In this document: positions 1 to 64,000 of the stretch, piece by piece | Position numbering within the stretch: position 1 is the stretch's first letter | Layout: every line of letters begins with the position of its first letter | From: Candidatus Krumholzibacteriia bacterium | Lineage (GTDB): Bacteria; Krumholzibacteriota; Krumholzibacteriia; Krumholzibacteriales; Krumholzibacteriaceae | NCBI GenBank assembly: GCA_963836185.1 | Contig: CAWIIQ010000001.1 | Span: 1,568,001 to 1,632,000 of the forward strand | Length of the DNA stretch: 64,000 nucleotides | Direction: 5' to 3' | Notes under the pieces: generated by a model | The model's database searches: none | Told to the model about the DNA's origin: nothing | Seen by the model: the letters and a program-made list of their open reading frames with translations, nothing else | Translations under genes and position numbers: made by a program

Positions 1-197
1 ACGATCGGGGCAAGTTCCGGAAATTGCATGGCGACAGCAGTCTCGCTTGATATGAGTGCGAAATAGAAGGAGATGCCAAATGCGAGTGCGACTGCACTGG
101 AGCTGAGCAGGACCATAAGCCCGGTTCGTATCCTGATTCCGGAAGTCATCTCATTAGAATAGTCGTAACCTTTTGTAACTTTGTCATTAACAGGCAT
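1..197 (-). CDS. Partial CDS (runs off the window start), hypothetical membrane protein
   Basis: Manual translation from ATG at 197: MPVNDKVTKGYDYSNEMTSGIRIRTGLMVLLSSSAVALAFGISFYFALISS..., open to the edge; GGGGAG SD-like motif upstream; one hydrophobic segment. Confidence 0.6.
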   Translation of the reverse strand, partial: MPVNDKVTKGYDYSNEMTSGIRIRTGLMVLLSSSAVALAFGISFYFALISSETAVAMQFPELAPI

Positions 198-299
198 TTT
201 CAACTCCCCGTTATTTCGACCGGCATCCAGGGGCTGGATTCCCATGCTGCCGAACGTACCGTTCCGGCATGTAATCATCAATAAATGTGCCAGAGGGGG

Positions 300-1130
300 T
301 TATCTTGGGGTCAGAAAGTACTCTATCGCGGCTTTCAACTCATCCGTATCAATTGTCGTATCTGTGCAGGGGCCCTCAGGCCTCGTGTTAGGTATGCCGA
401 TTACGGGGATCCGCGGGGCAACATCCTGGATCCCGGCGATGAGGTCCCGTTCGCAAGCTACCGCGACGATAGCACCTGGAGAGGTGTCCCGGATTATTTG
501 CCTCGCTTCCGTTCCGCCCGGTGCCGTGTGGAGGCTGACGTCCTCGTAACCCGAACAGAGTTCCCTGGCACTTGCCCGTATGTCAGCTCGCAGGCACCGG
601 GGAAAGAGAACGAGTACGGGGCCGGGCCCCTTGCCGGGACCGGTAAGCTCGTTGGCTACACGGATGAACGAATGGCTCAATCTGTCTTTTGATATCCCGA
701 CAGAGGCAGCCAGCCTTGACACGAAGGGGAGCATGATGAAGAAAAGCCTGCTCCCGCGCGTCAGGCAGACATTGACGTATCGTTTGTTTCCGACCACGGC
801 GACTACGAGGATGATGTACCAGGCTACGAGAAACAGAGCTGCGGCACCGAGCGCGCCGGTGATCACCAGCGCCCATATCTGCCCGAATGATTCGAATCGT
901 GGAAGAACGAGGTACCAGAACAAGAGGACTATGACTACAAAAAGAGCGAGGACGACGAGGGAGAGATAGAGGAATGTATTCCTGCTCTCCGAGGTGTCCG
1001 GCTCCTGCTTCCTGCCGTCCCAGTCGAGCCACTCATCTCCGAGGACTCTTTTTTTTCTCTTATCGTTCATCCATGGTCCAATCGAGGAATATCCTTTCCA
1101 GAATGTAGCCCAATGGGTTTTAATCTTCAA
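300..1130 (-). CDS. DUF116 domain-containing membrane protein (start may be ATG at 1070)
   Basis: Two N-terminal TM helices, then PRCL, GG..AR, AVACERDL..G and N.RPEGPC.DT motifs typical of DUF116. Confidence 0.8.
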   Translation of the reverse strand: MKIKTHWATFWKGYSSIGPWMNDKRKKRVLGDEWLDWDGRKQEPDTSESRNTFLYLSLVVLALFVVIVLLFWYLVLPRFESFGQIWALVITGALGAAALFLVAWYIILVVAVVGNKRYVNVCLTRGSRLFFIMLPFVSRLAASVGISKDRLSHSFIRVANELTGPGKGPGPVLVLFPRCLRADIRASARELCSGYEDVSLHTAPGGTEARQIIRDTSPGAIVAVACERDLIAGIQDVAPRIPVIGIPNTRPEGPCTDTTIDTDELKAAIEYFLTPR

Positions 1131-1145
1131 CAGGATAAACCTGGC

Positions 1146-2030
1146 ATGAGAGAAGAGAAGACATACGGTGCCCTGTCACTCGGGGTGGTTTCAATATCGT
1201 TCGCCGCGGTATTCATAAGACTCGCGGATGGCCCCGCCGCGTCAGTCGCCGCTTTGCGCCTTCTCTTCGCCACGTTGATACTTCTGCCGTTCGTGCTCTT
1301 TTCCGGGAGGACCCGTAGAGCCCTCGTCTCACTTCGCGGTGTGGAGAAGGGGCTTCTGGCCCTGGCCGGTTTCTTTCTCGCCGTTCATTTCTTCTCCTGG
1401 ATAGCTTCACTCTCATTTACCGGGATCACGAGCAGCATAGTATTTGTTACGACAAGCCCGATCTTTGTCGAGCTGTATGCCGTCACGCTGAAGAGGGAGA
1501 GATCCTCGGCCAGGGTCTGGACAGGTATCGCGCTTGCAGTCGTCGGCAGTGTGATCCTCGGGGGCGGAAACATTGCCGCCGGGGGAGAGAGCTGGAAGGG
1601 CGATCTGCTCGCCGTCTGCGGAGCCGTAGCAGTAGCAGGTTATTTTATCGTCGGCAGCAGACTGAGGCCGAGACTCCCCCTGCTCGCTTACATCTTCCCG
1701 GTTTACGGCACAGCCGCGGTGCTTCTCGCATTTGCGGCGCTCATTTTCGGGCCCGGTCTCTCTGCCCTTCCTTCGAAGGTCTACTTCTACTGTTTCATCA
1801 TGGCTCTGGTATGTCAGGTGACGGGCCACTCGCTCTTCAACTGGGCGCTGCGCAGGATGAAGACCACTTTTGTGGCGATGGCGACTCTGGGAGAACCGGT
1901 AGGAACCACATTGCTCGCATGGCTCATCCTGGGAGAGACGCCCATATCCAGTGAGATCCTCGGAGGATCGGTGATACTTGCCGGTGTGTTTGTCGTGCTT
2001 ACCGGAGATCCGTTTCGAGTCAGAGAGTGA
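1146..2030 (+). CDS. DMT/EamA family transporter
   Basis: About 10 hydrophobic helices in two EamA-like halves (SFAAVFIRLA, GDLLAV.GA, LGEPVG..LLAW.ILGE). Confidence 0.88.
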   Translation: MREEKTYGALSLGVVSISFAAVFIRLADGPAASVAALRLLFATLILLPFVLFSGRTRRALVSLRGVEKGLLALAGFFLAVHFFSWIASLSFTGITSSIVFVTTSPIFVELYAVTLKRERSSARVWTGIALAVVGSVILGGGNIAAGGESWKGDLLAVCGAVAVAGYFIVGSRLRPRLPLLAYIFPVYGTAAVLLAFAALIFGPGLSALPSKVYFYCFIMALVCQVTGHSLFNWALRRMKTTFVAMATLGEPVGTTLLAWLILGETPISSEILGGSVILAGVFVVLTGDPFRVRE

Positions 2031-3150
2031 TAAGGAGTTCCCTGACCTCATCGGCCAGCGCCTCATCTCCCTGCCAATTCTCGAGAAACAGACTGAAGGC
2101 GTTCCTGGCATCTTCCCGCCGTCCAAGGCGCATCAGGGAATGACCGAGATAGTACAGGGTAGTCGGCGGCGCGTTTCCCGATGCCTGCAGTTTCTCGAGA
2201 ATGGATACAGCCTTATCAAATTCCTTCGTCCGGATATAGACCATTGCTATGCCCGTCTGAATTTCAGGATCATCCGGAGCGAGAGCGAGTGCGCTGTTCC
2301 ATGACTCAAGAGATTTATCGAAGTGATCAAGTTCGTATTCAGTCTTGGCAAGGCCGATCCACGCTTCGACATTTGAATGGTCCCTGTAGAGAGCCAGGCG
2401 GTAGTACTCGTCAGCATCCTTGAAATCTTCTGTTTCGAAAGACGCGATGCCGAGGTTAAAGTAAATGTCGCTTCCTGACTTGCCCGCTTCTTTCGCCGTC
2501 TGCAGCACCTGCAGCGCGTCGGTGTACATGTGCCTGGCGTTCATCACCTTTCCGAGCAGAAGAAGATAATCAGGTTCCGAACTGAGCCACGCTCGCAATG
2601 AGATCAGCTGAGCATAGGCTGCCTGGTAGTTCTGCTGCATATAATATGCTTCGGCGAGGACGAGGTTTGCCCGGGCATCGTGCGGTGAATAGCGCAACGC
2701 GTCGGTAGCGTATTTTTCGGCGGTGCTGTACAGTTCCTGCTCGAGTGCGATCGCGCCGAGACCGGCGTAGGGAGGGTGGAAGTTCGATTTCAGGCTTATC
2801 GAAAACCTGTATGCCCTCTTTGCCTCCGAATATTTTCCCTGCATCTCGAGCGATCGTCCGAGCCCGTATTGCAGTTTGTAATCGTCGTTCTTGATCTTCG
2901 CGGCCGCTTTGAAGTTCTCTTCCGCTCCAGCGTAATCCTCCTGCTCAAGCAGGGCCATTCCGAGATTGTACCTCGTGTCAGGATCCGACGGATCTATCTC
3001 CGCGGCTTTCTTCCAGTTGACGATGGCTTCGTCGATATCGTCCCTGTCAGCTGCTTCGACCCCCAGGTTGTAATATTTGAGAGCTGAATCCCCGCATGAA
3101 CTGAAAAATGCGAGAAAAAGACATGTGATGACGATTGCGTACCATTTCAT
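2020..3150 (-). CDS. TPR-repeat lipoprotein
   Basis: Lipobox-like FFSSC after a hydrophobic signal; many YNLG/LG..L..A TPR repeats. Confidence 0.85.
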   Translation of the reverse strand: MKWYAIVITCLFLAFFSSCGDSALKYYNLGVEAADRDDIDEAIVNWKKAAEIDPSDPDTRYNLGMALLEQEDYAGAEENFKAAAKIKNDDYKLQYGLGRSLEMQGKYSEAKRAYRFSISLKSNFHPPYAGLGAIALEQELYSTAEKYATDALRYSPHDARANLVLAEAYYMQQNYQAAYAQLISLRAWLSSEPDYLLLLGKVMNARHMYTDALQVLQTAKEAGKSGSDIYFNLGIASFETEDFKDADEYYRLALYRDHSNVEAWIGLAKTEYELDHFDKSLESWNSALALAPDDPEIQTGIAMVYIRTKEFDKAVSILEKLQASGNAPPTTLYYLGHSLMRLGRREDARNAFSLFLENWQGDEALADEVRELLITL

Positions 3151-3286
3151 CTAAATTCCTTTCGATTCATCCAGGCGGGGCTTGAACGTGATTATATTCC
3201 AATTCAGGGCAAAAAGAACATAGTAAACAGGGATAAGGGATAAATCGGCGTCGGAATTCCTGATTACACAATGATTTAAAATATAG

Positions 3287-3314
3287 TTGACTTTTTATTT
3301 TTCTATAGTAAGAT
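3287..3314 (+). promoter_or_regulatory. Putative sigma70 promoter of the hdr-mvh operon
   Basis: TTGACT-N16-TAAGAT in the AT-rich intergenic region upstream of hdrC. Confidence 0.45.
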
Positions 3315-3390
3315 TTTCAGTTGAGACCTGCTGTTTTTTTTTGCCCTTCAACGATTCAGGAGTCAGGAAATCCTGCGAGGTTAGTTGTAA

Positions 3391-3969
3391 ATGCTTGATA
3401 GAGAAGTGGTTTACGAGTCTGTGCTGGATCACGACTTTCTCGATGAGATCTATTCGCTTCCCGGCGGACACGAGATAAAGAAGTGCATCCAGTGCGGGAC
3501 GTGCAGTGGTTCATGTCCCCAGGGCGCCGTCATGGATTACGCTCCGAGGAAGATATTCTCCCTCATAAGAGCCGGATTCAGGGACGAAGTGCTCGAGTCG
3601 AACACGATATGGTACTGCTCGTCCTGCTACACCTGCGCTGTGAGGTGTCCAAAGGAGATCAAGATCACCGATGTGATGTATGCCCTCAAACGCATCGCAA
3701 TCAAGGAAGGGAAGGCTAAAAAGGGGCGGAAGGCAGCTGTTCTTTCAAAGACTTTCATGAATATGGTGAACAAGTACGGTCGGAATCACGAGACCGAACT
3801 GATGACCCGTTATATCCTTCTGGCCGAGCCGTTCAACGCGTTGAATTTCGTTCCACAGGGATGGAGGCTTTTTTCGAACGGCAGGCTGCCGATCATGCCG
3901 CACAAGATAAAGAATATCGGACAGTTGAGAAAGATCCTGAAAAAGGTCGAAGAGCTCGGGGAGATATAG
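3391..3969 (+). CDS. hdrC: Heterodisulfide reductase subunit C
   Basis: Two 4Fe-4S motifs (CIQCGTCSGSCP, CSSCYTCAVRCP); adjacent to hdrB and hdrA. Confidence 0.92.
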   Translation: MLDREVVYESVLDHDFLDEIYSLPGGHEIKKCIQCGTCSGSCPQGAVMDYAPRKIFSLIRAGFRDEVLESNTIWYCSSCYTCAVRCPKEIKITDVMYALKRIAIKEGKAKKGRKAAVLSKTFMNMVNKYGRNHETELMTRYILLAEPFNALNFVPQGWRLFSNGRLPIMPHKIKNIGQLRKILKKVEELGEI

Positions 3970-4878
3970 ATGAAATATACGTATTATCCTGGATGCTCGG
4001 TCAAGGCGACGGCGAACCTCTACCAGGAATCGATCGACGCGGTGATGCCCTCTCTCGGTGTGGAGCTCGAAGAGCTCGATGACTGGAACTGCTGCGGCGC
4101 CACGGCATACATGTCGGTCAAGGAACTGATGAGCTTTGCCATCTCGGCACGCAACCTCGCGATGGCCGAGAAATTCCACAGGGATGTCGTCACACCGTGC
4201 AGCGCGTGCTACCTGGTCCTCAACAAGACCAACCACTATTTCAATGATTATCCCGACATGAGAAAGAAACTCGGGATCGCGCTGGAGGCCGGCGGCCTGA
4301 GCTACAGCGGGAATATCCGCGTCCGCCATCTTCTCGACGTGATAGTTAACGACGTGGGATTCGAAAAGATCTCAGAGCATTCTACGAGCAGGCTTGAAGG
4401 CCTCAACATCGCGCCTTATTACGGGTGCCAGATAGTGAGGCCGACATATTACGGCTGCGGTTCGGACGAGGAGCACGAAGCCGGTTTCGACGATCCCGAT
4501 GATCCGGTCTGCATGGACAGGCTGATCGCGGCCACCGGCGCTACGTGCGTGAAGTACTCGATGAAGACGAAGTGCTGCGGTTCGTCGCTGATGGGCACTG
4601 AGGAGAAGCAGGCGCTGAAGTTGTGCCGCGGGCTTCTCGCCGACGCGGAAAATAATGGTGCTCACTGCATCGTCACCATATGCCCGCTCTGCCAGATGAA
4701 TCTCGATGTATACCAGCCGAAGGTTAACAGCCTCTTCGGCACAAAATTCGATATACCTGTCATCTACTTCACGCAGCTCATCGGGCTCGCGATGGGGAAG
4801 AAACCGAAAGAGCTCGGGCTGGACAAGCTCGCCGTCAAGATGACCGGGCCGATGAAACAGATACTACAGGGAGCGTGA
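3970..4878 (+). CDS. hdrB: Heterodisulfide reductase subunit B
   Basis: Two CCG domains (YYPGC...WNCCG...PCSAC; YYGC...KCCG...CPLC). Confidence 0.93.
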   Translation: MKYTYYPGCSVKATANLYQESIDAVMPSLGVELEELDDWNCCGATAYMSVKELMSFAISARNLAMAEKFHRDVVTPCSACYLVLNKTNHYFNDYPDMRKKLGIALEAGGLSYSGNIRVRHLLDVIVNDVGFEKISEHSTSRLEGLNIAPYYGCQIVRPTYYGCGSDEEHEAGFDDPDDPVCMDRLIAATGATCVKYSMKTKCCGSSLMGTEEKQALKLCRGLLADAENNGAHCIVTICPLCQMNLDVYQPKVNSLFGTKFDIPVIYFTQLIGLAMGKKPKELGLDKLAVKMTGPMKQILQGA

Positions 4879-4879
4879 T

Positions 4880-6856
4880 ATGTCTGAACGTATTGGTGTA
4901 TACGTCTGCCACTGCGGCACCAACATCGCAGGCAAGGTAGACATCGACGAGGTGGTCGAGTTCGCCAAGGGACTCGATGACGTCACGCTCGTGAGGGAAT
5001 ACAAGTTCATGTGTTCCGATCCCGGGCAGGCACTCATCCAGAAGGATATCGAGGACGGTCTCGTCAACAGGGTCGTCGTCGCTTCCTGCTCGCCTCTGAT
5101 GCATGAGAAGACATTCAGAAACGTCTGCACGCGCGGCGGACTTAACGAATACCTCTTTACGATGACGAACATCCGTGAACAGTGCTCATGGGTACATGTC
5201 GATGAAGCGGAGACGACCGATAAGGCGAAGGACCTTATTGAGGCTTCCGTTCGAAGAGCCGCCCTCCAGGAGCCGCTGACCAAGCGCGAGGTCCCGATCA
5301 ATCCGCAGACCCTCGTTATCGGCGGCGGTATCGCCGGCATCCAGGCCGCGCTCGATCTCGCCGACGCCGGCAAGAAGGTCGTCCTCGTAGAGAAGGAGCC
5401 CTCGATCGGCGGTCACATGTCGAAGTTCGACAAGACCTTCCCAACCCTGGATTGTTCCGCATGTATCCTGACGCCGAAGATGGTCTCCGTCGGCCAGCAT
5501 GAGAATATCGAGCTTCTCTCCTGGTCGGAGGTAGAGGATATCAGCGGGTATGTAGGCAACTTTAATATCAAGGTCCGAAAGAAGGCGCGTTACGTCGACG
5601 CCGATCTCTGCAACGGCTGCGGGGCCTGCTGGGAGAAGTGTCCGGGAACGCGCGTTCCCCGCAAGGGAAACATACATGAGAAGCTCTCGCTCGGGCCCAC
5701 GACATCGATCTATATGCCGTTCATGCAGGCCGTGCCGGCGATCCCCGTGATCGATTCGACTACCTGCATCAGGTTCAAGAATGGCAAGTGCGGCATCTGC
5801 GCAGATGTCTGTGAGCGCAATGCGATCAAGTATGACATGGAGGACGAAATCGTAGAGTTCGAGGTCGGCAATATCATAATGGCGACTGGATTCCAGACCT
5901 TCGATCCTGAGCCGGTCAAACGGTACGGATACGGAAAGCTCGACAACGTGATGACCGCGCTTGAGTTCGAGGTAATGAACTGCTCCTCGGGTAACACGGG
6001 CGGCAAGATCCTGATGGCTGACGGGGAAGAGCCCAAGTCGATCGGGATCGTTCACTGCGTAGGCAGCCGGGACAAGCATTATAATGAGCACTGCTCGAGG
6101 GTCTGCTGCATGTATTCGCTGAAGTATGCCCACCTGATAAAAGAGAAGCTCGATGCAGAGGTCTACGAGTTCTATATCGACATGCGGTGTTTCGGCAAGG
6201 GATACGAGGAGTTCTACGACAGACTTCTCGGCGAGGATGTCAGGTTCGTCCGCGGCAAGGTCGCCGAGGTTACCGAGGTCCCGATCGAGGAAGCCGAGAA
6301 GGGCAAACTTGTAGTCGAGGTCGAAGATACGCTCGTCGGTACCGTAAGGCGTGTACCTCTCGACATGGTCGTGCTGTCAACGGGCCTGGAGGCTCACGAG
6401 AGCCTGCCCGATATCGCGGGGCTCTGCAGCGTCAGCCTGGGCAAGGACGGGTTCGTGATCGAGAAGCATCCGAAACTCGGTCCTGTCTCGACAGCGACGG
6501 ACGGTGTCTTCATCGCCGGCTGCTGCCAGTCGCCCAAGGACATCCCCGATACCGTCGCTCAGGCGTCAGCCGCTTCGAGCGCGGTCCTTTCGATGATAAC
6601 GAGGGAGAAGATCGAGATCGAATCCGCTACAGCATCGGTCGACGAGGACAAGTGCTCCGGCTGCAAACTGTGCAACTCGCTCTGCCCGTACCTCGCTATC
6701 AAGTTCGATGAGGAAAAGGGCGTTTCAGTTGTGAATGAGGCGTTGTGCAAGGGTTGCGGTACATGTGCCGCGGGTTGTCCGAGCAACGCGATCTCAGCCA
6801 AGCATTTCGAAGACAGACAGATCTTCGCCGAGATAAAGGGTATTCTTTCGGCGTAA
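4880..6856 (+). CDS. hdrA: Heterodisulfide reductase subunit A (FAD, Fe-S)
   Basis: GVYVCHCG.NI N-terminus, GGGIAG FAD motif, FDKTFPTLDCSAC, HCVGSRD..CSRVCC, inserted and C-terminal ferredoxin domains. Confidence 0.95.
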   Translation: MSERIGVYVCHCGTNIAGKVDIDEVVEFAKGLDDVTLVREYKFMCSDPGQALIQKDIEDGLVNRVVVASCSPLMHEKTFRNVCTRGGLNEYLFTMTNIREQCSWVHVDEAETTDKAKDLIEASVRRAALQEPLTKREVPINPQTLVIGGGIAGIQAALDLADAGKKVVLVEKEPSIGGHMSKFDKTFPTLDCSACILTPKMVSVGQHENIELLSWSEVEDISGYVGNFNIKVRKKARYVDADLCNGCGACWEKCPGTRVPRKGNIHEKLSLGPTTSIYMPFMQAVPAIPVIDSTTCIRFKNGKCGICADVCERNAIKYDMEDEIVEFEVGNIIMATGFQTFDPEPVKRYGYGKLDNVMTALEFEVMNCSSGNTGGKILMADGEEPKSIGIVHCVGSRDKHYNEHCSRVCCMYSLKYAHLIKEKLDAEVYEFYIDMRCFGKGYEEFYDRLLGEDVRFVRGKVAEVTEVPIEEAEKGKLVVEVEDTLVGTVRRVPLDMVVLSTGLEAHESLPDIAGLCSVSLGKDGFVIEKHPKLGPVSTATDGVFIAGCCQSPKDIPDTVAQASAASSAVLSMITREKIEIESATASVDEDKCSGCKLCNSLCPYLAIKFDEEKGVSVVNEALCKGCGTCAAGCPSNAISAKHFEDRQIFAEIKGILSA

Positions 6857-6887
6857 TGATGAAGATAAATACTGAAGGGATGTCGAG

Positions 6888-7373
6888 ATGACTTTCGAAC
6901 CGAAGATAGTCGGTTTCCTCTGCAACTGGTGCTCCTACACCGGCGCGGACCTGGCTGGGACGGCGAGGATAAAGTACGCCCCTAACATCAGGTCGGTCAG
7001 GGTGATGTGCAGCGGCAGGATCGAACCGACATTTATCATCAAGGCCCTTTTCGAGGGCGCTGACGGCGTACTGATCGCCGGGTGTCATCCCGGTGACTGC
7101 CATTACCAGGAGGGCAACTACAAGGCCCTTCGCAGGCACCGACTACTCCAGCGTATTCTTCCCGAATACGGTGTGGATCCGGAGCGTGTGAGGCTGGAAT
7201 GGGTCGCCGCCTCGGAAGGCGAGAGGTTCGCAACTATCGTCAACGAGTTCACCGAGCAGATACGTGAACTCGGTCCTCTCGGAGTGAAGGAATCGCTCGC
7301 CGAAGCGATGAAAGACGATATCGTTCCTCATGAAGAGCATAAAGAAGAAAGTGGTGCAGCAAATGAAGCTTAA
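6888..7373 (+). CDS. mvhD: Methyl-viologen-reducing hydrogenase delta subunit (2Fe-2S)
   Basis: FLCNWCSY.GAD, RVMCSGR, GCHPGDCHY motifs. Confidence 0.93.
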   Translation: MTFEPKIVGFLCNWCSYTGADLAGTARIKYAPNIRSVRVMCSGRIEPTFIIKALFEGADGVLIAGCHPGDCHYQEGNYKALRRHRLLQRILPEYGVDPERVRLEWVAASEGERFATIVNEFTEQIRELGPLGVKESLAEAMKDDIVPHEEHKEESGAANEA

Positions 7374-8317
7374 AGGCGGGATTTACTGGGGAGCCGGCTG
7401 CGGCGGGTGCGATGTTGCCGTACTCGATATCCACGAGAAGATCCTTGACGTCGCCGAGAAGATGGACCTGCTCTTCTGGCCCATCGCGCTCGACTTCAAG
7501 TACGATGACGTCAGGGCCATGGAGGACGGGGAATTCGACCTCGTTCTATACAATGGCGCCGTAAGAAACTCGGAGAACGAGGAGATCGCGATAGCTCCTC
7601 AGACAGAAGTCCAAGACCATGGTCGCTTTCGGAGCCTGTGCGCACCTCGGGGGACTTCCGAGCCTTGCGAATTATCACACAAAGCAGAGTTTGCTCGACC
7701 GCGTGTATAAAGAGACGGAATCGACTGTGAATCCGGAGGGGACCGTTCCCCTGGAGAAGACGACATTCGAAGGGCACGAGCTGACGATTCCCAGATTTTT
7801 CAATACGGTCAAGACGCTCGACCAGGTCGTCGACGTCGATTATTATCTCCCCGGTTGCCCGCCCGTACCGCAGCAGATCGTCAACGCGCTGACGGCTGTT
7901 TTCAACGGTGAGCTGCCGCCGAAGGGCTCGATCATCGGAGCGGGGACAAGGACACTCTGCGATGAGTGCCCGAGGGAGAAAGAAGAAAAGGAGATCACAG
8001 AGTTCAAGAGACCGCTCAACGTGATCCCGGATCCTGACAAATGCCTGCTCGAGCAGGGACTGATCTGTCTCGGGCCGGTGACGAGAGAGGGGTGCGGCGC
8101 AAGATGCATCAACTCAGGCGTGCCATGCAGGGGATGTTACGGTCCCCTGGAAGAGGTGCATGACCAGGGAATCAGGATGATCAGCGCGCTCGCTTCGGTC
8201 CTCGGGCCGAAGGAGGAGAAGGAGATCGATGAGGTGCTCGACGGCATCCCCGATCCCTTGAGGACTTTTCACAGGTTCAGCACAGCCGCATCGATCCTCA
8301 GGAGGAAAATGATATGA
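7363..8317 (+). CDS. mvhG: [NiFe]-hydrogenase small subunit MvhG; one +1 frameshift near 7592 (probable sequencing error)
   Basis: GCGGC in the first frame; GACA, PGCPP, CDEC, CLGPVT.GC.A.C and CRGCYG in the second; removing one base gives a continuous EEIA.LLRQKSKTMVAFG. Confidence 0.88.
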
Positions 8318-9774
8318 GGCGCGTGGAGATAGATCCCATCAGCAGGCTTGAAGGACATGGCAAGATCAGCCTGTTCATCAATGACGACGGTTCGGTCGAG
8401 AACGCTTATCTCCAGATCCCCGAGTTAAGGGGATTCGAGAAGTTCGTCGAGGGACTGCCCGTTGAGGAGATTCCAAGGATCATGCCGAGGATCTGCGGCG
8501 TCTGCCCGGCGGCCCATCATATGGCAGCGGGAAAAGCCGTGGACAATGTATTCTCGGCGGATATCCCGTCAGTGGCCAAGAAGCTCCGCGAGCTCTACTA
8601 CATGGCTCATTTCATCCACAGCCACGCCGCTCATTTCTACGCCCTGGCCGCCCCTGATTTTGTCCTCGGCCCCGATGCTCCCAAGGCGCAGAGAAACGTC
8701 CTCGGACTTATCGCCAAGGTCGGGCTCGAGCTCGGTGGAGAGGTCGTCAGGCAGAGAGCTATCTCTCAGGACATACAGATCATGGTAGGCGGAAGGGCCA
8801 CGCATCCCGTGTGGAACATTCCTGGCGGAGTAACGAGGGCCCTCACAGAGGAAAATGCCGAGAAGGTCAAGGGGCTCGCCGACGAGCAGCTCGGTTTCGC
8901 CGAGCTCAGCCTGAAGCTCTTCAACGACCTTGTCCTCGCCAACGAGACATACCTCGACCTGATCATGGGCGGAGTATTCGAGCAGGTGACCAACTACATG
9001 GGCCTGGTCGATGAGAACAACAAGGTCAATTTCTATCACGGACAGGTACGCGTCGTCGATGTCGAGGGCAAGGAGCTCTTCAGGTATTCAGAGCCTGAGT
9101 ATCTCGATCATATCGCCGAGCATGTCGAGGACTGGTCCTATCTCAAATTCCCCTACATCAAGAACAGGGGATGGATGGGTTTCGTCGAAGGCGCCGATAC
9201 GTCGCTTTACCAGGCCAACCCTCTTCCGCGTCTCAATGCGGCCGATGGAATGGCGACTCCCAAGGCACAGGCCGAGTACGAGAAGATGTTCGACACAGTA
9301 GGCGGCAAGCCGTGCCACAAGCTCATGGTCAACCACTGGGCCAGGCTCGTTGAGATGGTATACGCCGCTGAGAGGATGCAGGAACTGATCAACGATCCGG
9401 AGATCACGGATCCCAACGTGAGGGTGATTCCGTCGACTACTCCGACTGAAGGAGTCGGCATCGTCGAGGCGCCGCGCGGAACGTTGACGCATCACTACTG
9501 GACGGACGAGAACGGGATCGTTACAAAGGCGAATCTTATCGTCGGGACGACAAACAACAACGCTTCGATCAACATGGCCGTCAAGAAGGCCGCCCAGAAC
9601 CTGATCAAGCCGGGCGGGGAAGTGACAGAGGGCCTGCTCAACATGGTCGAGATGGCGTTCCGTCTGTACGATCCGTGCTTCAGCTGCGCGACGCACAGTC
9701 TTCCCGGACAGATGCCTCTGAAGGTCGAGATCCGAGATCTCGACGGAGAGATACTGAACGAAGTATCGAGGTAG
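8314..9774 (+). CDS. mvhA: [NiFe]-hydrogenase large subunit MvhA (group 3c by context)
   Basis: RLEGH, L1 RICGVCPAAH, EAPRG, L2 DPCFSCATH plus C-terminal extension for protease cleavage. Confidence 0.93.
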   Translation: MRRVEIDPISRLEGHGKISLFINDDGSVENAYLQIPELRGFEKFVEGLPVEEIPRIMPRICGVCPAAHHMAAGKAVDNVFSADIPSVAKKLRELYYMAHFIHSHAAHFYALAAPDFVLGPDAPKAQRNVLGLIAKVGLELGGEVVRQRAISQDIQIMVGGRATHPVWNIPGGVTRALTEENAEKVKGLADEQLGFAELSLKLFNDLVLANETYLDLIMGGVFEQVTNYMGLVDENNKVNFYHGQVRVVDVEGKELFRYSEPEYLDHIAEHVEDWSYLKFPYIKNRGWMGFVEGADTSLYQANPLPRLNAADGMATPKAQAEYEKMFDTVGGKPCHKLMVNHWARLVEMVYAAERMQELINDPEITDPNVRVIPSTTPTEGVGIVEAPRGTLTHHYWTDENGIVTKANLIVGTTNNNASINMAVKKAAQNLIKPGGEVTEGLLNMVEMAFRLYDPCFSCATHSLPGQMPLKVEIRDLDGEILNEVSR

Positions 9775-9782
9775 CGGATCCG

Positions 9783-10294
9783 ATGAAAACCGTGATAATC
9801 GGACTTGGGAAATACCGTCCTGTGCGACGATGGCGCAGGAGTATATGTTGCCCGGATGCTGGCAGGCAGATTCGACTCGGAAAACATCTCCGTTATAGAG
9901 ACGGAGTCAGCCGGGATGAACCTGATGGAGATCGCTCGGCGGGTACGACAGTGCGTTTCTGATCGATGCGATACTCCTGAACGGCGAGGATCCCGGCACC
10001 GTATTCCGGCTGAGAGCGGATGACCTGCAGATAACTCCCAGACTTTCATCCTGCCACGATATCGATATTGTGACCGCCCTGGAACTCGGCAGGCAGCTCG
10101 GGCTTCACATGCCGGGGGAAGTAACCATATTCGCGGTTCAGGGTGATGACATGAAGACACTGACTGAAGAGTGCACTTCTGAAGTAGAGAGTGTCCTGGC
10201 TCCACTCGCCGACGAGGTGGAAGCTCTTGTAAACGGGAAAGAGACCCCCGGCGTCTCGATACCTCTCTCGGAGAGGAAGAACAGGGATGCATGA
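9783..10294 (+). CDS. Hydrogenase maturation endopeptidase; two +1 frameshifts (~9811, ~9935)
   Basis: Joined frames give MKTVIIGLG-NTVLCDDGAGV...GYDSAFLIDAI...SSCHDIDI, the HycI/HyaD signature. Confidence 0.85.
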
Positions 10295-10640
10295 AGTCTC
10301 CGTCATGCGCAATCTCCTCGATATCGTCGAAAAGACAGCCGACCGCGAAGGCGCGGAGAAGATAAACGTCATCCACATGCGTATCGGCGAGATGGCGGGT
10401 ATCAACTTTGACTCCCTTGAATTCGCATTCGATATACTCTCAAAGGGCACGAGAGCCGAGGGAGGCAGACTGGAATATGTCAGGGTCGACCTGCTTGCCA
10501 GGTGCGCCGGGTGCTCTCATGAGTTCGGTCCTGAAGAACTCGTCTTCAGGTGCCCGGAGTGCGGCTCGGGCAGGGTCGATATTATCGCTGGCAGGGAGAT
10601 GGAAGTAGACTATATTCTACTGGACGAGGAAGGTTCATGA
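10287..10640 (+). CDS. hypA: Hydrogenase nickel metallochaperone HypA
   Basis: MHE start, two CxxC motifs, GREM. Confidence 0.95.
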   Translation: MHEVSVMRNLLDIVEKTADREGAEKINVIHMRIGEMAGINFDSLEFAFDILSKGTRAEGGRLEYVRVDLLARCAGCSHEFGPEELVFRCPECGSGRVDIIAGREMEVDYILLDEEGS

Positions 10641-11302
10641 TGCATCAGATAAATGTAGGAGAGGACCTCAGGGAACATAACAGGGCGATCGCGGCCGAAA
10701 ACCGCGAGATGCTCCTTTCCCACGGTATCTTTTCCCTCAACATAATGAGCGCGCCGGGGGCGGGGAAGACATCGCTGCTCGTAAAGTCTATCCCGCTGCT
10801 CAGTGATAAATACAGGATCGGGGTCATCGAGGGCGATCTTCAGACCTCAAGGGACGCAGAAAGAGTGGGAGCGCTTGGTATCGATGTATACCAGATAGAG
10901 ACGGGCGGAGTCTGTCATCTCGATGCTTCGATGGTCCATTCGGCGCTGCACCAGCTCGACCTCGACTCCATCGACCTGCTGCTGATAGAGAATGTCGGCA
11001 ACCTCGTATGCCCTGCCGAATTCGATCTCGGTGTAGACGCCAGGGTGATGCTGCTGAGCATTACGGAGGGGGACGACAAGCCCAAGAAATACCCCCTGAT
11101 GTTCAGCGAATCCCGTCTTCTCATACTCAACAAGATAGACCTCATAGAGATGGTCGATTTTGACCTGGAGAAGGCAAAAACGGAAGCATCGGATATCAAT
11201 CCTGAAATAGATATGATCGAGCTCTCATGCAGGACGGGCGAAGGTATCGAGGCCTGGGCCGCATGGATCGAGAATCTGATCTCTGAAAGCAGGGCCGGCT
11301 GA
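10637..11302 (+). CDS. hypB: Hydrogenase nickel-incorporation GTPase HypB
   Basis: SAPGAGKT, CHLDA, ENVGNLVCPA.FDLG, NKID. Confidence 0.95.
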   Translation: MMHQINVGEDLREHNRAIAAENREMLLSHGIFSLNIMSAPGAGKTSLLVKSIPLLSDKYRIGVIEGDLQTSRDAERVGALGIDVYQIETGGVCHLDASMVHSALHQLDLDSIDLLLIENVGNLVCPAEFDLGVDARVMLLSITEGDDKPKKYPLMFSESRLLILNKIDLIEMVDFDLEKAKTEASDINPEIDMIELSCRTGEGIEAWAAWIENLISESRAG

Positions 11303-11556
11303 TGTGTCTCGCGATCCCGATGGAGATAAAGGAGATCAACGGCAATGAAGCGGTAGCCGAAGCGGGCGGTATACGGAAGAACGTACGGCTCGATCTCATT
11401 GAAGGCGCGGAAATGGGGGATTACATCCTGATACACACAGGATTCGCGATAGAGAAACTCGATCCTGAAGAGGCGAGGGAGACGCTGGAGATCATCAAGC
11501 AGGTCTACCGCGCCGGAATGACGGGAAGCGCGGATCTCCCCGATGAAGATGACTGA
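11302..11556 (+). CDS. hypC: Hydrogenase assembly chaperone HypC
   Basis: MCLAIP start, GDY.LIH.GFA. Confidence 0.95.
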   Translation: MCLAIPMEIKEINGNEAVAEAGGIRKNVRLDLIEGAEMGDYILIHTGFAIEKLDPEEARETLEIIKQVYRAGMTGSADLPDEDD

Positions 11557-12661
11557 CAATGAATCCATATTCGGATCGTTCCACGATCCGGCTGTCGCCG
11601 CCGGACTGACCGGTCAGCTGGCCGGTACGGAGCTCGAGCGGCCTCTTTCCCTGATGCATGTCTGCGGCACACATGAACATTCGATCGCGAAGGCCGGGAT
11701 AAGATCGATGCTTCCTCGAGGCATGAGATTGATAGCCGGACCGGGCTGCCCGGTCTGCGTCTGCCCAGCGGCCGACATAGACCTCGCTATCCAGGCCGCC
11801 AGGCACGAGGATACGGTCGTGACGACATTCGGCGATATGTTCAGGGTGCCGTCCGGCGACACATCACTCGAGTTGATGAAAGCGGACGGGTATGACGTTA
11901 GGGTCGTCTACTCCCCGCTCGACGCTGTAAGTATCGCGGCTGAGAATCCGGGTAAAGAAGTGGTATTCGTCGCTGTCGGCTTCGAGACGACGGCAGGCCC
12001 GATCGCCGCCTCCATAAAGGCTGGCGTTCCGGATAACTTCTCGATTATTCCTTCGATGAGACTTGTCCCGCCGGCACTGGAGTTCCTTCTTGATAGCGGA
12101 AGGAAATCGATCGACGGATTCATACTCCCGGGCCACGTGAGCACAGTCCTGGGGAGGAGAGGGTACTCTATCCTGGAGGAGAAGTACGGCGTTCCCGCTG
12201 TGATCTCCGGTTTTGAGCCTGTAGATATCCTCAGGGGGATTATCGAGCTGACCGGAATGATCCTCGCAGGCCCCCCGTTCACCGTAAGCAACCTGTACAA
12301 AAGGGTAGTTTCGGAAGACGGGAACGTGAAGGCGAGGGAACTGATCGACGAGGTCTTCGAACCCGGCCCGTCGAACTGGAGGGGCATCGGCTCGATCCCC
12401 GGGTCCGGACTCTTCCTGAGAACGCGGTATTCAAGCGTCGACGCCGTCGAGCGCCTCGGCCTTGTACCGTCTCCCGATGCCGAGGACGTAAAGCCGGGCT
12501 GCATCTGCCACGAAGTCATCCTGGGCGAGTCGGAACCGGAGCAGTGCCCGCTCTTCGGGACCGGCTGCACGCCGAGAAAACCGCACGGGCCATGCATGGT
12601 GTCGAGCGAAGGAACCTGCCGCGCGAGATACCAGTACAGGCCGGCGGGAGATATGTATTGA
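11543..12661 (+). CDS. hypD: Hydrogenase formation protein HypD
   Basis: CGTH, GPGCPVC, GFETT, PGHVS, GPCMVSSEGTC motifs. Confidence 0.95.
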   Translation: MKMTDNESIFGSFHDPAVAAGLTGQLAGTELERPLSLMHVCGTHEHSIAKAGIRSMLPRGMRLIAGPGCPVCVCPAADIDLAIQAARHEDTVVTTFGDMFRVPSGDTSLELMKADGYDVRVVYSPLDAVSIAAENPGKEVVFVAVGFETTAGPIAASIKAGVPDNFSIIPSMRLVPPALEFLLDSGRKSIDGFILPGHVSTVLGRRGYSILEEKYGVPAVISGFEPVDILRGIIELTGMILAGPPFTVSNLYKRVVSEDGNVKARELIDEVFEPGPSNWRGIGSIPGSGLFLRTRYSSVDAVERLGLVPSPDAEDVKPGCICHEVILGESEPEQCPLFGTGCTPRKPHGPCMVSSEGTCRARYQYRPAGDMY

Positions 12662-12781
12662 CGCTTCACTGATTTCTGACTTACCGTCTGAGCAGTAACA
12701 ACCTTTGAATAAACCGGGACCGGCCGCTGTATCCATTATAGATGCGGCATGAGGGCCGGATAATCCCCAAGGGGGTACAAG

Positions 12782-13756
12782 ATGAAGGTACAGGTAGGAG
12801 ATCAATCCTACAACGTCGGCGGTCGAAAGATCAGGAACGTCGTATACATAGTTATACTCGTCATCCTGATCGCATCCGGTCTGTATTCGGTCGGGGCCGA
12901 CGAAGTCGGAGTGATCCAGAGATTCGGAAAGTTTGTCCGCAGCACAGAGCCGGGGCTGCACCTCAAGATCCCCCTGGGGATCGAGAGTGTCGTCAAGGTC
13001 AAGGTCAAGAAGGTCTTCAAACAGGAATTCGGATTCCGGACCCTGAAAGCGGACGTGAGGACCCAGTACAGCAGCAAGAAATACCTCGAGGAATCCCTGA
13101 TGCTGACCGGCGACCTGAACGTGGCCGAAGTCGAGTGGATCGTCCAGTACAAGGTAAAGGATCCCTACAATTTCCTCTTCAAGATCAGGGATCCCGAAGA
13201 GACACTCAGGGCGATGTCTGAAGCAGTCGTAAGGAGAGTAGTCGGCGACAGATCAGTCACTGCGGTACTTACACTCGGCAGGATCGAGATCGCCAAGGAG
13301 GTCGAAGTAGGTCTTCAGGAGCTGCTCGACGGATTCGAATCCGGGCTCCAGATCGTCACGGTCAAGCTTCAGGACGTCAATCCTCCCGAGCCGGTAAAAC
13401 CGGCATTCAATGAGGTCAACCGCGCAAAGCAGGACAAGGAAAAGATGATCAACGAGGCATGGGAGGACTACAACAAGAGGATCCCCAAGGCGAAGGGGGA
13501 AGCGGAGCAGATGATCGCTGAGGCCGAGGGTTACGCCGTAAAGAGGGTCAACCGGTCCGAGGGCGACGTCGCGCTGTTCAACCAGGTCTTCAAGGAGTAC
13601 AGAAACGCGCCTGACGTTACGAGGCGCAGGCTTTACCTCGAGACGATGAACGAGATACTTCCGAAGATAAAGGAACTGATCATCGTCGATGAGAACCAGA
13701 AATCAATACTGCCGCATCTCGATGTAGGCAAGGACGTGAAGGGGGGTGGCAAGTGA
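12782..13756 (+). CDS. hflK: FtsH modulator HflK (SPFH)
   Basis: N-terminal TM, LMLTGD.N, VNPPEPVK.AF.EV, AP.VTR.RLYLETM. Confidence 0.92.
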   Translation: MKVQVGDQSYNVGGRKIRNVVYIVILVILIASGLYSVGADEVGVIQRFGKFVRSTEPGLHLKIPLGIESVVKVKVKKVFKQEFGFRTLKADVRTQYSSKKYLEESLMLTGDLNVAEVEWIVQYKVKDPYNFLFKIRDPEETLRAMSEAVVRRVVGDRSVTAVLTLGRIEIAKEVEVGLQELLDGFESGLQIVTVKLQDVNPPEPVKPAFNEVNRAKQDKEKMINEAWEDYNKRIPKAKGEAEQMIAEAEGYAVKRVNRSEGDVALFNQVFKEYRNAPDVTRRRLYLETMNEILPKIKELIIVDENQKSILPHLDVGKDVKGGGK

Positions 13757-14730
13757 TGCTTACAGGAAAGAGAATAGGGACTCTTGTTGTAGCGGTAATA
13801 CTTTTCATCCTGATCAGTAACTCGTTCTACAAGCTGGGTGAGTCGGAGCAGGCCATTATCACACAGTTCGGAAGACCTGTAGGAGGAGCTATCCAAAACG
13901 CGGGGCTTCACTTCAAGATCCCGATGATCCAGGCCTTGCACAGGTTCGAGAAACGTATTCTGAACTGGGATTCATCGGCGGACCAGATTCCGACCGCTGA
14001 CAAGAAGTATATCTGGCTCGATACGACAGCCAGGTGGAGGATCATAGATCCGCTGCGCTTCTATACTTCAGTAGGGAACGTTCGCGGCGCCCAGACGAGA
14101 CTGGACGATATCATCGATTCTGCTTCCAGGGATATCGTTTCGAGCTTTGTCCTCGTGGAAGTCGTCAGGGACTCGAACAGGATACTCGATCAGAGGCTGG
14201 AAATCGCTGAAGCCGACGCGACGGTAAGCGGCGGCGAAGAAGAAGAGATCGAGGCCATAATCGAGAAGGTCGAGATCGGCCGGGAACAGCTGACAAAGAT
14301 GATACTCGAACGTGCTTCCGAGCTTGTCCCCCAGTACGGCATCGAGCTCCTCGATGTCCAGGTCAAGAGGCTGAACTACATCGAGGATGTCCGCAAAAAG
14401 GTCTACGAGCGGATGATCTCCGAGCGCCAGAGGATAGCCTCCAAGTACAGGAGTGAGGGCGAGGGGAAGAAGGCCGAGATCGTCGGAATGAAGGACAAGG
14501 AGCTCAACAGGATCTACTCGGAAGCTTACAGGAGATCTGAGACACTGCGTGGAGAGGCTGACGCCCAGGCCACAAAGATTTATGCACAGGCCTACAATCA
14601 GGATCCGGAGTTCTACTCGTTCCTCAAGACGCTCGATGTATATAAAAACACGGTTGGAGAGAACAACCGTGTCATCCTGACGACAGATACCGAACTTTAC
14701 AGGTATCTCAGAAGTATCGACAGAAGATAG
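13753..14730 (+). CDS. hflC: FtsH modulator HflC (SPFH)
   Basis: TM, T.DKK...D..ARWRI.DP, RM.SER, A.AY..DPEFY.F. Confidence 0.92.
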   Translation: MMLTGKRIGTLVVAVILFILISNSFYKLGESEQAIITQFGRPVGGAIQNAGLHFKIPMIQALHRFEKRILNWDSSADQIPTADKKYIWLDTTARWRIIDPLRFYTSVGNVRGAQTRLDDIIDSASRDIVSSFVLVEVVRDSNRILDQRLEIAEADATVSGGEEEEIEAIIEKVEIGREQLTKMILERASELVPQYGIELLDVQVKRLNYIEDVRKKVYERMISERQRIASKYRSEGEGKKAEIVGMKDKELNRIYSEAYRRSETLRGEADAQATKIYAQAYNQDPEFYSFLKTLDVYKNTVGENNRVILTTDTELYRYLRSIDRR

Positions 14731-14761
14731 GGCGGAAGGGCCCCGAAATCTTCAAAATATC

Positions 14762-14812
14762 GCACGGTGAAGCCTTAACCGTTGGGAAGGGGCTTCACCG
14801 TGTGTTATATTT
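14762..14812 (+). terminator. Putative intrinsic terminator after hflC
   Basis: GCACGGTGAAGCCTT / GGGGCTTCACCGTGT 15-bp stem (with G-U pairs) followed by GTTATATTT. Confidence 0.6.
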
Positions 14813-14859
14813 ACCGGACCCCTGTCGGATGGCCTTTAGTTCAAATGGAGGATCGTTAT

Positions 14860-17826
14860 ATGGGGTTTGACGGCAAACGTGCACTGAAATCATCACTCCT
14901 GATATTAGCGCTGGTCCTTTCGGCCGGCAGCATCTCCGCGTGGAATCACAGCGAACTTGAATGGAAGACGATCGATACCGAGCATTTCGCCGTCCATTTC
15001 CATGACGGTGTCGAGGCCAGCGCTTTTGAAGTCGCCCGGATAGCCGAGGCGATATATGGCCCGATCACGAGAATGTACGAATATGAGCCGGAAAAGGTCC
15101 ACATCCATATAACCGACAAGGCGGGGCTTCCGGAGGGCGCCGCGTACTATTACCTCAACCGGATCGATATCGATACCGACGATATAGATTTTTATCTGAG
15201 GGGAAATGCCAACTGGCTCAGAAACGTGATCTCGCACGAGTTCACGCATATGGTCTCTCTGCAGGCATCGATGAAGATGCCGCGCTGGATGCCGGCCGTC
15301 TACCTGCAGGCATTTAATTTCGAGAAGGAAAAACGCCCGGATGTAATAACCGGATATCCGAATTTCACCGGCTCTTTACCCCTGTCAGGGGAAGCCGTGC
15401 CGAACTGGTTCGCGGAGGGTGTAGCGCAGTACCAGGCTTACGGCGCCAGAAACGATATATGGGATTCCCACAGGGACATGGTCCTTCGCATGGCGATTCT
15501 TGATGACCGGCTTCTTACGCTCGACCAGATGGGAGTCTTCGGTAAAAGTTCGGCGAACGCGGAACTGCTCTATAACCAGGGATACTCTCTCGTGAGATAT
15601 ATCGCCGAGAAATACGGAGAGGACAAGATAGGGATGCTTACCTCTGCCCAGGGCAAGATCTGGCGCGCTGGGTTCGGGGGAGCGAGCAAGGAAGTCCTGG
15701 GGATATCACAGGGAGAGCTCTACAAGTCATGGAAGAACGATATTACCTCCGCTGCGATCGAGAGGGTCGGCAGGATAGAACCTGGAAAGTCAGGTACGAA
15801 AGAGGCAGGAGAAGGCTTCTTCAATTATTACCCTGTACCTGACGGGAAAGGCGGTATCTATTACCTCTCTGATATGGGGAGAGGATTCAGGGATGTGGAC
15901 CTCGTACATCGCGGCCATGACGGCGAAGAAACGGTGCTGGCAGGCGGTCTCAGTTCCGGAGCATGCGTTTCCTCAGATGGAAAGAAGCTGCTCTATTCGA
16001 GGAAATCCGATGACAACAAGTACGGATACGATTTCAACGATGTATACCTCTTCGACATCGAGGCCGGCAGGGAAGAGCGGCTTACAGAAGGACTGAAAGC
16101 TTCCGGACCAGTCCACTCCCCCGATGGCTCTCGAGTAGCATTTGTAATCAGCGGTGATGGATTCAGCAGCATAGGCATGAAGGTTCTTGAAGACGGTAAT
16201 GTCAGGATACTTGCAGGGAATATCCCCTGCAGGAGATATTCCGGCCTTTCATGGTCGGAAGCAGGATTGCTCGCTTCGAGGTTCGATGGCCTCAGCAGGG
16301 ATATCGTCCTCATCGACCCTGAAACGCTCGAGGAGGCTGTGCTTATCGACACGGGTGCTGATGAGCGCGACCCGAGATGGGGGCCTGATGGTGACGGATT
16401 CTTTTACTCGAGCGACAGGACAGGTATCTTCAACGTCTACTACAGGGATCTCGGAGATGGAACGGATCTCATGGTAACCGAAGTGGAAGGCGGCGCATTT
16501 CAAGCGAGCGGAGACGGTAATGACATCCTTTTTGCCGCCTTCGGAAGGGACGGGTACGAGATAAGGCGGCTCGATGACTGGCGCGGATCGGCGTCGGCTC
16601 CGGATGCGTCCGTCTACGAATGGCTTATCGATGAGAGGGCCGCGGTAATAGGCGGGGATAGTGCCGGATTCCCGTCAGATTCTCTTAAAGTGAGCGGTGA
16701 ATATAAAGTTACATATACGATACCGTTCGTCTTTCCGAGAGTTATGGTCTACGACAACAAATTCCGCATCGGGTTCGCGATAGATTCAAGGGATTTCCTC
16801 GACAGGCAGAGCGTCTATGCCGCAGCCGACGCTTCGTTCGACGGGGAGTTCAATCTCCAGATCGGAGCCGAGTTCAGACAGCTCAAACCGACATTCAATT
16901 TCGATCTTCTCAGGATGCGGAAATACTGGGAGATAGATGATTCCTCGCTTGGGGCGGTAAGGTACCGATACGATCTCTGGGACGCTTATTTCACCTGCAA
17001 ACTCGAATTCGAGCAGGAGACTGTTCGCAGGAGAAAAGATGTCTCGATCAGGTACAACCACGGGGAGTACGGGGTCAATATCAATGCATGGGAATCGATC
17101 GGCGTGGAGCTTGGATGGAATTACTACAAGGCTGATGAGATCGCCGGGATGTTCGATTACAGGAATATCAAAAAGACTCTCGAATATAATATCAATCCCC
17201 GGGGTGGAAGAGCATTGCACCTCGAGGCTGCCGCCGTCAGGGCCCAGCTTTCGTCCGGAGATTTCGAGTACTCGTTTAAGCCTCTCTACAACGATAACAA
17301 TTTCATGCGGTACGTAGTAAGGTACGAGGAATACATCGGCCTGCCTTTCTGGGCCCATTCGATGACACTCTTCCTTCGCGGAGGCTGGATAGACAGAGAG
17401 GAGATAGACGATTTCTTCTATCTCTACCTGGGGGGCAGGGATGGCATAAGAGGATACTCTTACTACAGTATCGGAGGGACCAAGAACGCAATGGCCAGGC
17501 TGACGTACAGATTCCCGATCTGGCGCAACATCGACAAGCAGATACCGGGACTTTTCTTCAGGTCGTTGTACGGCGCGATCTTCGCCGATGCTGGAAAAGC
17601 ATGGAACGAGAATACATTCGATGAGGCGATAAACGACCCGAAAACTGGAGCTGGATACGAACTGAGGCTTTCCGGGTTCACATTCTTCAGCTACCCGCTT
17701 GCAGTGACGTTCATGGGCGCGTACGGATTTGATACGATCGAGTTCACAGATCCTTTCGTGCCGGAAATCACTTATACAGAGGGCGAAACCTGGAGATATT
17801 TCGGATCTGTCCTGTTCGCATTCTGA
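14860..17826 (+). CDS. Exported protein: HExxH metallopeptidase-like domain + PD40/TolB-like propeller + C-terminal Omp85/BamA-type barrel
   Basis: GGAGG before ATG 14860; signal peptide; SHEFTH...WFAEG; SPDG/SSDRTG repeats; LGG.DGIRGY, F.D.G.AW and terminal Phe typical of Omp85 barrels. Confidence 0.75.
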   Translation: MGFDGKRALKSSLLILALVLSAGSISAWNHSELEWKTIDTEHFAVHFHDGVEASAFEVARIAEAIYGPITRMYEYEPEKVHIHITDKAGLPEGAAYYYLNRIDIDTDDIDFYLRGNANWLRNVISHEFTHMVSLQASMKMPRWMPAVYLQAFNFEKEKRPDVITGYPNFTGSLPLSGEAVPNWFAEGVAQYQAYGARNDIWDSHRDMVLRMAILDDRLLTLDQMGVFGKSSANAELLYNQGYSLVRYIAEKYGEDKIGMLTSAQGKIWRAGFGGASKEVLGISQGELYKSWKNDITSAAIERVGRIEPGKSGTKEAGEGFFNYYPVPDGKGGIYYLSDMGRGFRDVDLVHRGHDGEETVLAGGLSSGACVSSDGKKLLYSRKSDDNKYGYDFNDVYLFDIEAGREERLTEGLKASGPVHSPDGSRVAFVISGDGFSSIGMKVLEDGNVRILAGNIPCRRYSGLSWSEAGLLASRFDGLSRDIVLIDPETLEEAVLIDTGADERDPRWGPDGDGFFYSSDRTGIFNVYYRDLGDGTDLMVTEVEGGAFQASGDGNDILFAAFGRDGYEIRRLDDWRGSASAPDASVYEWLIDERAAVIGGDSAGFPSDSLKVSGEYKVTYTIPFVFPRVMVYDNKFRIGFAIDSRDFLDRQSVYAAADASFDGEFNLQIGAEFRQLKPTFNFDLLRMRKYWEIDDSSLGAVRYRYDLWDAYFTCKLEFEQETVRRRKDVSIRYNHGEYGVNINAWESIGVELGWNYYKADEIAGMFDYRNIKKTLEYNINPRGGRALHLEAAAVRAQLSSGDFEYSFKPLYNDNNFMRYVVRYEEYIGLPFWAHSMTLFLRGGWIDREEIDDFFYLYLGGRDGIRGYSYYSIGGTKNAMARLTYRFPIWRNIDKQIPGLFFRSLYGAIFADAGKAWNENTFDEAINDPKTGAGYELRLSGFTFFSYPLAVTFMGAYGFDTIEFTDPFVPEITYTEGETWRYFGSVLFAF

Positions 17827-17836
17827 CGGGAATAAG

Positions 17837-19243
17837 ATGAAAGTAATACTGGGTGGATACAATATAGACGCGAAGACTATCAGAGAGCTGGCAGGCGACC
17901 GCTACGGCGAAATGACTCCTGAGATAATCTCCGCGTCGTACGCGAGGATCAGCCGGGACCCGCGGGAAGTCAGCCGTCTCCGCGAAGAGGCCAGGAAGGA
18001 CATCGAAAAGGCCAGAAAATCGAACCAGGCGATCGTCTTCGGCCTCGGTCATTCATCGATAGCAGAGCACGCGGTCTTCAATTTTGACGTAATGGGGATG
18101 TCGAGACTCGCTGTGGAGGCAGTCGAGCATTTCAGGCTCGCTTCCTTCACTGAGAAATCCCAGCGCTATATAAGGCTCGGGCGCGATTTTGTCGTCCCTG
18201 AGGAGATTGCGAAATCAGGCCTCAAACGGGATTTCAATCTTCTTATGAAGAAGCTCGCGGAGTCATACCAGATGATGTATGAATCCATCAGGGCGGCTGG
18301 GGAAGAAGACGAGACAGCCAGGGAGGATGCGAGATACCTGATGCCTCTCTCGACAACTGCACAGTTCGGCATGACGGTGAATGCAAGGGAACTGGAATAT
18401 ATGATCAGCAGGCTCGCCTCTCATCCGCTTGCTGAGCTGAGGGAATTCGCGTCGAAACTGTCTGAATCAGCCGGAGGGATAGCCCCTTCGCTGATCAAGT
18501 ACCCAGATCCCACGGACTATTTCAGGGCTCTGCCTTCAGTCAAGAAAGAGATCCATAAGACGGCGGGGGGGATGGGTTCACCCGTAAAAGGTAGCGGTCC
18601 CGAAGCCGTGCTCGTCGAAGTGACTCCTGAAGCTGGGACAAAGCTCGCCGCCTCGCTTATCTTCGCCTCCACTGACCTCAGCTATGCCGAGTCGAAGCGA
18701 AGGGCACTGAAGATAGGCGTGAAGAAGCGAGCCGAAATGATAGCTTCGACTATGAGGGAAATTAAACCTCACGACAGTGTCTGGCGTGAGTTTGAAAATA
18801 TCCGGCTTCTATTTGAAGTAACCGTCTCTTCGTCGTGCTTTGCTCAGCTGAAGCGCCACAGGATGGCGACGATAATAACGCAGGATTATCTGCCCGCTCT
18901 CGGGATCTCTGTTCCCGACTCTGTAAGGAAAGCGGGCAAGGTCGCCCTTCTCCGGGATGCGGCGTCATCCGCCGCCGCTGTATACAGGAAGATCAGGTCC
19001 AGGGCGCCGAATGCTCAGGAGTACGCTCTTCTGAACGCTCACAGGCGGAGAGTGCTCTTCGATATCAATCTCAGGGAGATGTACCATTTTTCGAGATTGA
19101 GAAGCGATATCCACGCACAGTGGGAGATCAGAAGGCTCTCGGACATGATGTGCTGCCTGGCCCAGGAGGCTATCCCGTCGGGCTCGATCTTACTCTGCGG
19201 TAAGGACTCTTTCGCTCTGCGAAAAAAAGAACTGTTCGGCTGA
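17837..19243 (+). CDS. thyX: FAD-dependent thymidylate synthase with two tandem ThyX domains
   Basis: GHSSIAEH, SFTEKSQRY, EDARYLMP, NAREL in the first half; QLKRHR, NLRE.YH...R...HAQWEIR in the second. Confidence 0.88.
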   Translation: MKVILGGYNIDAKTIRELAGDRYGEMTPEIISASYARISRDPREVSRLREEARKDIEKARKSNQAIVFGLGHSSIAEHAVFNFDVMGMSRLAVEAVEHFRLASFTEKSQRYIRLGRDFVVPEEIAKSGLKRDFNLLMKKLAESYQMMYESIRAAGEEDETAREDARYLMPLSTTAQFGMTVNARELEYMISRLASHPLAELREFASKLSESAGGIAPSLIKYPDPTDYFRALPSVKKEIHKTAGGMGSPVKGSGPEAVLVEVTPEAGTKLAASLIFASTDLSYAESKRRALKIGVKKRAEMIASTMREIKPHDSVWREFENIRLLFEVTVSSSCFAQLKRHRMATIITQDYLPALGISVPDSVRKAGKVALLRDAASSAAAVYRKIRSRAPNAQEYALLNAHRRRVLFDINLREMYHFSRLRSDIHAQWEIRRLSDMMCCLAQEAIPSGSILLCGKDSFALRKKELFG

Positions 19244-19269
19244 TCCGTACCCGATACCTGGAAACTGTC

Positions 19270-19806
19270 ATGCCGGAATTCATCGAAATCGTAAAACTGA
19301 GAAGAAGCGTCAGGCGCTATCTCCCTGATCCCGTTCCCAGGGAAATGATCGAAAAGTGCCTCGAAGCGGCAAGATACGCTCCGACGGCATGCGACACCCA
19401 GTCCTGGCGCTTCATCGTCACGGAAGGTGACCTGAAGGACCGTATCGCGAAAGACTGTCTCGGAGAACTGCCGGTGCCTAACAGGTGGGCAGTCGAGGCG
19501 CCGGTGATAGTGGTGCTGGCATCCGCGAAGGATTTTGTGACGCACAGGATCGGAGCTGGTATCAAGGGAACGAAATACGACCTTATAGACGCTGGTATCG
19601 CGGGGGAGCATTTCGTTCTGCAGGCAGCGGAGCTGGGGCTCGGCACATGCTGGCTCGGATGGTTCAGGAAAAGGAAGATCCGACAGCTTCTCTCCCTGCC
19701 GGCGGGGTGGGAGATAACCGCTCTGATCACTCTTGGATACCCTTCCGGCGACCCTGGAGAAAAGAGCAGGATGCCGCTCGATGAGATCAGGGAGTACAGG
19801 GAATGA
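19270..19806 (+). CDS. Nitroreductase family protein
   Basis: RRSVRRY, AP.A...Q.W.F, A.ELGLGTCW.G. Confidence 0.9.
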   Translation: MPEFIEIVKLRRSVRRYLPDPVPREMIEKCLEAARYAPTACDTQSWRFIVTEGDLKDRIAKDCLGELPVPNRWAVEAPVIVVLASAKDFVTHRIGAGIKGTKYDLIDAGIAGEHFVLQAAELGLGTCWLGWFRKRKIRQLLSLPAGWEITALITLGYPSGDPGEKSRMPLDEIREYRE

Positions 19807-20603
19807 ACGCTCAGAACATTCTCGAGACAGATTCCCTGAACTGTTCGATAGGCGGCAGAAGGATCCTCGATTCGGTATCATTCGATGTCGAGCGTGGAGA
19901 GTTCATTTCTCTCATCGGCCCCAACGGCGCGGGCAAGACGACTCTGCTCAGATGCCTGATGAAGATACTTCCATTCGACGGTGGAACAGCGCGTATCGGA
20001 GGAAAAGAGATACGCTCGATGAGCCAGAAAGAACTCGCCGCATATATAGCTTACGTTCCACAAGCTGATTCGCGTTACCTTCCTTTCACAGTCGAGGAAT
20101 TCGTCATGACAGGAAGGTATCCTCACCTGAGCCCATTTACGGCCTGTTCAGGGGATGACAGGGCGGCAGTCAGGGAGGCAATGGAAAAGACCGGTACCAT
20201 CGACCTGTCAGGGCGCCGTATGTCCGGACTGAGCGGAGGGGAACGGCAGCTTGTGATGATAGCCGCCGCTCTGTCCCAGGGAGCAAAGCTCATGCTTCTC
20301 GATGAACCGGCTGCGTTTCTCGATCCTGGTCACGAAAGCCGTGTCATGAAGCTGCTGCGGGATATAAACCTGATCAACGGGACTACACTGGTGATGGTAA
20401 CGCATGATATCAACAGGGCCGTTCTTACAGCCGGGCGTTCACTGGTCCTCGATCACGGGAGAGTCGAGTATTTCGCCGCCGCATCCGGGCTGACGTCCTC
20501 GGGCGTGCTTGAAAAGGTTTACGGAAGAAGATTCGACTATATGAAACATCCTCATGCGGGGTGTGATATCATTGTTCCGGATGTGACTGCCGATGACCGT
20601 TAG
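19803..20603 (+). CDS. Iron-chelate/cobalamin ABC transporter ATPase (FepC/BtuD-like)
   Basis: GPNGAGKT, GRYPH, LSGGERQ, LLDEP. Confidence 0.88.
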   Translation: MNAQNILETDSLNCSIGGRRILDSVSFDVERGEFISLIGPNGAGKTTLLRCLMKILPFDGGTARIGGKEIRSMSQKELAAYIAYVPQADSRYLPFTVEEFVMTGRYPHLSPFTACSGDDRAAVREAMEKTGTIDLSGRRMSGLSGGERQLVMIAAALSQGAKLMLLDEPAAFLDPGHESRVMKLLRDINLINGTTLVMVTHDINRAVLTAGRSLVLDHGRVEYFAAASGLTSSGVLEKVYGRRFDYMKHPHAGCDIIVPDVTADDR

Positions 20604-21606
20604 AGAAAAGACGATACTCACCGTGATGGCCGTGTTAACAGCGGCTGTTCTCCTGGCAGCGCCGTTTATCGGCATGGAGAGGATAACTCTCGCCTCCATC
20701 TCAGGGGGAGAGGGTATATCAGCCGATATATTCTGGCGCATACGGGTGCCTAGGGTGATCATCGGTTTTATCGCCGGCGCGTCTCTCGCTCTGAGCGGGA
20801 TGGCATTTCAGGCTGTGTTCAGGAATCCGCTCGCAACACCGTTCACGCTCGGCGTCTCAAGCGGCGCGGCTTTCGGAGCGTCTCTCTACATGAAGGCAGG
20901 TATCCTGTTCAGCCTGGCCTGGCTTCCCGGACAATCGATCAGCGCCTTCCTCTGGGCAGCCGTTTCAATAGCCCTCGTATACGGATTGACGAAGGTCAGA
21001 CGGGGATTCTCTACCGCCACTATGCTTATTGCCGGAGTGGCTATCAACTTCTTCTTCTCAAGCCTGATACTCTTCATGCAGTACATGAGTGACTTCACTC
21101 AATCCTTCAGGATAGTAAGGTGGCTTATGGGAGGGGTAGAGACGATGGGTTACTCGAGCATATGGACGCTTCTTCCATTCATGGTCTTTGGCTCCACCAT
21201 CGTCTTCAGTTCCCTGCGTGAACTCGATCTCCTCGCGCTGGGCGACGATATCGCGGCGGGCAGGGGTGTGGATGTAAAAAGGACAAGACGCCGGATCTTT
21301 TTTGCAGCGTCTCTTCTGGTCGGGGGAGTAGTCTCGATATGCGGTCCGATAGCGTTTGTCGGCATGATGGCTCCTCATATATGCAGGTTGATCGCGGGCG
21401 AAGGCCATACGCGTCTCGCTCCGGCATCGTTTCTTTTCGGCGGCACTTTCCTTGTGCTTTGCGATACGTTAGCACGGACTGTAATAGCTCCTGCAGAGAT
21501 CCCTGTAGGCGTGATCACATCCCTTCTGGGCGGGCCGTTCTTCCTCTGGCTGCTTCTCGGCGGAACCGCGGATAAGAGCCTCATTTTCAGACGGGAGGCT
21601 GCCTGA
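20593..21606 (+). CDS. Iron-chelate/cobalamin ABC permease (FecCD/BtuC family)
   Basis: R.PR, Q..FRNPLA.P..LGVSSGA, G.I.FVG...PH, EIPVGV.T..LG.PFF. Confidence 0.9.
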   Translation: MTVREKTILTVMAVLTAAVLLAAPFIGMERITLASISGGEGISADIFWRIRVPRVIIGFIAGASLALSGMAFQAVFRNPLATPFTLGVSSGAAFGASLYMKAGILFSLAWLPGQSISAFLWAAVSIALVYGLTKVRRGFSTATMLIAGVAINFFFSSLILFMQYMSDFTQSFRIVRWLMGGVETMGYSSIWTLLPFMVFGSTIVFSSLRELDLLALGDDIAAGRGVDVKRTRRRIFFAASLLVGGVVSICGPIAFVGMMAPHICRLIAGEGHTRLAPASFLFGGTFLVLCDTLARTVIAPAEIPVGVITSLLGGPFFLWLLLGGTADKSLIFRREAA

Positions 21607-22412
21607 TGACTTCACGGCTGACCGGCGATATATTCGACATCAAGCGGTTCGCCATACACGATGGTCCCGGGATCAGGACAACCGTGTTTTTCAGGGGCTG
21701 TCCGCTGGTATGCTGGTGGTGTCACAATCCCGAAGCGAGGGTCGACTGCGGCCGGGAAACATACAGGAAGAGGTCGATCGACCTTACGCTGCCGAGCACC
21801 GATAATGTCATTGGCCCTGAAGTAAAACTCGAGACCCTTCTGGGTGAGATAGCAAGGGACTCGATCTTCTATGACCAGTCGCATGGAGGAGTGACGGCAT
21901 CAGGCGGAGAGCCGATGATGCAGATCGAATTTCTCTCGGCGCTCCTGGCCGCATGCCGCTCCCGCGGTATAGCGACCACTGTGGATACATCAGCATACGC
22001 GCCCTGGCCTGATTTCGAAAGGATCCTCGATCTCGTCGACCTGTTCATGGTCGATCTCAAACTGATCGATGACTCGCAGCACATGAAGTATACCGGAGTG
22101 TCCAATGAGATTATCCTGGATAATTTTACGAGGCTGATGGATGCCGGGGTCAGGGTGAGAGCCAGGCTCCCGATGATTCCCGGGATAACAGATACAAAAG
22201 AGAATATAGATGAAATCATATCATTTATCGTAAAATATGAAGGGCTGGAGATGATAAGCCTCCTGCCGTACAACCGTCTGGGCGAGGACAAATTCGACCG
22301 GCTCGGCATCGAATACGGACCGGGCGCCCTTAGGACACAGACGCCGGATGAGATGAAGGATATTTCAGGCATATTCGAGAAAGCCGGCCTCACCGTCCGG
22401 ATCGGAGGATGA
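21606..22412 (+). CDS. Glycyl-radical enzyme activating enzyme (radical SAM), short form
   Basis: HDGPGIRTTVF.GCPL.C.WCHNPE, GGVT.SGGEP; overlaps the GRE start codon. Confidence 0.92.
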   Translation: MTSRLTGDIFDIKRFAIHDGPGIRTTVFFRGCPLVCWWCHNPEARVDCGRETYRKRSIDLTLPSTDNVIGPEVKLETLLGEIARDSIFYDQSHGGVTASGGEPMMQIEFLSALLAACRSRGIATTVDTSAYAPWPDFERILDLVDLFMVDLKLIDDSQHMKYTGVSNEIILDNFTRLMDAGVRVRARLPMIPGITDTKENIDEIISFIVKYEGLEMISLLPYNRLGEDKFDRLGIEYGPGALRTQTPDEMKDISGIFEKAGLTVRIGG

Positions 22413-24784
22413 ACATGATAAGCAAGAGGATAGAGCGTCTCAGAAATCAAAGCATCGAGGCGGAGCCCGTTATCAGCATGGAGAGGGCTTCTCTGCTTAC
22501 GGATTTCTACTCGAGCGGTGAGGCGGACAGGCATGCTGTCCCCGTGAGTCGGGCAATGGCGTTTAAATACATACTGGAAAACAAGGACCTCTGTATAAAT
22601 CCCGGTGAATTGATCGTAGGGGAAAGAGGGCCTGAGCCCAAGGCAACGCCGACCTATCCCGAGATCTGCACTCATACGCAGAACGATCTGGAGCTCCTCG
22701 ATACGAGGGAGAAGATAAGGTTTTCCGTACCGGAAGAGGCTAAGAAGATACAGGAGAATGAGATCGCGCCCTTCTGGCGTGGACGTTCAATCAGGGACAG
22801 ACTCTTCGATGAGTTGTCCGTGGAATGGAAGGATGCGTATTCCGCCGGTATCTTTACGGAGTTTCAGGAGCAGCGGGCGCCCGGCCATACTGTTCTGGAC
22901 GACAAGATATACAGGAAGGGATTCGACGACCTGCGAGATGAGATTCGATCGAGCATACAAGCTCTCGACCTGGTCAACGATCCTGAAGCTCTCGACAAGC
23001 GGGACGAGTTGAAAGCGATGGACATCGCCGCCGGCGCTCTGGTCGAATTTGCCGGAAGATACTCAACGCTGCTTGCTGGAAAAGCCGAAGAAGAGCCTGA
23101 TCCGGAAAGGAGATCCGAACTCGAAGAGATGTCGAGGATATGCGCGAAAGTTCCGGCCAGAGCCCCGGAAACATTCTGGGAAGCGCTTCAGTATTACTGG
23201 TTCGTCCATCTCGGCGTTATAACCGAGCTCAATACGTGGGATTCCTTCAATCCGGGCAGGCTCGACCGTCACCTGTATCCTTTCTACCAGAAAGGTCTAT
23301 CTGACGGGACTATGACAGCGGAACGCGCCAGGGAACTTCTGCAGTCGTTCTGGGTGAAGTTCAATAACCAGCCGGCTCCTCCGAAGGTCGGCGTGACAGC
23401 TCAGGAGAGCAGTACCTACACGGATTTCTGTCTTATCAATCTCGGCGGTGTGGATGAGAGGGGAGAGGACGCTGTAAACGAGGTTACCTTCCTGATCCTT
23501 GACGTCATAGAAGAGATGCGTCTCCTCCAGCCCAGCTCGATGGTGCAGATAAGCAAGAAGAATCCCGAAGAATATCTGAAGCGGGCGCTGAGGATCATCC
23601 GGACAGGTTACGGCCAGCCGTCTATATTCAATACGGAGGCGATGGTCCAGGAGATGACGAGGATGGGGAAATCCATAATCGACGCCCGAAACGGCGGAGC
23701 CAGCGGGTGCGTTGAGACCGGCGCATTCGGCAAGGAGAGCTATATCCTCACCGGGTATTTTAATATCCCCAAGGTGCTCGAGATCGCTATGCATAACGGT
23801 ATCGATCCGGGGACAGGCAAGCGCCTCGGTCCTGAGACTGGCGCGGTATCCACCTTCATTACCTTTGACGAGTTCTACGAGGCGTTCGAAAAGCAGCTGA
23901 GGCATTTCATCGACATAAAGATAAAAGGTAACAGGATAATCGAACGTATCTGGTCCCGGCTGCTTCCGGCGCCGTTTCTCTCACTGCTCATCGATGACTG
24001 CATCAGAACAGGGAAGGATTATAACTCGGGTGGGGCGAGGTACAATACATCGTACATACAGGGAGTGGGGCTGGGGACGATAACTGACTGTCTCTCCGCC
24101 GTCAAATGGCACGTCTTCGACAAGCGCACCTTAACGCTCGAAGAAATGGCGGAGGCTCTCGATACCGATTTCAATATATCGGAAGCTCTGTGGAAGAAGC
24201 TTCTCCACGAGACGCCTAAATATGGTAACGACGAGGATTACGCGGACGAACTGGCTGTTCGCGTGTTCGAAAGTTACTTTGAGGCTATAGACGGCCGTCC
24301 CAATACGAAGGGGGGCCACTTCAGGATCAACCTGCTGCCCACTACGTGCCATGTCTACTTCGGCAGTGTCACTGGCGCTCTGCCCGATGGAAGGAAAGCA
24401 GGGGAGCCACTTTCAGAGGGGATATCACCGGTTCAGGGCGCAGACAGGAAGGGGCCAACGGCAGTCCTGCGTTCCGCCTCCAGGATCGATCACCTTCGGA
24501 CCGGAGGCACCCTCCTTAACCAGAAATTCACGCCGGGCGTGATGGAGGACGAGGATGGGATCACAAAGGTCGCGCACCTGGTGCGATCATATTTCAGGAT
24601 GGACGGACACCATATCCAGTTCAACGTGGTCAACGCGGAAACATTGAGAAAGGCCCAGAAGACACCCGAGAAATACCGCGACCTCATAGTGAGAGTCGCT
24701 GGGTACAGCGACTATTTCGTCGATCTGGGTGTGGATCTTCAGAACGAGATAATCAAGAGGACTGAACACGGACTTGAATCCTGA
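22409..24784 (+). CDS. hypD: Glycyl radical enzyme, trans-4-hydroxy-L-proline dehydratase
   Basis: RVAGYS glycyl loop, SGCVE Cys loop, plus EQRAPGHTV, WDSF.PGR, NNQPAPPKVG, ESSTYTDF, LTGY, LPTTCH motifs as recalled from clostridial Hyp dehydratase. Confidence 0.88.
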   Translation: MNMISKRIERLRNQSIEAEPVISMERASLLTDFYSSGEADRHAVPVSRAMAFKYILENKDLCINPGELIVGERGPEPKATPTYPEICTHTQNDLELLDTREKIRFSVPEEAKKIQENEIAPFWRGRSIRDRLFDELSVEWKDAYSAGIFTEFQEQRAPGHTVLDDKIYRKGFDDLRDEIRSSIQALDLVNDPEALDKRDELKAMDIAAGALVEFAGRYSTLLAGKAEEEPDPERRSELEEMSRICAKVPARAPETFWEALQYYWFVHLGVITELNTWDSFNPGRLDRHLYPFYQKGLSDGTMTAERARELLQSFWVKFNNQPAPPKVGVTAQESSTYTDFCLINLGGVDERGEDAVNEVTFLILDVIEEMRLLQPSSMVQISKKNPEEYLKRALRIIRTGYGQPSIFNTEAMVQEMTRMGKSIIDARNGGASGCVETGAFGKESYILTGYFNIPKVLEIAMHNGIDPGTGKRLGPETGAVSTFITFDEFYEAFEKQLRHFIDIKIKGNRIIERIWSRLLPAPFLSLLIDDCIRTGKDYNSGGARYNTSYIQGVGLGTITDCLSAVKWHVFDKRTLTLEEMAEALDTDFNISEALWKKLLHETPKYGNDEDYADELAVRVFESYFEAIDGRPNTKGGHFRINLLPTTCHVYFGSVTGALPDGRKAGEPLSEGISPVQGADRKGPTAVLRSASRIDHLRTGGTLLNQKFTPGVMEDEDGITKVAHLVRSYFRMDGHHIQFNVVNAETLRKAQKTPEKYRDLIVRVAGYSDYFVDLGVDLQNEIIKRTEHGLES

Positions 24785-24792
24785 CCGCCTGC

Positions 24793-27700
24793 TCAGACTG
24801 CTTTTATTACTACCACAGTCATGTCATCGGCCTGGTACATGTTGCCCGTGAAAGTATTGACGTCGGCGATTATGAGATCCTTGATCGCAGGTGCCGTCAT
24901 ATTCGACATATCTGTCCCGGAAAGAAGACTCTCGAGCCTGCTCTGATCGTAAAACTGCCTTGCTGAATTGAGTGCGTCGGTCACCCCGTCCGTGAAGATC
25001 ACGAGAACGTCTCCCACTGAGAGAATTATCCTGTCCTCTCTGTACCTGCTCTCTTCCAGAGCACCAAGAGGAAGACCGTGTCCGGCACCATCGAGAGTGG
25101 AAACCTTTCCATCGGATTTAATAAGGGGGGTGCTGAATCCGGCGATCGTGTATGTGACTTCCCTTTTCGGGACGTCGATGCTCGCCAGGCAAAGCGCAGT
25201 ATACATCCGCTCGTTAGTCTTCTGGTATAGCGCGTGGTTGATCCTGTTGGCGACCTCTGAGGGTGATGTGACCTCGTCTGTCCTGGAGTGTATCATCCCG
25301 CTCGACATCACCGCTATCATCGCGGCCTGCATCGCCTTGCCGGAAACGTCTCCGACCGCGACGCCGAGTTTCGTCCTGTCGTCGTCTATCCAGAAAAGAT
25401 CGTAGAAATCTCCACCGACCTCGTTTGCCGGGATACATATCCCCGATACATCGAGTCCCTTCATTACCGGGTCTTTCTGGGGCATGATCGACATCTGCGC
25501 GTCATGAGCTGTCTGAAGTTCGATCTTCATCCTCATGTTCTGCAGACGTCTTTTGTACAGGAAAAGGAATATCCCCACGACCAGGATGGAGACCAGGATC
25601 CGGAACCACCATGTATTCCAGAAGGGAGGATGGATTACAATGCGGATCGAAGCTCCCTGCTCGTTCCATATACCGTCATTGTTTGAGGCTTTTACCCGGA
25701 ACGTGTATTTACCAGGGGGGAGGGTAGTATACGTGGCGAATCTTTTCTCGTGGTCAGTATAGACCCAGTCTTCGTCGAGACCTTCCATCTTGTACGCATA
25801 ATGGTTCTTGTCAGGAGCGCTGAATTCCAGCGCCGCGAACTCGAATGAGAAGACGTAATCACTGTGTGTAAGGTGGATCTCATCGATATCAGATAACGGC
25901 TGATCGAAATTGACCTCCTCGTTGAGTTTCGAGAAGGATGTGATCACGACAGGCGGTACAAAAGGATTATCCTTTATATCAGAAGGGAAGAAGGCGTTGA
26001 ATCCTTCGGTACCTCCGAAGAACATCTCCCCGGAAGGGGCGCGATAGAATGAATTACCGTTGAATTCGTTGCTCTGCAGCCCGTCACGCTCGTTATATTT
26101 TTTGCAGACCTTTTCTCTGGGGTCGAATTTGCATATACCGTTGTTCGAGCTCAGCCAGAAGTTTCCATACTCATCCTGAAGCGCTCCGTAGATCGATTTG
26201 CTCGGCAGGCCATCCTCATCCGTATAGGCTGTAAACACTTCATTTTCACGATCGAAAGAATTGAAGCCGCCGCCCCATGTCCCAAGCCAGAGATATCCTC
26301 GCGCGTCCTCAAGGATGGAGAAGACAAAATCATTGTTGATGCTGGTGGAATCATCAGGGTCGTCCTTGTAGGCGAAAAATGAACCGGTTTCCCTGTCCAT
26401 CCTGTTGAGGCCGCCGCCCTGTGTCCCAATCCAGAAGTTGGAATCGCTGTCCTCGAAAATAACGCGGATGAAATCGTTGCTGATGCTTGACGGGTCTTCG
26501 GGGTCGTGAGCGTATAGTGTGAAAGTACCGGTTTCCCTGTCCATCCTGTTGAGGCCGCCGCCGTTCGTTCCCACCCAGAGGTTGCCTGCGCCGTCGTCGA
26601 ATATCGATCTGATCTGATCGTGACTGATGCTGGAGTGATCTTCCGGATCGTTCCTGTAGCAGATAAATCTGCCTGTATCCCTGTCAAGCCGGCAGAGTCC
26701 GCCTCCGTTTGTACCTATCCAGATCGTGCCTTCAGTATCCTTGTACACGACCCTGACTATGTCGGCGCTAAGGCTGTATGGATCCTCCGGGTCATGCCTG
26801 TAGTTTGTGTATATGCCCGTAGACCTGTCCAGAAGATCAAGGCCTCCGCCGTGAGAGCCGATCCACAATTTCCCAGGCTCGTCCTCGAGGATAGACCAGA
26901 CGATCGGATGTCCCATGGAGTTGAAGCCGTTCGGATCGTATCTGAAATGAACAAACTTCTTTCTTTTCAGATCGAACTTGTTGACGCCGCCGCCGTAAGT
27001 GCCGAGCCAGATCACACCCGATCTGTCTTCGTAGATATCGTAGATCTCGTTGTAGCTGATGCTCGTCGGGTCGTTCGGATCATTGATAAACGTAAGGAAT
27101 ATGCCGGTCTCAGGATCGAACCTGCACAGACCGCCGCCGTTAGTTCCGAGCCAGACGATTCCATTGCTGTCTTCATGGATTGCGAAGACTGCCGGGTGGC
27201 TCAGCTTGTCCGGATCGTCAGGGTCTGCCTCGTAATTCCGAAAGGATCCTGTCTTTCTGTCGAGGACCGAGATTCCTCCGCCGTTGGTGCCGATCCATAG
27301 ATTGCCGTGGCGGTCAGGATGAAGAGCCGCGATCGAATTATGGGGCAGGCTCGCTGGATTGTCCGGCTCATTGAAATAGTTGGTGAATCTGCCGGTCCTG
27401 GGATCGAGGCGGCACAGCCCTCCGCCATCTGTCCCGGCCCAGATATATCCATCACGGCAATGACAGATAGTCATGACCCTGTCAGCGCCGAGACTTCCCG
27501 GATCGTCGGGATCGTGAAGATAACTGGTAAATGTACCCGTGCTGAAATCAAGCTTGCACAGACCCTGGTCAGTACCGATCCATATGTCTCCCAGGGCGTC
27601 TTCATGGATGCAGTTTACAATGTCATTGCTTATCGTGGAGGGATCGTCCTGATCAGATCTGTAATGGATGAAGATATCGTTTTCGCTGTCGTACCTGTCG

Positions 27701-28050
27701 AGGCCTTTCTGGAATGTCCCCACCCAGAGTATTCCGCGACTGTCGATAAAGATGGAAAGGATATGATTATACCCGAGGCTGTTGAGATCCTCGGGGTCAT
27801 GACGTATTATCGAAAAATGGTATCCATCGTACCTGTTAAGTCCGTCCTCAGTAGCGAACCACATGAAGCCATCGTTGTCCTGAGCGATAGAATAGACTAT
27901 CGTCTGGGAGAGACCTTCCTCGATAGAGAGTTCCTCGAATCTCATACGGTTTTCCTGGCCCCTGGAATCGGCTCCAATAATAACCAGAGCGAACAGGGAG
28001 GAAAACAGGAGGATCCTGAAAAATATCGATTTCAGGGATTTCACTTTCAT
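24793..28050 (-). CDS. Periplasmic Reg_prop beta-propeller + Y_Y_Y sensor fused to a SpoIIE/PP2C phosphatase
   Basis: Signal peptide, about 14 D..G.LW.GT.GGGL repeats, Y.Y.MEG...TTLPPGKYTF, PPFW.TWWF TM, then VGGDFYD, GDVSGK, TDGV, DDMT. Confidence 0.9.
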   Translation of the reverse strand: MKVKSLKSIFFRILLFSSLFALVIIGADSRGQENRMRFEELSIEEGLSQTIVYSIAQDNDGFMWFATEDGLNRYDGYHFSIIRHDPEDLNSLGYNHILSIFIDSRGILWVGTFQKGLDRYDSENDIFIHYRSDQDDPSTISNDIVNCIHEDALGDIWIGTDQGLCKLDFSTGTFTSYLHDPDDPGSLGADRVMTICHCRDGYIWAGTDGGGLCRLDPRTGRFTNYFNEPDNPASLPHNSIAALHPDRHGNLWIGTNGGGISVLDRKTGSFRNYEADPDDPDKLSHPAVFAIHEDSNGIVWLGTNGGGLCRFDPETGIFLTFINDPNDPTSISYNEIYDIYEDRSGVIWLGTYGGGVNKFDLKRKKFVHFRYDPNGFNSMGHPIVWSILEDEPGKLWIGSHGGGLDLLDRSTGIYTNYRHDPEDPYSLSADIVRVVYKDTEGTIWIGTNGGGLCRLDRDTGRFICYRNDPEDHSSISHDQIRSIFDDGAGNLWVGTNGGGLNRMDRETGTFTLYAHDPEDPSSISNDFIRVIFEDSDSNFWIGTQGGGLNRMDRETGSFFAYKDDPDDSTSINNDFVFSILEDARGYLWLGTWGGGFNSFDRENEVFTAYTDEDGLPSKSIYGALQDEYGNFWLSSNNGICKFDPREKVCKKYNERDGLQSNEFNGNSFYRAPSGEMFFGGTEGFNAFFPSDIKDNPFVPPVVITSFSKLNEEVNFDQPLSDIDEIHLTHSDYVFSFEFAALEFSAPDKNHYAYKMEGLDEDWVYTDHEKRFATYTTLPPGKYTFRVKASNNDGIWNEQGASIRIVIHPPFWNTWWFRILVSILVVGIFLFLYKRRLQNMRMKIELQTAHDAQMSIMPQKDPVMKGLDVSGICIPANEVGGDFYDLFWIDDDRTKLGVAVGDVSGKAMQAAMIAVMSSGMIHSRTDEVTSPSEVANRINHALYQKTNERMYTALCLASIDVPKREVTYTIAGFSTPLIKSDGKVSTLDGAGHGLPLGALEESRYREDRIILSVGDVLVIFTDGVTDALNSARQFYDQSRLESLLSGTDMSNMTAPAIKDLIIADVNTFTGNMYQADDMTVVVIKAV

Positions 28051-28217
28051 TTCCGATCCCCTCGGATTCAGATCGTAAACTTCCGGGCACCCTATATCTA
28101 GTTATACGTAATTCAGCGAAGAATGGTTCTCGCTAATGATACCTTGCAGGGAGGCCCCCTCACATGCAACGTCATGATAGCCTGCGGAGACAGATTATTT
28201 CAAGCCCGTTGTTTGCC

Positions 28218-28246
28218 TTGAGAATCGCGCTGAAATGATGTAGAAT
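28218..28246 (+). promoter_or_regulatory. Putative sigma70 promoter
   Basis: TTGAGA-N17-TAGAAT upstream of ATG 28293. Confidence 0.5.
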
Positions 28247-28292
28247 CATCCGGGATCATCAGGTTAAACATTCCATCCGAATCAGGTCAGAG

Positions 28293-30348
28293 ATGAATAG
28301 TGGGCAATCACGAATGGGGAATATTCGTCCTTTAGACAGGATACTGCTGTGCGCCGCCTCGATAATGGCAATTACGGCCACCCTGCGAAGCTTCGGGACA
28401 GGAGAGATAACTGTCTATGCCGCCGTCTTCCTTGCCGCCGGCGTTCTCCTCGCTATCGGGCCCCTGATCAGACTGTTCGGGGATTCGGATGGGGCCGGCA
28501 GGGGCAGGGGAACGATCCTTGCGGTCATCTTCGGGACTCATCTGATAGCGACACTCTTCTTTTTCCCGCCTGAGGATATACTCAATTCCAGGCCTGTGCT
28601 ATCCCTCGACCACTCACTCCACTATCAGCAGGTCGTGAGGGCGAGAGAGGTATTTGGTGACTCCTACAGGCTTCATGCTTACGATCCGTATTTTATGGCC
28701 GGATACCCGGGGGGGACGATTTTCGACATCGACTCGAAGGGAGTTGAGCTCTGGTGCGCTTTTCTGGGATTTGCCGGAACCGCCAGAGCCTTATAAATTC
28801 TTCATACTGTTCGGATACCTGCTGCTGCCTTTCACGATATACGCAGGCAGCAGGCGTCTCGGCTTCAGTTTCATCGAATCGCTGTTCTCGACCCTTATGG
28901 TCATGGCTTTCTGGCACTGGGGAAGGCCGTATGCAGGGGAATTCCGATTCGCGGGGATGTTCTCATGTCTCATCGCATGCCACCTTGCGGTATATATCAG
29001 CGGGCTTTTCAGATCCATACTGCGCGAGAAAGAGGCAAGGAGCTTCTGGCTGGCCGGGCCGCTCGCTTTCATAGTTCATCCAACGATGGCGGTGTTACTG
29101 CCTGTACCGTTTCTTACGTTGTTTTTAGTCGAGAGGAAACGGGTTCCACCAGGAAAGCTCCACAGGACGTGGGAACTGAAGGTGCTGGTGAAACTTGTCT
29201 CCTGGTGCCTCCTCGTACTCGCTGTCAATGCCATCTGGCTTGTCCCGTTTTTCAGGTACGTTGACATAAAGATCCCTTCCGAGACCTTCTTTCAGATAGA
29301 GGGTATCCAGGGGCTTTTCGGCCTGCTTGTAAAGGCGGGGAACCTCCCAGCTCTCCTGCTTGTCGTACTGGCAATAACCGGGCTGGTCAATCTTCTCAGA
29401 AGCGGGAGGTCCCATGATGCCGCCTGCCCCGCGGCAGGCAGCCTCTTCTTCCTTGTCATAGCGACATTTGGTATATACATACCATTATTCGACCAGATGG
29501 AACCTGGGCGTTTTCTTGTCCCTGCTCTTATCTTCATGTCTCCCCTGGCAGGTTCAGGTCTATTATTCATCCTCGGGAAAGTGAAAAGGGCACTTAAGCC
29601 TGGAGTTCTGTCCAGACACGCGGCAACGGCAGTATTGATATCGCTGCTTATAAGTTCGCCCGCGCTGAGTCTGTTATCTTCGAGGGGATGGTACCGCCAT
29701 ACATTGAGCACGACGCTGACGCCGGAGGTAGGAGAGCTGATAGAAGCGCTGCAGAGATTCACTGATCCTTCCGGAAGGTTGATGATCGAGGATGGTCCGG
29801 CATGGAACTACGGGGACAGTTTCATCCCCGCGATCATTCCGGAATTCACGGGAGTAGAGCAGATCGGAGGGCCGTATCCCTGGGCATTCATAGTACATAA
29901 TTTTACGAATTTCTATATGTGCTCCGCCATGGATAGATCACTTCCCGAAATCGGGAAGGAGAAACTCGGGCAATACATCGACCTGTACAACGTCCGATGG
30001 GTCCTTACCTCGACGCCTGAATGCAGGGAGTACTTTGCCGGATTCTTCGATCAGGCTCCGGTCTGGAGTTCCAGGCATTTCTCGCTATGGCAGGCAGGGC
30101 AGGCCGCCGGTTCGCTTCAGCAGCGGGGAATCACGATACAGGCATCGTACGACCGGATCTCTGTCTCACTGGAACCTGACGAAGAGGGGAGGATGCCGGA
30201 ACGGGTTCTTCTGCCGTATCACTGGGACCGCGGCCTTCAAGTCGATCCTCCTGCCGTAATCTCCCCGGAAAAGCGTATGGACGACCCCGTGCCGTTTTTA
30301 GTCCTTGAGCCCCATGGAAAGAGCGAGATCCTTATCGAGTACCGATGA
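28293..30348 (+). CDS. Polytopic membrane protein, GT-C glycosyltransferase-like; +1 frameshift near 28791
   Basis: ORFs 28293-28796 and 28654-30348 join as ...GTARA-YKFFIL...; DH..HY...YDPYFMAGYP loop after the early TMs; more than 10 TM segments. Confidence 0.6.
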
Positions 30349-30410
30349 TTCCTTCCGGATAACGAAACACTCTTGCATTTATATGTATTCTAACGTTTTA
30401 GAAGCCACCG

Positions 30411-30439
30411 TTGACTTCTGCCCGGAATTATTGTACAAT
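30411..30439 (+). promoter_or_regulatory. Putative sigma70 promoter
   Basis: TTGACT-N17-TACAAT upstream of the 30460 ORF. Confidence 0.55.
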
Positions 30440-30459
30440 GGAGGTCTAAGTTACTGTAA

Positions 30460-32235
30460 ATGAAAGGAATTCGCAAAGCATCTTCAGCTAAAGAACTTGC
30501 AGAAATCATGACAGAAAAAAGACGCAACACGCTCGTAGTATGCGTGCTTCTCGCTATTGTGCTCTTTCACATGGCTGTGGCGTGGCTGGATTTCTCCGTC
30601 CTTGCCCGAAACGGCTTTCTGTACGATGACAGCTTTTATGCCTTTCAGATAGCGCGAAATATGGCGGAGGGTGAGGGGATGACCTTCGATGGGATCCATC
30701 CAACCACCGGTTTCCAGCCCCTCTATGTATTCCTTCTTGTGCCTGTCTTCCTGCTCAGCGGGAGCGATCCAGCTCTTCCGATACATATCGCTCTTTCCAT
30801 GCTCGCGATATTCTCCGGTTTGACCGCCTACATGCTCTACAGGATAACGAGAAGATATGTCGGCTTCATGGCCGCTATCACTGCTACTCTGATCTGGGCG
30901 TTCTCCCCGATCGTAATCAGGCAGACTGCCAACGGACTCGAGACGGCGATATCCGCTTTCATGATCGCGGCAAGTGTTCTGTACTACCTTACAAGAGTGA
31001 GGGATAAGGATGAACCTCCCCCGTCCAGCTTCTTTGTGCTCGGCCTTCTTCTCGGGCTGAGTATCGTCTCAAGGATAGACGGCACCTTCCTCGCACTGAT
31101 CATGATGCTCGATTACCTCTTCGTGATGAAAAAAAGAGGGGCCGCTTCGAGGCGTCTTGCAGGGCTGATTCTGGTCCCCGCGGGTGTGCTTCTGCTGTAC
31201 GGTCCATGGCTGCTATTCAATGTCGTCGAGAGCGGGAGCATCATCCAGGACAGCGGCAGGGCAACACGCTTCCTGTCCCTGGCATACGCTTCATATTTCG
31301 GCTACGGCCCTGAATCTCTCGCTTTCAAGGGACCGGATATCTCGTTTATCTGGACGCATCTCGAGCATGCCGTTTCCTCCCTCAAAGTGATACCGCCTGT
31401 ACAGGTATTCTTCCGTTCAGCTGAAAAACTCGATGTGATGCTCGGCACGGGGGCGGCTATCAGGATCGCAGGCAACATAGCCGGATTCATCCTGCTTGCC
31501 GTCACAGGCATCGCGATACTCCGCTGGCGCAGGGACAGCAGGCGATCGAAGAGGGGAGAGGTCGATTTTCTGCTGCTATACTCGGTGACGCTGATGATCT
31601 CATACTCGCTCTATATTTTCGGCGCCTTCTTCTTCATGCGTTACTTTTACCCGATCTTTCTCGTTGCCTGCATATATCTCGCTTTCTTCCTGCAGGACGG
31701 ATTTGACTGGGTGCGCGGGCGATCGGCAGCTTTCAGGAAGATTGCTGTCGGCGCGGCTGCGGTATACATCTTTGTCTTCTCTTTCTTTTCCTATTCGCAG
31801 GCCTTCAAGTCCAATCCCGTCTATCCTTATTACGATATAGCCAGGTGGATAGAAACGAATACAAGGGAGGAAGACAAGCTCGGTGTCTTCCAGTGCGGTA
31901 CGATCGGCTACCTCTGCGACCGCAGTGTCATCAACCTCGACGGGAAAGTGAACCGCGAGGCATTCTTCGCCCTCGAGTCTGGGAGACTTGCTGAATACGT
32001 CAAAGATGAAGGAATAGATGTGGTCATAGACCACTACAAGATCATGGAGCTCTTTCTGGGAATCTCTCCCGGCGCCATGGAAGAGTCCTGTACCAGGGTG
32101 GCGCTTGGCTCGATGTATCCTACATGCGGGTGGTACGCCTTCAGGCGAGCTCTGCGCGCTACCGAAGGGCTTGCAGGGGATATCTCCGATCCCGATTCGT
32201 CCGGGTTCTCACAAACCCTCCATGAGACCGAATAA
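30460..32235 (+). CDS. GT-C (PMT/ArnT-like) membrane glycosyltransferase
   Basis: YDDSFY..IARN...G.G.TFDG...TTGFQPL first loop, GLET and R.D motifs, many TMs. Confidence 0.7.
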   Translation: MKGIRKASSAKELAEIMTEKRRNTLVVCVLLAIVLFHMAVAWLDFSVLARNGFLYDDSFYAFQIARNMAEGEGMTFDGIHPTTGFQPLYVFLLVPVFLLSGSDPALPIHIALSMLAIFSGLTAYMLYRITRRYVGFMAAITATLIWAFSPIVIRQTANGLETAISAFMIAASVLYYLTRVRDKDEPPPSSFFVLGLLLGLSIVSRIDGTFLALIMMLDYLFVMKKRGAASRRLAGLILVPAGVLLLYGPWLLFNVVESGSIIQDSGRATRFLSLAYASYFGYGPESLAFKGPDISFIWTHLEHAVSSLKVIPPVQVFFRSAEKLDVMLGTGAAIRIAGNIAGFILLAVTGIAILRWRRDSRRSKRGEVDFLLLYSVTLMISYSLYIFGAFFFMRYFYPIFLVACIYLAFFLQDGFDWVRGRSAAFRKIAVGAAAVYIFVFSFFSYSQAFKSNPVYPYYDIARWIETNTREEDKLGVFQCGTIGYLCDRSVINLDGKVNREAFFALESGRLAEYVKDEGIDVVIDHYKIMELFLGISPGAMEESCTRVALGSMYPTCGWYAFRRALRATEGLAGDISDPDSSGFSQTLHETE

Positions 32236-32250
32236 TATCCCCGGCAACAG

Positions 32251-32568
32251 CTAACGGATAAAGAACATCACCGCGACGGCTCCCATTCCGAGCAGCGCGA
32301 GCACCGACACCGATATGATCCCCGCCATCATTATCGTACGGATGAGCATCAGTCTTTTGGCTTCCTTGTAGGCTTCCATCTTGTCCTCCCATGTAAGTGG
32401 AACAGGCGCGTCGCCGGGCAGCTTCATACCTGCCGTCTCTTTCGCCATCTCAGCCAGTTCGGGGTCCGTGTCGAGGTATTCCCTTACCAGCTTCTTCGTG
32501 TCATCGCTCGCCTCTTCCTCGATGTAGAGCGGAAGCAGGTCGATTATCACATTCCTCGTAACCTCCAT
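32251..32568 (-). CDS. Membrane-anchored anti-sigma factor
   Basis: I.DLLPLY...AS..T...V ASD-like N-terminus and C-terminal TM; directly follows the ECF sigma gene. Confidence 0.75.
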   Translation of the reverse strand: MEVTRNVIIDLLPLYIEEEASDDTKKLVREYLDTDPELAEMAKETAGMKLPGDAPVPLTWEDKMEAYKEAKRLMLIRTIMMAGIISVSVLALLGMGAVAVMFFIR

Positions 32569-32569
32569 A

Positions 32570-33052
32570 TCAGGAAACCTCCTTTTTCATCCTGTCAGCG
32601 AGCAGCCTTTTTCGTACTCTGTGGACCTTTACCTTCGCAGATGCGAGAGAGAGCCCTAGAATCCGGGCAATATCGGTGTATGGCAGTTCATGTTTTACAC
32701 GGAGCACGAACGCGGTGCGGTCGCACTCGTGCATAGTAAGCAGGATCTGTTCGATCCTGCTCAGCTCATGTCTCGATTCTGTCACCCTGTCTGGGCCGGG
32801 AGAGGGATCGGAGTGAATGTCATCCAGGTCAGCCATGCGGCTCTCTTTCCGCAACTGCATAAGGTACAGGTTTCTCGCTATCGATATGAGGTAGGCTTTG
32901 AGTGTCTCAGTCCTGATATCTTCCCTGCGCGTCCAGGCTCGTATGATGGTCTCGGATGTGAGATCTTCCGCCTTCGCCCTGTCCCGGGAGATCCAGAGAG
33001 CGAATCGGTAGACGTCCTGAGAGTATGAATCGTACAGTTCCTGAAAATCCAT
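32570..33052 (-). CDS. ECF RNA polymerase sigma factor
   Basis: Region 2 (AEDLTSET..RAW, YL..IARN) and region 4 (Y.DIA.ILGLS...KVKVHR.R). Confidence 0.9.
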   Translation of the reverse strand: MDFQELYDSYSQDVYRFALWISRDRAKAEDLTSETIIRAWTRREDIRTETLKAYLISIARNLYLMQLRKESRMADLDDIHSDPSPGPDRVTESRHELSRIEQILLTMHECDRTAFVLRVKHELPYTDIARILGLSLASAKVKVHRVRKRLLADRMKKEVS

Positions 33053-33211
33053 CGTCATCCCTTCTCTGAGAATACTATGCATGAGAGGGGCAAAAGTTAC
33101 AATCAGGCGTGCATGAGGATTGTAAGGTGGATGGAATAAATGGGAGTGACGGGGGCCTCTGGCCCTGCCCCCGTGCATTTCAGGGGCGGGAGGCGGGAAC
33201 GGACTTTTAAT

Positions 33212-33239
33212 TTGAATTTGCCCGAAGGCGTGCTATAAT
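33212..33239 (+). promoter_or_regulatory. Putative sigma70 promoter with extended -10
   Basis: TTGAAT-N16-TATAAT, with TG one base before the -10. Confidence 0.55.
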
Positions 33240-33378
33240 CCCGCTGACGATTCTCAAGCGGAATATCAGAAAAAAATGATCAAAAACGAAACCCATCCGG
33301 GCGTAAGGGTTGCACCTGTCATTGCGTACAGGTGTGCCTACTCCATTTCACCACTATTCACATGAAGGAGGCAGAGCC

Positions 33379-35790
33379 ATGCGTATGAAGAGTAAGATCC
33401 TGATAGCCATCGTCTCATTGATAATGTTTCTGGGGACTCCCTCTCTTAAGGCTTTATGGATCGAGGATGGTATCGTAGTATGTACTGCAAGCGGTGTCCA
33501 GTATTTTCCCCGGATCATATCGGATGACCATGATGGTGCGATTATCGTATGGGAGGACGCCCGTGATATGTACCAGATGGTCTATGCACAGAAGGTGGAT
33601 TCCCATGGAAACGTTCAGTGGGTATCCGATGGTTTGTCCCTCACCACCGGGATAGAGGGGGACCACCAGTCCCCTGCGATGGCATCGGATGGTGCCGGCG
33701 GCGTGATCGTCACCTGGCACGATACTCGGAATTCATCTGAAGACATCTTTGTACAGAGAATCGATGCGGCAGGCAACGTTATGTGGGGACCTGGTGGGAC
33801 AGCAATCTGTACTGCCGCCGGAATGCAGTACAGTCCCGCTATCACGGCAGATGGCTCAGGTGGTGCGATTATTGTATGGGAGGACCTTCGGACCGGCGGT
33901 ATCAGAGACATCTACGCGCAGAAGATCGACGCGATGGGTGCCGTTCAGTGGACAGTTGACGGTGTGGCAATATGTACCGCTGCATTTAACCAGTATGATC
34001 CGAAAACCGTTTCAGACGGATCGGGCGGTGCGATCATCACGTGGCAGGATAACCGTAATTCTGAACATGACATCTATGCCCAGAAAATAACCGCGAGTGG
34101 CAATATCTCCTGGACGGCTGACGGCGTGCCGGTTTGCATTGTCTCTGGTGGACAGGATTACCCTGATCTTATTTCAGATGGTGGGGGTGGAGCGGTCATT
34201 GCCTGGTGGGATGAACGTGGGGGGCAGCATGATATCTACGCGCAACGTATACTCCATACTGGATCTGCCAGGTGGACCACTGGTGGTGTTCCCGTATGCG
34301 AGGCTGCCGGGAGCCAGGCGCTCCCCAGATTAGTCCCGGATGGCTCAGGCGGTGCAATCATCTCCTGGCATGATTTACGCGGTGCAACCGTTGATATCTA
34401 TGCCCAGAGGATTGACACATGGGGCAATGTCCTGTGGACGGTTGACGGCGTAGCCGTCTGCACGGCAGTTGGAACACAGGCCTATCCGGAAATCGCGCGG
34501 AACGGTACCGGGGGTGCGATCATCACATGGCAGGACGAACGTAGTTCGAACAGGAACATCTATGCACAATGTATAGATGCCGATGGAGACGTCCAGTGGG
34601 CGACTGACGGGGTGGCGCTCTGCATGGCCGGCTTGAACCAGTCCTATCCGATGATCGCTTATGACGGTTCGGGTGGTGCGATCGTCACATGGGAGGACAA
34701 TGGAAATGTCAACATCTATGCGCAGAGGATCGAGCGCAATGGCTACTGGGGCTACCCGGGTCCATATATACTGGCCGCACGGGATATCCCCGGCGATCAG
34801 GGAGGATTCGTAAACCTCTCCTGGGAGGCGAGCCGCCTTGATCCATGGCCTGAACAGGGCATCTCCAGCTATACCGTCTGGCGAGCTATCGGGGCGACAG
34901 GGATGGCTCCCATGATAGATGATGATACAGTCATCCTGACAGACATGTCTGATCTCAGCCATGGGATGGATGGGACTGTATTGCGTATGGAACAGACACC
35001 GACCGGCAATTTCTACTGGAAACTCATCTCGACGATCGATGTCTATTACCTTGAGTCATATTCGGAGATCGTCCCTACGCTTTTCGATTCGACCGCAACC
35101 AGCGATGAGCACCACTATTTCCAGGTGATCGCACATACAAGCGACCCTCTGGTATTCTGGATATCACCGCCGGACAGTGGATACTCGGTCGACAATCTCG
35201 CGCCGGCGGCTCCGCTGAGCTTCGCCGGAGAGCAGCTGTTTGTGCCTGAGGGACTGCAGCTGACCTGGGACCCAAACAACGAAACGGATCTCGCAGGCTA
35301 CAACATCTACCGTGGGACGAGTGAATCGTTTGAGCCCGGACCGGGCAGCTTTTTGACCTCGACGCCCGACACCTTCTCTCTCGACGATGGGTGGGACTGG
35401 TCAACGGGTTACTGGTACAAGGTCGCTGCCGTAGATGTCCACGGCAATGAGGGCGATTTCGCGGCGCTGGGTCCGGACATGCTCACTGGCGATGATCCAA
35501 AGCCGCTGCCCGACGCGTCATTCCTCGCGCAGAACTTTCCCAATCCCTTCAATCCACAGACTATGATCCGCTTCGGATTGAAGGAGGCATCACATGTGTC
35601 GCTGAGGATCTACGATCCGGCAGGGCGACTTGTCCGGGTGCTTGTTGACGGGCAGAGAGATACAGGGCAGTACGAGGAGCGATGGGGCGGGCTTGATGAT
35701 GCAGGGAGGAGTGTAGCAAGTGGCATCTTTTTCTACCGCCTTGTCGCCGGCAATTTCGTGCAGACCAGGAAGATGGTTTTTCTACGATAA
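33379..35790 (+). CDS. Secreted 8-repeat (probable beta-propeller) protein with Fn3-like and C-terminal FlgD-Ig/T9SS-like domain
   Basis: AAGGAGG SD; signal peptide; eight ~54-aa W..DG..VC...Q..P....DG.GGAII.W.D.R...DIYAQ repeats; C-terminal QNFPNPFNP...ASGIFFYRL...RKM. Confidence 0.85.
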   Translation: MRMKSKILIAIVSLIMFLGTPSLKALWIEDGIVVCTASGVQYFPRIISDDHDGAIIVWEDARDMYQMVYAQKVDSHGNVQWVSDGLSLTTGIEGDHQSPAMASDGAGGVIVTWHDTRNSSEDIFVQRIDAAGNVMWGPGGTAICTAAGMQYSPAITADGSGGAIIVWEDLRTGGIRDIYAQKIDAMGAVQWTVDGVAICTAAFNQYDPKTVSDGSGGAIITWQDNRNSEHDIYAQKITASGNISWTADGVPVCIVSGGQDYPDLISDGGGGAVIAWWDERGGQHDIYAQRILHTGSARWTTGGVPVCEAAGSQALPRLVPDGSGGAIISWHDLRGATVDIYAQRIDTWGNVLWTVDGVAVCTAVGTQAYPEIARNGTGGAIITWQDERSSNRNIYAQCIDADGDVQWATDGVALCMAGLNQSYPMIAYDGSGGAIVTWEDNGNVNIYAQRIERNGYWGYPGPYILAARDIPGDQGGFVNLSWEASRLDPWPEQGISSYTVWRAIGATGMAPMIDDDTVILTDMSDLSHGMDGTVLRMEQTPTGNFYWKLISTIDVYYLESYSEIVPTLFDSTATSDEHHYFQVIAHTSDPLVFWISPPDSGYSVDNLAPAAPLSFAGEQLFVPEGLQLTWDPNNETDLAGYNIYRGTSESFEPGPGSFLTSTPDTFSLDDGWDWSTGYWYKVAAVDVHGNEGDFAALGPDMLTGDDPKPLPDASFLAQNFPNPFNPQTMIRFGLKEASHVSLRIYDPAGRLVRVLVDGQRDTGQYEERWGGLDDAGRSVASGIFFYRLVAGNFVQTRKMVFLR

Positions 35791-35985
35791 CGAGTATCGT
35801 CAAGACAAACACGCCCTGGCGACGCAATTCAACCCAATCGAGCGTCGGGGGGACACCATTTGATTGGCTGATCGGGTGGACTTCCCCCGGTTCACTAGAC
35901 ACTCTATTACGATGCCTAGGAGAATACGTCCAAGGGTTACAAGAAGGAGACGCAAGGCTGATCCGCCTAACTCATTGGAAGTAAA

Positions 35986-36040
35986 TGGTGCCGGAGCCGG
36001 GAATCGAACCCGGATGAGGTTGCCCCCAGGGGATTTTGAG
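35986..36040 (-). repeat. tRNA-Leu 3'-half copy (att-like junction, distal)
   Basis: 52/55 identical to 40860-40914; identity ends at the anticodon loop. Confidence 0.92.
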
Positions 36041-36219
36041 ACGGGAAACCGAGTATTTGGAAATCGTTGATTTTCAACTACATATATCCGACAACAGAAT
36101 CTGAGAACGATTTGAATATGTTCGTTTTTGTACGAATATGTTTGATGTTATCAGGCACAATTTAGGCACAATTCTCATGCTACAATCATTTTGACACCCG
36201 CACCTGCCTTGGCTAGAAT
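36041..36219 (+). repeat. Conserved att-arm module, copy A
   Basis: IHF-like GAAATCGTTGATT (36060), GAATATGTT at 36114 and 36134, AGGCACAATTTAGGCACAATT (36153-36173), promoter. Confidence 0.85.
36191..36219 (+). promoter_or_regulatory. sigma70 promoter at the end of arm A, facing the cargo
   Basis: TTGACA-N17-TAGAAT, ending 9 bp before the kinase ATG. Confidence 0.7.
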
Positions 36220-36228
36220 CATCTCACC

Positions 36229-38614
36229 ATGCTAGGGGAAACAATATCTCATTATAGAATCTTAGATAAGCTCGGACAGGGCGGGATGGGTATGGTCTAT
36301 CGTGCAGTTGACACGAAGCTGGACCGCAAGGTGGCAATAAAGTTCCTGCCCGTTCATCTAAGCTCTGATCCCGATGCGACAAAGAGGTTCATACACGAGG
36401 CTAAGGCCGCCTCGGCGATCGATCACTCAAACATCGGGACGATCTATGAAATAGATGAGACCGAGGATGGAGTCACTTTCATCGTAATGGCTCTCTACGA
36501 CGGAGAGACACTTCGCGAGAGGATTGACAGAGGAGAGCTCAGTGTAGAGGAATCGATCGATATAGCATCCCAGATCGCCTCTGGCCTTTCAAAAGCACAC
36601 CAGAAGGACATCGTCCACAGGGACATAAAGCCATCTAACATAATCATCACGAGCGATGGGGAAGTGAAGATAATCGACTTCGGACTGGCCAAGCTTGCCG
36701 GCCGGACGAGACTGACCAAGGAGGCGAGTACGCTCGGAACAGCCGCCTACATGTCGCCCGAGCAGGCAAGGGGGGAAGAAGTAGATCACCGATCTGATAT
36801 TTTCTCTCTCGGAGTAATGTTCTACGAGATGCTTTCCGGTGAGCCTCCTTTCAAGGGTGAACACGAGGCGGCGCTTCTCTATTGTATAGTCCATGAGGAA
36901 ATAAAGCCGATCTGTGAGATTCGACACCAGCTGCCAGACACTCTGGCAGAGATAGTGTGTAGGTGTCTCGCGAAGGAGCCATCGGACCGCTTCGGGCATA
37001 CATCAGAGCTTGCCGCGCGCCTGAAGGAATTTTCCATGCAATCTTCCGGCGGCTCGTACAGGAAGCCGAGCGGGAATAGCATGATCAGGAAACTTCTGGT
37101 AATTCTCATCATCGCTGCATGCCTGATCGCTATCAGTGTGTTTGTCGTAAAAAGGTTGACAAGAGATCATATCGAAATAGAACAAAAACTGACCGCTGTG
37201 GACAACGAACTGGCCCGGCGCTGGAGCCATTCAATAGCAGTGCTCCCCTTCAGGGATTTTAGTTCCGGACAAGACCAGGCACATGTCTGCCTGGGTATAA
37301 CTGATGCTGTAAACGGTATCCTGTCGGAAATTCACGAGCTCAAGGTCATTTCGACCACATCTGTGATGAAGTTCAAGGAAACAGAGACTGATATAAAGGA
37401 TATAGGGGCCGATCTAGGAGTTGGAAATATTCTGGAAGGAACTGTTCAAAAGGAAGGAAACAGGATACGAGTCAGGGCGCAGCTCATAGAGACGGAGACC
37501 GGTTTTCACCTGTGGGCTGACACGTACGATGAGCGTTACGAAAACGTGTTTGAGGTGCAGGACAAGATTTCGCATGCGATAGCGCAGGCATTGAAACTCG
37601 AGCTGGTCCAGGGCTCGAAAAGATCCGCTGAGACCCTGCGAAGCAACATCGAAGCGTACGAGTACTACACGAGGGGGATATATCTCGTTAAGAGCAAATA
37701 CGTGATCACATTCGAAGAAGCTGACTTCCAGGCCGGGATCGATGCTGCATCGGACTATAGAGATCGATCCAAATTACGCAATGGCGTATTTTGGATTAGT
37801 CTGGGCCTTTGAGCACCATTTCCAGGTGACTGACAGCAAGAGCGACGCCGATAGTGTGAAATATTATGCCGAGAGAGCATATGCTCTGGATCCTGAGTCG
37901 GCGACAATGAACGCGATGAAGGGATATGTTCTCTACGTACACGAAAATGAACGCGATAAAGCCTTTAAGTATTTGCAGAAGGCTCTCGAGATCAATCCCA
38001 ATATCGGCGATGTGAACTTCCTGGCAGGTACATGTCTTCTCTACCACGGGCTGTACGAGCAAGCCTTGAGATTTCTACAGAGGTCTTCATCACTGGACCC
38101 TTATTACTTCTGGACACCATACAAGATCGCTATCTGCTACATGAACATGGACGATTTCGAAAATGCCGCACATTACTTCGAGGAATATTTTGAGCTGGCA
38201 CCAGTGGCACTCATGTTTCCGGGCAGATATATTTCTCTCATGGTACAGATGAACAATCTCGAAAGGGTCGAGGAACTCATCAGCGAAATGCAAAAAACAC
38301 ATCCGAACTATGGCGGGTTACCTTACTGCAAGGCCCTGCTCTTCGCTGCACGTGGAGAGAAGAAAGAAGCGCTGGCCCTTTATAGAAATTCCGCGATACT
38401 GGCGATGCTCGATATGAAGGATGAAGCAATAGCGGCTCTGAATAGAGAGATCCGTGGAACGAGAAGAAATCCCTTCATATTCTACAGGGATCTGCTCACT
38501 AATCCTTTTTACAACAACCTAAGGGATGATGATCACTTCAAAGAGATGCTGGCAGGAGAACAGGACTTGTACGACGAGACTGTTGCAAAGTACAGCTACT
38601 TCAATGACCTGTGA
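36229..38614 (+). CDS. Hanks-type Ser/Thr kinase + TM + TolB-N-like + TPR domains; frameshift near 37741
   Basis: LGQGGMG, VAIK, HRDIKPSN, DFGLA, YMSPEQ; TM; SIAVLPF domain; TPR ORF 37742-38614 continues in the +1 frame. Confidence 0.88.
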
Positions 38615-38645
38615 CAATACTTCGATGGAATATGTCGGGTAATAA

Positions 38646-38700
38646 TGGTGCCGGAGCCGGGAATCGAACCCGGATGGAGTTGCCCCCGGGGGATTTTGAG
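38646..38700 (-). repeat. tRNA-Leu 3'-half copy (att-like junction, middle)
   Basis: 55/55 identical to 40860-40914. Confidence 0.95.
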
Positions 38701-38877
38701 ACGGTACATAGAGTATTCGTAATTTATTGATTTTCAACTATATATCCGGCAACAGATTCTGAAGGCGTTTTGGATATATTCGTCTTTGTTTGGATATATT
38801 TGATATTCGTAGGCACAATTTAGGCACAATTCACATCTTCACGTTGATTTGACACCCAGGCACTGCACATGTAGTAT
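38701..38877 (+). repeat. Conserved att-arm module, copy B
   Basis: Consensus IHF site TAATTTATTGATT (38720), TTTGGATATATT at 38769 and 38789, AGGCACAATTTAGGCACAATT (38811-38831), promoter. Confidence 0.85.
38849..38877 (+). promoter_or_regulatory. sigma70 promoter at the end of arm B, facing the cargo
   Basis: TTGACA-N17-TAGTAT at the same relative position as in arm A. Confidence 0.65.
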
Positions 38878-38937
38878 CAGTACATCTTCCTAGGAAAAAC
38901 TACAAAAGCTGAATACCAGGGGCACAGGGGGAACACA

Positions 38938-39813
38938 ATGGGCAAGAGAATATTGCTATTGATCGCATCGGTCTTCATCGCAGGTGCTTCAGCGCACCAG
39001 GTCGTGAAAGCGGGATCGGAGCCACCAGCAAAAGGTGCTGCTGATATAGCCTCGCCCGGGCACTCCCAGGATATCAACAAGATCGTGGCCTTTGGAGACA
39101 GTTTTACAGATAACGGTCATGTTGATGGCCACGGCTTTAACAGAGATACAAATGGGAAAGTCTGGGTCGAATATTTATCGGATATGCTGAATTGTGATAA
39201 TTTGGACAACAGGGCTTGGGGTGGTGCTAGAACTGATTCAGGTCATTTTGCTGGACTGGATTGGTCGGGTTTCAATTGGCAGGTTGAAAACTATTCGATG
39301 ACATCTGAACCAGCAAAAACTCTTTATACAATCAGGATCGGAATAAACGACTACTGGGATGCAAAAGATGATCCCGCTCGCTCGGTATCAAATATTTAGA
39401 AAGGAATTCAAAGGCTAATTGAAAAAGGAGCAAAGAGGCTTGTCGTTTTTAACAACTTTGATCTGACATCAGCGCCAGGATATGGTCCGGAAACTGAGTA
39501 TCATGATCTAATACCGCAAGTTCGGGTATTGATATCTGAGTTCAACGATGAAATATCTGAAATGTTATTGAATGAAGAAACCGGATTAATTGTGAAATCC
39601 CCTGATGTAGAGATCACATTCATCGATATTTTTACTTTTATGAATGAATTGATCAAGAGTGAAAAATATTCGAATACTGATACCCCCTGGAAGGACTCGT
39701 ACAAATTTCCTCACCCTGATGAATTCTTATGGTATGACGAATGGCATCCAATGACCAGCTGCCACTTGGAAATTGCAAAATTTGTCCACAAGAAACTGGA
39801 ATTGAGAAAATAA
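38938..39813 (+). pseudogene. Secreted SGNH/GDSL hydrolase interrupted by an in-frame TAG (39397-39399)
   Basis: Signal peptide, FGDSFTD, AWGGA, GIND before the stop; the same frame continues KGIQRLIEKGAKRLVVFN...YDEWHP. Confidence 0.8.
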
Positions 39814-39867
39814 GGCGTTTACAATACAAAGGGTTCAACGTTTTGTTAACAGAAGGAGGAGTTAAAA

Positions 39868-40824
39868 ATGAAGAATACCTTTAATCGCAGAACGTTCTTA
39901 AAATTGGGTGCTCTCTCTTCCGCTTCTTTTATCGCATCCAGAAATTTATTTGGAATGAATCATCCTTTTACGTTGATATCTGAAAATGAAGGAGAATCAT
40001 GCCGTTTTAAGATTGGTGATCTTGAATGCTATTGTATAAACGACGGTGGCTTTGATTATGGTTATGACCACTTTTTTAAAAATGTCCCTGAAGAACAAGT
40101 TGAAAAAGTCTTAAGTGAACATAACTTACCTACTGGACCTATTTATACACCCTATACACATCTTATTGTTAAAAATGGAGAACAACTGATTCTTGTTGAT
40201 ATGGGAGCCGGGAATGTGTTGCCAAATAATGGCAAACTACCCATTACCATGAAATCTATCGGAATTGAACCATCTGAGATAGATACCATCATCATTACAC
40301 ACGCACATCCTGATCATATTGGTGGTACGCTTGATGATAAGGGAGAGCCTGTTTATGCCAATGCTCGTTACTATATGTGGAAAGGCGAGTGGGATTTCTG
40401 GTTTTCTGATAAGGCCTTTGACAAAACCTATGAATTCTTTGTGAATACAGCACGTGAACAACTCAGTCCCATCAAAGACAGGATGAATTTTCTAGAAGAA
40501 GAATCCGAGATCTTTCCCGGAGTTAACATAATCGAAGCTTCCGGACATACTCCCGGTCATATAGTCGTGTCATTTTCCTCAAAAGATGAACACCTATATT
40601 ACATCGGGGACACAGTATTATATCCTTTGCATCTGGAATATCCTGATTGGTTACCCATATATGACATTTTGCCCGATAAGGCCGAGGCCAGTAAAAGGAA
40701 GATTTTCGATCTTGTTGCGAGGGAGAACGCCTGGGTAATAGGGCAGCATTTTGTTCCGTTTCCAAGTCTCGGGCACGTAGTAAAAAAGGGAGATGGATGG
40801 CTGTTTCAGCCGATAAAGAAATAA
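39868..40824 (+). CDS. Tat-exported MBL-fold metallo-hydrolase (lactonase/organophosphate-hydrolase-like)
   Basis: AAGGAGG SD; NRRTFLK Tat motif; THAHPDHIGG, GHTPGH, GD, distal H. Confidence 0.88.
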   Translation: MKNTFNRRTFLKLGALSSASFIASRNLFGMNHPFTLISENEGESCRFKIGDLECYCINDGGFDYGYDHFFKNVPEEQVEKVLSEHNLPTGPIYTPYTHLIVKNGEQLILVDMGAGNVLPNNGKLPITMKSIGIEPSEIDTIIITHAHPDHIGGTLDDKGEPVYANARYYMWKGEWDFWFSDKAFDKTYEFFVNTAREQLSPIKDRMNFLEEESEIFPGVNIIEASGHTPGHIVVSFSSKDEHLYYIGDTVLYPLHLEYPDWLPIYDILPDKAEASKRKIFDLVARENAWVIGQHFVPFPSLGHVVKKGDGWLFQPIKK

Positions 40825-40859
40825 CGGCAGGAGGATCTGCCTGACCCGTTGATACCAAA

Positions 40860-40946
40860 TGGTGCCGGAGCCGGGAATCGAACCCGGATGGAGTTGCCCC
40901 CGGGGGATTTTGAGTCCCCTGCGTCTACCAGTTTCACCACTCCGGC
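40860..40946 (-). tRNA. tRNA-Leu(CAA)
   Basis: GCCGGAGTGGTGAAACTGGTAGACGCAGGGGACTCAAAATCCCC...GGTTCGATTCCCGGCTCCGGCACCA; 87 nt, long variable arm, encoded CCA. Confidence 0.97.
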
Positions 40947-41035
40947 ACAGCGGAAAGGTATTTTCATTATACAGCAGTGTCAAGTGATTTGGGGGGGATA
41001 TGGAGGAGCAGCTGGCGATCTCCGGGCATTTTTAC

Positions 41036-41063
41036 TTGACGCAGGCCGCTTTTTTGATAATAT
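41036..41063 (+). promoter_or_regulatory. Putative sigma70 promoter of tRNA-Ala
   Basis: TTGACG-N16-TAATAT just upstream of the tRNA. Confidence 0.5.
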
Positions 41064-41073
41064 ATCGCGGGTT

Positions 41074-41146
41074 GGGGTTGTAGCTCAGCTGGGAGAGCAC
41101 TTGTCTGGCAGACAAGAGGTCACGGGTTCGATCCCCGTCAACTCCA
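41074..41146 (+). tRNA. tRNA-Ala(GGC), CCA not encoded
   Basis: GGGGTTG/CAACTCC acceptor stem with G3-U70; CTTGT-CTGGCAG-ACAAG anticodon arm; GGTTCGATCCC T arm. Confidence 0.97.
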
Positions 41147-41209
41147 CTTTTTTTATATCCGGACCTACCCAGGGGCCCGGGCGCCAAGACCGAAAGGATG
41201 CTGAACGCC

Positions 41210-42592
41210 ATGGAAGGCAGCGAGGACCTCAAGGCTCTATGCATCTTCGAGGACGACAGATTCCCCAACTTCTTTCCACTTACACTCAATAAACCTGTTT
41301 TTGATCTGCTCATAGGTACGCAGACATTGATCGAGCGTATCAGGGGAGACGTGAAACACGAGGCTGTCGGTATCATATGCAGGCCGTATCTTGCCGATAC
41401 GATCAGGGAGAGATGGAAGGGAGCAGAGGGTGAGCCCGCTGCCGTGGTCAATGAGCCGACGGGCGCTGGAACATTCTTCGTCAATGGAAGGCTCCTCGCG
41501 TACGCGGATGACTTGGCGCAGCTTGCCGACGGGCTTGATATGAACGAGGTCCTCAGCAAGAACGGCATGCCGGTTGCGGCAAAGCTCGATGCGGAGAAGA
41601 CCGTTTCCTTCGGAGAGTACCTCCTTTCGGCACTCTCGGACGAGAAGGTAGAGAAGGTACTTAACGGCATCAAGAATGCCTCCGGCGAAAACGGCCTCGA
41701 AGAGGTCGGGTCCGGATACGATGAGGACCTGGCGGCCTGGGCCGAAAAGAACGGTGTCAAGGTAAAGGATACGAATGTCAAACTGCTCTCCTTCTACTGG
41801 CAGATCATCGTGGAGAACGGTCCCTGTATTGAGGACGATTTCTCGAAGAACCCTCTCAGGGGGGCCGCACCGGAATCTGCTCTCTACCGCGGGGTCGATC
41901 TGATAAATGAGGAAGATATACTGATAGGCGAGAGTGTCGAGGTAAGGTCCGGTACCGTCCTGGACGCCTCCTCGGGGCCTATCATAATCGCTGACGGAGC
42001 TGTGATAGAACCGAACGCGATAATATACGGGCCGTGCTATATAGGAAAGCTCACTATCATCAGGGGCGGGGCAAAGGTAGGAAAAGGCACTTCGATAGGC
42101 GAGCAATGCAGGATAGGCGGTGAGGTGGGAGAATCGGTCATTGCCGGCTACACGAACAAACAGCACGAGGGATTCCTCGGCCACTCGTATATAGGATCAT
42201 GGGTCAACATCGGAGCGGGCACAGCAAACAGCGATCTGAAGAATAACTACGGCAAGATAAAGGCATGGTGCGCAGGCGCGGTAAGGAATACCGGGCGGCG
42301 CTTTTTCGGGCTTGTCTGCGGGGATCATTCCAAGATCGCGATCAACACGAGGATCAACACCGGTTCGGTCATCGGGTTCAACGCGAACGTATTCTATACC
42401 GGCTACCCGCCTAAGTTCGTTCCGAGTTTCACCTGGAAGATGGAACCGGAGTTCGAGGTCCACGGACTTGACAAGGCGCTCGAGACCGCCGGCATAATGA
42501 TGGACAGGAGGGACGTCGAGCTTACCGAGGCGGGCTCAGAGCTCTTCCGTGTCCTCTTCAGGTTCACAAAGCTCGCGGGACATAACCTCTAG
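41210..42592 (+). CDS. GlmU-like putative sugar nucleotidyltransferase with hexapeptide repeats (start uncertain)
   Basis: F.PLT..KPVFDL..G N-terminus; left-handed beta-helix repeats; KQHEGFLGHSYIG.WVNIGAGT..SDLKNNY. Confidence 0.8.
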   Translation: MEGSEDLKALCIFEDDRFPNFFPLTLNKPVFDLLIGTQTLIERIRGDVKHEAVGIICRPYLADTIRERWKGAEGEPAAVVNEPTGAGTFFVNGRLLAYADDLAQLADGLDMNEVLSKNGMPVAAKLDAEKTVSFGEYLLSALSDEKVEKVLNGIKNASGENGLEEVGSGYDEDLAAWAEKNGVKVKDTNVKLLSFYWQIIVENGPCIEDDFSKNPLRGAAPESALYRGVDLINEEDILIGESVEVRSGTVLDASSGPIIIADGAVIEPNAIIYGPCYIGKLTIIRGGAKVGKGTSIGEQCRIGGEVGESVIAGYTNKQHEGFLGHSYIGSWVNIGAGTANSDLKNNYGKIKAWCAGAVRNTGRRFFGLVCGDHSKIAINTRINTGSVIGFNANVFYTGYPPKFVPSFTWKMEPEFEVHGLDKALETAGIMMDRRDVELTEAGSELFRVLFRFTKLAGHNL

Positions 42593-42623
42593 ACGCCGCG
42601 ACCGCGGCAGGACGGCATTATAG

Positions 42624-43433
42624 ATGAAATTCGACGAGACGATCATAATCGGAGAGAAACTGAACAGCACGAACACGAAGATCCGAAAGATCTTCGAGAA
42701 CCGCGATCTCGAGCTTCTTCTGTCGACTGCCGGGGAACAGATCGAAGCGGGAGCCTCTTGGATCGATATTAACGCGGCGATGCTGATGGACAGGGAACTG
42801 GAGACTATTCTCTGGGCCGGAAAGGCGATACTCGAAAAGTTCGACAGGGGGATCTCGGCCGACAGCCCCGACACTGCCGTCCTCGAGAAATGCGCCGCCG
42901 AATTCGGACAGCGGTGCATCGTCAACTCTCTTAACGCCGATGAGGAGCTCCTCAAGAAGATGCTGCCGGTCCTCGCACAGGCGGGAGCGGGAGTCATCAT
43001 AATGCTCAAGACTGAGGACGGGATACCTCCGCGGGCCGATGAACGTCTCGGGCTTGCCAGGGAAGCGGTCATCATCGCTACCGAGAGCGGGATGGAGCCG
43101 GGCAGGATATATTTCGACCCCGTATTTCAACCGGTGGCGACAGGGAGCGAGGGGCTTGCGACCGCGCTTGCCACACTTCGCGCACTCACATCCGAGCTGC
43201 CCGGGTATCACAGGATAGGAGGCCTTTCGAACGTCTCATACGGCCTGCCGAAGAGGAAAGTAGTCAACAGCGCGTTTCTCTCGATGGCTGTATCTCACGG
43301 GCTGGACTCCGTAATATGCGACCCTACCGACGGTAAGCTCGTCGATCTGCTGAAGGCTTCAGAGGCCCTTGCCGGGATCGATCCCGGCTGCCTGAGGTTC
43401 CTCAAACATTACCGGGCGGGCAGGAAAGACTGA
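42624..43433 (+). CDS. Stand-alone pterin-binding methyltransferase (AcsE/MetH CH3-THF-binding domain)
   Basis: IIGEKLN, IDIN, S.DSPD, VNS, FDP, GLSNVSYGLP motifs. Confidence 0.8.
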   Translation: MKFDETIIIGEKLNSTNTKIRKIFENRDLELLLSTAGEQIEAGASWIDINAAMLMDRELETILWAGKAILEKFDRGISADSPDTAVLEKCAAEFGQRCIVNSLNADEELLKKMLPVLAQAGAGVIIMLKTEDGIPPRADERLGLAREAVIIATESGMEPGRIYFDPVFQPVATGSEGLATALATLRALTSELPGYHRIGGLSNVSYGLPKRKVVNSAFLSMAVSHGLDSVICDPTDGKLVDLLKASEALAGIDPGCLRFLKHYRAGRKD

Positions 43434-43617
43434 ACGACCCCGTCGTCCTTCATATCGCCTTGTCATTCCCTCATTTTGCTCTGCCGAACCGCAATAACGG
43501 ATAAGCGGGGGTTTATGGCCGCTATCAGAGTGTCTCTCTATCATGGTGTCATTACAGCAGATAAGACATACCACGCGACATCAGTCTGCGTGGCATGACT
43601 CTTGATTATGCAGGTAA

Positions 43618-43739
43618 CTGCACGCGGAAAGTTCCCTGCGTTCTCGTGGTTTGTCCCTGACGTGTTTCTCATCCTCACGTGTTGAAGAAATCGTCGGACA
43701 GGGGTACACGTTCGATGCGGGGAACTTTATTTATTGTAG
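43618..43739 (+). ncRNA. Candidate structured ncRNA (long rod-like hairpin), family unassigned
   Basis: Six nested complementary blocks, the longest AAAGTTCCCTGCGT/ATGCGGGGAACTTT (14 bp, 2 G-U), in a 520-bp intergenic region. Confidence 0.4.
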
Positions 43740-43955
43740 CACAGACGCCGCATCCGATTCAACCTTCATCCCGATCTCATCTGATATCTCCCCGCGAAGT
43801 GGAAAAAAAATGTCTCGTTCGGACAATTTTCTTTTTGACAACGATTTGCCCGTGTGATATCTATGAGGCGAAGCAAGTTTATCAAGTGGGAAGAGATAAA
43901 AAAGCCGGAGGGAGGCTTTTTTAAGGTCCACTTTTAGCGAACGGGGTGAACGGCT

Positions 43956-44231
43956 ATGACGAAGGCAGATCTCGTCGAGGAAATCGCCAGGGATACGGGC
44001 CTGAGCAAGAAAGACACGAGCGTAATCGTCAATCTGATCATCGACAACATCTGTAAGGCTTTGGCCGAAGGTGACAAGGTGGAATTACGCGGGTTCGGCA
44101 GCTTCAAGGTGAAGAGCCGCAATCCCAGGAAGGCGAGGAATCCCAGGACGGGAGATTCGGTCGATGTGCCAGCTAAGCTGGTGCCCTATTTCAAGGCGTC
44201 AAACGAGCTGAAGACAAAGGTTAACGTCTGA
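43956..44231 (+). CDS. HU/IHF family DNA-binding protein (IHF-beta-like)
   Basis: MTKADL, VELRGFGSF, ARNPRTG, VPYFK. Confidence 0.93.
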   Translation: MTKADLVEEIARDTGLSKKDTSVIVNLIIDNICKALAEGDKVELRGFGSFKVKSRNPRKARNPRTGDSVDVPAKLVPYFKASNELKTKVNV

Positions 44232-44351
44232 TCAGACCGTACAGTCCTGAGAAATCGCCAGAATCCGTTTGCAAACAGCGGACGGATTCTTTATATATTG
44301 CTTTCTCGATAATGTAGGACACCGTAGCGGCGTTGAAGAACAGGAATTAAT

Positions 44352-44447
44352 ATGCCGAGTGGAAAGAAGCGGAAAAGAAAAAAGATAGCGACCCACAAGA
44401 GGAAAAAACGGTTGCGCAAGGACCGTCACAAGAAGAAGAAACGCTAG
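44352..44447 (+). CDS. 31-aa basic protein, bS22/AURKAIP1-COX24 family
   Basis: Manual translation MPSGKKRKRKKIATHKRKKRLRKDRHKKKKR; AGGA upstream. Confidence 0.85.
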   Translation: MPSGKKRKRKKIATHKRKKRLRKDRHKKKKR

Positions 44448-44549
44448 AAAGTCTCCGCACCGGCCGGCATCCGTGATGATTCCGGCCAATGGACAGGCAT
44501 CGCACTCATGTCAGTGTCCCCGGTTCTGCCGGGAAGAACAGGAGTTGCA

Positions 44550-44915
44550 ATGACTTCTCTCTCTGACAGACGTAAATCGCCGAGAGTCGCGGCTGAACTG
44601 CCTATCGCTGTCGAGGGCGGTCCATCCGAGTCTGTCGGCAAGACTCTCAATATCAGTGAGAATGGCGTTTATTTCGAGGTCCCTCACATAATCGAGCCTC
44701 TGACAAAGGTTCGCATGGAACTCTTCATCCCTACAAACGATGATCCTGACGACAAGGGTATCCGTGTGGGATTCGATGGTGTGGTAGTCAGGGTGGAGCC
44801 TGAAGAAGCAGCCGGGCACGTCGGTCCCTTCAGGGTCGCAGTCTTCTTTACGCACGTTCCTGATGAATCGCTGAAAGTACTGCTAGCGTTCATCGAGCGG
44901 AATGCGTCAGTATGA
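44550..44915 (+). CDS. PilZ-domain protein
   Basis: RRKSPR (RxxxR) and NISENG (D/NxSxxG); GGAG SD. Confidence 0.85.
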   Translation: MTSLSDRRKSPRVAAELPIAVEGGPSESVGKTLNISENGVYFEVPHIIEPLTKVRMELFIPTNDDPDDKGIRVGFDGVVVRVEPEEAAGHVGPFRVAVFFTHVPDESLKVLLAFIERNASV

Positions 44916-45057
44916 CAGCAGGGACATTCTCGTTCTGATATCCCAAACAATATCATCATATTGAGATTATTTCTGTCATGACAGCATAGCGGTAATGCTT
45001 GCGCTGGAACCGGGCTTATGCTAATAATACCGGCGAAAACTTCTCAGGAGGTGCCCA

Positions 45058-47113
45058 TTGGCGGGAAAAGGTTCTGTACTCATCATAGATGATGAACAGT
45101 CCGTTCTCGAGATCCTTGAGCAGTATCTCATAGAAAGGGGATACGAGGTCGGAGTCGCCGGCGACGGAGCCTGTGCCGAGGCCCTTCTGGGGGATCGCTC
45201 ATTCGATGTCGCTCTTGTAGACCTCAAACTCCCCGACTGCAGCGGTCTCGACCTGATATCACGATACCAGAACGATCATCCCTGCATGAAGTGTGTCATC
45301 ATGACAGGCTTCGCCTCGGTCGATTCAACTATCGACGCGATCAGGCTCAACGTCTTCGACTACATCCAGAAACCGTTCGATCTTGTCAAGATCGGGGAGG
45401 TCGTGGACGCTGCGTACGCCAATATCTCCATAGACAGCCAGGATAATGTCCGAAAAGAGCTTGAAGAGAGCAGAAACGACCTGAAGAAACGCGTCGTCAA
45501 GGCGAACGAGGACCTGGGACAGGCAAAGGATTCGCTTAACAGGCACGTTACCCGCCTCAAGATGCTCTTCCAGATGGGAAGGGACATCAGCTCCAACGAG
45601 AACTGGAACGACGCTCTGGACCGCTTCCTGATGGCCCTGTGCAAGTACATGGAGGCTGACGGGTCGGCTCTTCTGCTGTTCAGCTTCGGTGGAAAGGTCC
45701 TGCAGGTCAGGACCTCTTATAACATGGAGATGAAATATCTCCAGACCGCCGTGAACCTGCTTGTCGAGGCCCAGAAGAACGACAGGCTGCAGCCGGAGAT
45801 ATTCAGTCTCGACAGCTTCAAGGACGGCATACCGGTAACATGCCTGGCAGCCAGGAAAAACTGGAGCAACTCCGCTATACCGCTGCTCTTCAAAGGGCAG
45901 ATGGCTGGGATTTCTCGTACTGAGAAAGAAATACTCGTCGAGGCGTGAATATATCGGTGACTACCACTTCCTCACTACTATCCAGACGATCCTCACGGAG
46001 GAAGTCGCCAACGCGGTCAATATAAGCAGGTTAAGGACGCTGAAGGATTTCAACGAGACGATCCTCGAGAATATCAATAACGGAGTGCTCAAGACAGACA
46101 GGTCCGGCGAGATAGTATTTGTCAACAGCCGGGCGAGGGAGATACTCGGAGATTCGGCCGACAGAAAGCTTAGATTCGATGAGATCTTCCGGAATCCATA
46201 CGGAAGCGACAGTCTTTTCGAGCATCTTCTCTTCGCGACGGACAGGAACCATTCCCTCGAAGGTGTCCTGTCAATACCTTCCGGCGATACTATCCCCGTC
46301 AGGCTCAATTCGACCCTGGTCGAGAGCGATGAGTACAACGGCAAGTCTCTCGTCGTCGTATTCGAGGACCTCACATCCCAGAAGGCTATGGAGGAGGAAC
46401 TCAGAAGGGCCGACAGGCTGCGTTCGCTCGGGGAGCTCTCGGCGGGGGTCGCCCATGAGATCCGCAATCCGTTGACTGGAATAGCTACCACTGCCCAGGT
46501 ACTCAGGGAAAAACTCAACGGGGATACCGACAAGATCAGGTATATAAACGTGATCCTCGAAGAGATCAGGAGGCTGGACGGGATAATCACGAGCCTTCTC
46601 CAGTTCGCCAGGCCGCTTACGCCGAGACCGGCCGAGCTCTCCATAAGCGGAGTGATCGATGAAGCGGTAATGCTCGTATCGGACCAGGCCAGAGAGGCCG
46701 GCGTAGATATCATGGTCGAGAAATCACTGGAAGACGACGGCTGTTTCCTCGACAGGGACCAGATAAAACAGGTAGTTCTCAATCTCGTCATGAACGCGAT
46801 AGAAGCCTGCGACGAGGGAGGCGGAGTCAACGTCCGGCTGGGTATGGCGGAGGACCCGTCGAGCATAGTCATGCTGTTCGAGGACGATGGATGCGGCATC
46901 TCCGGAGACGCATCCGACAAGATCTACAACCCGTTCTTTACGACCAGATCAGAGGGTACGGGGCTCGGGTTGTCGATAACGCGCAAGATAGTCGAGAATC
47001 ACGGCGGGAGTATATCCCACGAGGGCAGGATTAGCAGAGGTACCACATTCCGTGTCAGGCTGCCGAGGAAGATGGCGTCCGCGATTGCGGGAGAGGTAGG
47101 GGTTACAACCTGA
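45058..47113 (+). CDS. Hybrid sensor kinase REC-(GAF-like)-PAS-HisKA-HATPase; +1 frameshift near 45893
   Basis: REC (IIDDE, D, KPF) in ORF 45058; reading FK-GRWLGFLVL runs without a stop into ORF 46085 with AHEIRNPL, NA, D.G.G, GTGLGL. Confidence 0.85.
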
Positions 47114-47123
47114 AAGGGCGGAT

Positions 47124-48497
47124 ATGCCGGGAAGAGTTCTTGTAGTAGACGATGAGAAGGCGATCAGGTGGTCGCTGGGAGAGGCGCTTCGAAACGACGG
47201 GTATGACGTTGCGGATGCCGAGGACGGGAAGACGGGGATCAAGACGTTCAAGGACGATCCTGCCGACATCGTCATCCTCGACCTGAAGCTTCCGGACAAG
47301 AGCGGAATAGATATCCTCAAGACATTGAAAAAAGAGGATCCCGAACTGCCCGTGATCATGATGACAGCGTACGGCGAGGTCGAGACTGCCGTCGACGCTC
47401 TCAAGGGCGGCGCCTACGATTTTATGCTCAAACCGTTTCAACTCGAAAAGATGAAGCTCGCCATCAGGCACGCGCTTGAAAACAGGCAGCTCAAGACCGA
47501 GCTAGACGGTATGAAGAAAAAGGTCAGCGAGAATTACAATATCAAGAGCTTCATCGGCAAGAGCGAGGTGATGCAGGAGGTCTTCGAGACGATCAGGAAG
47601 ATCGGCGAGAGCAGGGCCAGCACGATCCTCATACAGGGAGAAAGCGGGACGGGAAAAGAGCTTGTCGCAAGGGCGATCCACGACGCGAGCGAAGGCGGAA
47701 GGACGAGGCCGTTCCTGGAGATAAACTGCGCCGCTCTGCCCGAGTCACTTCTCGAGAGCGAGCTTTTCGGTCACGAGAAGGGAGCATTCACCGACGCCAA
47801 GATGAGAAAGAAGGGGCTTTTCGAGCTCGCCGAGGGGGGGACGATCTTCCTCGATGAGATCGGCGAGATGGGAATCACACTTCAGAGCAGGCTGTTGCGA
47901 GTTCTGGAAAACAAGACATTCCGGCGAGTCGGCGGGGTAAAGGACCTGAGGGTCAATACGAGGATAATCTCTGCGACAAACCGTGACCTGAAGGTCTCCA
48001 TAAAGGAGGGCATATTCAGAAACGACCTTTATTACAGGCTTAAGGTCATTCCGATAAACCTTCCCGCGCTGCGTGAAAGAAAGGAAGACATCCCTCTTCT
48101 GACGAACCACTTCATTTCGATGTTCAACAAGGAATTCAAGAAGAACATCAAAAAAGCGGGCAAGGAAGTGATGGCTATCCTCCAGGGATACTCCTGGCCC
48201 GGCAATGTGCGAGAACTCAAGAACGTTATCGAGCGGGCGATACTGCTCGACGCCGAAGAGGAACTTTTACCCGAATACATCCCCGCCGAGATAACTGGGG
48301 AGTGCCTGGACAGCGGTGATGGAACAGGCGCTGACGATTTTGCCTCCCTGGGTCCGATCAGCATCCGGGATATGGAGAAGAAGCTGATAATCAAGACCCT
48401 CGATGAGACCGGCGGGAACAAATCCCAGGCGGCGAGGATACTCGGCATCAGCCGTCAGACTCTCAGGGAGAAGACTAAGCTGTACGAGGTGGAGTGA
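47124..48497 (+). CDS. NtrC-family sigma54-dependent response regulator
   Basis: [25 protein letters not shown], Fis-type HTH. Confidence 0.93.
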
Positions 48498-49990
48498 TCG
48501 TCATGAATCCCGAGATATGGGCGATAGTCGAAACGGACCAGGTAGGAGAGATCCTCGAGGAACTCGCTTCCGAGGAAAGTCTGCATCTTCGAAGGCTCGT
48601 ATCTGTTTCCGAGGCGCTTGGACTCGATGAGCCGCCTGGAGGAATAATCCTCGTTATTGACTCCACTTCCGGCCAATCCAGTCACCGTACACTGATAAAG
48701 CGTTTTACCAGGACGTTCATAAAGTTTGACGCCATTGTGTTCGGCCCTTCCGAAGAGAAAGGGTCCGAAGGTACCGACAGGCAGGCAGGCGTTGACCTCT
48801 ACGTTCCCGAACCTGTCGACCGCGAGGATTTCTTTGTAAGGGCGATCAACCTGATATCTCTGCGCAGGCTGAAAAGCGCGGCCGGTATAGTGGGACGGTC
48901 CGAGCCTCTTAACGAGATGCTCGAGATGGCGATGCAGGTAGCGCCTACAGAAGTCTCCGTGCTGATAGAGGGAGAAAGCGGGTCCGGCAAGGAACTGACG
49001 GCAAAGGTCCTTCATATGATGAGCAAGCGCAGCTCGAAGCCCTTCGAGGCTGTGAACGTCGGCGCCCTGGCTGAAGGGGTCCTCGAGAGTGAACTCTTCG
49101 GGCACGAGAAGGGAGCCTTTACAGGAGCCGTTGCCCGGAGGCGGGGACTCTTCGAACGTGCCGATACGGGGACTCTTCTTCTCGATGAGGTCGGCGAGAT
49201 GTCGCTCGGGATGCAGGTCAAGCTCCTGAGAGTACTCGAAACAGGTGAATTCATCAGGGTGGGCGGAGTCGAGAGGCTACACGCCGACGTCAGGCTGCTC
49301 GCGGCGACGAACAGGGAACTGGAGAGCGCCGTAGAACAGGGAATCTTCAGGAAGGACCTGTACTACAGGCTCAAGGTCGTCCAGATAAGGATACCGCCCC
49401 TGAGGGCGAGGCAGGAAGATATCCCCTTTCTCGTCCGGCATTTCCTGCGCACGTCCGCAAAACGGCATGGAAAGACGATCAAGGGGATAGACAGTAAAGG
49501 CATGGAGCTGCTCGTCCGATATCCATGGCCGGGCAATGTGCGTGAACTCTCCAACATGATCGACAATCTCGTCGTGTTGAGCAGGGCTTCCCAGATAGAG
49601 ACCGAGGAGATAGAAAAACGGATCCAGGACAGGGCTGCCGGAGAAAGCCAGGCTTTCCCGGGCCTGCCGGTACATGTCAACAAGACACGCGATGAGGTGG
49701 AGAGGGAGCTGATAATAAACTCCCTTCTTTCCCTGCATAACGATGTCAGGGAGATCCTGCATATGCTCAGGGACAAACAGGAGCAGGGCTCGGCCCCTGG
49801 AAGATGGGGGTCCTGGGTCGAGGTCGAGGAAGCCGGTGACGAACTGCATCCCGACCTGAACAGCATCGAAAAGGAAGCTATAAGGGAGGCCCTGTCCAGA
49901 AACGGCGGGAACAGGAGAAGAACCGCCAGGCAGCTCGGAATGTCTGAAAGGACGCTCTACAGGAGGCTCAAGGAGTTCGGGCTGGGTTGA
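48494..49990 (+). CDS. sigma54-dependent activator with degenerate N-terminal domain
   Basis: [25 protein letters not shown]; N-terminus lacks clear REC motifs. Confidence 0.88.
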
Positions 49991-50130
49991 CAGGGAATGC
50001 CGGAGGAGTTGTTTTAATATTTGTTTCGGATTATGATGTTTGTTATAATTAATACGTTACAAGTGCCGGCCGTTCGCTGCTATAGATTTGGAGTTCTGAA
50101 TATATACCCCCTGGGAAATCGGAGAGTTGC

Positions 50131-51180
50131 ATGCGGATCCGTCATTTCGTGTTGTGCCTGATGCTGATACCGGGCCTCACTGTCGACGCGGCTGCTGAAA
50201 AATATGCCGGTGAGTTCATGGCCCTGGGCGGCGGCGCGAGGGCGATGGCTATGGGAGGCGCTTTCATCGCGGTCGCTAACGACGCTACCACGACATACTG
50301 GAACCCTGCAGGAATAGCCGATTTCTCCTCTTTTCTGACGACCCCGGGAAGCATGGAGATATCTCTGATGCATTCCGAGCGATTCGGAGAACTGATCGAC
50401 TACAACTACTTCTCCACCGTATTTCCCCTGAAAAACGGGAAGTCGGGCTGGGGAGTATCTCTAATACATATGGGCATCGATAATATCCGGATCGTTCCAC
50501 TGAACGAAGGGATGATAGACAACTCTGACGGCGATGACAGGTTCGAGCCCTGGAACGGTGAGAGCCTCAATTTCGACTACAGGAACTACCCCGAGGAAAG
50601 CGTCAACGACCTGGCGGTCTTCCTGTCCTACGGGCAGATGATGAGCTGGGGCGATGTCGGAGCTACTCTGAAGTTCATCAGGAACGACCAGGTGACGGGA
50701 GTCTCGAGTTTTGGCCTCGGCCTCGACCTCGGCTACGTCAGACGTGGCATCTGGCGCGACCTCGCTGTCGGTCTCAAGCTCCAGGATATCACAGGCACAT
50801 TTATAAGCTGGAGCACGGGGAAGCGCGAGTTCATCTATCCGGCGATCAAGGCCGGCCTGTCTTGGCCTGTGAGCATTAACAGCATGAACAGTGTTCTTGT
50901 CCTTGCAGCGGATGGTGATTTCAGATTTGAGAACAGAAAGTGGGTCTCCCAGTACTGGATCGGCAGCGCCAGCGCTGACTTCCATTTCGGCGCAGAACTG
51001 CTCATCCGTGACCTCGTAGCCCTGAGGGGCGGCAACGACATGGGCCGCTGGACAGCGGGCGCGGGATTCCTCCTTCAGGACTTCACCTCGTGGAAATTCA
51101 ATCTCGGCATAGATTACGCTTTTCTCATGCATGATGTTCTCGATACGACCCATCGTGTCTCACTACTCGTCTCATTCTGA
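50131..51180 (+). CDS. PorV/UPF0164-like outer-membrane barrel
   Basis: Signal peptide, GARAMAMGGAF.A.A.D....YWNPAG motif, terminal Phe. Confidence 0.75.
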   Translation: MRIRHFVLCLMLIPGLTVDAAAEKYAGEFMALGGGARAMAMGGAFIAVANDATTTYWNPAGIADFSSFLTTPGSMEISLMHSERFGELIDYNYFSTVFPLKNGKSGWGVSLIHMGIDNIRIVPLNEGMIDNSDGDDRFEPWNGESLNFDYRNYPEESVNDLAVFLSYGQMMSWGDVGATLKFIRNDQVTGVSSFGLGLDLGYVRRGIWRDLAVGLKLQDITGTFISWSTGKREFIYPAIKAGLSWPVSINSMNSVLVLAADGDFRFENRKWVSQYWIGSASADFHFGAELLIRDLVALRGGNDMGRWTAGAGFLLQDFTSWKFNLGIDYAFLMHDVLDTTHRVSLLVSF

Positions 51181-51218
51181 CAGGGCCGTTTACGGGAGCC
51201 CGGGGGTGTTGCAGCCGG

Positions 51219-52388
51219 TTGAAGATCCTCACAATGATACTGGCTGGCGGAACCAGTGAGGGACTCTCGGTTCTTACACGGCACAGGGCCAGGACGGCAG
51301 TCCCTTTCGGGGGTCGTTACAGAGTCATCGATTTCTGTCTGAGCAATTGTGTCCATTCAGGACTGACCGATATAAACATCCTCGCGCAGTACAACCCGAA
51401 ATCACTGATAGAGCATATAAGGATGGGCAAACCATGGGACCTCGACAGGAAGCATGGCGGCGTGACTATCCTGCACCCTTCATACCGGGGAGAAGCAGCT
51501 CACTGGTATCTTGGCACAGCCGACGCTCTTTACCAGAATCGGGATATCATAAGAAACTCAGGATGTGAGCTCGTGCTCGTCCTATCGGGCGATCAGGTTT
51601 ATACCGCCGATTACGGTGAGATCGTCGCATATCATCTCTCCCACAACGGCCCCGTCACTATAGCCTGCAAGAAGGTCTCGCCGAAAGACGTCTCGAGATT
51701 CGGCATGGTCAGGTGCAGCAGAAACGGGATAGTCAGGCAGTTCAGGGAGAAACCGAAGCGTGCACTGGCGAGCGACAGGGCATCGCTCGGGATGTACCTG
51801 TTCGACGCGCGTCTTCTCTCGAAGATTCTGAAAGGGAGCAGGACCGATATCGTGTTCGACATGCTTCTTCCCATGATAGAGGATGGAAATGTATACGCCT
51901 TTCCATTCGAATCTTACTGGGAGGATATCGGGTCGCTACCCGCGTATTACGGGGCGTCGATGAGGCTTCTCAGGGGATCGTCGCTGATATCACAGAAGGG
52001 ATGGCCCATATATACCCGGGGCGAGGATCTTCCGCCCGCACGCTTCTGCCAGGGTTCCGAGGTCTCCGGTTCGATAACGGCCTGCGGCTGCAGGATAGAG
52101 GGCAGGGTCAACAACAGCATCCTCTTTCCCGGCGCCGTTGTTGAAAAAGGAGCGGAAGTCAGCAACAGCATAATATTCTCCCGGACGAGGGTCCGAGAGG
52201 GCGCGATGGTAGAGAGGACGATACTCGACAAGGATGTGACTGTAGGGACCGGCGCCATCGTCGGGAAAGTCTCATCCAGGTCAGGCGATATAACCGTTAT
52301 CGGAAAGGGAGCTTCGATCAGGAACGGCATCGCCGTAAAACAGGGCAGGATCGTCGAGCCGGGTGAAAGGGTGAGGGACGAGGAATGA
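51219..52388 (+). CDS. ADP-glucose pyrophosphorylase family, degenerate (GlgD-like) subunit
   Basis: VPFGGRYR.IDF.LSN, GTADA, GD, EKP retained; GxGxRL and RAKPAV altered to GTSEGL and RARTAV. Confidence 0.75.
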   Translation: MKILTMILAGGTSEGLSVLTRHRARTAVPFGGRYRVIDFCLSNCVHSGLTDINILAQYNPKSLIEHIRMGKPWDLDRKHGGVTILHPSYRGEAAHWYLGTADALYQNRDIIRNSGCELVLVLSGDQVYTADYGEIVAYHLSHNGPVTIACKKVSPKDVSRFGMVRCSRNGIVRQFREKPKRALASDRASLGMYLFDARLLSKILKGSRTDIVFDMLLPMIEDGNVYAFPFESYWEDIGSLPAYYGASMRLLRGSSLISQKGWPIYTRGEDLPPARFCQGSEVSGSITACGCRIEGRVNNSILFPGAVVEKGAEVSNSIIFSRTRVREGAMVERTILDKDVTVGTGAIVGKVSSRSGDITVIGKGASIRNGIAVKQGRIVEPGERVRDEE

Positions 52389-53647
52389 TCAAGCAGATGT
52401 CGGCATTCATACTGGCCGGTGGAGTCGGGAAACGTCTCAGCCTGCTGACTTCAAACAGGGCGAAACCTGCCGTTCCCTTCGCCGGAAAATACAGGATAAT
52501 TGATTTTACGATAACTAACTGCGTAAGGTCGGGGATCGGCGAGGTATACGTCCTTGCACAGTATATATCCCGCTCGCTTGAACGCCACCTGGGAATAGGG
52601 AAGCCCTGGGATCTTGACCGTGCGACAGGAGGACTTCACATACTGCATCCGCATCTTGGTTTCAGGGCTGCGGACTGGTACAAGGGAACTGCTGACGCTC
52701 TCTACCAGAACATGTCGATACTGGAATCTCTTGATTCAGAGCATGTGCTGATCCTGTCAGGCGACCATGTATATAACATGGACTATGGAGAATTTCTCAA
52801 GTATCACATAGCTTCCGGCAGGCCGGCAACTGTAGCGGTGACAGATGTTCCAGCGAGCATGACCAGGCATTTCGGTATCGCCACTGCCGACTCAAAGGGA
52901 AAGATCCTCCGCTTCGATGAAAAGCCTCTGAAAACGAGAAGCAGGCTCGCCTCGATGGGGATATATATCTTCGATCGCCGTTTCCTGATGAGCACGATGG
53001 AGAGGATCAAGAAATCGCACGACGATCTCGATTTCGGCAAGCATGTCATACCGGACCTCGTCGCGAGGGGGAAGATAACCGCCTACAGATATCAAGGCTT
53101 CTGGCTCGATATAGGGACCATGAAGTCTTACTACATGGCATCGCTCTCTCTGCTTTCAAAGCAGCCCCGTCTGAAACTGTCGGGTGAAGGTTACGGCGTT
53201 ATGACCGCCCCTAACGACCATCCGCCGATGAGGATGATGAAGGGGGCCAGAATCGAGAGATCGATGATCTGCAGTGGCTCAGTGATCTCCGGAACAGTCC
53301 TTTCATCAGTCCTGTCTCCCGGGGTGATCGTAGAGAAAGGCGCCGTCGTCGAGGGATCGGTCATCCTGCAGGATTGTGTAATAGGGAAGGGCTCCCGGCT
53401 GAAGAATGTCATCCTAGACAAGGAAGTCCGTGTAGGAAGCGATGCCGTGATCGGCGCCGGTGATGCCAGGACCGCCAATGATATCCAGCCGGAGTATCTC
53501 GATTTCGGGGTGACACTCGCGGGCAAGGGGACCAGGATTCCTTCAGGTATCAGTATCGGGACAAACTGCCTTCTGGCTGGCCGTATTCCGCGAATAGATA
53601 TCCCTGATGGAAAGAGCTCGCTCTCCTCGGGGGATAAGTCAGTCTGA
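52385..53647 (+). CDS. glgC: Glucose-1-phosphate adenylyltransferase
   Basis: LAGG.G.RL..LT..RAKPAVPF.GKYR, WY.GTADA, SGDH, F.EKP, DFG. Confidence 0.88.
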   Translation: MIKQMSAFILAGGVGKRLSLLTSNRAKPAVPFAGKYRIIDFTITNCVRSGIGEVYVLAQYISRSLERHLGIGKPWDLDRATGGLHILHPHLGFRAADWYKGTADALYQNMSILESLDSEHVLILSGDHVYNMDYGEFLKYHIASGRPATVAVTDVPASMTRHFGIATADSKGKILRFDEKPLKTRSRLASMGIYIFDRRFLMSTMERIKKSHDDLDFGKHVIPDLVARGKITAYRYQGFWLDIGTMKSYYMASLSLLSKQPRLKLSGEGYGVMTAPNDHPPMRMMKGARIERSMICSGSVISGTVLSSVLSPGVIVEKGAVVEGSVILQDCVIGKGSRLKNVILDKEVRVGSDAVIGAGDARTANDIQPEYLDFGVTLAGKGTRIPSGISIGTNCLLAGRIPRIDIPDGKSSLSSGDKSV

Positions 53648-55444
53648 TTCGACCCAGATCATCAGCCTGTCACCGGGGAAGACGAGATCCTTCTTCACAC
53701 TGTTGTTCCAGGCCAGTATATCCGATACCCTGGTCCGGTACCTTCTGCTGATCGAACTTAGCGTCTCGCCTTTTCTGACAGTGTGGTAGACCTTTTTCTT
53801 ACCTTCCATGCTGCCGGAATCGGCCGTATTGACATTCGATCCGGTAGGAAGGTATATCACGAGACTCTGCCCCGGGTGGATGGTAGAACTGTTGCGCAGG
53901 TTGTTCCATCTTCTCACCTTGCTCAGACCCACATGATACCGTTCGGCTATCTCGCTCAGAGTGTCCCCGTCCCTGACCCTGTAGACGACCTTTGTCTGAT
54001 TCTTCGGCGGTGTGTATTTCTTGATCGTGATCTTCGAAGGAAGATTCGGCGACTCCTTGTATTTCGGTTTGCTCGTCACAGAGGCTACCTGCCCTGAGTC
54101 CTTGACAGGAATCAGGAGAATCTTGCCTTCCCTGATCTTGTGCGCGTTCTGGATGTTGTTTATCTTCTTCAGCTCAGACTGTGATATCTCGTATTTCGAC
54201 GCTATCCTCGAAAGGGTCTCGCCCTTTCGGACCTTGTGCCTGTGCCATGAAACACGCTCTTCAGGGGGGATGCCGGACAGAACCGCCAGCACCGCGTCCC
54301 CTTTTCCTTCGGGGACCTTGATGTCTATCTCCGCATCGGGGGGAGTGGCCCATCTTTTCAGCGTTGGATTGAGTTTCTTTATCCTCGTGACCGTGCAGTC
54401 GGCCCCTCTGGATATATGTTTCAGATCGGTGGAGCGGTCGATCGTAACCATGTCGAAAGTCACGGGCTCGACATGCCCGATCTTGAACCCGTAAGCAGCC
54501 GGGTCCCGGCCTATTGTCAGGGCGGCCATGAATTTCGGCACGAACCACTTCGTCTGACTGGGCAGGCGCAGCTGCCAGTAGTCGTCGGTCTTCTGCCTGG
54601 ATATGGCGCCAGCTACCCTGTACTCGCCGGCATTATATCCAGCCAAGGCAAGATCCCAACGTCCGAACAGGCCATGCAGATATTTCAGGTAGTTGGCCGC
54701 CGCGTACGTAGCGGCTACAATGTCTTTACGTTCATCGATCCACCAGTTGATCCGCAGTCCGAAGAGCCGCCCGGTTCCGGCCATGAACTGCCAGGGACCG
54801 GTCGCCTTGACGCTCGATCTCGCGTTGAGATTCAGGCCGCTCTCTATCACGGCGAGAAAGAGGAGGTCGCGGGGAAGTTCCTGCTCTACGAGGATGGGCT
54901 CGATTATGTCACGGTACATCTCGACCCGTTCGAGCCACCGGTGAAAGTTTCTCCTGCCTTTTCCCTGGAAATATTGAAGCCAGTGCTCAGTTCGCCAGTT
55001 CAGGACTACTTCTATCTCTTCCTCGACGACATGGTTCTGGCCTATCGAGTCGATGACGGAAGTCATCAGGTCGCGCCATTCGGTTTCCGCCTCTTCATTC
55101 TCGATGTGACTGGTCAGGATGATCGCGCGGTGCTCGAGTGTGTCTAGATGATCGCAGACGAATATGTCCGGTCCGGTTGATCTGAAATCGTTGATATCTC
55201 CCAGCAGGGATTCGCTCAGGGAGAGGGAGTAGTCGAGGTCACCAAGGCTGTAGAATGCCTCGGCTTCATCGAGTTTCCTGCTCAGCAGCATGAGCTGGGG
55301 ATACAGGAAGTAGACCTCTTCCTCGGATACCGATGCCTCGTAATCGGCTTGACCGGACGATTTTCCACTTTTACCGGCAGGAAAGCAGGCAGTAAGGGAA
55401 ATCGCCGCCAGCAGGGTCAGCAGCAGCATCAGAACGCGTCTCAT
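53639..55444 (-). CDS. Membrane-bound lytic murein transglycosylase D-like lipoprotein (SLT + LysM repeats)
   Basis: GGAGG SD; lipobox LTAC; IES, G.WQFM, AGYNAG; three clear LysM repeats (V.KGETLS.I type). Confidence 0.9.
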   Translation of the reverse strand: MRRVLMLLLTLLAAISLTACFPAGKSGKSSGQADYEASVSEEEVYFLYPQLMLLSRKLDEAEAFYSLGDLDYSLSLSESLLGDINDFRSTGPDIFVCDHLDTLEHRAIILTSHIENEEAETEWRDLMTSVIDSIGQNHVVEEEIEVVLNWRTEHWLQYFQGKGRRNFHRWLERVEMYRDIIEPILVEQELPRDLLFLAVIESGLNLNARSSVKATGPWQFMAGTGRLFGLRINWWIDERKDIVAATYAAANYLKYLHGLFGRWDLALAGYNAGEYRVAGAISRQKTDDYWQLRLPSQTKWFVPKFMAALTIGRDPAAYGFKIGHVEPVTFDMVTIDRSTDLKHISRGADCTVTRIKKLNPTLKRWATPPDAEIDIKVPEGKGDAVLAVLSGIPPEERVSWHRHKVRKGETLSRIASKYEISQSELKKINNIQNAHKIREGKILLIPVKDSGQVASVTSKPKYKESPNLPSKITIKKYTPPKNQTKVVYRVRDGDTLSEIAERYHVGLSKVRRWNNLRNSSTIHPGQSLVIYLPTGSNVNTADSGSMEGKKKVYHTVRKGETLSSISRRYRTRVSDILAWNNSVKKDLVFPGDRLMIWVESD

Positions 55445-55654
55445 CCAGTCTAACCTCCAAGTCTGGCGTAATATATCCAAATCCACGGCTACATTCAAGT
55501 CGAGAAGCTGCCGTGGATATCCTGACTGTTATACGGACATATGCAGGATTGGTGCCCCAGGTTCTGTCCTAACCCCTTTAAATCGAGGGCGTATTCGTGT
55601 ATAATTACTTATGGAATAGACCGTAACAACGACCCTGCTTAAGCGAGACGTACT

Positions 55655-56948
55655 ATGCATCACGGGTTCGAGAAAGACTACAGTTTTCTCCTGTCGAGAC
55701 TTATCCCCAGACAGCTTCTGTCCGCGAAGAGGATAGAGGGGATCAGGAATGCCCTCTCATCCGGAATACGTTCCGAACTCATGAGTGAGGCGTGGCTCGC
55801 GATGGAGGAACTCGTCGCGCTCAGGATCTACGATCGCGGGCTTCCCGAGAGCAGGGGGGGCGAGGTGCATGTCCAGTTTACCGAGCGAGCGGGCCCGTCA
55901 AGGATCACCCTCGAGATGCCCTCGGCGGAATACAGCGCCGTATCCGGAACTGAAAGGCGCCAGGGAGGGGTAGTCCCTTCCGTCCTTGCCGGGATCATAT
56001 CGGCTCTGTCTCTCGATGATTCACCAGTCAATATCATCAGACCGGCTCGAGAATCTTCTCGATCTCGCAGGTACGATCGAGCCAGGGGCTTCCGCCTTCC
56101 TGATGCTCTTCAGCGAATTCGAGGCTCCTAATATCAGAATATCCGGACGGATCGGGGAGACTTCACTTGCCGACGCGGAAACGGGCGGATTCTACAGTCC
56201 TTCACTAAGCTCGGACGCTCCGGTGATCATTCTCGGAAAGGGGCGTATGAGCGGCGGCATCTTCAAGGTAGATGGAAGGACCGATACGCTCATGCTCTTT
56301 CCGCTCAGGAGCGAAGGACTCGTATATGGTCTGCTAGAGGTCCATTCGGTCACCGGGGGAAGGCAGGCGGACGAAAAGATGATGAACTATCATCTCATCG
56401 CGAAAGGGATCATCAGGGTACTGGACAACAACAGGCAACTGGAGCGAATGGTCTCTATCGACAGGCTCACAGGAGTCAACAACAGGAACAACTACGAGAT
56501 CCAGCTTCCTCTCGAGATGGAAAGAGCGACACGTAACAGGAAATGTCTCGCTTTCCTTATAATGGATATTGACGATTTCAAGTTCTTCAATGACAAGTAC
56601 GGCCACGATACCGGCGACAAGGTTCTGAAACTCGTCGCTGAAACTGTCAGGAAGCACCTGAGGAAGATCGATCAACTGTTCAGATTCGGCGGTGAGGAAT
56701 TCATCGCGCTGCTTCCTGGAGCAGGACGTGAAGCGGCGGAAAGGACCGCCGAGAGGATCCGTGAAGTAGTGGCGGGAACAAAACTGACGACCGATGATGG
56801 AAGTTCTCTCGGAATAACGATCAGCACGGGCGGATGTATATTCCCGGCAGACGCCGGGGACGAGGAAGAACTTTTCCGTAAGGCTGATCAGGCGATGTAC
56901 AGAGCAAAGAGGGAGGGCAAGAACAGGGTCTCGTTCTTCGGCGGATAA
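55655..56948 (+). CDS. Diguanylate cyclase (GGEEF); +1 frameshift near 56036
   Basis: DRLTG..NR, DIDDFK..ND.YGH..GD, RKID I-site, RFGGEEF; the upstream ORF joins in the +1 frame. Confidence 0.82.
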
Positions 56949-56974
56949 ACCGGACGTGTGCGGCAGGGAGGTGG

Positions 56975-58615
56975 ATGGTGTTTGTGTGGTGGGCCGTATT
57001 TTTCTTTGCCGGAGCTTTCGTTCCCTCAGGCTGTCCGGGAATCGGTGCGGCGCTTGGAACTGCTTCGATCATCGCTGTTCTTCCATGTAGAGCCGGCACC
57101 GAATTCAGGTGGCGGTTTTTTCTTACATGTGCTTCCGGTCTTTTCGTACTCGCGACAGCATCTCTTTCACCGGTAGACATCGACATTCTCTCAGGCAGGT
57201 CGAGACCCTCTCTCGCCCGGGCCGGAAGTTTTCCCGCCGCCGTTCGTGTCGTACGAGACGGAATTATCGGTCTCACCGAAGACCGGCGATTGACCGGCGA
57301 GACAGGGAGTCTTCTCAGAGCTCTCCTCGTAGCGGAGAGGAAAGCGCTTTCGCCGGGTATACGCCGGGACTTCCGAAAGACCGGCACAGCCCACTATCTC
57401 GCGTTGAGCGGTCTTCACCTCGGGCTGATAGCAGTGCCTCTCTTCGGGATACTCACTCTCTGCGGAGCGAGGGGCGTATTCCGGGATGTGTCAGCTCTTT
57501 TCGCGCTCTCGTTCTACGCGGCGGTCGCTGGACAGCCAGGATCTCTTCTCAGGGCCCTGTCGATGATGACGTTTATCCGGACCTCAAGGCTCGCGGGCAT
57601 AAAAACCGGTCCGGGACGATGCGTAATAGCCGGGGCGTTCCTCGTATGTATCCTCGACCCGGCGTCATTGAACGACACCGGGTTTCTTCTCTCGTTCAAC
57701 GCAGCGGCCGGGGTGGCCCTGCTTGGAGTGCCGGCGTGCACTTCCATACAACAGTACCTGCCGCGAAGAAGGCTGAGAAGGGTGATCACTCTTCCATTGC
57801 TGACACTCGTGATGTCGTTCTGCGTCCAGCTCTCGATGCTGCCCCTCATAGTGAGGATATTCGGATTCGCGCCTCTTTCAGGCCCGATCATGAGCGTCCT
57901 GCTTTCACTGCCGGTAACATTACTGCTGTATGGCGGCTTCCTCTATGTCATCGCAGGGCATCTTTGGGCATCGGCAGCCGCTCCGCCACTCAATATGCTT
58001 TCCACTCTGACTGCCGGCATCGTATCCAGAGGAGCGGGGCTCTCGAGAGCCGGGCTGATCATCACAGATTTTGACATCCGGATCTATATACCCGGGCTTG
58101 CAGCCGCTGCCTGCTCTCTGAAGATGGAGGCCCGCGGCAAGTGGCTGCTCATAGCAGGGACTCTGATGACGCTCCTGTCATTCGCGCCGATCCTTTCCGG
58201 AGATGTGAATATTCCGGTGAACATCCCGGAGAGAGGCGCCCGGGTGATCGGGGGCGACGACGGGATACTGGTCCTCGATGAATGCCCAGCGGCAAGGTCC
58301 GCACCATACCTGTCGAGGGACCTGCGCAAATCCGGGGTCAGGAGGCTTGAGTCTTTGGTCATACTTGGCGCGGGAGAGTTCGATGTAGAAGGCCTCTTGT
58401 GCCTGACAGCCGACTTCAGGCCGGAGACAGTGTTTCTCAGTCCGTGGCTGAACGGTGAAAGTACCGGGAACGTAGAATGCACATTTGTCAGGACTGATAC
58501 GGTTCTGGGGGGAGCTGGAGCGCGGCTTTCAGTCAATGCGCCAGCTGTCCTTCCGCGGAGAGGGGCCCGGGCGACAGGAAAGGAATCATCACTGACCATA
58601 TCACCGCTTGACTGA
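56975..58615 (+). CDS. comEC: ComEC/Rec2 competence membrane protein
   Basis: G.AHYLALSGLHLG, S.LRA..M, GFLLSF.A; degenerate C-terminal domain. Confidence 0.8.
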   Translation: MVFVWWAVFFFAGAFVPSGCPGIGAALGTASIIAVLPCRAGTEFRWRFFLTCASGLFVLATASLSPVDIDILSGRSRPSLARAGSFPAAVRVVRDGIIGLTEDRRLTGETGSLLRALLVAERKALSPGIRRDFRKTGTAHYLALSGLHLGLIAVPLFGILTLCGARGVFRDVSALFALSFYAAVAGQPGSLLRALSMMTFIRTSRLAGIKTGPGRCVIAGAFLVCILDPASLNDTGFLLSFNAAAGVALLGVPACTSIQQYLPRRRLRRVITLPLLTLVMSFCVQLSMLPLIVRIFGFAPLSGPIMSVLLSLPVTLLLYGGFLYVIAGHLWASAAAPPLNMLSTLTAGIVSRGAGLSRAGLIITDFDIRIYIPGLAAAACSLKMEARGKWLLIAGTLMTLLSFAPILSGDVNIPVNIPERGARVIGGDDGILVLDECPAARSAPYLSRDLRKSGVRRLESLVILGAGEFDVEGLLCLTADFRPETVFLSPWLNGESTGNVECTFVRTDTVLGGAGARLSVNAPAVLPRRGARATGKESSLTISPLD

Positions 58616-58757
58616 GAGAGTGATGACGGATAATATCCAGCATCATCGGATTCGACGCAGGAGACGGCGGCGGACTTCCGGACGGGCGCCACTGAAGGCG
58701 GCCAATATCCAGCATAAGAGGACTCTGTGTTCCAGCCCTCTCGTTCAGGGAGTGATG

Positions 58758-59385
58758 ATGGAAGAGAATATCAAGATCGCGGTATTAGCCTCCGGCCGGG
58801 GAAGCAATTTCAGGGCACTGGCGAAGGCATGTCTCGATGAGGATTATCCGGCTGAGATAGCTCTGCTTATATCCGACGATCCGGATGCGGGAGCGCTGGT
58901 ATTCGCCCGGGAAAACGGCATCGAATACGCTGTGGTCGACTGCGGCCCGAAGAGAGGTTCGATGTCTCCAGATTCCAGCGAGGAGATGCATCGTCTCTGC
59001 GCTGAGCGCGGTGTCGGGCTCGTCTGCCTTGCTGGATTCATGCGCATAGTCAAGGGCAGGCTGCTTGATGAATATGGTGGCAGGATGCTGAACATCCATC
59101 CGGCCCTGCTTCCGAGCTTCAAGGGGCTGCATGGACAGAAACAGGCCCTCGACTACGGCGTACAGTATTCTGGATGCACGGTGCATTTCGTCGACGCTGG
59201 AATAGACACGGGCCCGATAATAATGCAGAAGGTCGGTCCCCGTACTGCCTGACGACAGCGAGGATTCCCTGAGCGAGAGGATACTCGCTCAGGAACACGC
59301 GGCATATCCGGAAGCGGTCCGGCTCTACGCCGAGGGAAGGCTACGGATCGAGGGAAGGAGAGTTCTGATAAGTGATGACAAGTGA
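58758..59385 (+). CDS. purN: Phosphoribosylglycinamide formyltransferase; +1 frameshift near 59236
   Basis: ASGRGSNF, LAGFMRI, NIHPALLPSF.G, GCTVHFVD...DTGPII; the +1 frame continues VPVLPDDSEDSLSERILAQEH..YP. Confidence 0.9.
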
Positions 59386-60271
59386 TAACAGCAGACTGCC
59401 GGGAGTCGTTCCCGATTACAGCGGCAAGGTAAGGGATATATACGACCTGGGGGAGATGCTGCTCATCGTCGCATCCGACCGCCTGTCCGCTTTCGATTCG
59501 GTCATTCCCACTCCGATCCCGGGCAAGGGGATCGTCCTCAACACGATCTCGGCTGCCTGGTTCGACAAGTTCGATACCATGCCGAATCACATGATATCTG
59601 TGGAGGTCGATGATTTCCCGGAACCTTTCAACGGATTTCCGGAACAGCTCGCCGGAAGATCGATGCTCGTGAAAAAGGCTGACAGGCTCGATATAGAATG
59701 CATTGTCCGGGGCTATATATCAGGCTCAGGATGGAAGGAATACCAGAATTCCGGCGCTGTTTGCGGCATCAAGCTGCCCGCAGGGTTGAAGAACTCGGAC
59801 AAGCTCGAAAAGCCGATATTCACTCCTTCGACGAAGGCGGATTCGGGACACGATGAGAATATCTCGATCGAAGAGGCTGGAAAGATCGTCGGTGATACGA
59901 TCGTGAAAGAACTTGAGAAGATAAGCCTGGAGCTCTATACGAGAGCGAGTGAATTCGCTCTCTCCAAAGGTATCATCATCGCTGATACCAAATTCGAATT
60001 CGGTATGACCGAGGGCCAGATCATAGTTATCGACGAGGTCCTGACCCCTGATTCATCGCGATTCTGGCTTGTCGATGAATATAAACCGGGGCAGCAGCAG
60101 AAGAGTCTGGACAAACAGTATGTCAGGGATTTCCTGGACGAAAGCGGATGGGATCACGAACCGCCGGCACCTGAACTTCCTGCGGATATAGTCGAGAAGA
60201 CAAGAGAGCGCTATGCGCTCGCGGCAGAGATGCTGTTTCCCGATCTGAACATCAAGAGGTATATGAGATGA
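59375..60271 (+). CDS. purC: SAICAR synthetase
   Basis: GKVRDIY, DRLSAFD, ECIVRGY, FTPSTKA, DTKFEFG, DEVLTPDSSRFW. Confidence 0.96.
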   Translation: MTSDNSRLPGVVPDYSGKVRDIYDLGEMLLIVASDRLSAFDSVIPTPIPGKGIVLNTISAAWFDKFDTMPNHMISVEVDDFPEPFNGFPEQLAGRSMLVKKADRLDIECIVRGYISGSGWKEYQNSGAVCGIKLPAGLKNSDKLEKPIFTPSTKADSGHDENISIEEAGKIVGDTIVKELEKISLELYTRASEFALSKGIIIADTKFEFGMTEGQIIVIDEVLTPDSSRFWLVDEYKPGQQQKSLDKQYVRDFLDESGWDHEPPAPELPADIVEKTRERYALAAEMLFPDLNIKRYMR

Positions 60272-61830
60272 ACCGGAAGGTCGAGAGAGCTCTTATAAGC
60301 GTCACTGACAAGACTGGTGTGGTCGATTTTGCACGCGGACTGACCGACAGGGGCGTAGAGATAGTAGCGTCCGGCGGGACCGCCCGGGCGATAAGGGAAG
60401 CCGGCATACAAGTCACGGGTATCAGTGATCTGACAGGATTCCCGGAGTGTATGGACGGCCGGGTCAAGACACTCCATCCCAAGGTGCATGGAGGTATTCT
60501 GGCCGACCGCAGCAAGAAGAAACACCTCGACCAGGCCGCGGAACTCGGAATCGGGCTGATCGACCTGGTGGCTGTGAATCTCTACAGATTCAGGGAAGCG
60601 GCATCCGATCCCGCCCTCTCGGAACTCGAGATTGTCGAGCAGATCGATATCGGCGGCCCGACTCTGATCAGGTCGGCCGCGAAGAACCATGATTCTGTGT
60701 CTATAGTGACCGACCCCTCGGACTACGGGGCCATACTCGAGGAGATGGACTCGAACGAGGGCTGCGTTACGGACGGGACCAGAAAGAGGCTTTCCTCGAA
60801 AGCTTTTCATCATACAGCCTCATACGATGCGGCCATATCAGCCTGGTTCGACAGTATCGAGGAGCCGGGGGAGATGCCTGAAGAGAGGATCAGTGTCTAC
60901 AGGAGGTCGCGCTCGCTCAGGTACGGCGAGAATCCGCACCAGAAGGCCGCCCTTTACGTAGAGGAGTCCCCTGTCGGGTCGTTTCAGGATTTCGTGCAGC
61001 ACCAGGGGAAGGAACTCTCTTTCAATAACATCCAGGATATGTGGGCCGCCTATCTTCTCGCGCGGGACCTCGGCGCCGGCGCCTGCGCTATACTGAAGCA
61101 TATGAATCCATGTGGAGCCGCAGTCTGCGATACTGTCGGGGAAAGTTTTATCAGGGCTCGGAAGACCGATCCGCTGTCGGCTTTCGGGAGCGTTATCTCG
61201 ATAAACGGGATAGTCGACGAAGAACTTGCCGTCGCCGCAAAGGAAGGTTTCGTCGAGGTGATCCTCGCGAGAGGATTCACGGACAGCGCCCTCGATGCCC
61301 TGAAGAAGAAAAAGAACCTGAGGCTGATCACGCTTCCCGAAGAAGAGTGGGAGAGGGAGATCTCCGGCCACGTCTCGAGGGAGGCCGGGCCTATGCTTCT
61401 CGTACAGGAAAGGGACACGGGATTTCCCGAGATCGAGAAACTCGAGATCGTCACGTCGAGGAAGCCTTCAGCAGATGAAGAGAAGGCGATGCGCCTCTCA
61501 TGGAAGGTCGTCAAGCATATGAAGTCGAACGGGATCGTCATCTGCGACGCCCTCGGAACGGTAGGAGTCGGCGCCGGGCAGATGAGCAGGGTCGATTCAT
61601 GCAGGATCGCCGTAGAGAAGGCCCGGATAGAGAATATGACGATCGAAGGAGCGTCAGCGGGCTCGGATGCCTTTTTCCCTTTCCCTGACGGTGTAGAGAC
61701 ACTGGTCGAGGCCGGGGTCAGATGCATCATTCAGCCCGGGGGATCGATGAGGGACGAGGAAGTCATCGCTACCGCCGAGAAACTCGGTATAACGATGGCG
61801 ATAACAGGCAGAAGGCATTTCAGGCACTAG
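60268..61830 (+). CDS. purH: Bifunctional AICAR transformylase/IMP cyclohydrolase
   Basis: ALISV.DK.G, GRVKTLHP, IDIGGP, LRYGENPHQ, KH.NPCG, SDAFFPF.D, RHFRH. Confidence 0.96.
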   Translation: MNRKVERALISVTDKTGVVDFARGLTDRGVEIVASGGTARAIREAGIQVTGISDLTGFPECMDGRVKTLHPKVHGGILADRSKKKHLDQAAELGIGLIDLVAVNLYRFREAASDPALSELEIVEQIDIGGPTLIRSAAKNHDSVSIVTDPSDYGAILEEMDSNEGCVTDGTRKRLSSKAFHHTASYDAAISAWFDSIEEPGEMPEERISVYRRSRSLRYGENPHQKAALYVEESPVGSFQDFVQHQGKELSFNNIQDMWAAYLLARDLGAGACAILKHMNPCGAAVCDTVGESFIRARKTDPLSAFGSVISINGIVDEELAVAAKEGFVEVILARGFTDSALDALKKKKNLRLITLPEEEWEREISGHVSREAGPMLLVQERDTGFPEIEKLEIVTSRKPSADEEKAMRLSWKVVKHMKSNGIVICDALGTVGVGAGQMSRVDSCRIAVEKARIENMTIEGASAGSDAFFPFPDGVETLVEAGVRCIIQPGGSMRDEEVIATAEKLGITMAITGRRHFRH

Positions 61831-61845
61831 GAGGAGTATCCGCGT

Positions 61846-63398
61846 ATGATGAGGGAGTGGGAAGGCGAATCCATTGTGATCCTTGATTTCGGGTCCCAGT
61901 ATACGCAGCTGATTGCGAGAAGGATCAGGGGCGAGGAAGTGTTCTCGGTCATCCTGCCGCATTCAGCCGGAATCGAAGAGATCATGGCTGAGAAACCGAA
62001 AGGACTCGTCCTTTCAGGCGGTCCCGCGGATCTTACGGAGGAGAACGCGCCCAGGCTCAAAGCGGATATATTCTCCCTCGGAATCCCCGTACTTGGTATA
62101 TGTTACGGCATGCAGTTAATATCCCAGATGAAGGGTGCGGAGCTGGAGAAATCGGGCCAGCGGGAGTTCGGGCACACGAGGATCGAGGCTGATACCGATA
62201 CGACGATCTTCAGTGGGACCCCTCCGGAGCAGAAGGTCTGGATGAGCCACGGGGTGCGCCTCAAATCGATGCCTGCCGGATTCGAGACAATCGCTTCCTC
62301 GGTCGGATGCCCGATAGCGGCGATGAGCAATGACAGAGGAGAGGATATACGGGCTTCAGTTCCACCCTGAGGTCTTCCATACGGAAAACGGCCTGGAGAT
62401 ACTGCAGAATTTCCTTTTCGAGATCTGCGGATGCGAGAGGGTATGGAGTTCAAGGTCGTTCGTCGACCTCGAAGTATCCCGTATCAGGAAAAGGGTAGGC
62501 GAATGAGCGCGTCCTCTGCGCAGTCAGCGGAGGGGTGGACAGTTCAGTCATGGCCGCGCTGGTCGACAGGGCGATCGGAAAACAGCTCGTACCCGTATTC
62601 GTGGACAACGGGCTCCTCAGGGAGAACGAAGCGGAAGAGGTCCAGGAGATACTTGCCGGGTGCCTTACGACTGACCTCGTTTTTGTCGATGCCGCGGATG
62701 AATTCCTGACAAAACTCGAAGGGGTGACCGATCCCGAGAAGAAGCGAAAGATAATCGGCGGTACATTTATAGACGTATTCGAGAGAGAAAGCGAAAGACT
62801 CGGACCATTCGCCTTCCTCGCCCAGGGAACGCTGTATCCGGATGTCATCGAGAGCAGGTCTACTGTTGGCCCGTCCGATATGATCAAGTCCCACCACAAT
62901 GTCGGAGGCCTTCCCGACGAGATGAGCTTCGAGCTTATCGAGCCGCTCTCTCTACTTTTCAAGGATGAGGTGAGGGAGGTGGGAAGATTCCTCGACCTTC
63001 CATCCGAACAGATAGAGCGTCACCCGTTCCCCGGGCCGGGGCTGGCGGTCAGGGTCCCAGGCGCTATCACGCGGGAAGATCTCGCTCTCCTTCGCAGCGT
63101 CGACAGGATATTCATCGACGGCCTGAAACGCGATGGACTGTACAATGAGGTCTGGCAGGCATTCGCGGTACTCCTTCCTGTCAGAAGTGTCGGCGTCATG
63201 GGAGACGAGCGAACATACCAGAAAGCCGCGGCTCTGAGAGCGGTGACCAGCACAGACGGGATGACGGCTGACTGGGCCAGGCTCCCGTATGAATTCCTCC
63301 AGGACATATCGAACGAGATCATCAACAGGGTCGATGGAGTAAACAGGGTCGTTTACGACATCAGCTCCAAGCCACCCAGCACTATCGAATGGGAATGA
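61846..63398 (+). CDS. guaA: GMP synthase (glutamine-hydrolysing); two +1 frameshifts (~62335, ~62503)
   Basis: [21 protein letters not shown]; middle frame GLQFHPEV; then [36 protein letters not shown]. Confidence 0.93.
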
Positions 63399-63446
63399 TC
63401 CGGAGACGCAGACAGAGACATCACTCTTTCCGTTCCTGCTGATACT

Positions 63447-64000
63447 ATGATCAATAGAACAGGATCTCTTCTTCTATTCTTATCGGCACTGTTAATCAGC
63501 TCGCCCGATGTCCGCGCCGAGTTATCCCTTTCGGGCGCCGTGAGAGCGCTCCGCGCGGACAGCTTTTCAACCGCGCTGAGATTATCGGAGGCAGAAGAGA
63601 GTAATCCCTGGCTCGAGGTCTACAGGATGCAGGTAAAGGCAGAGGCCTCGCTCGGCCTTGCCGACAGCAGTGGAGCCGCCTCGTGGGCGCTCAGAGCGCT
63701 TGGCATTATTTCAGCCGGCGGTGCTGCCGGACATCCGGAGGAGGAAAGACTGGCCGACCTGGCCGTGACGTGCGTCGGCCCGGAACCTGTCCTTTCTTTC
63801 CTGACCGGGGAGAACTCAACTCGCCTGGCTCCCGGGACACTGCTTCGTACAGGGCTTTATCATCTCATAACCCGGAATATGGATGAAGCCGCGAAATATA
63901 TCACCTTTGCAGCTGACCGAAGGCCGGACGAAGACGATATATACCTGCTCAGGGAACTGTACGAGGAAGGGATCTCTGACCTTCCGGGAATATCACCTGA
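63447..64000 (+). CDS. Partial CDS (runs off the window end), exported hypothetical protein
   Basis: Manual translation MINRTGSLLLFLSALLISSPDVRAELSL... open to the edge; signal-peptide-like N-terminus. Confidence 0.6.
   Translation, partial: MINRTGSLLLFLSALLISSPDVRAELSLSGAVRALRADSFSTALRLSEAEESNPWLEVYRMQVKAEASLGLADSSGAASWALRALGIISAGGAAGHPEEERLADLAVTCVGPEPVLSFLTGENSTRLAPGTLLRTGLYHLITRNMDEAAKYITFAADRRPDEDDIYLLRELYEEGISDLPGISP

Follow-up and report, generated by a model that had tools for sequence, protein, structure and literature searches.

A putative stack of small integrase-less islets at the tRNA-Leu(CAA) gene of a Krumholzibacteriia bacterium

The tRNA-Leu(CAA) locus in a 64,000-nt stretch of a Candidatus Krumholzibacteriia genome (hereafter the window) is interpreted here, with modest confidence, as small genomic islets without integrases, stacked at the anticodon loop, likely built by successive helper-integrase insertions and now probably locked in and decaying. 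The packages are likely helper-inserted because related bacteria hold similar stacks, and the window copies are probably locked in because the binding sites of the second arm are lost. The features are listed in Table 1.

Table 1. Features at the tRNA-Leu(CAA) locus (positions in the window).
Feature	Position	Strand	Remarks
Outer variable zone (anti-sigma, ECF sigma, secreted FlgD-Ig protein)	32236-35944		Family matches
P' stub, core-proximal, without arm-type repeats	35945-35985	-	85% over 40 nt to the full G005 P' arm; profile E 0.017
tRNA-Leu(CAA) 3' half, copy 1	35986-36040	-	52/55 identical to the gene (94.5%)
P arm 1	36041-36175		IHF-like site 36060-36072; arm-type direct repeat 36153-36170
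Putative sigma-70-type promoter, 11/12	36191-36219	+	End lies 9 nt ahead of the kinase ATG; near-leaderless by prediction
Ser/Thr kinase-TPR gene, frameshift near 37741	36229-38614	+	ORFs 36229-37812 and 37742-38614
Spacer, 31 bp, unit 1 without any P' remainder	38615-38645		Differs in a contig of run X2
tRNA-Leu(CAA) 3' half, copy 2	38646-38700	-	100% identical to the gene
P arm 2	38701-38835		Exact IHF consensus 38720-38732; arm-type direct repeat 38811-38828
Putative sigma-70-type promoter, 10/12	38849-38877	+	Promoter scan
Likely relic of a kinase gene start	38890-38904	+	PSSM of 7 kinase starts; shuffle p = 0.0024
SGNH/GDSL hydrolase gene	38938-39813	+	In-frame TAG 39397-39399
MBL-fold hydrolase gene, intact	39868-40824	+	Best match AidB-type lactonase, below family cut-off
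Unit 2 P' stub, 35 bp, without arm-type repeats	40825-40859	-	Assigned by alignment, below profile threshold; IHF-like site; terminator-like hairpin 40826-40841
Intact tRNA-Leu(CAA)	40860-40946	-	Anticodon loop 40908-40914, inferred crossover region

As the earlier note proposed, three copies of the 55-bp 3' half of tRNA-Leu(CAA) delimit units of 2660 and 2214 bp, and the spacings and coordinates match. The identity between the gene and its halves stops at the anticodon loop's first base; the displaced 3' fragments are in direct orientation with their junction at this loop. A homologous non-coding module lies behind both halves (78.7% over 150 nt, E 4e-27), with only these two copies across the whole 3.5-Mb assembly, and the distance from the cargo stop codon to the next repeat measures 31 and 35 bp. 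The units are indeed integrase-free: six tyrosine-recombinase queries find no match in 32236-40860 at E<0.5, and no integrase stump is seen at the three window junctions. The ORFs in the units belong to the kinase, TPR, GDSL and MBL families or have no family match, and the four PF00589 genes of the genome are all outside the window. The outer variable zone is possibly what an earlier unit carried, its far junction now lost. The gene at 30460-32235 has homologues in G007 and G008 that match up to 99 and 82 bp from the tRNA.

The shared module corresponds to a phage-type att arm (P) of a tyrosine integrase, as had been suggested. In the viral contig L250, the stop codon of a PF00589 integrase gene overlaps a repeat identical to the P-arm repeat, and two further repeat pairs are located across a tRNA half; this end of the phage gene on the repeat is the basis of the assignment. 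With the IHF consensus, IHF-like sites are found at one fixed position in 4/7 P arms (0-1 mismatch) and 7/7 P' arms (0-2 mismatches). Over three genera, the non-coding P arms are 73-84% alike, while silent sites of core genes are saturated. The two P' remnants in the window were overlooked in the earlier note. Arm-type repeats together with host-factor sites flank the core on the P side only. Because the P' arm-type repeats are gone from both window units, these are not the complete cassettes they had been taken for.

The cargo families named before (kinase, SGNH, and MBL) stand, with the addition that the kinase and SGNH genes are broken in the window and intact in related strains. The position of the SGNH stop codon is a sense codon in runs X1, X2, X3, X5, X6, and X9, and one contig of X3 has two additional bases at the position of the kinase frameshift. 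The likely kinase relic in unit 2 has the same spacing as in kinase-headed units. Among 207 other genomes, a single close relative of the MBL gene is seen (G097, 67%), with neither a tRNA nor an arm within 19 kb, and therefore unit 2 is not found elsewhere. The promoter scan yields 11 sites against 9.2 +/- 3.4 expected, so the case for both promoters is their position and conservation. The promoter had been regarded as a component of the arm. This view is given up because the same layout precedes two kinase paralogues without arms; the putative promoter belongs to the kinase clade.

Further integrase-less units with other cargo adjoin tRNA-Leu halves in relatives, where the number and content of units vary, as the earlier note expected. 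The P arm with a tRNA half is seen in 3/207 other genomes of the class, always ahead of a kinase. The P' arm lies beside tRNA-Leu(CAA) or its half in G002, G005, G006, G017, G019, G024, and G025, with no adjoining integrase. Arm matches in G067 and G121 were marginal (24-28 nt) and were dropped. In relatives, a full unit consists of a P arm, a promoter, one or two genes, and a P' arm. Fused arms are present in G025, G028, and G017. A C-terminal integrase stump is found at 0/10 P' arms of this type in relatives and in both controls. The same tRNA is occupied by integrase-bearing elements in G032 and in G027, the latter also with Rep and HTH genes. Integrase stumps survive in two sister elements at this site: ~15 C-terminal codons in a 1735-bp unit of G030 and ~55 in a 7.1-kb unit of L144, where they lie beside a GGCACA-type P'. 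To this extent, the deletion remnants that would count against an integrase-less cassette do exist.

The recombinases of this genome are XerC, XerD, and two integron-integrase-like proteins encoded ~0.5 Mb off, one on each side of the locus. In the assembly (92.5% complete), none of the four PF00589 genes adjoins a tRNA. At tRNA-Val, this genome also carries a 6.6-kb island that keeps an N-terminal integrase stump. Related integrases adjoin the same arm type elsewhere, as had been anticipated; in the class, no helper turned up at tRNA-Leu(CAA) with arm letters exactly as in the window. The G027 integrase query matches in 10/208 class genomes and the L250 integrase query matches weakly in 4/208, none of them at these arms. 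The PF00589 loci of 10 relatives have neither a P nor a P' arm of this type nearby; a one-letter variant lies at a different site in G017, near a PF00589 locus. Nothing came up in viral scans that used the P-junction pattern, the P' pattern, or the G027 protein.

Excision was sought in 8 of 20 listed sequencing runs, all represented by low-depth contigs of related strains. Neither the joint of an excision circle (back-joint) nor an empty tRNA site is seen in them, an absence that is weak because of the nature of these contigs. The proposed mobilisation in trans is not supported, with neither a cognate integrase (two queries, 208 genomes) nor a circle joint (8 runs) found. One weak joint in X3 omits unit 1 (36009 to 38723, 39-nt side). 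Deletions of SGNH are seen in X4 and X9, and in X9 41 nt of arm 2 are deleted, into its repeat. No unit is seen in two positions or two loci, and the arm is restricted to this tRNA.

In the course of events proposed here, a lambda-type integrase like those of G027 and L135 would act together with host IHF to recombine the anticodon loop with an attP circle, and each new insertion would push earlier units outward. The integrase may have been lost early from the pool, and at least some units would have moved in its absence, the simplest route being in cis beside a helper that has since departed (CIME accretion). The usual first gene would be a kinase with its own promoter, and unit 2 could be derived from a kinase-headed unit through deletion or replacement. 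Deletions between similar P and P' repeats could collapse junctions and fix the cargo. P' has a role in excision in lambda, and its loss would probably block excision of the window units.

A local tandem duplication or a repeat misassembly is very improbable. In the 8 runs, the middle half is never spanned by a contig that has unique sequence on either side of it, and both frame breaks could stem from sequencing errors. Against this, the likeness of the window P arms to each other (79.7%) does not exceed their likeness to those of other genera (73-82%), the cargo of the two units is unrelated, and the locus is embedded in a 2.3-Mb contig. Contigs of other runs also cover four junction regions (MBL to stub to half, kinase end to half, half 1 to arm 1, and arm 2 to promoter to SGNH). 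It is quite unlikely that each unit came as a larger integrase-encoding island and shrank in place with no integrase-less movement ever, although G030 and L144 keep integrase remnants, deletions still occur in related-strain runs, and CIMEs of 1.2-13 kb originate in this way according to PMC7563491. Independent deletions should often leave stumps, and 0/10 did. Moreover, a kinase-end-P' junction without integrase is common to G025 and G028, which belong to two genera (82.5% of nucleotides in a 480-nt block, the one block behind the proposed cross-genus transfer). Its silent sites are unsaturated, with fourfold sites at 27/50, versus 38/110 for recA (p = 0.016) and 28/120 and 15/53 for two other core genes. 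This junction appears younger than the genus split. Against such a transfer, the N-terminal kinase stump of the pair is saturated (12/33).

The opposite reading, a dedicated active system in which minimal P-cargo-P' circles are moved in trans by a distant integrase and the tRNA serves as an integron-like gene collector, is unlikely. It would agree with cargo stops ~15-30 bp from P' at three different kinase ends (G017 twice, G025, and G028), with the stump-free P' arms, with arms conserved over genera, with the G025 stretch between two halves, which keeps both outer arms without an integrase, and with the weak X3 joint. It is opposed by the missing P' repeats and the breakage of 2/3 cargo genes in the window, by a recombinase set with none tRNA-adjacent, by the back-joint absent from the 8 runs (contigs, so weak), and by the confinement of single-position units to one tRNA. 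A broader version can be advanced only tentatively. Here, Krumholzibacteriota would maintain a self-sustaining pool of recombinase-less minimal cassettes (P arm, promoter, one gene, and P' arm) which a Rep-carrying helper island excises and stacks in trans at tRNA-Leu(CAA). This phage-att equivalent of an integron would carry Ser/Thr kinase genes from one genus to another and exchange them with integron arrays, the window holding two spent copies. The 0/10 stumps and the conservation of P arms across genera fit such a long-lived dedicated pool at least as well as the helper-built, decaying stack that is preferred here.

If intact members do move in trans, ~280 bp of DNA from an arm and a tRNA half would suffice to turn any gene into a site-specific mobile cassette. 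Genes could then be collected in integron-like fashion by another route, which would go some way to explaining why the lineage has so many kinase paralogues. If not, the locus is ordinary but well-resolved island accretion and decay. The arms, the candidate helper family, and the intact units of relatives make these ideas laboratory-testable. Integrase-less stacks are probably under-counted because catalogues such as Islander discard them.

Literature searches found no description of this element family; supplementary island lists could bear on its novelty. Integrons are defined by intI, attI, attC, and cassettes added by a shared recombinase. The locus resembles them as an array of small gene units at one site, probably added by a shared tyrosine recombinase, and differs in having no intI, attI, or attC, in its double-stranded phage-type att junctions, and in its promoter per unit. 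One attC-like site of this genome has no BLAST match in 32201-41000, where the junctions are tRNA halves. In G005 and G025, pieces next to P' that look attC-like on inspection likewise have no BLAST match to that site and were dropped. The integron-like array of the earlier note survives as a loose functional likeness; the locus is not an integron.

Prochlorococcus tycheposons have their own integrase and often a replication module (bioRxiv 10.1101/2020.12.28.424599). They share with the locus adjacent elements split by partial tRNA copies, the outward displacement of older elements by newer ones, and degenerate remnants; the difference lies in the encoded modules. According to PMC4383910, Islander/TIGER places the crossover at the anticodon loop in 2083/3919 islands and lists 125 tandem arrays. 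The displaced tRNA 3' fragment, the crossover position, and the tandem arrangement are alike, whereas the integrase gene is absent from the window units. Islander rejects integrase-less candidates (PMC4383910), and therefore units of this type are excluded from its catalogue by design.

The ssrA islands of Dehalococcoides, as outlined in sections of PMC3146451, are also tandem units marked by repeats of the target 3' end, and 15/31 lack an integration module and are proposed CIMEs. They differ in the tmRNA target, a CcrB-like serine recombinase, a 20-bp repeat, and ~12-kb vcrABC islands. Streptococcal CIMEs are 1.2-13 kb and accrete in tandem at their target gene's end, in the accounts of them within PMC5704250 and PMC7563491. 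Unlike CIMEs so described, the locus has no active ICE or IME in tandem, and its units are at best possible descendants of an ICE or IME, with stumps in G030 and L144 and none at the 10 P' arms of relatives or the three window junctions. CIMEs keep both att sites, as does the G025 stretch between two halves, while the window copies miss one arm-site set; the pool spans genera, usually with a kinase first. The likenesses to those accounts are the lack of integration and transfer genes, the size range, the cargo, the stacking at the target end, and the probable dependence on the tyrosine integrase of a related element. The locus is probably a CIME-type accretion stack, its units taken from a pool of small elements without integrases that extends through the family, and it is by now probably fixed.

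Two further copies of the 3' 55 nt of tRNA-Leu(CAA), 100% and 94.5% identical to it, lie in the window, and the identity ends where the anticodon loop begins, with its first base. This loop is described as one standard crossover site for tyrosine integrases in tRNA genes (PMC4383910). At 48% and 41%, the units are lower in G+C than the window (54%), and no tyrosine-recombinase similarity was detected in 32236–40860. The claim of the earlier note that tRNA-half repeats bound two integrase-less units thus holds. The window is C1:1568001-1632000 of the source assembly (3.5 Mb, 6 contigs, 92.5% complete), which contains four PF00589 genes, XerC, XerD and two integron-integrase-like ones, none of which adjoins a tRNA. 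Based on the empty tRNA-Leu(CAA) site in two genomes of the class, G007 and G008, the variable zone of the window was delimited.

The kinase gene of unit 1 is frameshifted, and the SGNH gene of unit 2 is interrupted by TAG. One contig of sequencing run X3 has two more bases at the frameshift site, and the TAG position is a sense codon in six of the eight runs examined. Hence the two breaks are either specific to the strain or sequencing errors. An ECF sigma and anti-sigma pair in the window is also seen near tRNA-Leu(CAA) in G015 and G025, and its sigma gene in G023. The periodic repeats (144 bp and ~165 bp) within two beta-propeller genes are ordinary protein repeats.

Positions of features in the window, the source genome (G000, contigs C1 and C3) and related loci
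Feature	Sequence	Position	Strand
tRNA-Leu(CAA)	window	40860-40946	minus
tRNA-Leu half, 100%	window	38646	
tRNA-Leu half, 94.5%	window	35986	
Variable zone	window	32236-40859	
Third P' stub	window	35945-35985	
Kinase frameshift	window	near 37741	
TAG in SGNH gene	window	39397	
ECF sigma and anti-sigma pair	window	32251-33178	
Periodic repeats, 144 bp	window	26267-27301	
Periodic repeats, ~165 bp	window	33523-34742	
Frameshifted arm-less kinase paralogue	G000:C1	1097992-1098940	
Integron-integrase-like gene and short ORFs	G000:C1	2064000-2073041	
Arm-less kinase	G000:C3	211511	
tRNA-Pro(TGG) island	G000:C3	340963-345421	
tRNA-Val(TAC) island	G000:C3	545057-551777	
Kinase in G017 tRNA-Leu stack	L037	1922-4825	
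G027 integrase-encoding element	L048	2284-5100	
Unit with AbiE pair	L117	1700-4437	

The shared module that follows the tRNA half (the P arm) proves to be an att arm. At 19 nt from the core it has an IHF-like site, with 0–1 mismatch to the IHF consensus at this position in four of seven copies, and ~110 nt out it has an 11-bp-spaced direct repeat. In the viral contig L250 (57 kb), a PF00589 integrase gene overlaps, by its stop codon, a repeat identical to that of the arm. A tRNA half and two further identical pairs come next; the target of this phage is a tRNA other than tRNA-Leu(CAA). The IHF-like site, the direct repeat and its identity at the L250 integrase stop bear out the phage-type att arm proposed previously. 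The pattern of junction plus repeat was found at 32 metagenome and 8 genome loci, giving 33 distinct junctions. The genome titles are Acidobacteria, two Desulfo- genera, a Pseudomonadota MAG and Krumholzibacteriota (two loci titled Candidatus Krumholzibacteriota). An intact integrase is directed at the tRNA half in 3 of the 33 junctions, a stump is present in one and an opposite-direction integrase in one, many contigs being too short for a call. L144 contains a 7.1-kb unit with the window-type arm and, at its opposite end, a matching repeat. The C-terminal integrase stump of this unit shares 72% identity over 43 residues with the L135 integrase, which ties this arm type to the L135 integrase family.

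Matches to the P arm alone are present in 3 of 207 other genomes of the class (G017, G025 and G028). Two further matches were marginal and discarded. In all three genomes the arm has a tRNA-Leu half before it and a kinase gene after it, so that relatives do contain copies beside tRNA-Leu halves, as the earlier note had anticipated. The repeat pattern yielded 18 matches over 52 genomes of the order, compared with 3 for a reversed control, and 14 of the 18 are at the tRNA-Leu(CAA) locus. These matches revealed a second arm, P', of ~85 nt directly outside the tRNA 3' end. It is present in G002, G005, G006, G017 (twice), G019, G024 and G025, and in G028 its copies are partly detached from tRNA halves. 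Kinases, an Mrr-type nuclease and unknown genes adjoin P' in relatives; none of ten P' arms examined has an integrase stump, with both controls positive. In G017, G025 and G028, some two to four units are stacked, and their junctions have partly collapsed: there is a triple repeat, a promoter joined to a P' stub, and a promoter joined to a 26-bp half.

Integrase-encoding elements occupy tRNA-Leu(CAA) in G027 and G032. The G027 element encodes a tyrosine integrase, an HTH regulator and a rolling-circle-type Rep, and is a candidate helper type; its arm letters differ from the window type. A 1735-bp unit in G030 retains the last codons of a G027/G032-type integrase. The counts over the 25 family loci surveyed are lower bounds because the tRNA lies at or close to the end of several contigs.

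A 2.7-kb unit at tRNA-Leu(CAA) of a 38% G+C organism (L117) has the window-type arm, an AbiE toxin-antitoxin pair and no integrase match. At L039 (G014), L046 (G015), L042 (G021) and L049 (G023), the tRNA-Leu 3' end is repeated in a short copy no more than ~60 bp away, with a similar spacer after it, resembling the gene-less microCIMEs of streptococci. Two other small tRNA-bounded islands occur in the source genome, both without a PF00589 gene. The 6.6-kb island at tRNA-Val(TAC) has a 48-bp displaced half, its own direct repeat and a truncated integrase N-terminus (Arm-DNA-bind_3), and tRNA-Pro(TGG) has a 65-bp, 91% copy 4.3 kb downstream.

Local duplication of the window units is very unlikely. 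P arms from three genera and two metagenome contigs are 73–84% alike. The likeness between the two window arms (79.7%) does not exceed their likeness to foreign arms, which argues for independent arrivals. A kinase 3' end running into P' without an integrase is common to G025 and G028. This block is 82.5% identical in nucleotides over 480 bp, with 27/50 at fourfold sites, compared with 38/110 in recA (p = 0.016) and 28/120 and 15/53 in other core genes. The excess suggests that this integrase-free junction was transferred after the split of the genera; it is a single block, and movement in cis and in trans fit it alike.

The -35/-10 pair and near-leaderless start are also seen ahead of two arm-less kinase paralogues in the source genome, and unit 2 contains a kinase-start relic at the expected 12-nt spacing (p = 0.0024). 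Thus the promoter was probably acquired together with the kinase, and unit 2 probably derives from a kinase unit by remodelling. One frameshifted arm-less paralogue with this promoter belongs to an integron array, in which an attC-like hairpin of 116 nt precedes it; a single kinase clade occurs in both integron and tRNA-att contexts. The arm-less kinase on C3 and the L037 kinase are the closest among the kinase-domain pairs tested (80% identity, fourfold 56/100). Elsewhere on C1, an integron-integrase-like gene adjoins a series of short, unrelated ORFs.

Of P', unit 2 retains only 35 bp and unit 1 nothing. A third P' stub hints at an older, lost unit. Lambda-type excision requires arm sites on both sides, and by this analogy the window copies are probably fixed. 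Related-strain contigs span MBL gene, stub and half (X1, X4), kinase end and half (X3), half 1 and arm 1 (X6), and arm 2, promoter and SGNH gene (X7, X9); the middle half is bridged by no contig in the eight runs. Deletions affect SGNH (X4, X9) and part of arm 2 (X9). In X1 and X4, six of eight differences fall inside the 35-bp stub and two in >520 bp of MBL (p about 1e-6). From this concentration, the stub was likely exchanged with the P' of another element, perhaps one inserted in front and later removed by recombination. The contigs of the eight runs show no circle joint, and one weak joint skips unit 1. Trans mobility of the units is unproven and the window copies look spent.

The feature is real and is a variant of known island accretion. 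The window locus fails the tests for an integron. Our literature search found no account of this element family. It is set apart by a pool of units that extends across genera, each with one or two genes lying flush against both arms. According to the accounts cited here, CIMEs (1.2–13 kb) retain att sites, are elements that have lost their genes for integration and transfer, and form stacks by accretion (PMC5704250, PMC7563491), 15 of 31 Dehalococcoides ssrA islands are without an integration module (PMC3146451), and tycheposons are stacked between partial tRNAs (bioRxiv 10.1101/2020.12.28.424599). The window locus, having lost its P' sites, is not a CIME in the strict sense, but as far as these accounts describe them it works like CIMEs, Dehalococcoides ssrA islands and tycheposons.

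Follow-up and report, generated by a model that had tools for sequence, protein, structure and literature searches.

Putative attachment-site arms beside displaced tRNA-Leu(CAA) halves in a Candidatus Krumholzibacteriia genome

The interval 36041-36219 is likely to be the element-side arm of an attachment (att) site whose neighbour is a displaced tRNA-Leu(CAA) 3' half, and the tandem AGGCACAATTT that it carries is probably the arm-type docking site of a heterobivalent tyrosine integrase. All coordinates refer to the window, which is the whole stretch of DNA that was analysed (64,000 nucleotides of contig CAWIIQ010000001.1 from a Candidatus Krumholzibacteriia bacterium). The cassettes that bear such arms kept their flanking att-like sites, and integration and transfer genes were absent from them. 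They are best read as CIME-like integrase-less islets, which would be relics unless an integrase from elsewhere acts on them in trans.

The array at tRNA-Leu(CAA)

The array is anchored by an intact tRNA-Leu(CAA) gene, which was called by ARAGORN and Rfam, as was the tRNA-Ala(GGC) gene beside it. Two displaced copies of its 3' part lie upstream, and both have 55 nt in common with the gene, from the CCA end through the 7-nt anticodon loop. The loop reads TTTTGAG on the plus strand at 36034-36040 and 38694-38700. The identity with the tRNA stops exactly there, and both copies then switch to ACGG and a common arm. A 27-mer of the tRNA-Leu 3' part matched the window three times (35987, 38647 and 40861) with 0 matches expected, and the alignment gave three direct copies of the 3' part, which form a duplicated core as att sites do at the ends of an element. 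The sequence-only reading had described this interval as the arm of a lambda-attP-like site and had missed both that its "core" is the displaced tRNA-Leu(CAA) 3' half, with the junction at the anticodon loop, and that its last 29 bp (36191-36219) are a promoter. The anticodon loop is reportedly among the tRNA sublocations that Williams described in 2002 for tyrosine integrases. The features of the array are as follows.

35945-35985, no strand assigned: about 40 bp with homology to 40820-40859; a degenerate tRNA terminator copy
35986-36040, minus: displaced copy A, tRNA-Leu(CAA) 3' part from the CCA end to the anticodon loop (alignment; two mismatches with the intact gene)
36041-36190, plus: arm A, a P-type arm that starts with ACGG (alignment; ACGG is common to all five arms aligned below)
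36060-36072, plus: IHF-like box A, GAAATCGTTGATT, one mismatch to YAANNNNTTGATW (motif match)
36114-36142, plus: two 20-bp-offset boxes GAATATGTT of arm A, starting at 36114 and 36134 (direct match)
36153-36173, plus: tandem AGGCACAATTT-AGGCACAATT (that is, AGGCACAATTTAGGCACAATT) of arm A, predicted Int arm-type sites (motif search)
36191-36219, plus: sigma-70-type promoter A, TTGACA-17-TAGAAT, 11/12 consensus, facing the kinase gene
36229-38614, plus: cargo A, Ser/Thr kinase with TPR repeats in two frames, with a frame break near 37745-37812
38646-38700, minus: displaced copy B, tRNA-Leu(CAA) 3' part (alignment; no mismatch with the intact gene)
38701-38848, plus: arm B, containing an IHF-like box, 20-bp boxes and the tandem
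38720-38732, plus: IHF-like box B, TAATTTATTGATT, exact match to YAANNNNTTGATW (motif match)
38769-38780 and 38789-38800, plus: two 20-bp-offset boxes TTTGGATATATT of arm B (direct match)
38811-38831, plus: tandem AGGCACAATTTAGGCACAATT of arm B, predicted Int arm-type sites (motif search)
38849-38877, plus: promoter B, TTGACA-17-TAGTAT, 10/12 consensus (promoter scan)
38878-40824, plus: cargo B as a whole, with a kinase-start remnant, a lipase fragment, a small ORF and a hydrolase
38938-39399, plus: GDSL-lipase fragment of cargo B (domain match)
Between the lipase fragment and the hydrolase: small ORF of cargo B
39868-40824, plus: MBL-fold hydrolase of cargo B (domain match)
40860-40946, minus: intact tRNA-Leu(CAA), the anchor of the array (ARAGORN and Rfam)

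Neither ARAGORN nor Rfam called a tRNA in copy A. Rfam found two tRNAs in the window and nothing else, so the arm corresponds to no known RNA family. Beyond the three cores and two arms, no further core, arm or P'-type flank was found in the window. The degenerate terminator copy at 35945-35985 is also homologous to the sequence just downstream of tRNA-Leu in two genomes of the same genus (G005 and G002), and a terminator-like hairpin lies downstream of the intact tRNA-Leu at 40841-40826 on the minus strand.

Each displaced copy is followed by about 180 bp of arm and promoter. Only two copies of the arm were found in the 3.5-Mb genome, both of them in the window. Direct matching confirmed all three sets of motifs that the sequence-only reading had placed in these arms, namely an IHF consensus about 20 bp in, a direct repeat with an exact 20-bp period and an invariant tandem, as well as the divergence of the sequence between them. 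The arms have an A+T content of 67-71% and are about 80% identical (79% across query positions 8-156, rising to 82% once the tRNA part is counted as well), with the differences concentrated between the motifs.

The IHF-like boxes each begin 19 bp past the last base common to the tRNA. Exact matches to YAANNNNTTGATW numbered three in the window against 0.99 expected, and five of 100 shuffles reached three; a single match to the IHF consensus is therefore not beyond chance when taken alone. It is plausible from the placement of the box that it serves as a bend site, and the genome has three genes of the HU/IHF family. The 20-bp repeat was less easily obtained by shuffling, since a run of that length at any offset from 5 to 40 appeared in 15 of 1000 shuffles of arm A and one of 1000 of arm B. 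As the two arms are homologous, this repeat counts as one inherited feature and not two. The boxes differ between the arms at two positions (GAATATG versus GGATATA), and both boxes of an arm have the same variant, which means that the boxes of arms A and B changed in concert.

The tandem was the rarest of the three motifs. At up to three mismatches, AGGCACAATTTAGGCACAATT matched the window twice with 0 matches expected, and the copies at 36153 and 38811 are the sole such tandems in the 3.5-Mb genome. The two AGGCACAATTT repeats have an 11-bp period, lie 108-112 bp from the anticodon loop and are unrelated to the core sequence. The tandem AGGCACAATTT-AGGCACAATT is very likely to be an integrase arm-type site. 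A second tandem, on the P' side, was absent from the window cassettes.

Promoters A and B were the top two plus-strand matches in the 5.5-kb region scanned, and position 36219, at which the interval drawn by the sequence-only reading ends, is the last base of the -10 box of promoter A. Both cargos look decayed. Three-frame translation of 37700-37830 in cassette A showed that frame 0 of the kinase-TPR gene ends in ...FWISLGL and a stop, and that frame 1 goes on with TPR-like sequence (...IEIDPNYAMAYFGLVWAF...), which indicates either a frameshifted pseudogene or an assembly error. A tblastn search of cassette A with the 967-aa kinase of G017, a relative described below, matched the kinase domain only, and the frameshift was confirmed instead by the translation. 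Arm B aligns for about 20 bp (38878-38900) into the kinase start, where the ATG is lost, and is unrelated thereafter. Since arm B keeps this remnant, cassette B derives from a kinase unit by deletion or replacement and was not formed by joining independent cargo at the promoter.

The region downstream of tRNA-Leu(CAA) is a variable hot spot. The PMT_2 gene is separated from tRNA-Leu by 8.6 kb in the window (32236-40860), whereas G003 has about 1.2 kb there and G007 about 100 bp; the array was missing from this locus in both relatives, and G003 has no arm. The window interval also holds an ECF sigma factor and a FlgD_ig-domain protein. In four genomes of the same genus (G001, G002, G005 and G006; loci L030, L010, L031 and L024), the contig ended 0-510 bp downstream of tRNA-Leu(CAA), as would be expected if repeats lie there. 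One further genome, G014, was set aside because its short tRNA-Leu(CAA) 3' fragments are not accompanied by a homologous arm. These fragments (positions 2943-2980 and 5300-5320 of locus L028) lie 2.4 kb from the intact gene and directly beside it, and have the look of scars that separate events left at this tRNA.

The population data consisted of 20 public sequencing runs, none of which contained more than 0.32 of the sampled words. Runs X1, X2, X4 and X5 gave short contigs of low depth, and none of these joined across a whole cassette. One 159-base contig of run X4 (depth 3.8) joins about 38942 to 39771, and could come from a strain that does not have the lipase fragment, although so thinly supported a contig does not count as evidence.

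Conservation of the arm and spread of its tandem

Homologous arms were sought in 41 genomes, comprising the window's own (G000) and 40 relatives. Beyond the window genome, only G017, from another genus of the same family, has the arm; the remaining matches were to the tRNA only, apart from a weak 22-bp match in G004. The G017 arm is 71% identical to that of the window, precedes a kinase paralogue and lies in a row of at least three tandem kinase genes. G017 also has a second tandem, AGGCACAGATCC-AGGCACAATCC, on the opposite side of each tRNA fragment. [quoted passage not shown] A metagenome scan was conducted with a junction-plus-repeat pattern that required GATTTTGAGACGG and the first AGGCACAA. 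It gave five matches, of which two (L075 and L076) were true arms; the other three (L077-L079) were rejected as chance matches in GC-rich or coding DNA.

The arms A, B, G017, L075 and L076 were aligned. These five come from only four sources, and because L075 and L076 were retrieved by the GATTTTGAGACGG/AGGCACAA pattern, those columns were forced in two of the five rows. Mean pairwise identity was 0.85 in the tRNA part, 0.39 in the spacer from the junction to the IHF-like box, 0.67 in that box and 0.60 from there to box 1 of the 20-bp repeat. It was 0.70 in box 1, 0.53 between the boxes, 0.66 in box 2 and 0.48 from box 2 to the tandem. The tandem itself reached 0.93, with 18 of 21 columns invariant, followed by 0.59 from the tandem to the -35 hexamer and about 0.38 in the promoter spacer. 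The least conserved spacers (0.38-0.48) are about as similar as third codon positions of the adjoining kinase genes (0.39-0.52) and the motifs stand above them, which argues that these spacers are about neutral and that conservation is motif-selective, as the sequence-only reading had supposed from two arms. We infer, as it did, that the motifs may have been kept under selection for recombination. The promoter hexamers were judged by invariant alignment columns instead of block identity, and since the -35 hexamer is invariant and the -10 is TAGNAT in all five arms, the promoter accounts for part of the conservation.

The individual motifs fared differently across the five arms. The IHF-like box is at the same place in four of them, being exact in B, G017 and L075 and having one mismatch in A; L076 has two mismatches. 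The 20-bp repeat was absent from G017, L075 and L076, where 996, 104 and 975 of 1000 shuffles, respectively, reached the best run. The earlier suggestion that this repeat provides Xis-like sites for a directionality factor is thus not supported as a general feature of the arm.

Next to the arm as a whole, its tandem was followed across bacteria by scanning one genome per species for the exact 19-mer AGGCACAATTTAGGCACAA. There were 34 genome loci in at least seven phyla by record titles, compared to about 4 expected by arithmetic with equal base frequencies, and the viral scan gave one locus (L080). The record titles named Clostridia, Eubacteriales and Christensenella; Moraxella, Psychrobacter and other Gammaproteobacteria; Alphaproteobacteria; Desulfobacterales and other "Deltaproteobacteria"; and Acidobacteriota, Nitrospinota, Muribaculaceae and Candidatus Krumholzibacteriia. 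A complete tRNA or tmRNA gene lay within 300 bp of the 19-mer in 20 of the 35 loci (the 34 genome loci and the viral one), and a complete gene or a tRNA fragment lay within 350 bp in 25. Only one of 51 control windows, taken 2.8 kb away at the same loci, was near a tRNA or tmRNA. The cross-phylum identity of this arm-site 19-mer is the most interesting by-product of the analysis. The tandem was not found in the portion of the literature that was searched by sequence, where the 12 papers with the 11-mer concerned, judging by title and abstract, unrelated subjects.

Of 130 ORFs with 180 aa or more that lie no further than 2.5 kb from the 19-mer, 54 were scanned for domains, and within that sample tyrosine integrases (PF00589) were present at six loci (L034, L044, L046, L057, L059 and L062) and the arm-binding domain PF12167 at three (L034, L054 and L062). 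At L044 and L057, the integrase reading frame traverses the tandem (...RHNLGT...) at the 3' end of the ORF. Three to four repeats of the motif were seen at L034, L040 and L043, and copies flank a tRNA piece on both sides at L046, L047 and L080.

Three of these loci have layouts of their own. At L046, in an alphaproteobacterium, 14 bp separate the end of the integrase ORF from the 3' end of a complete tRNA-Lys. The ORF includes a separate single copy of the motif, and the tandem lies 124 bp past the tRNA-Lys 5' end, on the opposite side from the integrase; the layout resembles an attP that encloses a whole tRNA. At L040, in Nitrospinota, a tRNA-Leu(CAA) fragment is separated from three copies of AGGCACAATTT by a second tandem, three copies of AGTCAGGT with an 11-bp period, located 140 bp ahead of the motif. 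An outward promoter-like site and small ORFs follow beyond the tandems, and this arm may hold two sets of sites. The viral contig L080 has three AGGCACAATTT-AGGCACA tandems within 300 bp around a tRNA-Lys(CTT) piece, one on one side and two on the other.

Integrases and competing explanations

Integrase loci of relatives have the geometry of the window arm. On contig C68 of G017, the integrase stop is followed directly by AATTGTGGCTAAATTGTGGCT (AATTGTGGCT twice), which is the window motif on the other strand with one change, and a tRNA 3' fragment lies about 110 bp past the tandem. This integrase sits at a tRNA other than tRNA-Leu(CAA). On contig C51 of G006, which belongs to the window's genus, the end of an integrase gene is followed by a different tandem of 11-bp period, about 130 bp and a tRNA 3' half that begins at the anticodon loop, and in G028 an integrase end is followed by a tandem of another 11-mer and then tRNA-Leu(TAA). 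Read in the orientation of the tRNA, the window arm likewise consists of the tandem, about 108 bp, the anticodon loop and the tRNA 3' half. The N-terminal 75 residues of the integrases of the relatives and of Moraxellaceae could be aligned, with a shared pattern of ...R..G...F/W..Y...K..RE. Repeats beside arm-domain integrases were seen in other genomes only and not in the window genome.

A search of the window's ORFs with PF00589 found no integrase. In the genome, PF00589 gave four matches, all outside the window. The N-domain scan covered two of them, which had SAM_1 or SAM_4 N-domains and no arm domain; the other two are open frames of 313 and 338 aa. When six motif-linked integrases were compared with the genome by tblastn, the matches were distant (24-27% identity) and were obtained only with the L059 integrase, the sole query with a SAM_1 N-domain. 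Integrase L057 as query had matches at E <= 1e-10 in eight of the 41 genomes, and the window's own genome was not among them. Neither PF12167 nor the N-domain profile A3 matched the genome, where the only control for A3, G017, is itself a row of that profile. Thus, an arm-binding integrase was not found in this genome, which is 92.5% complete, so its absence is not proven. Neither the element nor the genome yielded a Xis gene, and no integrase-bearing element with window-type arms was seen at tRNA-Leu(CAA). As regards mobilisation in trans, the G017 integrase has a tandem of its own that is one base off that of the window.

If the arm works as proposed, the N-terminal domain of an integrase would bind the tandem, and its core-binding and catalytic domains would bind the anticodon stem-loop. 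The roughly 110 bp that separate tandem and loop would be folded, much as happens in lambda attP, by a bending protein that occupies the IHF-like box 19 bp from the loop. The cassettes would be integrated islets that lost or never had an integrase and were stacked by accretion at the tRNA, like cis-mobilizable elements. Present-day movement would depend on an integrase acting in trans, since the searches of this genome gave none of the arm-binding kind. As an alternative, the sites would be relics, with the right-hand part surviving as the promoter of the cargo. The sequence-only reading was partly supported, in that the stretch reads as an att-side arm and its tandem fits Int arm-type sites; the missing arm-binding integrase is the weakest point of the att-arm reading.

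The same gap favors an account that we consider possible but doubtful, in which the att remnants are real, a single kinase islet was amplified by unequal homologous crossing-over between the tRNA repeats, and the copies then diverged with the arms as passive relics. This account is compatible with an att origin. The units are paralogous, G017 has at least three kinase units in tandem, cassette B derives from a kinase unit by deletion, and the 55-bp repeats together with the arms provide homology for unequal exchange. However, the tandem is invariant even though the spacers and third codon positions are near saturation, which argues for continuing selection over passive decay. Kinase A is also closer to unit 1 of G017 (85% amino-acid identity over 170 residues) than units 1 and 2 of G017 are to each other (72%), and so the units are either old or moving between genomes. 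The kinases of G000 and G017 are 75.5% identical over 274 aa, compared to 59% for GlmU and 53% for PMT_2. This gap was set aside as evidence of transfer because it could also reflect conservation of the catalytic domain.

Transcription offers another explanation of the conserved motifs. The arm could be the promoter and operator of a tandemly amplified kinase family, with the AGGCACAATTT repeats bound by a transcription factor such as a winged-helix response regulator and the att ancestry irrelevant now. The tandem lies 19-21 bp upstream of the invariant TTGACA in all five arms, its 11-bp period fits an operator, and the same Ser/Thr kinase start (MxGxTISHY) follows four of the five arms, with a remnant at arm B. 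This arrangement means that the conservation could serve transcription, and the promoter scores of 11/12 and 10/12 and the lack of a cognate integrase among the matches in the genome point the same way. We nevertheless judge this explanation improbable. The identical 19-mer lies by a tRNA or tmRNA in 20 of 35 loci of unrelated phyla where there is no such kinase, it falls inside the 3' end of an integrase ORF at L044 and L057, the start of the arm coincides exactly with the junction at the tRNA anticodon loop, and no candidate regulator was identified.

That the motifs are chance matches in AT-rich intergenic DNA is scarcely credible, because none were expected for the tandem or the core, homologous arms exist in three other sources (G017 and two metagenome contigs) and the 19-mer is strongly linked to tRNA genes, so that chance is refuted for tandem and core and remains for the IHF-like box taken alone, whose count is unremarkable (three matches against 0.99) in arms this rich in A+T.

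Known systems and meaning for the phylum

The att arms of lambda contain the arm-type sites P1/P2 and P'1-3, the IHF sites H1/H2/H' and Xis sites. The window arm resembles lambda attP or attR in that the core sequence differs from the tandem direct repeats of the arm, some 110 bp with a bend-site consensus separate these repeats from the crossover, and related elements have integrases with an N-terminal arm-binding domain. In contrast to lambda, the core in the window consists of a tRNA anticodon stem-loop, an outward-facing promoter of the cargo closes the arm, the Xis-like 20-bp repeat is not conserved, and the element has no integrase or Xis gene, nor was one found in the genome. Tycheposons of Prochlorococcus are said to be tRNA-anchored islands that accumulate cargo bounded by partial tRNAs. 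They differ from the window array in lineage and integrases, and the likeness is one of general layout and not of arm sequence. Like integrons, the array lines up small cassettes in one direction at a fixed site, and these have no recombinase of their own. It was rejected as an integron because the window has no integrase, its sites are pieces of a tRNA and the promoters lie in the cassettes; unlike integrons, it has no IntI gene, attI, Pc or folded attC sites.

The window array is a new case of something already known, namely arm-type att sites and tandem islets that have no integrase at a tRNA gene. CIMEs, according to PMC5704250 (citing Pavlovic 2004 and Bellanger 2011), keep attL and attR, are devoid of integration and transfer genes and stack in tandem at the 3' end of their target gene. 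The window units also keep att sites, have no integration or transfer genes and are stacked in tandem. They are unlike CIMEs in that they are only 2.2-2.7 kb long, hold one or two genes and come with a promoter of their own, no functional relative of the ICE or IME type was seen with window arms, and the lineage is Krumholzibacteriia and not streptococci. The Dehalococcoides islands at ssrA, as described in PMC3146451, form rows that follow a single small-RNA gene, with direct repeats of the 3' end of that gene as the bounds of each island, and some do not have integration genes and are discussed there as possible CIMEs. The window array is likewise a row at one small-RNA gene with direct repeats of its 3' end. 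By the same source, the Dehalococcoides islands rely on a large serine recombinase, and their 20-bp repeat is not accompanied by arm-type sites, compared to a tyrosine-integrase type with a 55-bp tRNA part and arms in the window.

A bolder extension, which we regard as unlikely, is that AGGCACAATTT is a pan-bacterial arm-site "address" for one widespread family of integrase N-domains, with promoter-bearing single-gene kinase cassettes of Krumholzibacteriia being inserted, excised and shuffled in trans at tRNA-Leu(CAA). If this were true, it would amount to an integron-like cassette system built from tRNA attachment sites. Should the 19-mer prove to be a conserved arm-site code, it would provide a cheap marker for the borders of islands and for pairing integrases with their sites.

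In the preferred att-arm reading, an exotic-looking repeat would be explained as the footprint of site-specific integration at tRNA-Leu(CAA), and its anatomy is corrected, with a tRNA half as the core and a promoter at the end of the arm. Units of a promoter and a kinase with complete att-like sites recur in the window genome, G017 and two metagenome contigs. With them, a little-studied phylum adds a case to the integrase-less cassette arrays at tRNA genes.
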